Shown one piece after another: positions 1-11,807 of a stretch of 11,807 nt of DNA. Below the pieces are notes generated by a model. It did no database searches. It had not been told where the DNA came from and worked only from the letters and a program-made list of their open reading frames with translations. The position numbers were made by a program, and so were the translations under genes. This DNA is from a virus. The number at the start of each line of letters is the position of its first letter. Within the stretch, counting starts at the first letter, position 1. The DNA lies in IMG/VR virus record IMGVR_UViG_3300028840_004049. One strand, written 5' to 3'.

Positions 1-144
1 CAGAAGGGTTTCCGGCTCTCTACCCGGCGCTTGGGCGTGTAACTCACTGAAAATGCAAGCCCCTCCCACGAGCTGCGATATCTTTCGCTGCCATATTCCG
101 TGGATGCTGGAAACACCGTGGAAACAGGGAAGCTGGAGCTTGAC
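1..144. repeat. Left copy of the perfect 144-bp terminal direct repeat
   Basis: nt 1-144 (cagaagggtttccggctctc...ggaagctggagcttgac) match nt 11664-11807 base for base, compared in 10-mers by eye. Confidence 0.95.
108..126. repeat. TGGAAACA-N3-TGGAAACA pair, candidate integrase arm-type site (copy inside the terminal repeat)
   Basis: TGGAAACA at 108-115 and 119-126 with an 11-bp start-to-start spacing. A pair with the same 8-3-8 layout lies at 11535-11553 on the other side of the tRNA-like fragment. Confidence 0.45.
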
Positions 145-167
145 TTCTCCTTTGGATGGTTAATTAT
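140..167 (+). promoter_or_regulatory. Candidate sigma70-type promoter for the 199..747 gene
   Basis: TTGACT (140-145), a 16-nt spacer, then AATTAT (162-167, 4/6 to TATAAT), about 30 nt upstream of ATG 199. This is a motif match only. Confidence 0.3.
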
Positions 168-198
168 CGACTTGGCTCATGATTGATCTGGAGGGAAA

Positions 199-747
199 AT
201 GGCAGACTGGATCACCGCTATTGCTAGTCAAATCGAAAAACTAGCCGCCCCACTTCAGCCTAGAAACAGCTGGAAAGCTGCTGTTTTGTGCCTGAGTGGG
301 TGGATATTGGCTCTAGTATCTGATGAGGCACGAAGCATCCCCCTATTGCTCCCTCTCGCTCAACTAGGGTCTGTTTTCTTCTCGCTAGCGTTCGTGATCG
401 GCCTCGGGGAGATTGGCTATAGGAGGCGCTCTGAGCGCAAGAAGGCCGAAGAAAAGCTAAGTCAGCAGCGGAGCTTGATCTTCAAATCAAGCCCAGGGCA
501 AAAGACCATGCTCAAAGAGAAGGCGGATAACCACATTCCGTCTCTAAACGCCTCTCATGCGCAAAACAAACACCATTGCCGAATCCTAAGGGACAGGGGG
601 ATCCTTCTAGAGGTTTCACGAACTGCAGCTGGTGTAGATAGAAATACTGACTCTTACAAGATTGCGGGCTGGGCTTACAGTCTGCTTATCAACGATGGCG
701 AGGTCCGTAGGTGGCTAGACGAAGATGAAGGTGAGGATCCGCATTAG
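199..747 (+). CDS. Two-TM membrane protein with a soluble C-terminal domain; possible superinfection-exclusion (SieB-like) protein
   Basis: 182-aa ORF with SD GGAGGG at 190-195. Two hydrophobic helices (WKAAVLCLSGWILALVS and IPLLLPLAQLGSVFFSLAFVIGLGEIGY) are followed by a basic stretch (RRRSERKKAEEK) and a roughly 100-aa soluble tail. This layout recalls the SieB family (PF14163), from memory only. A 60-nt hand count at 199-258 gives 30 G+C, against 41 at 2281-2340. Confidence 0.8.
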   Translation: MADWITAIASQIEKLAAPLQPRNSWKAAVLCLSGWILALVSDEARSIPLLLPLAQLGSVFFSLAFVIGLGEIGYRRRSERKKAEEKLSQQRSLIFKSSPGQKTMLKEKADNHIPSLNASHAQNKHHCRILRDRGILLEVSRTAAGVDRNTDSYKIAGWAYSLLINDGEVRRWLDEDEGEDPH

Positions 748-815
748 CGCATGCTTTGCGCGATCCATTCCAAGGGGGTTTAGCCCCTCTAATCACAACT
801 GGCCGGGAGAGGACG

Positions 816-1529
816 ATGGCTCTCAGCTACAACGCGATCCGAGATTACAGAGTGCCGGAGGCAGGCTTCTCCGATATTGCCGATCGGCTCCCCCCGGGGG
901 ACTCTCAACGAAAAGAGTTCCTCCTCCGAGTTGGAGTCCACTTCAAGTGCCTCCAGCTTCAGCTTCAGCATAGTTCACGGCAATCCAGAGCGGACATGCA
1001 AAAAGCGTTTCGGGCGATGAGCGCCCGGGTAGACGAAATTCTATCGGGATTCCACGATGTTGGGCTCTATGGTCTTGCCGTGCTGCATGAGGTCCTAGAA
1101 GAGGACGATCCCGAGCTCGCCTGGGTGAAGGATGAGAAGGGGCGGAACCTCCCACGGTGGCCGGTCGAACTTCGCGATCTCCAGTCGGGCTTTGAGAACG
1201 CTGCTCAGCGTCTGGAGAAACTCAACCATCGTCCTGCAGGCCAGAGAGCCTTACTGATCGAGTTCATCTGGCGGGTGGCCTGCGACTTCGAAGAGATCTT
1301 CGAGTCCGAAGCTTCTTCTGGATCCAAGGCAACTCCGCGCCCCCCGTTCCAAGCGGCCGTCGAATCCATCATCGAGGAGACCCAAGATCCTGCAGACGAG
1401 GGGGGCCTCAACCTCCATCTGCAGATTCGTGAAGCTCTCAGCAAGCCGAGGGCGCCCCTGCCTACAGATCCTGCCTGGTGGTACTTCAACCAACGGGATT
1501 CCGAGGACCTCTACCGGAGATCCATTTAA
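816..1529 (+). CDS. Hypothetical protein (237 aa from ATG 816; the ORF is open from TTG 756)
   Basis: Long ORF with an in-frame ATG at 816 preceded by GGGAGAGGA (805-813). I recognise no motif. Confidence 0.7.
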   Translation: MALSYNAIRDYRVPEAGFSDIADRLPPGDSQRKEFLLRVGVHFKCLQLQLQHSSRQSRADMQKAFRAMSARVDEILSGFHDVGLYGLAVLHEVLEEDDPELAWVKDEKGRNLPRWPVELRDLQSGFENAAQRLEKLNHRPAGQRALLIEFIWRVACDFEEIFESEASSGSKATPRPPFQAAVESIIEETQDPADEGGLNLHLQIREALSKPRAPLPTDPAWWYFNQRDSEDLYRRSI

Positions 1530-1606
1530 GCACCCCCAACCCTTGCCCCCTTAGTTTTGCCGCCCGTTAAGCCCAGCTTGACATACTGGCCATGCAGGAG
1601 GACAGC

Positions 1607-1828
1607 ATGGCCACGACCATTGTTCAGCAACTCAGAATCCAACGAGGGCTTTCCCAACGCAGTTTGGCCGATCTGGCTGGGTGCTCCAACGCCACAATCT
1701 CTCTTCTAGAACGTGGAGAGCTGAAACCCAGACCACAGCTCGTTCGACGCCTCGCCGCGGCCCTTCAGACATCGCCGTCCCTCCTGAGTCGAGCCCTCCA
1801 GACACTGGAGGTGGCTGATGCTCAGTAA
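1607..1828 (+). CDS. XRE/Cro-CI family helix-turn-helix transcriptional regulator
   Basis: LRIQRGLSQRSLADLAGCSNATISLLERGELKPRPQLVRRLAAAL is a canonical HTH_XRE pattern. AGGAGG at 1596-1601 lies 5 nt before ATG 1607, whereas the ORF-track start at 1592 has no SD. Confidence 0.85.
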   Translation: MATTIVQQLRIQRGLSQRSLADLAGCSNATISLLERGELKPRPQLVRRLAAALQTSPSLLSRALQTLEVADAQ

Positions 1829-2102
1829 ACGCCTCCTGGTACTCGCTGAAGAATTCGCTGGTCTCGCTCTCGAGCTCGAGGCCCATGGGGCCCGGGACGA
1901 GGCCGGCGTCGCTCCCCTCCTGGATACGGACGCTGCGGCCGAGATCCTCTCAGTGAGCTCGTCCACCGTCCGCGAGCTCGTGGCCATGGGCCAGATCCCC
2001 TACATCTCACTCTCCCCTCCGGGCGCCAAGCGCCGGATCGTCCGCTTCGATGCGCAGGAACTCCGGGCCTGGTGGCTTGAGCGCCAGGAGGGCGGCCGGT
2101 GA
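1818..2102 (+). CDS. Excisionase/AlpA-type (MerR-like HTH_17) DNA-binding protein
   Basis: LLDTDAAAEILSVSSSTVRELVAMGQIPYISL...RRIVRFDAQELRAWW fits the excisionase-family HTH pattern (PF12728-like). It overlaps the upstream stop by 11 nt and the downstream start as GTGA. Confidence 0.75.
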   Translation: MLSKRLLVLAEEFAGLALELEAHGARDEAGVAPLLDTDAAAEILSVSSSTVRELVAMGQIPYISLSPPGAKRRIVRFDAQELRAWWLERQEGGR

Positions 2103-3580
2103 ACTCGTCTCTGGATCTTCTCGAACAATCCGAACAGTGGGAAGCCGATCTCAAGGAGGATGAGGAAGCCCTTCAACGCGCAGAGTGCCTGACCGCGCTC
2201 CTCCAGGAAGAGAGAGACGGGACCTCCCCCATCGAGCACACGCACATGGGACTGGCCCAGCTCGCCCTCCAGCTCTTCCCCGGGGAGATCCTCTACGTGC
2301 CGGGATTCGGCGAGTGCGCCTACCACGAGGGCCGGTACGACCTCGGGCCCACGGGCCCCTGGAGGTTCAAGCGCCGGATCGTCAGAGCGGCCAGGTCGAT
2401 TCTCTGGACGGCCACCAGAACCGAGAACCGGCAAGAGCAGAGCGAGCTCATCAAGTGGGGCCGGGCGGCCCAGGCCGATCACTACATCAACGGCGCTGCT
2501 GGGATCCTCCGGACCGATCCCAAGGTCCTGACCTCGGTGGATCAGCTGGATACCGACCCGGACCTTCTCAACACGCCGGCCGGGACCTTCAACCTGGAGA
2601 CGGGCGAGCGGCACGATCACCGGCAGCTGGACCTGTTGACCAAGATCTCGCCGATCAGCCCGGACCCGACGGCCAGGCCCACGAGGTGGCTCAAGACCCT
2701 CCGCTTCGCTTTCGATGGGGACGAGGAGAAGATCGGCTGCTTCCATCGGCTCATGGGGTACGCCGCGAGCGGCCACACGAGCGAGAACCTCATCACGACG
2801 CTGTACGGGACCGGGGCCAACTCGAAGACGACGGTCACCAACGTGATCCAGCGGGTCCTCGGCAACGACTACGCCATGACGGCCGCGCCGGGCCTTCTGC
2901 TCAAGAGGCCCCGGGACACACACCTGACCAGCATTGCCGACCTCTTCGGAAAGCGCCTGGTGCTCAGTTACGAGATGGAGGGTGCCCAGCGACTCGACGA
3001 GCAGCTGCTCAAGAGCGTCACCGGCGGGGACCGGATCCGCGCACGCAAAATGCGCCAGGATGCCTTCGAGTTCGATCCCTCCCACACGCCGCTGCTCATC
3101 GTGAATCACAAGCCGGAGCTCCGCGGGACCGATCACGGACTCTGGCGCCGGATCCTGATCTTCCCCTTCACGGTCACCGTGCCGGAGGAGGACCGAATCA
3201 AGGGCTTCGCCGACATCCTGCTCGAGGAGGAAGGCGGGGCCATCCTGCAGTGGCTCATCGACGGGGCTGCGGCTTGGTACGAGCGCGGTGTCGATCCCCC
3301 GGACTCGCTCCGGGCGGCCACGCAGGCCTACCGCGACGAGAGCGACGTCCTGGGCGGCTTCATCGAGGAGCGTTGCGTCGAGCTTTCCCAGGCGAAGGCG
3401 GCGGCGGGATTCCTCTACAAGGCCTACCAAGCCTGGGCGGCCGAGAACGGCGAGAGCGCTATCAGCGCAAAGGCTTTCGGGATGCGGCTCAAAGAGCGGG
3501 GATTCCGGCAAAAGCGAACTCCGTCAACAAGATACTGGCTCGGCCTCGGGCTTCAGGCGGATGGAGAGCATGACGCATGA
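2099..3580 (+). CDS. Phage/plasmid primase-helicase, P4/D5 family (D5_N plus SF3 NTPase); no recognisable primase catalytic domain
   Basis: LNTPAGTFNLETGERHDH (D5 N-terminal type), Walker A LYGTGANSKTT, Walker B-like LVLSYEME, then LLIVNHKPEL and WRRILIFPF. This matches TIGR01613-type architecture. The GTG start overlaps the upstream TGA. Confidence 0.85.
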   Translation: MNSSLDLLEQSEQWEADLKEDEEALQRAECLTALLQEERDGTSPIEHTHMGLAQLALQLFPGEILYVPGFGECAYHEGRYDLGPTGPWRFKRRIVRAARSILWTATRTENRQEQSELIKWGRAAQADHYINGAAGILRTDPKVLTSVDQLDTDPDLLNTPAGTFNLETGERHDHRQLDLLTKISPISPDPTARPTRWLKTLRFAFDGDEEKIGCFHRLMGYAASGHTSENLITTLYGTGANSKTTVTNVIQRVLGNDYAMTAAPGLLLKRPRDTHLTSIADLFGKRLVLSYEMEGAQRLDEQLLKSVTGGDRIRARKMRQDAFEFDPSHTPLLIVNHKPELRGTDHGLWRRILIFPFTVTVPEEDRIKGFADILLEEEGGAILQWLIDGAAAWYERGVDPPDSLRAATQAYRDESDVLGGFIEERCVELSQAKAAAGFLYKAYQAWAAENGESAISAKAFGMRLKERGFRQKRTPSTRYWLGLGLQADGEHDA

Positions 3581-3767
3581 CGCATCATGACGCTTTGCCC
3601 CTATTCCCCCCTACAACAACCCCTATAGGGGTAATGGGGAACCCGTGTCACCACGTGTCATGCGTCACTCTTTTCCTGGATTCGATCTCGCGAGTCTCTC
3701 ACGCATGCCCCCTTCTCGGGGGCCTTGATCTCATGATTAACCCTCAGAAGCGGAGTTGTAAGCCACT
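3571..3767. promoter_or_regulatory. Repeat- and palindrome-dense non-coding region, candidate replication origin and/or operon control region
   Basis: TGACGCA at 3571-3577 and 3578-3584, TGACGCT at 3588-3594, inverted TGCGTCA at 3661-3667 and a degenerate TCACGCATG at 3699-3707. GTGTCA x2 at 3645-3650 and 3655-3660. CCCCTA x3 at 3598, 3608 and 3620. Perfect palindromes CCCCTATAGGGG (3620-3631) and CTCGCGAG (3687-3694). GC hairpin GCCCCC-TTCTC-GGGGGC (3707-3723) without a U tract. The region lies directly 3' of the helicase gene. Confidence 0.45.
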
Positions 3768-5042
3768 ATGAGTAAGAAGGATACGAAAGGCAGTTTCCAA
3801 GATGTTTCCAAACCTGGTCGCGTCCGAGTCAAGGACACCGGCTCCCCGTCAACGGAGGAGCATACCGAGAAGGCTGCTGTCGAGGAGCAGCCGACGGAAG
3901 GGCCCGGGGCCGATTGTACGGCGGTCGTCGATGCCCCGGTGTCCCTTCCTTCCGCGGAGGACCTCCTCGGGCTCGTACTCCCAGCGTGGGACAGATCGGG
4001 CCCTGCGAACGTGGGCGGGGATCTTACCGCCGTGAAGCAACCTCGCCCTGCCCCGAACATCTTTGCGGCCCGTGGGCCGAAGATACCCGCCAGGATCAAG
4101 GTCAAACCCTACGTGAGAACTCCCGAGGGCCGTGCGGTCCTGGCCTCTCTCTGGTTCGCCCTAGGCTACATGCGCGGGGTGACCAGTGTGGTGGAGAAGG
4201 TCCGTGCTGAGGCCATGCGGGATTTCACTCGGATGAAGGCGTCGGCCATCAACTTCCTCCGCTGGGCGGCTGCTCGCCAGCTTGAGGAAGAGAGCCTAGC
4301 CAAGGGGCACACACTGGAGTCCCTCGCCGGCCAGTCAGAGCCGAAGCACACGACGCCGGAGCCAAAGAAGGCTGGAGATCCGGGCGAGATCTACAAGGAG
4401 TGCCTGACAAAGGTGGCCTACGCTCGCCAGCTGGTCGAAAAGCTCCACGAGTACCCGGGCTTCGGCAAGCTCGTGGAGGGCCACGTCCTACCCGAGGGTT
4501 TCAAGCTGCGCCTGGATGCGACCGAGCGGGAAATCCGAGACGGCCTGGATGATCTCTGCGCTCAGTTCAGCCCCATCAAGAACCGCCGGGAGTTCGATCA
4601 GCTCTTCGGCCTGACAGCGGACATGGACTACAAGGCCAATGCTGAGCAGGTGGAGCGTCACTTCTGGCGCCTGGCCGCTGGCGCCCGGTCCTCAGCGACG
4701 TTGGCTGGGGGCAGCACTCCCCTTGCGCTCCTACCCCGGTCTGTCGTTCAGGCCAAGTGCGCCGTGCCTGGTGGCCGGTACGTCGTCCTCGAAGACACGT
4801 GGGCTGTGCACGGCGTCTTTAAAGAGCTGGAGGTCCGACTCCACAGCGAGATCCAGACCATTGCACGGCTGCAGGACGAGATCGACGAGTTCGATGCCAA
4901 GGCCAACGACTCCTCTCTTCGTACGAAGGAGCGCCAGGAGGCCTTCTCCGCGCGATCGGCGCGTGAGGGGAAGCGTGGCCGCTGCGAGAAGAAGAAGATC
5001 GAGTTGGAGGGCAAGCTGAGGGAGGTCGAGCATGGCAGCTGA
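3768..5042 (+). CDS. Hypothetical protein, 424 aa (low-complexity N-terminus, charged helical C-terminus)
   Basis: Long ORF opening the packaging-side operon. The N-terminal ~110 aa are rich in P/E/T/G and the C-terminal ~70 aa are heptad-like (LHSEIQTIARLQDEIDEFDAKAND...KKKIELEGKLREVE). No family recognised. Confidence 0.75.
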   Translation: MSKKDTKGSFQDVSKPGRVRVKDTGSPSTEEHTEKAAVEEQPTEGPGADCTAVVDAPVSLPSAEDLLGLVLPAWDRSGPANVGGDLTAVKQPRPAPNIFAARGPKIPARIKVKPYVRTPEGRAVLASLWFALGYMRGVTSVVEKVRAEAMRDFTRMKASAINFLRWAAARQLEEESLAKGHTLESLAGQSEPKHTTPEPKKAGDPGEIYKECLTKVAYARQLVEKLHEYPGFGKLVEGHVLPEGFKLRLDATEREIRDGLDDLCAQFSPIKNRREFDQLFGLTADMDYKANAEQVERHFWRLAAGARSSATLAGGSTPLALLPRSVVQAKCAVPGGRYVVLEDTWAVHGVFKELEVRLHSEIQTIARLQDEIDEFDAKANDSSLRTKERQEAFSARSAREGKRGRCEKKKIELEGKLREVEHGS

Positions 5043-5517
5043 GCAGTCTCCACAGGATCGGGCGAGAGCCCTCAGCCGGGAAATGACCAAGAGGGCCTCC
5101 TCGATCAACGCCATCCGGAACGAGCACGGAATGAAAGTGTCCCAGCACGTCAGCCTGATGAGCAGGGCAAGGAAGATCATGGAAGTGCTCGGGGACAGCG
5201 ATAGGCGTGGGCAGCTGACGGGAAACCAGGCCAAGCAGCTGGAGGCTGAGCTCGTCAAGAGCTACGAGGGGATCTATGAGCTGGCCAAGTGGGAAGAACT
5301 CGCAGAGGGCCAGATCACGGAGCTTCAGCAGGAGCTCTCTGGGATCCACAAGGACGCTCGGGAGATCGCCCCGGACCTCATCCCACGGAGCCTACCGGCA
5401 CACCACATGACGAAGCTGACGGCGCTGTTCCGGGATTCGTACCAGAAACTGGATGAGGAGACGGACAGACGTCTCGGCGTTGGCCGTGCGCCCCTCCGGG
5501 TCCAGTCGATGGGGTGA
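5032..5517 (+). CDS. Hypothetical protein, 161 aa (helical, charged)
   Basis: ATG 5032 is preceded by GAGGGAGG (5018-5025). It overlaps the upstream gene by 11 nt and the downstream gene as GTGA. No family recognised. Confidence 0.7.
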   Translation: MAAEQSPQDRARALSREMTKRASSINAIRNEHGMKVSQHVSLMSRARKIMEVLGDSDRRGQLTGNQAKQLEAELVKSYEGIYELAKWEELAEGQITELQQELSGIHKDAREIAPDLIPRSLPAHHMTKLTALFRDSYQKLDEETDRRLGVGRAPLRVQSMG

Positions 5518-6023
5518 GCAAGAAGCCGGGCCGGGGCAAGCAGTGCGTGTACATCAAGGAAGACGGCTCTCGCTGTAAGGGGAATGCCATCAAGGGGACC
5601 GACTACTGCTCCTTCCACAGTGATCTTCCCTCCGTGAAGGAGAAGATGCGGCTGGGGCGACTCCAGGGAGCCGGGACGCGCGTCATCCAGCGGATTCGGG
5701 AGGAACCTCCGATCCCCCTCCGAACGCCTCAGGATGCGCTCACGGTGCTGGAGGATGCCCTGAATCTGATCCGGGCCGTGGGGACCGAGCCGGACCGGTA
5801 CGGCGCGCTCGTGACACAGTTCGTTCGCGCCGGCCTGGAGGCGATGAAGCTGATCCAGACCGAGGAGGTCTCCGAGCAGGAGCTCGTCGAGCTCGATGAA
5901 GCGATCCGCGAGGTTGAGAAGAGCGCGGAGATTGACCTGGCCAAGATGCCTCCCCACCTGAGGGAGGCTTTCGAGGAGTGGATGAGTGTCTCGGAAACGG
6001 ATACTCCAGAAGCTGGCCACTGA
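5514..6023 (+). CDS. Zn-ribbon-like protein in the small-terminase position (putative TerS)
   Basis: The N-terminus KQCVYIKEDGSRCKGNAIKGTDYCSFH carries a C-x9-C-x11-C-x2-H pattern. The gene sits immediately upstream of, and overlaps, the large terminase gene. The functional call is positional only. Confidence 0.35.
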   Translation: MSKKPGRGKQCVYIKEDGSRCKGNAIKGTDYCSFHSDLPSVKEKMRLGRLQGAGTRVIQRIREEPPIPLRTPQDALTVLEDALNLIRAVGTEPDRYGALVTQFVRAGLEAMKLIQTEEVSEQELVELDEAIREVEKSAEIDLAKMPPHLREAFEEWMSVSETDTPEAGH

Positions 6024-7395
6024 TTTCTGGACCTTCGTCGCGGTCTGTGTGAAGACCTTCGACGAGAACGAGCCGGATCCAGGCCTGCGCATGGCCAAGC
6101 CCTTCCCGAGGTTTCTCTACCTCCAACGCGTGGCCGAGGCGCTCCAGCATCACCGGAGCGTCATCGTGCTCAAGCCCCGGCAGATGGGCCTGTCCTGGCT
6201 CGTCGTGGCCTACGCCCTCTGGCGTGTGCTCTTCCACCGCGGGGAGCGGGCCCTGATCGTCTCCAAGCGTGAGAAGGACGCCTTTCACCTGAAGGATCGG
6301 GCGACAGCGATCCTCGACAACCTCCCAAACACGGTCCGCAACTCCCTGGATGTTCGTTCGGCCGACACTCGCGGGGAGATCGTCTTCCGAGGGGGCGGGG
6401 CCGTCCACTTCCTGCCGGCCTCGCCCTCCATCGGGAGAACCTACACAGCCAACCTGGTGATCCTCGACGAGGCGGCCTACCTGCCCGACGCGGAGAAGAT
6501 GTTCGCCTCCCTGGCCCCCACTCTCTCCGGAGGCGGGCGCCTGGTGGCCCTCAGTACTCCGAACGGAGTCGGCGGCCTCTTTCACGAGCTCTGGGTCAAG
6601 GCCCATGAGCGTGGTCTCCATCGGATCCGGCTCCGCTGGAACGATCACCCCGAGCGAGACCAGGCTTGGTTCGACGATGCCAGCGAAGCGCTCTCCCCCA
6701 GGCTGGCCGCTCAGGAGTACGGGGGTGACTTCCTGCAGTCGGGCTCCGTCGTCTTCGACGAGCAATTCCTGGGGCTCCGGGCAAAGCCCTACCTCGACGG
6801 GCAGATCAAGGCGGCCCGTGACCAGGCCCGCGACGACCGCGACGACACGCCCTTCCTGATCGGCGTGGACGTAGCCGAGGGCCACGAGGACAGTGACTAT
6901 TCCGTGGCCACGGTCCTCCACAAGCGAGGCGAGGAATTCATCCAGGCAGCAACCCTCGCCGGCCGGTGGCGCCCGGACGTCTTCGCGCAGAAGCTCGCCC
7001 GATTGCTGGATCTCTTCCCGGGAATCGTCGGCGTCGAGAAGAACGGGCCCGGGGGCATGGTGATCCTCGAGCTCGAGCGGCTCGGCTACTCACCTCGACT
7101 GTACCGTCACCGAGAATGGGATGAGCGTGGCCGGAAGAAGACGCGCGTCGGCTGGGTCACGTCCACGAAGAGCAAGCCGTTGATGATCGGAGAGCTCGAG
7201 GCTGCGCTCAGGACTGGAGCCATCCACCTCTCGGACTCCCCCACTCTCGAGGAGCTTCGGATCTACGAGTACACCGATTCCGCGGCGCAGTACACGTCCG
7301 CGCCAACGGGATTCCATGACGACCGAGTGATCGCCCTCGCGATCGCCTGGCAGATGCGCAAGCGCGCCGGCCGCGAGCTTGCAACGTTTGGATAG
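5986..7395 (+). CDS. terL: Terminase large subunit
   Basis: Walker A-like VLKPRQMGLSW, Walker B LVILDEAAY and coupling motif LSTPNG. The RNaseH-like nuclease half shows IGVDVAEGHEDSDYSV, GVEKNGPGG and HDDRVIALAIAW. GTG start at 5986 with GAGGAG at 5972-5977. Confidence 0.85.
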   Translation: MSRKRILQKLATDFWTFVAVCVKTFDENEPDPGLRMAKPFPRFLYLQRVAEALQHHRSVIVLKPRQMGLSWLVVAYALWRVLFHRGERALIVSKREKDAFHLKDRATAILDNLPNTVRNSLDVRSADTRGEIVFRGGGAVHFLPASPSIGRTYTANLVILDEAAYLPDAEKMFASLAPTLSGGGRLVALSTPNGVGGLFHELWVKAHERGLHRIRLRWNDHPERDQAWFDDASEALSPRLAAQEYGGDFLQSGSVVFDEQFLGLRAKPYLDGQIKAARDQARDDRDDTPFLIGVDVAEGHEDSDYSVATVLHKRGEEFIQAATLAGRWRPDVFAQKLARLLDLFPGIVGVEKNGPGGMVILELERLGYSPRLYRHREWDERGRKKTRVGWVTSTKSKPLMIGELEAALRTGAIHLSDSPTLEELRIYEYTDSAAQYTSAPTGFHDDRVIALAIAWQMRKRAGRELATFG

Positions 7396-7410
7396 GCTGA
7401 AGGAGATAAG

Positions 7411-9372
7411 ATGAGTAGCACCATCACTCGCAAGGGTGTCCTTGAGTTCCAGGTAAAGGGAGTCTCCAAGTCAAAGGGCCAGCTGGCGGCAATGACCTCA
7501 GGGCTTGATAGCCTTAAGAGTACCATTCTTGGTGCAGTGACAGCTTTCGGCTCTCTGAAAGCCACACAGACTGCGATGGAATGGGGAGAAGAAGCGGCGA
7601 AGCTTCATGATGTCGAACGTGCTTTCGAAAACATGGCCGAGAGTGCCGGCGTCGATGGAGTCGCGCTTCTCGAAAAGATGAAGAAGGCCACCGGCGAGAC
7701 CGTTTCCGAACTTCAGCTCATGCAGCAGGCCAACACGGCGATGCTCTTAGACCTCCCCGTGGATCGTTTCGACGAAATCCTCTCCATCGCTCGATCGGCT
7801 GCCCTGTCCACTGGCCAAGAGATGGACTACATGCTCCAGTCTATCGTGACGGGCCTGGGGCGTCAGTCCAAACTCTTCCTCGATAACCTGGGGATCCTGG
7901 TAGATGTCGAGAAAGCCCAGGATGACTACGCGCGGTCTGTCGGTGTCAGCGCACGAGATCTCACGGAGATGGAGCGCAAGCAGGTATTCGTCAACGCGGC
8001 TCTTGAGGCTGGCCGATTGAATATCGAGAAGCTGGGCGGCCTAGTGGGATCTGAAACGGATCCGTTCCGGCGCCTTCATGTCGAGGTCGAAGAACTGAAG
8101 ACAGCTATTGGGGAGGAGTTCCTGGGCGCCCTCTCCTCAGCCACCGGCGGCGTGAATGAGTTCGTCGACCAACTGACCGTGACCCTCGGCGATGAGGGGT
8201 TTGCTGGCGTCTTGGAATCCCTCGACGCAGAGAAACTCGCCCCTCTCTTCGGTGCGGGCGCTGGCAGTAAAATCGGCGGAGTCTTCGGGACAGCTGGCCG
8301 CGCTATCGGTGCTCTGCTAGGCGCTGGAATCGCGTGGGGAGTTGAGCCAGGCATCGAGAAAGCCCTTAGGGAGGGTGCCGTCCGGGAATCGACTGACAGG
8401 ATCGCAAAGGAGTTCCAGATCCGTTCCAAGGATCTGATCGAAGGAAGCCGGGACTTGATGGCTCAGTTGACCAGATGGGGTCAGATGGCCGTCCCGAAGG
8501 ATGTCCTTGCTCCTCTGGCCCGAGACCTCAGCGCCTTCAATTCCAACCTGGGAGAGGCCACCTCAACCTTCAGTAATCTCGTGTTCGCTGAAGAGTGGCT
8601 TGGCCAGCTTGGTGATCGATTCCATGATCTGGGGATCCAGGTTCAAGAGGGTTCGAGTGCTCTGGAGGCGTTGGAGGCGACGGCCGGAAATGGTGTTGTC
8701 CAGGAGGCTCTCTTCAGCACCGGATCCATGGTGGCTGAATTGCGTGGTCAGTATCTCGATCTATCCTGGGCGGCCGTAGAGGGTTTCGAGGTGATGGCTG
8801 ACACCTCGCTGTCCTGGGAGTCGAGAACTGCGCAGGCAATCGCCAGCGTCCTTGAAAACAACGCCTACCTGACAGCGTCCTTCAAGAATGCCCTCTTGAT
8901 GGGGAAGATCTCGTCAAAATCCATCGGCACCTACCTGCAGGAAATGGCTCGTATGGCGATAGCAGCGAAGTCCGCCGAGAGCGCGGTCAACGCCCTCTTC
9001 TACGCGGCCGAGGGCGTCGCTGCCGCAGCCTTCGGCAACTTCGCCCAAGCGGGAGGGCTCTTCAAATCAGCAGCCATGCACGGCGCTATCGCAGCAGGAG
9101 CCGGAGCTCTCGCTTCTATCGGTCCCTCCATGGGCCCACAGGAGTATTCCTCCGCGTCGCCCGGGTACATGGGCAGTGATAGCCTCGCCAGTATGCCAAG
9201 TGGCGGCTCCGAGCGCTCCGTCCACGTCACGCGCACCGCGCCTGTAACCTACAATGTGACACATATTTACCACGGGACCGTCAACTTCGGCTCCCAGGAC
9301 CAGGCCAGCGCTGGCGCGATCCAGGACGTGCTCGACGCTGGGGAGATCTACCTACCAGGCGAAGTGCCGTAG
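7411..9372 (+). CDS. Tail tape-measure-like protein (TP901/minor-tail type N-terminal core, Gly/Ala-rich hydrophobic segments)
   Basis: The N-terminal ~200 aa (AFENMAESAGVDGVALLEKMKKATGETVSELQLMQQANTAMLLDL...LDNLGILVDVEKAQDDYARSVGVSARDLTEMERKQVFVNAALEAG) resemble the tape-measure core. Later segments are hydrophobic (LFGAGAGSKIGGVFGTAGRAIGALLGAGIAWG and AMHGAIAAGAGALASIG). Strong SD GAAGGAG at 7399-7405. Confidence 0.65.
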   Translation: MSSTITRKGVLEFQVKGVSKSKGQLAAMTSGLDSLKSTILGAVTAFGSLKATQTAMEWGEEAAKLHDVERAFENMAESAGVDGVALLEKMKKATGETVSELQLMQQANTAMLLDLPVDRFDEILSIARSAALSTGQEMDYMLQSIVTGLGRQSKLFLDNLGILVDVEKAQDDYARSVGVSARDLTEMERKQVFVNAALEAGRLNIEKLGGLVGSETDPFRRLHVEVEELKTAIGEEFLGALSSATGGVNEFVDQLTVTLGDEGFAGVLESLDAEKLAPLFGAGAGSKIGGVFGTAGRAIGALLGAGIAWGVEPGIEKALREGAVRESTDRIAKEFQIRSKDLIEGSRDLMAQLTRWGQMAVPKDVLAPLARDLSAFNSNLGEATSTFSNLVFAEEWLGQLGDRFHDLGIQVQEGSSALEALEATAGNGVVQEALFSTGSMVAELRGQYLDLSWAAVEGFEVMADTSLSWESRTAQAIASVLENNAYLTASFKNALLMGKISSKSIGTYLQEMARMAIAAKSAESAVNALFYAAEGVAAAAFGNFAQAGGLFKSAAMHGAIAAGAGALASIGPSMGPQEYSSASPGYMGSDSLASMPSGGSERSVHVTRTAPVTYNVTHIYHGTVNFGSQDQASAGAIQDVLDAGEIYLPGEVP

Positions 9373-9416
9373 GGATTCCCTGGCCCAGGATTCTCGGGTA
9401 GAGTGAAGAATTCCCC

Positions 9417-9450
9417 TTGACTCTATCCAGGAAGATTGTACAATGTACAA
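9417..9450 (+). promoter_or_regulatory. Near-consensus sigma70 promoter overlapped by tandem TGTACAA repeats (candidate operator)
   Basis: TTGACT (9417-9422), a 16-nt spacer, then TACAAT (9439-9444). TGTACAA occurs twice in tandem at 9437-9443 and 9444-9450, each containing the palindrome TGTACA. Confidence 0.6.
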
Positions 9451-9457
9451 CAGACCC

Positions 9458-9646
9458 ATGAAGGCACACGAGCTGAAAAAGTGGAGAGAGGCCCTGGGCC
9501 TGACGCAGCGAGAGCTGGCCGAGAAGCTCTACGTCACGAAGGATGCCGTCGCATCCTGGGAAACTGGAAGACGCAAGGTCCCAGCCTACCTCCATCTCGC
9601 CATGAAGCAGCTCGAGAGCCCCAACCGCCGAAAGGGGAAACCATGA
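9458..9646 (+). CDS. Short XRE-family HTH regulator (62 aa from ATG 9458; the ORF-track start 9443 lies inside the -10 box)
   Basis: LKKWREALGLTQRELAEKLYVTKDAVASWETGRRKVPAYLHLAM is a canonical HTH_XRE pattern with no peptidase or sensor domain. No SD precedes either ATG, and ATG 9458 would lie about 6-8 nt from the predicted transcription start. Confidence 0.8.
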   Translation: MKAHELKKWREALGLTQRELAEKLYVTKDAVASWETGRRKVPAYLHLAMKQLESPNRRKGKP

Positions 9647-9912
9647 AGGCAGCAACTCTGGCTCGCCGTCAGATCCGCGAAGGCTACGATCTCGATTTCA
9701 AGAAAGGATGGGAGGCCCTCGCTGACGATCTTCAACTCCTCGCCGAATCCATCCGTCGGCAGGAGATCGAGCCCTGCTTCTTCCACCTCTCCCTCGATAC
9801 CTGGGACAATCCGAACGAGATCACCATGCTTGGAGTTGGATCCAGCCCCGAGAAGAACCGGATCCCTCAGCAGGTCCTCGTAAGTTCTGATCCTCAGCAG
9901 AGGGGGCTATGA
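9643..9912 (+). CDS. Hypothetical small protein, 89 aa (paralog A)
   Basis: ATG 9643 overlaps the XRE stop as ATGA, with AAAGGGGAAA upstream. It aligns without gaps to the next gene product. The ORF-track entry 9436..9912 is the same frame extended upstream through the XRE gene. Confidence 0.65.
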   Translation: MKAATLARRQIREGYDLDFKKGWEALADDLQLLAESIRRQEIEPCFFHLSLDTWDNPNEITMLGVGSSPEKNRIPQQVLVSSDPQQRGL

Positions 9913-10154
9913 TGGATCTCCTTCACCGAGTTTACGATCTCGACAGCCCTAAAGGAGCGGAACACTTCAGCAAGAACTTGCGGGAAGTCGCCGACATGAT
10001 TGATGATGGACGGCTCCTCCCGAGCTTTGTGCAGCTAAGCCTCATGACTCAAGAAAATGAAGCTGGACTCCGGGTCTACTTCGCCGCGTGGAGTCGCTCT
10101 CGTATGGGGCATCCGCGAGAAATGAAAGTCCTCCCCGGCGGGAAGGAGTCCTGA
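9909..10154 (+). CDS. Hypothetical small protein, 81 aa (paralog B)
   Basis: ATGA overlap with the upstream gene and TGATG overlap with int. It shares YDLD..KG.E....L...A..I......P.F..LSL.T..N with the 89-aa protein. Confidence 0.65.
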   Translation: MMDLLHRVYDLDSPKGAEHFSKNLREVADMIDDGRLLPSFVQLSLMTQENEAGLRVYFAAWSRSRMGHPREMKVLPGGKES

Positions 10155-11347
10155 TGGCTTGCGTGAGGAAGTACCGCGGCAAGTGGGTTATCGACTATCG
10201 AGACCGTCAGGGGAAGCGCCGCATCAAGCGCGTTCGGACACAGAAGGAAGGCCGAACGCTCCTGGCTGAGACCCTCGTGAGCATCAAGGCCGGGACGCAC
10301 CGCCCGGACGCAGATAGCATCCAGTTCCGCGAGTACGCCGAGGAGTGGCTCCGCAGCCGGATCTCCGACGGTCTCCGGCCGGGAACCTGGAAGACCTACG
10401 AGTACCAGCTGAGGGACTACCTCCTCCAGGAGGAGTTCGGATTCGATGGCGAGAAGCTCTCGGAGATCGACCTCCCTCGGGTCAAGAAGTTCAAGGCTGA
10501 TCTGATAGCCCACTGCTCCCAAAAGAACGGCGGATCCCTCTCGGACCGCTCCATCAACATGGTCCTGACGATGCTGGGGACGATTCTCCGGGCCTCCGTG
10601 GAAGACGGATACCGGGCCTTCAATCCGATGGCCGGCATGAAGAAGCTCCGCTGCGAGAAGCAGGAAGCGATCCCACTGGACATCGACCGCGGGGAGGTCC
10701 AGAAGGCTCTCGAGGGCGCTCGGGAGATCGGTGAGGACTTCGCCATGATGGTCCGGCTCTCGATCCTGACGGGCCTTCGCCGTGGAGAGCTCCTGGCGCT
10801 CCGCTGGCGCTCTCTTAATTTGGATGGCATGACGGCCCATGTGACCGAGAATTTCACACCTACCGGGCTTGGATCGCCGAAAACGGCCGCTGGGAGGCGG
10901 TCCGTGGACCTGTCACCGGAGCTCATCCCCGACCTCAAGCGTTTCCAGCTCCGTAAGGGCAATCCCGAAGGCGACGCCTTCCTCTTCGCCCGGGTTGGCA
11001 GTGAGGATCCTACGTCGCCGAGTTCGCTCCCCCGGCCAGAGACCGTGAGCAACTTCCTCTGGGGCCGGCTCGTTCGCCAGGAGGGTCTCCTGGGCCTCGC
11101 CACGAGGATGGATTCAGAGAGGCGACTCAGCTGGCACAGCCTCCGGCACACCTTCGCCTCGCTCTATATCCAGCAGAACGCTCCCATGAAGTACATCTCG
11201 ACGCAGATGGGCCACAGTTCCATCAAAATCACGATGGACACATACGGCCACCTGATGCCCTCGACGGGCAAGCACTTCGCGGCGAAACTCGGCAGGGAGG
11301 TTCTCTCTGGGGCTGGAGCTGTTGAAGTTTCAGCGGCTGTCCGGTAA
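10154..11347 (+). CDS. int: Tyrosine recombinase / phage integrase with an N-terminal arm-type DNA-binding domain
   Basis: The N-terminus YRGKWVIDYRDRQGKRRIKRVRTQKEGRTLL fits an AP2-like arm-binding domain. Catalytic motifs are LTGLRRGELLALRW (Arg), WHSLRHTFAS (H-x-x-R) and GHSSIKITMDTYGHL (His, Tyr). ATG 10154 is preceded by GGAAGGAG (10141-10148), and the ORF-track start 10088 is probably too early. Confidence 0.9.
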   Translation: MACVRKYRGKWVIDYRDRQGKRRIKRVRTQKEGRTLLAETLVSIKAGTHRPDADSIQFREYAEEWLRSRISDGLRPGTWKTYEYQLRDYLLQEEFGFDGEKLSEIDLPRVKKFKADLIAHCSQKNGGSLSDRSINMVLTMLGTILRASVEDGYRAFNPMAGMKKLRCEKQEAIPLDIDRGEVQKALEGAREIGEDFAMMVRLSILTGLRRGELLALRWRSLNLDGMTAHVTENFTPTGLGSPKTAAGRRSVDLSPELIPDLKRFQLRKGNPEGDAFLFARVGSEDPTSPSSLPRPETVSNFLWGRLVRQEGLLGLATRMDSERRLSWHSLRHTFASLYIQQNAPMKYISTQMGHSSIKITMDTYGHLMPSTGKHFAAKLGREVLSGAGAVEVSAAVR

Positions 11348-11379
11348 GGTTTCGGAAACCCCTACCTAAGGAGGATCCG

Positions 11380-11523
11380 ATGGCTCTTCCCAAGGCAACG
11401 TCTGAGGCCAGAAAGGCTCTGCAGCGTGAAGAGGCGAGCTCGAAGTCCTTGAAGCTGATTGCGGAGTATCTCAAGAGCATCGACAAGACGCTGAAAGCGA
11501 TCGAGAAGAAGACGGGCAAGTGA
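11380..11523 (+). CDS. Small 47-aa lysine-rich helical protein (below the ORF-track length cutoff)
   Basis: ATG 11380 lies 4 nt after TAAGGAGGA (11367-11375). My translation is MALPKATSEARKALQREEASSKSLKLIAEYLKSIDKTLKAIEKKTGK, with TGA at 11521-11523. A terminator hairpin follows. Confidence 0.55.
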   Translation: MALPKATSEARKALQREEASSKSLKLIAEYLKSIDKTLKAIEKKTGK

Positions 11524-11534
11524 TCTAGCGAGAC

Positions 11535-11553
11535 TGGAAACAGAATGGAAACA
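11535..11553. repeat. TGGAAACA-N3-TGGAAACA pair, candidate integrase arm-type site
   Basis: TGGAAACA at 11535-11542 and 11546-11553 in an 8-3-8 layout, same orientation as the pair at 11771-11789 (=108-126). Confidence 0.45.
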
Positions 11554-11580
11554 TTCTCACGAGATCTTGGCCGACACGAC

Positions 11581-11620
11581 GAAGCCCCTCTTCCTAAGTC
11601 CAAGGAAGAGGGGCTTTTCG
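11581..11620 (+). terminator. Rho-independent terminator of the int / small-ORF transcript
   Basis: A 13-14 bp stem GAAGCCCCTCTTCC / GGAAGAGGGGCTTT with the 9-nt loop TAAGTCCAA, ending in TTTT (11615-11618). On the minus strand the hairpin is not followed by a T run. Confidence 0.7.
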
Positions 11621-11621
11621 C

Positions 11622-11660
11622 GGGTGGAGCCAAGGGGGATCGAACCCCTGACCTCATGAC
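11622..11660 (-). other. 3' fragment of a tRNA-Ala-like or tmRNA-like gene (variable loop, T arm, acceptor 3' strand); candidate att core
   Basis: The minus strand reads GAGGTC-AGGGG-TTCGATC-CCCCT-TGGCTCC-A-CC, giving a canonical T arm, a 7-nt acceptor strand and discriminator A. The U opposite position 3 is compatible with the G3:U70 pair shared by tRNA-Ala and tmRNA. Sequence further 5' does not fold into anticodon or D arms and there is no matching GGGGCCA/GGAGCCA 5' strand, so this is not an intact tRNA. Confidence 0.55.
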
Positions 11661-11663
11661 TGC

Positions 11664-11807
11664 CAGAAGGGTTTCCGGCTCTCTACCCGGCGCTTGGGCG
11701 TGTAACTCACTGAAAATGCAAGCCCCTCCCACGAGCTGCGATATCTTTCGCTGCCATATTCCGTGGATGCTGGAAACACCGTGGAAACAGGGAAGCTGGA
11801 GCTTGAC
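11664..11807. repeat. Right copy of the perfect 144-bp terminal direct repeat
   Basis: Identical to nt 1-144. It begins 3 nt beyond the tRNA-like fragment and runs to the last base of the window. It contains the TGGAAACA pair at 11771-11789. Confidence 0.95.

Follow-up and report, generated by a model that had tools for sequence, protein, structure and literature searches.

The window, i.e. the whole stretch of DNA analysed, comprises 11,807 nt and is a complete circle with a unit length of 11,663 bp: positions 1-144 and 11664-11807 form a 144-nt direct repeat with 100% identity, and contig L001, which originates from a different sample, has the same 11,663-bp sequence in circularly permuted form (99.99% identity). 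Thus, the terminal repeat, which an earlier note on this DNA had regarded as an att-like site, stems from the overlapping ends of a circular assembly and is not an att duplication. The circle junctions are crossed independently by contigs L002, L157 and L170, and several samples yielded the same circle in separate assemblies. In total, ~13 contigs contain the TerL cluster of this element, and the known copies of the element constitute one near-clonal lineage. All real genes are on the + strand, and the 11.66 kb are wholly taken up by the genes listed in Table 1.

Table 1. Features of the circular element (positions refer to the 11,807-nt window).
Feature	Position	Strand	Basis
Terminal overlap of circular assembly	1-144		Identical to 11664-11807; permutation in L001
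o182, orphan accessory protein	199-747	+	Two N-terminal hydrophobic segments
o257, orphan backbone gene upstream of XRE	756-1529	+	Weak similarity to L158
XRE-family HTH regulator	1592-1828	+	Pfam HTH_3, E=7e-14
HTH_17 (AlpA/excisionase-type) DNA-binding protein	1818-2102	+	PF12728, E=3.7e-9; phrog_66
D5_N, SF3 helicase and Pox_D5 C-terminal domain	2099-3580	+	Pfam, TIGR01613, phrog_2478
Candidate replication origin	3570-3668		Repeats directly after helicase gene
o424, first gene of conserved three-gene module	3768-5042	+	Remote homologs, AF2 model
o161, second gene of module	5032-5517	+	Positional homologs in L158, L162
o169 (169 aa), third gene of module, TerS position	5514-6023	+	Homologs in L158, L162, L163
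TerL, large terminase subunit, intact	5986-7395	+	phrog_2, Terminase_6N, conserved motifs
Tail tape-measure protein (TMP), full length, 653 aa	7411-9372	+	phrog_3779, phrog_32115, orthologs
Promoter-like site (9417-9444) and second XRE regulator (9443-9646)	9417-9646	+	HTH_3, E=4.7e-10
o89 and o81, paralogous small orphan proteins	9643-10154	+	Direct repeat D15
Tyrosine integrase, 397 aa	10154-11347	+	PF00589, E=1e-15; gene call in L001
Candidate attP	11535-11789		Arm motifs, tRNA/tmRNA-like 3' fragment, hairpin

The integrase is 31% identical to the terminal integrase of L158, an element integrated in a MAG chromosome. Downstream of the integrase gene, TGGAAACA is present as tandem pairs at 11535-11553 and 11771-11789, with seven copies observed versus 0.19 expected; a tRNA/tmRNA-like 3' fragment (T-arm and acceptor) is located on the minus strand between these pairs at ~11622-11666, and a terminator hairpin at 11580-11618. 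The match to the tmRNA model is weak (E=0.19), and no complete tRNA was found. These features suggest that this region is likely an attP of the tRNA/tmRNA type.

The helicase matches D5_N, DUF5906 and Pox_D5 in Pfam as well as TIGR01613 (E=1e-72) and phrog_2478 (E=1e-102), and belongs to the family of the P4-primase C-terminal region; it covers the C-terminal half alone of the phrog_2478 profile and is without the N-terminal primase domain. In the candidate replication origin, a ~50-nt spacer is surrounded by two sets of repeats, three of ATGACGC in direct and three GTGTCAC-like ones in inverted orientation. Among the regulators, the first XRE protein is 47% identical to the XRE protein of phage contig L005 and also has a homolog in L158, the HTH_17 protein has homologs in L158 and in the related element L160, and the promoter-like site at the second XRE gene scored 10/12 in the promoter scan. 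The o182 gene has a low GC content (0.52) and a promoter-like site ahead of it at 140-167, and its product has no family match in Pfam, PHROGs, NCBIfam or PADLOC; no family matches were found for o89 and o81 either. For o257, gene callers place the start at ~816 (237 aa); this protein is weakly similar to the product of the first gene of L158, and no relatives were found among 5.8e9 proteins.

TerL matches phrog_2 (E=1.5e-38) in PHROGs and Terminase_6N (E=1.2e-7) in Pfam, and contains the motifs common to its phage relatives, i.e. the deviant Walker A motif KPRQMGLS, the Walker B motif ILDEAAY, and the nuclease motifs GVDVAEG and HDDRV. Comparison with phages showed that its six closest relatives (52-62% identity) are all encoded on contigs of ordinary phages with the order TerS-TerL-portal-head (6/6), a portal gene following TerL each time. 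By contrast, the gene following TerL in the element codes for TMP, which starts 15 nt past the TerL stop codon and is preceded by the ribosome-binding site AAGGAG. This protein matches phrog_3779 (E=2e-11) and phrog_32115 in PHROGs, and aligns by its N terminus and C terminus alike with the TMPs of L003 (620 aa) and P0002 (594 aa). Elsewhere, TMP homologs are positioned after tail-tube genes; all four contexts of TMP relatives examined are within normal tail modules and, in the closest TerL relative, the TMP ortholog is encoded 9.3 kb downstream of TerL. Among the relatives compared, TerL directly adjoins TMP in this element only and, because the two genes abut, there is no chaperone-like ORF upstream of TMP.

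L003, a temperate siphovirus with the order TerS-TerL-portal-head-tail-TMP and its own unrelated integrase, is the best or near-best phage match for both proteins (62% identity for TerL and ~45% for TMP), which points to a lineage of candidate helpers. L003-type phages (uncultured; IMGVR_UViG_3300013118_000326 and relatives; 52-62% identity for TerL and ~45% for TMP) have a TMP with the same N- and C-terminal architecture as that of the element; however, they encode TerS, portal, head, tail-tube, chaperone and distal-tail proteins between and after TerL and TMP, lack homologs of the helicase, o424, o161 and o169, and have an unrelated integrase.

The genes for XRE, HTH_17, the helicase/replication protein, o424, o161, o169 and the integrase are collinear with those of small integrative elements of the L158, L160 and L162 type, and this gene order together with the homology of o424, o161 and o169 places the element in their family. 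These relatives have neither TerL nor TMP and carry other cargo in the corresponding slot, which in L158 codes for a DUF6602 protein, an RHH protein and a membrane protein. The phages carrying the nearest TerL and TMP are not related to this backbone. The search for related elements identified relatives of the backbone; for the pair of adjoining TerL and TMP genes, IMG/VR, JGI metagenomes, GTDB genomes and the 5.8e9-protein index yielded no second, divergent element. Altogether, gene order and homology indicate that the element is a chimera of an island backbone and two intact genes of one temperate siphovirus lineage.

o424-o161-o169 is at the position of a hijacking module, and its proteins have no matches to the TerS, Ppi, Cpm and Rpp families. 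o424 is the largest orphan, with just three remote homologs among 1.84e9 representatives (E=5e-9 to 5e-7); in its AF2 model (pTM 0.60), a disordered N terminus is followed by an all-alpha region and a coiled-coil C terminus. Since o424 is all-alpha and structure searches of PDB and BFVD gave no similar fold, it is not an HK97-fold capsid protein and not a portal either. Homologs of o161 have the same position in L158 and L162 (E=2e-7), no family matches were found in Pfam, PHROGs and NCBIfam, and by eye its sequence reads as helical. o169, the gene for which overlaps the start of TerL by 38 nt, has an N-terminal CCCH zinc-ribbon motif, the residues of which (C11, C21, C32 and H35) are invariant in the homolog comparison, and a helical C terminus. 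Its homologs in L158, L162 and L163, none of which has TerL, are 37-39% identical. o169 is weakly similar to zf-primase/MCM10, its AF2 model is of low confidence, it matches no TerS family in Pfam, PHROGs and NCBIfam, and hhalign gave a probability of 0.1 against the TerS proteins of related phages. We consider o169 a candidate TerS analog, i.e. a packaging-specificity protein.

ORFs on both strands gave no matches to portal, capsid, tail-tube, baseplate, holin or endolysin families in Pfam, PHROGs, NCBIfam and PADLOC, and TMP is the sole tail gene. The structural argument against a capsid or portal fold covers o424, while o257, o161 and o182 are without a confident model. Accordingly, what defines an autonomous tailed phage (Caudoviricetes), i.e. 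an HK97-fold capsid protein and a portal as well as tube, tip and connector proteins and a lysis cassette, was not detected. In total, the profile searches in Pfam, PHROGs and NCBIfam bear out the gene inventory of the earlier note (integrase, excisionase-type HTH, two XRE regulators, SF3 helicase, TerL and tape measure): TerL is intact with its motifs kept, and the protein described there as tape-measure-like is a genuine full-length TMP. Moreover, the empty profile searches and o424 structure search agree with its claim that there are no portal, capsid, other tail or lysis genes, and the missing head, tail and lysis functions support that the element is unable to build a virion alone.

An integrase, an AlpA-type HTH protein and a P4-type replicase mark P4-like and PICI satellites, and SatelliteFinder would class this trio as 'Type C PICI' (PMC10085698). 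The element has all three (PF00589, PF12728, and D5_N with TIGR01613 in Pfam/NCBIfam profiles), supporting the satellite-like core proposed earlier, and shares with PICI and P4-like satellites a size of 10-15 kb, a tRNA-type att and a candidate origin beside the replicase gene. However, PICI have no structural, tail or lysis genes and tail genes are a forbidden component of SatelliteFinder models (PMC10085698), while the element encodes a full-length TMP. Also, in contrast to PICI and P4-like satellites, its genes are on one strand, int is 3'-terminal and the helicase lacks the N-terminal primase domain; of an alpha-like protein only this helicase/C-terminal part was found, sid, psu, delta and epsilon are absent, and TerS, Ppi, Cpm and Rpp are not recognisable (Pfam, PHROGs, NCBIfam).

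cfPICI encode TerL, and terL is a cfPICI-specific core gene (PMC10085698); moreover, some cfPICI have putative tmp genes (PMC12987554, Extended Data Fig. 10). Like the element, cfPICI are integrative and have their own TerL, an integrase, an AlpA-type HTH protein and a replicase. The cfPICI model has 11 core components, including capsid, portal, protease, adaptor and connector (PMC10085698); unlike the element, in which only terL of these was detected, cfPICI have a major capsid protein, portal, protease, head-tail adaptor, connector and TerS/HNH, and take only tails from the helper, whereas the element would need helper heads and most of the tail. PLE encode their own TMP and form chimeric tails from helper parts, with the tail length set by the satellite TMP, and tmp genes are present in further putative satellites (PMC12987554). 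While a satellite-borne TMP is common to PLE and the element, PLE also bring a tail-assembly chaperone and BhuB, lack TerL, and have the lytic myovirus ICP1 as helper; in the element, TMP is not accompanied by a chaperone, and the PLE core families had no match (Pfam, PHROGs). Finally, EPIP, satellites of Mycolicibacterium, include a ~11-kb circular contig that encodes TMP and misses tail and lysis genes (PMC12822802). Despite the similar size and the TMP, EPIP differ in that they lack TerL and encode a serine integrase, TerS, a head-to-tail adaptor, a stopper, a scaffold and a protein annotated as MCP (PMC12822802), whereas the element has a tyrosine integrase and TerL, and no adaptor, stopper or scaffold was detected (Pfam, PHROGs). 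Thus, the statement that the element does not match described satellite families is supported, as it differs in part from each of cfPICI, PICI, P4-like satellites, PLE and EPIP. Its novelty is more restricted than assumed, because TerL (cfPICI) and TMP (PLE, cfPICI, EPIP) are each known from satellites, but their pairing without capsid genes is new.

Because the element encodes TerL and TMP but no capsid, portal, tail-tube or lysis proteins, it is most likely a helper-dependent satellite of a new kind. We assign a probability of roughly 0.5 to a chimeric satellite the TerL of which packages its DNA into helper procapsids and the TMP of which is used in helper tails. To our knowledge, TerL has no use other than packaging of DNA into a portal-bearing procapsid. 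The satellite would combine a backbone part, i.e. an o257-like gene, XRE, HTH_17, the P4-type SF3 helicase with an iteron-like origin, o424-o161-o169 and the tyrosine integrase with a tRNA-type attP, with TerL and TMP placed back to back in the slot used for other cargo by related elements. It would integrate at the 3' end of a tRNA or tmRNA gene, and excise and replicate during the development of a related helper phage. Its TerL, probably steered by o169 as a TerS analog, would then fill helper-made procapsids with element DNA. These heads might be of full size with about three genome copies (3 x 11,663 = 34,989 bp versus 32.7 and 36.4 kb for related phage contigs) or remodelled by the o424/o161 module; P4, at ~11.6 kb, has one third of the size of P2. 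Moreover, helper tails would incorporate its TMP and thereby become chimeric, as in PLE. More tentatively, the element may represent a satellite family not described so far, which would exploit a siphovirus in two places, supplying TerL (with the zinc-ribbon TerS analog) and TMP, the latter as tail ruler and ejection protein, while the rest is the helper's, and in which o424-o161-o169 would be a new hijacking module shared with smaller satellites without TerL and TMP.

The strongest alternative, which we nevertheless consider rather unlikely, is a recombinational relic: a small, self-replicating integrative element, or a phage sharing its backbone, would have kept or acquired TerL and TMP through illegitimate recombination or deletion, both genes would be passengers without a function, and the circle would be an episome, either excised or plasmid-like. 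A plasmid-like episome would also give a circular assembly, and the circular form in several samples, while in agreement with induction and packaging by a helper, is not specific to it. The TerL-TMP layout is a singleton located in a variable cargo slot, the relatives of the backbone have no phage gene at all, and neither TerS nor a tail-assembly chaperone is recognisable. Moreover, the variant L157 has a nonsense mutation in TerL (W378*) and a 110-nt deletion in an attP arm, which may hint at relaxed selection on TerL, although these mutations are 110 nt from a contig end. On the other hand, TerL and TMP both have their full length and all motifs, they are tightly spaced and the ribosome-binding site is good; TerL has not evolved faster than phage TerLs; both the TerL-TMP and the TMP-promoter/XRE boundary coincide with gene ends, which would be a rare outcome of random deletion; the intact form of the 11,663-bp element predominates in several samples; and homolog searches identified no parent phage with a TerL >62% identical. 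The decayed prophage that the earlier note had offered as the main alternative is similarly weakened by the unrelated backbone, the phage-gene-free relatives, the intact ORFs, the TerL rate and the recurrence of the element.

It is improbable that TerL and TMP are anti-phage cargo, i.e. decoys or dominant-negative subunits directed against L003-like phages in an element that is itself not packaged. The pair is in the slot that holds the cargo of L158, defence cargo is common there in satellites and islands, and interference of mobile elements with tail assembly and TMP is documented (PMC11364771; Rta in PMC12987554). However, all catalytic motifs of TerL are intact, which would be needless for a decoy, and the 10 ORFs scanned with PADLOC, including TMP and leaving out TerL, gave no match. 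In addition, we know of no precedent for TerL as a defence decoy.

An autonomous very small virus, with capsid and portal of unrecognisable fold among o424, o257, o182 and o161, is far less probable still: while there are five unannotated orphan ORFs and a moderately confident model for o424 alone, this model is all-helical without a capsid or portal match, homologs of o424, o161, o169 and o257 are present in elements without TerL and TMP, and TMP implies a long tail and, thus, tube, tip and connector genes for which 11.7 kb is too small. Least credible is an assembly chimera of a phage fragment and an unrelated island, because, although the element is known from metagenomic assemblies only, the same junctions are present in MEGAHIT-style k141 contigs (ENA), Logan contigs and JGI assemblies from different samples, and point variants among these contigs show that the assemblies are independent.

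As a relic, the element would be an ordinary mosaic island and of minor consequence. If it is a functional satellite, a packaging motor and a tape measure without capsid genes could be a minimal self-supplied set, intermediate between the few or missing structural parts of PICI-type satellites and the whole heads supplied by cfPICI; moreover, the chimeric-tail strategy of PLE would extend to a lineage unrelated to PLE, the helper of which is a siphovirus. o424-o161-o169, which is conserved across small integrative elements of uncultured bacteria, is a target in the search for new mechanisms of hijacking and packaging redirection.

The credible genes of the element all lie on the + strand of the window. 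Annotation of the ORFs against PHROGs and Pfam, as the earlier note had proposed, assigned no portal or capsid family to any of them, and no ORF on either strand matched a portal, capsid, protease, connector, tail-tube, baseplate, holin or endolysin family. These family scans bear out the description of 5514-9372 as a region with a TerL gene and a tape-measure gene in an element with no capsid, portal, tail or lysis genes. No defence family was matched by the window ORFs on either strand; the PADLOC scan covered ten ORFs, with TMP among them. The orphan ORFs are named by their length in amino acids.

Features of the element, in window coordinates
Feature	Position	Strand	Description
o182	199-747	+	Orphan; two N-terminal hydrophobic helices, then a highly charged stretch
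o257		+	Orphan
First XRE regulator		+	HTH_3, E=7e-14
HTH_17/AlpA-excisionase-type protein		+	E=3.7e-9
Helicase		+	D5_N, SF3 helicase and Pox_D5; P4-primase C-terminal family (TIGR01613, E=1e-72); without N-terminal primase domain
Candidate replication origin	3570-3668		Directly after helicase stop; repeats around ~50-nt spacer
o424, o161, o169	5514-6023 (o169)	+	Successive ORFs ahead of TerL
TerL	5986-7395	+	phrog_2, E=1.5e-38; Terminase_6N
TMP (tail tape-measure protein)	7411-9372	+	653 aa; similar at its N-terminus to tape-measure families (phrog_3779, E=2e-11)
Second XRE regulator (XRE67)		+	Between TMP and o89/o81
o89, o81	9643-10154	+	Small tandem paralogs between second XRE and integrase
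Tyrosine integrase		+	After o89/o81
o47		+	After integrase
Candidate attP	11535-11789		Next to integrase; core and arm-type sites
Hairpin terminator	11580-11618		Strong; within candidate attP region
tRNA/tmRNA-like 3' end	~11622-11666	-	T-arm AGGGG-TTCGATC-CCCCT, acceptor strand TGGCTCC, discriminator A

An exact 144-nt terminal overlap (1-144 = 11664-11807) closes the 11,807-base window into a circle of 11,663 bp, and contig L001 (ENA ERZ27256790, k141_4079772, 11,804 bp) is a circularly permuted copy of the window sequence with one mismatch. Thus, the terminal repeat, which had been taken as att-like, is not an attL/attR pair but the mere overlap of a circular assembly. Further contigs cover the XRE gene through TMP (L002; Logan SRR6963492), the 3' end of TMP, int and the att region onward to TerL (L157; JGI 3300029267), and o169, TerL and the beginning of TMP (L170; ERZ27256773). 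Moreover, ~13 contigs carry the TerL protein cluster, in three full-length haplotypes; these proteins were compared without the start-codon residue, which differs. Because these four contigs and the TerL cluster recover the element, we conclude that its structure is real and not an assembly chimera.

Only 15 nt separate the TerL stop from the start of TMP, which has the ribosome-binding site AAGGAG. In all six closest TerL relatives (52-62% identity; phage contigs L003, L004, L005, which is the L073 contig, L006, L072 and L074), a portal gene lies directly 3' of TerL; TerS lies 5' of TerL in the contigs that reach upstream (L003, L004 and L005), and the contigs that reach downstream (L003, L004, L006 and L074) have head genes beyond the portal gene. 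In L003, the start of the TMP ortholog is 9.3 kb further downstream than TerL, and this interval holds portal, head, major-head and minor-tail genes by PHROGs annotation. Searches of IMG/VR, JGI metagenomes, GTDB genomes and the protein index gave no second contig in which TerL abuts TMP; TerL was the query in the first three, TMP and its homolog P0002 were queries in IMG/VR, and the contexts of the TMP homologs P0013, P0015 and P0006 were examined for layout. Among these, TerL next to TMP is unique to the window element.

TerL keeps the motifs of its phage relatives, i.e. KPRQMGLS (deviant Walker A), ILDEAAY (Walker B) and the nuclease motifs GVDVAEG and HDDRV. With three outgroup TerLs it shares 38, 33 and 32% identity, while undoubted phage TerLs reach 39/33/36 and 38/34/35% with the same outgroups; these similar values give no sign of accelerated, unconstrained evolution of TerL. 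TMP aligns at its N- and C-termini with the 620-aa TMP of L003 and, as its closest match, with P0002 (594 aa; 60% identity over the N-terminal part). P0013, P0015 and P0006 lie in ordinary tail modules, where they follow a Phage_tube_2 tail-tube gene and small genes of chaperone size and precede distal-tail genes. No cultured relative is closer than ~31% for TerL or ~40% for local TMP matches. Altogether, TerL and TMP are genuine phage genes and intact.

The rest of the element has other relatives. In ~31 kb read of the 32.7 kb of L003, homologs of the helicase, o424, o161, o169, o257 and the XRE and HTH_17 proteins were absent, and the sole backbone match was the integrase at 24% identity. 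This excludes, for the sampled phages, that the element arose from an L003-like phage by simple deletion; it is no whittled-down copy of them. An exhaustive HMMER scan detected three remote o424 homologs (E=5e-9 to 5e-7). The chromosomal contig L158 of MAG GCA_016933175.1 (JAFGBK010000084.1) carries a ~9-kb relative at 7903-16952, between coaE and aspS, with a weakly o257-like gene, XRE, HTH_17, two small genes, o424-like, o161-like and o169-like (39% identical) genes, followed by an integrase, an RHH-like gene, DUF6602, a membrane protein (two-TM) and a second integrase 31% identical to that of the window; both are tyrosine integrases. Around this relative, neither a tRNA nor flanking direct repeats could be detected. 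Contigs L162 and L163 carry o424-like, o161-like and o169-like (37% identical) genes followed by an integrase, and L160 and L161 carry HTH_17, D5_N, DUF5906 and an o424-like gene. The search for related elements in genomes and metagenomes thus yielded backbone relatives, none of which (L158, L160, L161, L162 and L163) contains TerL or TMP. Accordingly, these small integrative elements form a family in which o424-o161-o169 is a conserved module. Between this module and the integrase, the window has TerL, TMP, XRE67, o89 and o81, and L158 has other cargo. By these comparisons, the element is chimeric: its backbone is that of a small island, and two of its genes come from a single phage lineage.

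o424 had no homologs in a word-indexed search. Its structural model, built with the three remote homologs, is all-alpha-helical (mean pLDDT 67, pTM 0.60), with long helices and a disordered N-terminus, and without significant match in PDB or BFVD; this excludes that o424 is a portal or a capsid protein with the HK97 fold. On this model and the negative family scans of all ORFs, antisense ORFs included, a hidden capsid or portal gene was rejected.

o169 has invariant C11, C21, C32 and H35, forming a CCCH zinc ribbon, faint zf-primase/MCM10 similarity and a C-terminal part that is helical. The model built from its single sequence (pLDDT 56.6) is unreliable and too poor for a fold search. A PDB profile search returned a weak MCM10 zinc finger and otherwise only helical proteins of designed origin, and neither o169 nor o161 had matches in phage or plasmid records. 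That either protein is a diverged form of the TerS found in the related phages was ruled out (hhalign probability ~0.1). o169 may be a TerS analog, given where it lies, the 38 nt by which it overlaps the TerL start and a motif likely to bind nucleic acids. The sole find of the A3 scan of IMG/VR was an unrelated protein that has the zinc-ribbon motif too. The motif (C..I.K.G..C...AI.G....C..H) occurs at 9737-10225 of L164 (IMGVR_UViG_3300045241_000108), a 46-kb viral contig, in an unrelated 'HGG'-type small protein that adjoins a primase/RepA-like gene; given this recurrence, it is a module widespread among mobile elements. The paralogs o89 and o81 share the pattern YDLD..KG...L..A..I....P.F..LSL.T and had no homologs in any library searched.

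The tRNA/tmRNA-like core lies between two tandem pairs of TGGAAACA with a spacing of 11 nt, a sequence present seven times in the window (0.19 expected). A core with arm-type sites beside int has the classic layout of an attP, for which this region is a candidate. Aragorn detected no complete tRNA here, and Rfam gave a weak match to the tmRNA model (E=0.19); a T stands where the G3:U70 pair would fall. The region of o182, which adjoins att, has the lowest GC of the element (0.52), and o182 may be a membrane protein of the exclusion, abortive-infection or holin-like kind. In the candidate origin, the heptamer ATGACGC occurs as three direct repeats, and three further heptamers are inverted (GTGTCAC, GTGTCAT and GCGTCAC). 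PICI origins have this position, too. A 64-aa ORF called over this region (3577-3771) may be spurious.

The satellite interpretation of the earlier note is supported in part and is the best single explanation of these observations, with a probability of about 0.5. In its size, its tRNA-type att and its core of int, AlpA-type HTH and P4-type replicase, the element fits known satellites (PMC10085698). It is possible, at lower probability, that TerL and TMP are relic or passenger genes; that they are interference cargo is unlikely. Both readings remain live because the lineage is near-clonal among the contigs recovered, because neither a TerS nor a tail chaperone can be recognised in the element, and because of changes in L157. 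This variant of the circle lacks 110 nt of the att region (window 11667-11776), one arm-type site included, apparently by deletion between ATGaCTGG microhomologies, and two G-to-A changes in its TerL, W378* and E380K (window 7118/7123), lie at a distance of 110 nt from the contig end. These changes reflect either a decaying sub-population or, since the contig end is near, a sequencing error.

To our knowledge, TerL serves only to translocate DNA into procapsids that have a portal, and TMP is of use only within tails. Because the element makes neither heads nor tails, a helper phage would be required if the two proteins function. An autonomous mini-virus is very unlikely, and so is an assembly artefact, given recovery in several contigs.

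For a satellite, the best candidate helper lineage would be the L003-type siphoviruses, to which both TerL and TMP are most similar. L005/L073 (TerL 54% identical) has an XRE gene at 3556-3765, ~1 kb upstream of TerS, that is 47% identical to the first XRE of the element. The element and its candidate helper lineage may share regulatory circuitry. Three copies of the element (3 x 11,663 = 34,989 bp) compare with related phage contigs of 32.7 and 36.4 kb; a length of about one third would permit headful packaging of trimers. Such packaging has been proposed for other small satellites (PMC12822802).

TerL is among the defining core genes of cfPICI (PMC10085698). For PLE, experiments showed that its own TMP replaces that of the helper and that chimeric tails are assembled; putative tmp genes were noted in other satellites, including cfPICI (PMC12987554), and EPIP satellites of ~11 kb encode a TMP (PMC12822802). 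By the ruler relation cited in PMC12987554, a TMP of 653 aa in place of one of ~620 aa would lengthen the tail by about 5 nm. The element resembles cfPICI in having its own TerL and PLE in having its own TMP, and by analogy would most plausibly work as a hybrid of the two. Because defining features of PICI, cfPICI, P4-like, PLE and EPIP satellites, each tested on the element, do not hold for it, the element lies outside all described satellite families. What is new is that TerL and TMP occur together on an unrelated backbone that has a conserved module, and that no gene for a capsid, portal, connector or chaperone accompanies them.

Follow-up and report, generated by a model that had tools for sequence, protein, structure and literature searches.

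What is the 3' part of a tRNA gene doing beside the integrase gene of a small viral DNA circle? The stretch of DNA analyzed here (hereafter the window; 11,807 nucleotides) raises this question close to its end, where a tRNA-like block is found between two pairs of identical 8-mers. The first-pass annotation, made from the letters alone, had read this arrangement as a phage attachment site (attP), and this interpretation as a whole proved essentially right. The segment 11535-11789 is very probably the attP of an 11,663-bp circular integrative element, with a tRNA-Ala(GGC) core and flanking 11-bp-phased TGGAAACA pairs. This reading builds on the identity of the tRNA fragment, the non-random repeats, an architecture that is common to the integrase clade, and the circular form of the element. 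The site has the following parts:

11535..11553, plus strand: int-proximal putative arm-type pair, TGGAAACA-GAA-TGGAAACA, starting 88 nt before the common core
11583..11615, no strand assigned: G+C-rich hairpin of 13 bp, followed by TTTTC on the plus strand; RNA fold of -34.2 kcal/mol
11623..11666, minus strand: common core, positions 32-75 of tRNA-Ala(GGC)
11660..11666, minus strand: anticodon-loop heptamer CTGGCAG (tRNA sense), predicted overlap (strand-exchange) region
11771..11789 (= 108-126), plus strand: int-distal putative arm-type pair, TGGAAACA-CCG-TGGAAACA, starting 105 nt beyond the loop edge of the core

The tRNA-Ala fragment and the circular molecule

On the minus strand, positions 11655-11625 had been interpreted as a variable loop (GAGGTC), a T arm (AGGGG-TTCGATC-CCCCT), an acceptor strand (TGGCTCC) and the discriminator A. 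The sequence indeed reads this way, and the tRNA-like block is longer: it extends from 11623 (C75) to 11666 (C32, the first anticodon-loop base of CTGGCAG). These 44 nt comprise the anticodon loop, the 3' anticodon stem, the variable loop, the T arm, the 3' acceptor strand, the discriminator A and CC. The 31-mer GAGGTC...CTCCA was scanned against one genome per species, and each match was extended base by base. At least 120 genome stretches matched, and nearly all were entire or partial tRNA-Ala genes. Among the matches listed, 11 tRNA-Ala(GGC) genes extend the identity by 11 bases in the 5' direction, i.e., over the 3' anticodon stem TCATG, the last G of which is already included in the 31-mer, and the whole loop CTGGCAG; eight of these 11 also agree in two more bases at the 3' side, C74 and C75. 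Thus, the search for an attB gene that had been proposed along with the first reading found tRNA-Ala(GGC) genes, with an identity that extends over 44 nt. It is 44/44 in the tRNA-Ala(ggc) genes of L008, L035, L040, L058, L065, L090, L107 and L110, and 43/44 in three further tRNA-Ala(ggc) genes among the matches listed, the gene labels being those given by ARAGORN. Three matches to the 31-mer in IMG/VR were set aside as ordinary tRNA-Ala sequences with other anticodon stems.

The identity ends at the boundary between the loop and the 5' stem, where the genes have CATGA and the window has CCCTT. [quoted passage not shown] The anticodon loop is a frequent position of the common core in tRNA-targeting sites (PMC10865867), and anticodon-centered crossover is a recognized class in Islander, accounting for 2,083 of 3,919 islands (PMC4383910). 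No symmetric core-type site was seen on the attP side of the loop, since CCCTT does not mirror the 3' stem. The matching genes belong to metagenome-assembled genomes (MAGs) of Krumholzibacteriota, Latescibacterota, Zixibacteria, Fibrobacteraceae, Blastocatellia and unclassified bacteria; because the 44-nt core is common to MAGs of several phyla, it does not name the host. Most matching genes end in CCA, whereas the element has CCC at this position, so that a restored tRNA gene would rely on CCA addition. Such reliance fits three of the matching genes, which likewise have no encoded CCA.

From the U at position 70, either tRNA-Ala or ssrA had been suggested as the target. The first of these stands, given the 44/44 identity to tRNA-Ala(GGC), whereas ssrA was rejected: a permissive Rfam scan yielded tmRNA matches of 15.6 and 16.6 bits, the gathering scores being 84 and 47, ARAGORN made no tmRNA call, and the anticodon loop and stem are exactly those of tRNA-Ala. 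Nor did ARAGORN or Rfam detect a full-length tmRNA running through the terminal repeat, an outcome that had been considered in the first-pass annotation. A complete tRNA gene was discarded as well. ARAGORN found neither a tRNA nor a tmRNA gene over the window, and the bases 5' of the loop do not match tRNA-Ala, in agreement with the earlier statement that the rest of the cloverleaf is absent.

The first 144 nt of the window are an exact repeat of its last 144 nt, as had been noted before. The circle and its genes are described by the following features:

1..144: assembly overlap of a circular molecule, identical to 11664-11807; unit length 11,663 bp
1818..2102, plus strand: HTH_17 (AlpA / excisionase-type) gene; Pfam HTH_17 3.7e-9; PHROG 66 'excisionase and transcriptional regulator'
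10154..11347, plus strand: tyrosine integrase gene (int), 397 aa, starting at ATG (MACVRKYRGKW...) and not at an upstream GTG
11380..11523, plus strand: ORF of 47 aa between int and the attachment site, called on all contigs of the element

In each of four complete assemblies, which stem from four samples, the two ends overlap, by 144 nt in the window and by 123-141 nt in the other three. Their breakpoints all differ, and the unit length is 11,663 bp in all four. Collapsed att repeats are not the cause of these overlaps, which exceed the 44-bp core in length. The circular form of the element, which had been deduced from the terminal repeat, is thus supported. The accompanying claim that the site spans the window junction is not: the whole attP (11535-11789) lies inside the window, independently of the junction.

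These data also bear on the possibility that the fragment is a host tmRNA or tRNA gene and that the window is chromosomal DNA wrongly circularized through att repeats. Weak Rfam matches to tmRNA over 11570-11653 could be taken to point that way, but they fall well short of the gathering scores, neither a tmRNA nor a tRNA is called by ARAGORN, and the tRNA sequence does not continue 5' of the loop. Moreover, overlaps of 123-144 nt at four circle positions, all exceeding the 44-bp core, lead to the same 11,663-bp unit. This explanation is therefore extremely unlikely.

The int gene was found on 14 contigs, on each of which it is called with the ATG start; 11 of the 14 are about 11.8 kb long and none exceeds 20 kb. 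The source data sets are ENA ERZ27256790, JGI 3300017960, 3300017990 and 3300029267, and SRA SRR6963492 and SRR14699967. No integrated copy of the element was found, in that its int and its ORF182 are both absent from contigs of more than 20 kb. An IMG/VR search with the integrase or the 653-aa protein yielded no relative. In the rest of the circle, the HTH_17 gene overlaps a gene for a D5-type primase-helicase, and a large terminase, an HTH_3 protein (9443-9646) and several proteins with no family match are also encoded. The HTH_17 protein is a candidate directionality factor or regulator. The 47-aa ORF has no Pfam match. For the product of ORF 3768-5042, a word-indexed search found no relative and an exhaustive search three remote ones; its single-sequence model is all-helical and of low confidence (pLDDT 49). 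An ORF across attP on the minus strand (11229-11732) was dismissed as spurious, as no gene is called there on any contig of the element.

The paired 8-mers and the integrase

The TGGAAACA motif occurs seven times in the window against 0.19 expected, and none of 200 shuffled sequences reached seven copies. The two identical pairs of 8-mers, in one orientation, were confirmed at the positions reported before (11535-11553 and 11771-11789, the latter equal to 108-126). A third pair had been missed:

3792..3810, minus strand: third pair, inverted, TGGAAACA-TCT-TGGAAACT, with one mismatch; codons 9-15 of ORF 3768-5042

The chance expectation for this third pair is 0.02 in the whole window, even with up to three mismatches. 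Possibly, it is an extra, perhaps regulatory, binding site for the protein that binds the attP pairs. The pairs of attP itself are located on both sides of the core and differ from it in sequence, like the arm sites of a lambda-type attP.

The int gene ends 188 nt before the int-proximal pair. [quoted passage not shown] Located just before the tRNA 3' end, it is probably the terminator of the int operon, where transcription of int would end. A consensus terminator scan did not list it because it is followed by only four T residues. At the other side of the core, a promoter-like sequence, TTGACT-N16-AATTAT, adjoins the int-distal pair, which is located 14 nt upstream of it.

The integrase matches Pfam Phage_integrase (PF00589; 1e-15) and SAM-like domains as well as PHROG 1 integrase (2.6e-67), and its identity to the integrases of deposited phages does not exceed 28%. 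The catalytic residues R209, K243, H328, R331, H354 and Y364 are invariant in the family alignment. At the N terminus, the block MACVRKxRGKWVIDYRDxxGKR is conserved across the family, and residues 3-46 are predicted to adopt a beta-beta-beta-alpha fold (pLDDT about 88). A beta-sheet-plus-helix topology is that of the arm-binding N-terminal domains of lambda Int and Tn916 Int, the domain of the latter containing a three-stranded sheet. Pfam Arm-DNA-bind_4 is matched by 6 of 60 aligned family members. For the isolated N-terminal domain of the window integrase itself, Pfam gave no match even at E = 10, and a Foldseek search of the PDB with the 75-residue N-terminal model gave no significant match; such misses are common in Foldseek for domains of 50 residues. 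Thus, the claim that the integrase has an arm-binding N-terminal domain is backed by the predicted fold, but not by direct matches in Pfam or Foldseek, and such a domain is probably present as judged from the model. The TGGAAACA pairs behave as arm-type sites, and we infer that the integrase binds the 8-mers.

Attachment sites of related integrases

The comparison set consisted of the contigs of integrases that are 33-59% identical to that of the window. In six of these, a tRNA gene or tRNA fragment lies beside int. Their integrases are 33-52% identical to that of the window, and their targets are tRNA-Arg, -Lys, -Met or -Ala. [quoted passage not shown]

L135 (P0003, 52%), 2668-2686: TGGGCACA-N3-TGGGCACA beside tRNA-Arg(ACG), 86 nt
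L129 (P0004, 39%), 4107-4125: TGGGTACA-N3-TGGGTACA beside tRNA-Lys(TTT), 88 nt
L139 (P0010, 33%), 11113-11131: TGGTAGCA-N3-TGGTAGCA beside tRNA-Arg(ACG), 69 nt
L141 (P0008, 35%), 5258-5276: TGGTAGCA-N3-TGGTAGCA beside tRNA-Ala(GGC), 68 nt
L138 (P0006, 37%), 11119-11137: TGTTGACA / TGTTTACA, a 7-of-8 pair, beside tRNA-Met, 87 nt
L140 (P0007, 37%), 11062-11080: TGGGCACA / CGGGCACA beside a tRNA-Arg(CCT) fragment, 83 nt

In all six, the pair is on the int side of a reverse-strand tRNA at a distance of 68-88 nt, which is 83-88 nt in four of them and 88 nt in the window. Exact 8-mer pairs at 11-nt spacing have a background rate of 0.005 per 200 nt, as determined in 807 kb of unrelated loci, and in L129, L135 and L139 the exact 11-nt-phased pair is the only one of the whole locus. 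L141 contains one further pair, which is inverted and intergenic (3875-3893), upstream of its HTH_3-int operon. In five relatives (L135, L138, L139, L140 and L141), the 3'-terminal coding sequence of int contains the int-proximal pair. By eye, a hairpin is seen at a position equivalent to 11583-11615 in L129, L138, L139 and L140, and an HTH_17 gene is located directly upstream of int in L129, L130, L131 and L138.

Two of the relatives display both sides of the site. L138 is in the integrated state: about 5.9 kb are bounded by two direct copies (5324-5368 and 11206-11250) of the last 45 bp of tRNA-Met, which begin at loop position 32. Its pairs are found only at 5475 and 11119, the first 107 nt inward of the displaced fragment and the second 87 nt ahead of the intact tRNA, compared with 105 and 88 nt in the window. 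L140 is a tailed-phage genome in the attP state, with no complete tRNA. It contains, in this order, a pair, a hairpin, a reverse tRNA-Arg(CCT) 3' fragment and, after 95 nt, a second pair, and is a second attP with the same layout as in the window.

The arm motif varies between lineages within the frame TG-N4-CA. Since the pairs recur beside int and the tRNA in the relatives, the motif travels with the integrase and the tRNA end and not with the cargo, which differs in every element. The proposal of the first-pass annotation that the pairs are arm-type sites thus gains from the comparison of sequences, as the relatives have 11-bp-phased pairs of their own on the int side of the tRNA and L138 has one inside each end. 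L132, the integrase of which is 59% identical to that of the window, was not retained: CTTGTAAGT repeats at 15-nt spacing follow its int and are themselves followed by restriction-modification cargo, and there is no tRNA on the contig.

An alternative role for the TGGAAACA pairs would be that of operators, or of sites for a recombination-directionality factor, recognized by the HTH_17 (1818-2102) or the HTH_3 protein (9443-9646), in which case the tRNA fragment would still be the att core. HTH_17 and/or HTH_3 genes are present beside int in all relatives examined, and the N-terminal domain of the window integrase has no direct match to an arm-binding domain in Pfam. Furthermore, the third, inverted pair is found at the start of ORF 3768-5042, about 3.7 kb from attP by the shorter way round, the int-distal pair lies 14 nt upstream of the promoter-like sequence, and the inverted pair of L141 precedes its HTH_3-int operon. 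These off-attP pairs and the promoter-like site suggest that the protein that binds the 8-mers may also regulate transcription, and they keep the alternative alive. However, pairs on both sides of the core, in one orientation and at distances that agree within a few nucleotides between the window, L138 and L140, constitute arm-type geometry, and the int-proximal pair of five relatives falls within the 3'-terminal part of int itself, a hardly sensible place for an operator. The N terminus of the integrase is, moreover, predicted to have the topology of an arm-binding domain. Altogether, binding by an HTH protein instead of the integrase is unlikely.

Proposed recombination and the polymorphic loop base

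With the pairs considered as arm-type sites, the attP is of the classical heterobivalent kind and belongs to an uncharacterized integrase clade, with a tRNA-Ala(GGC) gene as the predicted attB. [quoted passage not shown] Among the closest parallels are the attP sites of mycobacteriophages of the L5 type, including Boilgate and Omega (PMC10865867). [quoted passage not shown] The window differs in having its own arm motif (TGGnnnCA, in 11-bp-phased pairs) and tRNA-Ala GGC as its target, and the L5-type sites are carried by 50-kb phages, whereas the window represents an 11.7-kb element.

The attP of lambda (PMC4880445) is similar in its size of ~250 bp and in having arm-type sites on both sides of the core, and the expected 7-bp overlap and the predicted beta-sheet-plus-helix N-terminal domain are further likenesses. 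In contrast, the core of lambda is only 15 bp and is situated between genes and not in a tRNA gene, and its arm sites are arranged as two plus three with accessory-protein sites between them, whereas the window has one tight pair on each side. In sequence, lambda Int is weakly related (E about 1e-7 over the catalytic and core-binding part). The 'A' class islands of Islander (PMC4383910) share with the window that the element supplies the 3' part of the tRNA and that int is located beside the tRNA-proximal end; the Islander entries are integrated islands with a tRNA gene and a displaced fragment, whereas the window element was seen only in its free circular form. The best match in the PDB is to integrases of the Tn1549 / Tn916 type (6EN0 and relatives; E = 1e-25 over the core-binding and catalytic domains). 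The solved Tn1549 constructs match from query position 105 on, so that this comparison excludes the N-terminal domain. As further differences, these transposon integrases tolerate non-identical overlaps and do not target tRNA genes.

As to the crossover position and integration by the window element itself, we infer from the fact that the window block and the L138 repeat both start at loop position 32 that strand exchange takes place in the heptamer 11660-11666. The N-terminal domain of the tyrosine integrase would bind the repeats and its central and catalytic domains the core, thereby folding attP into an intasome, which would capture the tRNA-Ala(GGC) gene of the host. After strand exchange in or next to the anticodon-loop heptamer, the 5' half of the host gene would be joined to the element-borne 3' half, leaving the tRNA intact, whilst the displaced 3' half of the host gene would mark the far end of the element. 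The predicted attL junction is ...GGGAGAGCGCATGA joined to CTGSCAGTCATGAGG...CTCCACCCGCGAAAAGCCCC, and attR is expected to read ...GGAAACCCTT-CTGSCAG...CTCCA, followed by host sequence. A search of JGI metagenomes for the attL-junction pattern gave no matches.

The analysis thus provides a fully delimited attP (core, two arm pairs and terminator) with a predicted attB for an uncharacterized integrase clade, the members of which differ in their tRNA and in their TGGnnnCA-type arm motif, at conserved distance. Such matched sets of integrase, attP and attB are raw material for site-specific integration tools and for the mapping of genomic islands. The site also identifies the 11.7-kb circle as integrative, and not simply as a plasmid or a lytic virus.

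One detail of this otherwise ordinary attP is unusual. The four complete circles differ at a single position in 11,663, which is base 11663, at the center of the loop heptamer. The window and L125 have C here on the plus strand, whereas L124, L126 and L127 have G. The heptamer CTGGCAG is palindromic except for this central base, and so is the 17-bp host stem-loop CATGA-CTGGCAG-TCATG. The G variant no longer matches tRNA-Ala(GGC), as its anticodon reads GCC in the tRNA sense. For IntDOT, the overlap sequence was reported to set the orientation of integration, a symmetric overlap resulting in both orientations (PMC2817482). It is conceivable, albeit doubtful, that the G/C difference is the footprint of strand exchange across an almost symmetric overlap. 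Because the attB stem-loop is palindromic but for its center, the orientation of attB depends on the central base alone. If an integrase accepted a mismatch at the center, or took attB either way, a one-base heteroduplex would be left, which replication would resolve into both variants of 11663. As a hypothesis, such a heteroduplex at the sole asymmetric base would explain why the polymorphism is confined to it. As a corollary, the variant core has the anticodon GCC in a body with alanine identity (G3:U70), and its integration could give rise to a tRNA that is charged as alanine tRNA but decodes glycine codons. The polymorphism at the center of the overlap represents a small natural experiment on the setting of orientation by a near-symmetric overlap.

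In addition, the L127 variant lacks 110 bp (11667-11776). Its left breakpoint, 11666|11667, coincides with the edge of the loop, and the right one lies inside the first 8-mer of the int-distal pair. There is no microhomology at the junction, the 7-mers to the left of the two breakpoints being CTGGCAG and CTGGAAA. The deletion, present in one contig, looks like the work of the integrase and as such supports a cut at 11666|11667.

Alternatively, the site could be a relic, the element persisting solely as a plasmid-like or phage-like episome in which the att architecture is out of use. Three of the five core-spanning contigs have the base at the center of the loop that does not match tRNA-Ala(GGC), and in one variant, 110 bp of the distal arm are missing. 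The element has its own primase-helicase and large terminase, and all complete contigs (11-12 of the 14-15 that carry it) are free circular molecules, none being integrated. However, short-read assemblies routinely break at integration junctions, so that the absence of an integrated copy is weak evidence. The int gene is intact with all catalytic residues kept, the core is 44/44 identical to the tRNA in two assemblies, and both arm pairs are perfect. A relic is therefore quite unlikely, and a functional attP remains the preferred reading.

Two contig ends coincide with the variable positions. The window contig begins at 11664, just after the polymorphic base, as expected if its sample holds both variants. 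Similarly, the first base of L137, which comes from a different data set, is exactly 11777, where a graph branch would be expected if this data set also contained the deletion variant.

Variation at the attP core

Complete assemblies of 11,663 bp were obtained from four samples (the window and the circles L124, L125 and L126), and window position 11663 is the only one at which they differ. This G/C change, at a site also covered by the deletion-variant contig L127, falls in the middle of the anticodon-loop heptamer, which is nearly palindromic; in the variant, the anticodon within an alanine-type tRNA body reads GCC. The first base of the window contig directly follows the polymorphic position.

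L127 itself contains, at 2745-2760, the junction of a variant of the element that lacks window 11667-11776 (110 bp). The deletion extends from the loop edge of the core into pair 2, the int-distal pair of putative arm-type sites, where it ends midway through the first 8-mer, and its junction shows no microhomology. Contig L137, which comes from a different data set, starts at window 11777, which is the exact right breakpoint of this deletion. The deletion may have been made by the integrase, with the core (CTGGCAG) and a similar-looking site (CTGGAAA) as partners.

tRNA genes as targets

tRNA-Ala genes are often targets of integration. In six of the eight best-matching genome loci scanned with ARAGORN (L008, L035, L058, L065, L097 and L107), tRNA-Ala(GGC) adjoins a divergent tRNA-Leu(CAA), a neighbourhood that might help to narrow down the host lineage. 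Seven other genome loci (L011, L012, L031, L039, L069, L083 and L085) contain 3' fragments of tRNA-Ala with sequence other than tRNA in front of them; these belong to other islands, either as displaced fragments or as att cores.

A related element (L135, 1-2809) shares the backbone of the window element, with 67% identity in the terminase, 59% in the HTH_3 protein and 52% in the integrase, and is devoid of the 653-aa gene. It abuts tRNA-Arg(ACG) instead of tRNA-Ala. Thus, the backbone has switched tRNA targets.

Repeats away from attP

Additional 8-mer pairs were found at three positions:

window 3792-3810, minus strand: extra inverted arm-type pair within the first codons of ORF 3768-5042, far from attP
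L141 (element with a related integrase) 3875-3893, minus strand: extra inverted arm-type pair upstream of the HTH_3-int operon, far from attP
window 10793-10811: exact 11-nt-phased pair, CTGGCGCT-CCG-CTGGCGCT, within the integrase coding sequence (LLALRWRSL)

The two inverted pairs may serve in regulation, bound by the same protein as the arm-type pairs at attP. The pair inside the integrase gene is probably a coding coincidence.

Two further regions contain other repeats:

window 3571-3667: largest intergenic region besides attP
L129 (element encoding the related integrase P0004) 300-620: dense array of GGTCCTAG / TAGGACCA and GGACCAC repeats upstream of an HTH_17 gene

The former contains a 40-nt imperfect inverted repeat, composed of TGACGCA / TGACGC units on either side of a C-rich / G-rich centre, as a possible origin or operator. 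The array in L129 looks like the iterons of a replication origin. In the L129 element, a GmrSD-type gene is located between int and the tRNA gene.

Gene content

Three ORFs bear on the type of element:

window 3768-5042 (ORF424)
window 5986-7395
window 7411-9372

The element encodes a large terminase, and no capsid or portal gene was recognisable among its genes. ORF653 matched only tape-measure-type PHROGs, weakly and in its N-terminal part. Instead of a complete phage, the element may be a hijacker of the satellite type. For ORF424, a word search of 5.8 billion proteins yielded no relative and an exhaustive search three remote ones; its predicted model is all-helical, at low confidence.
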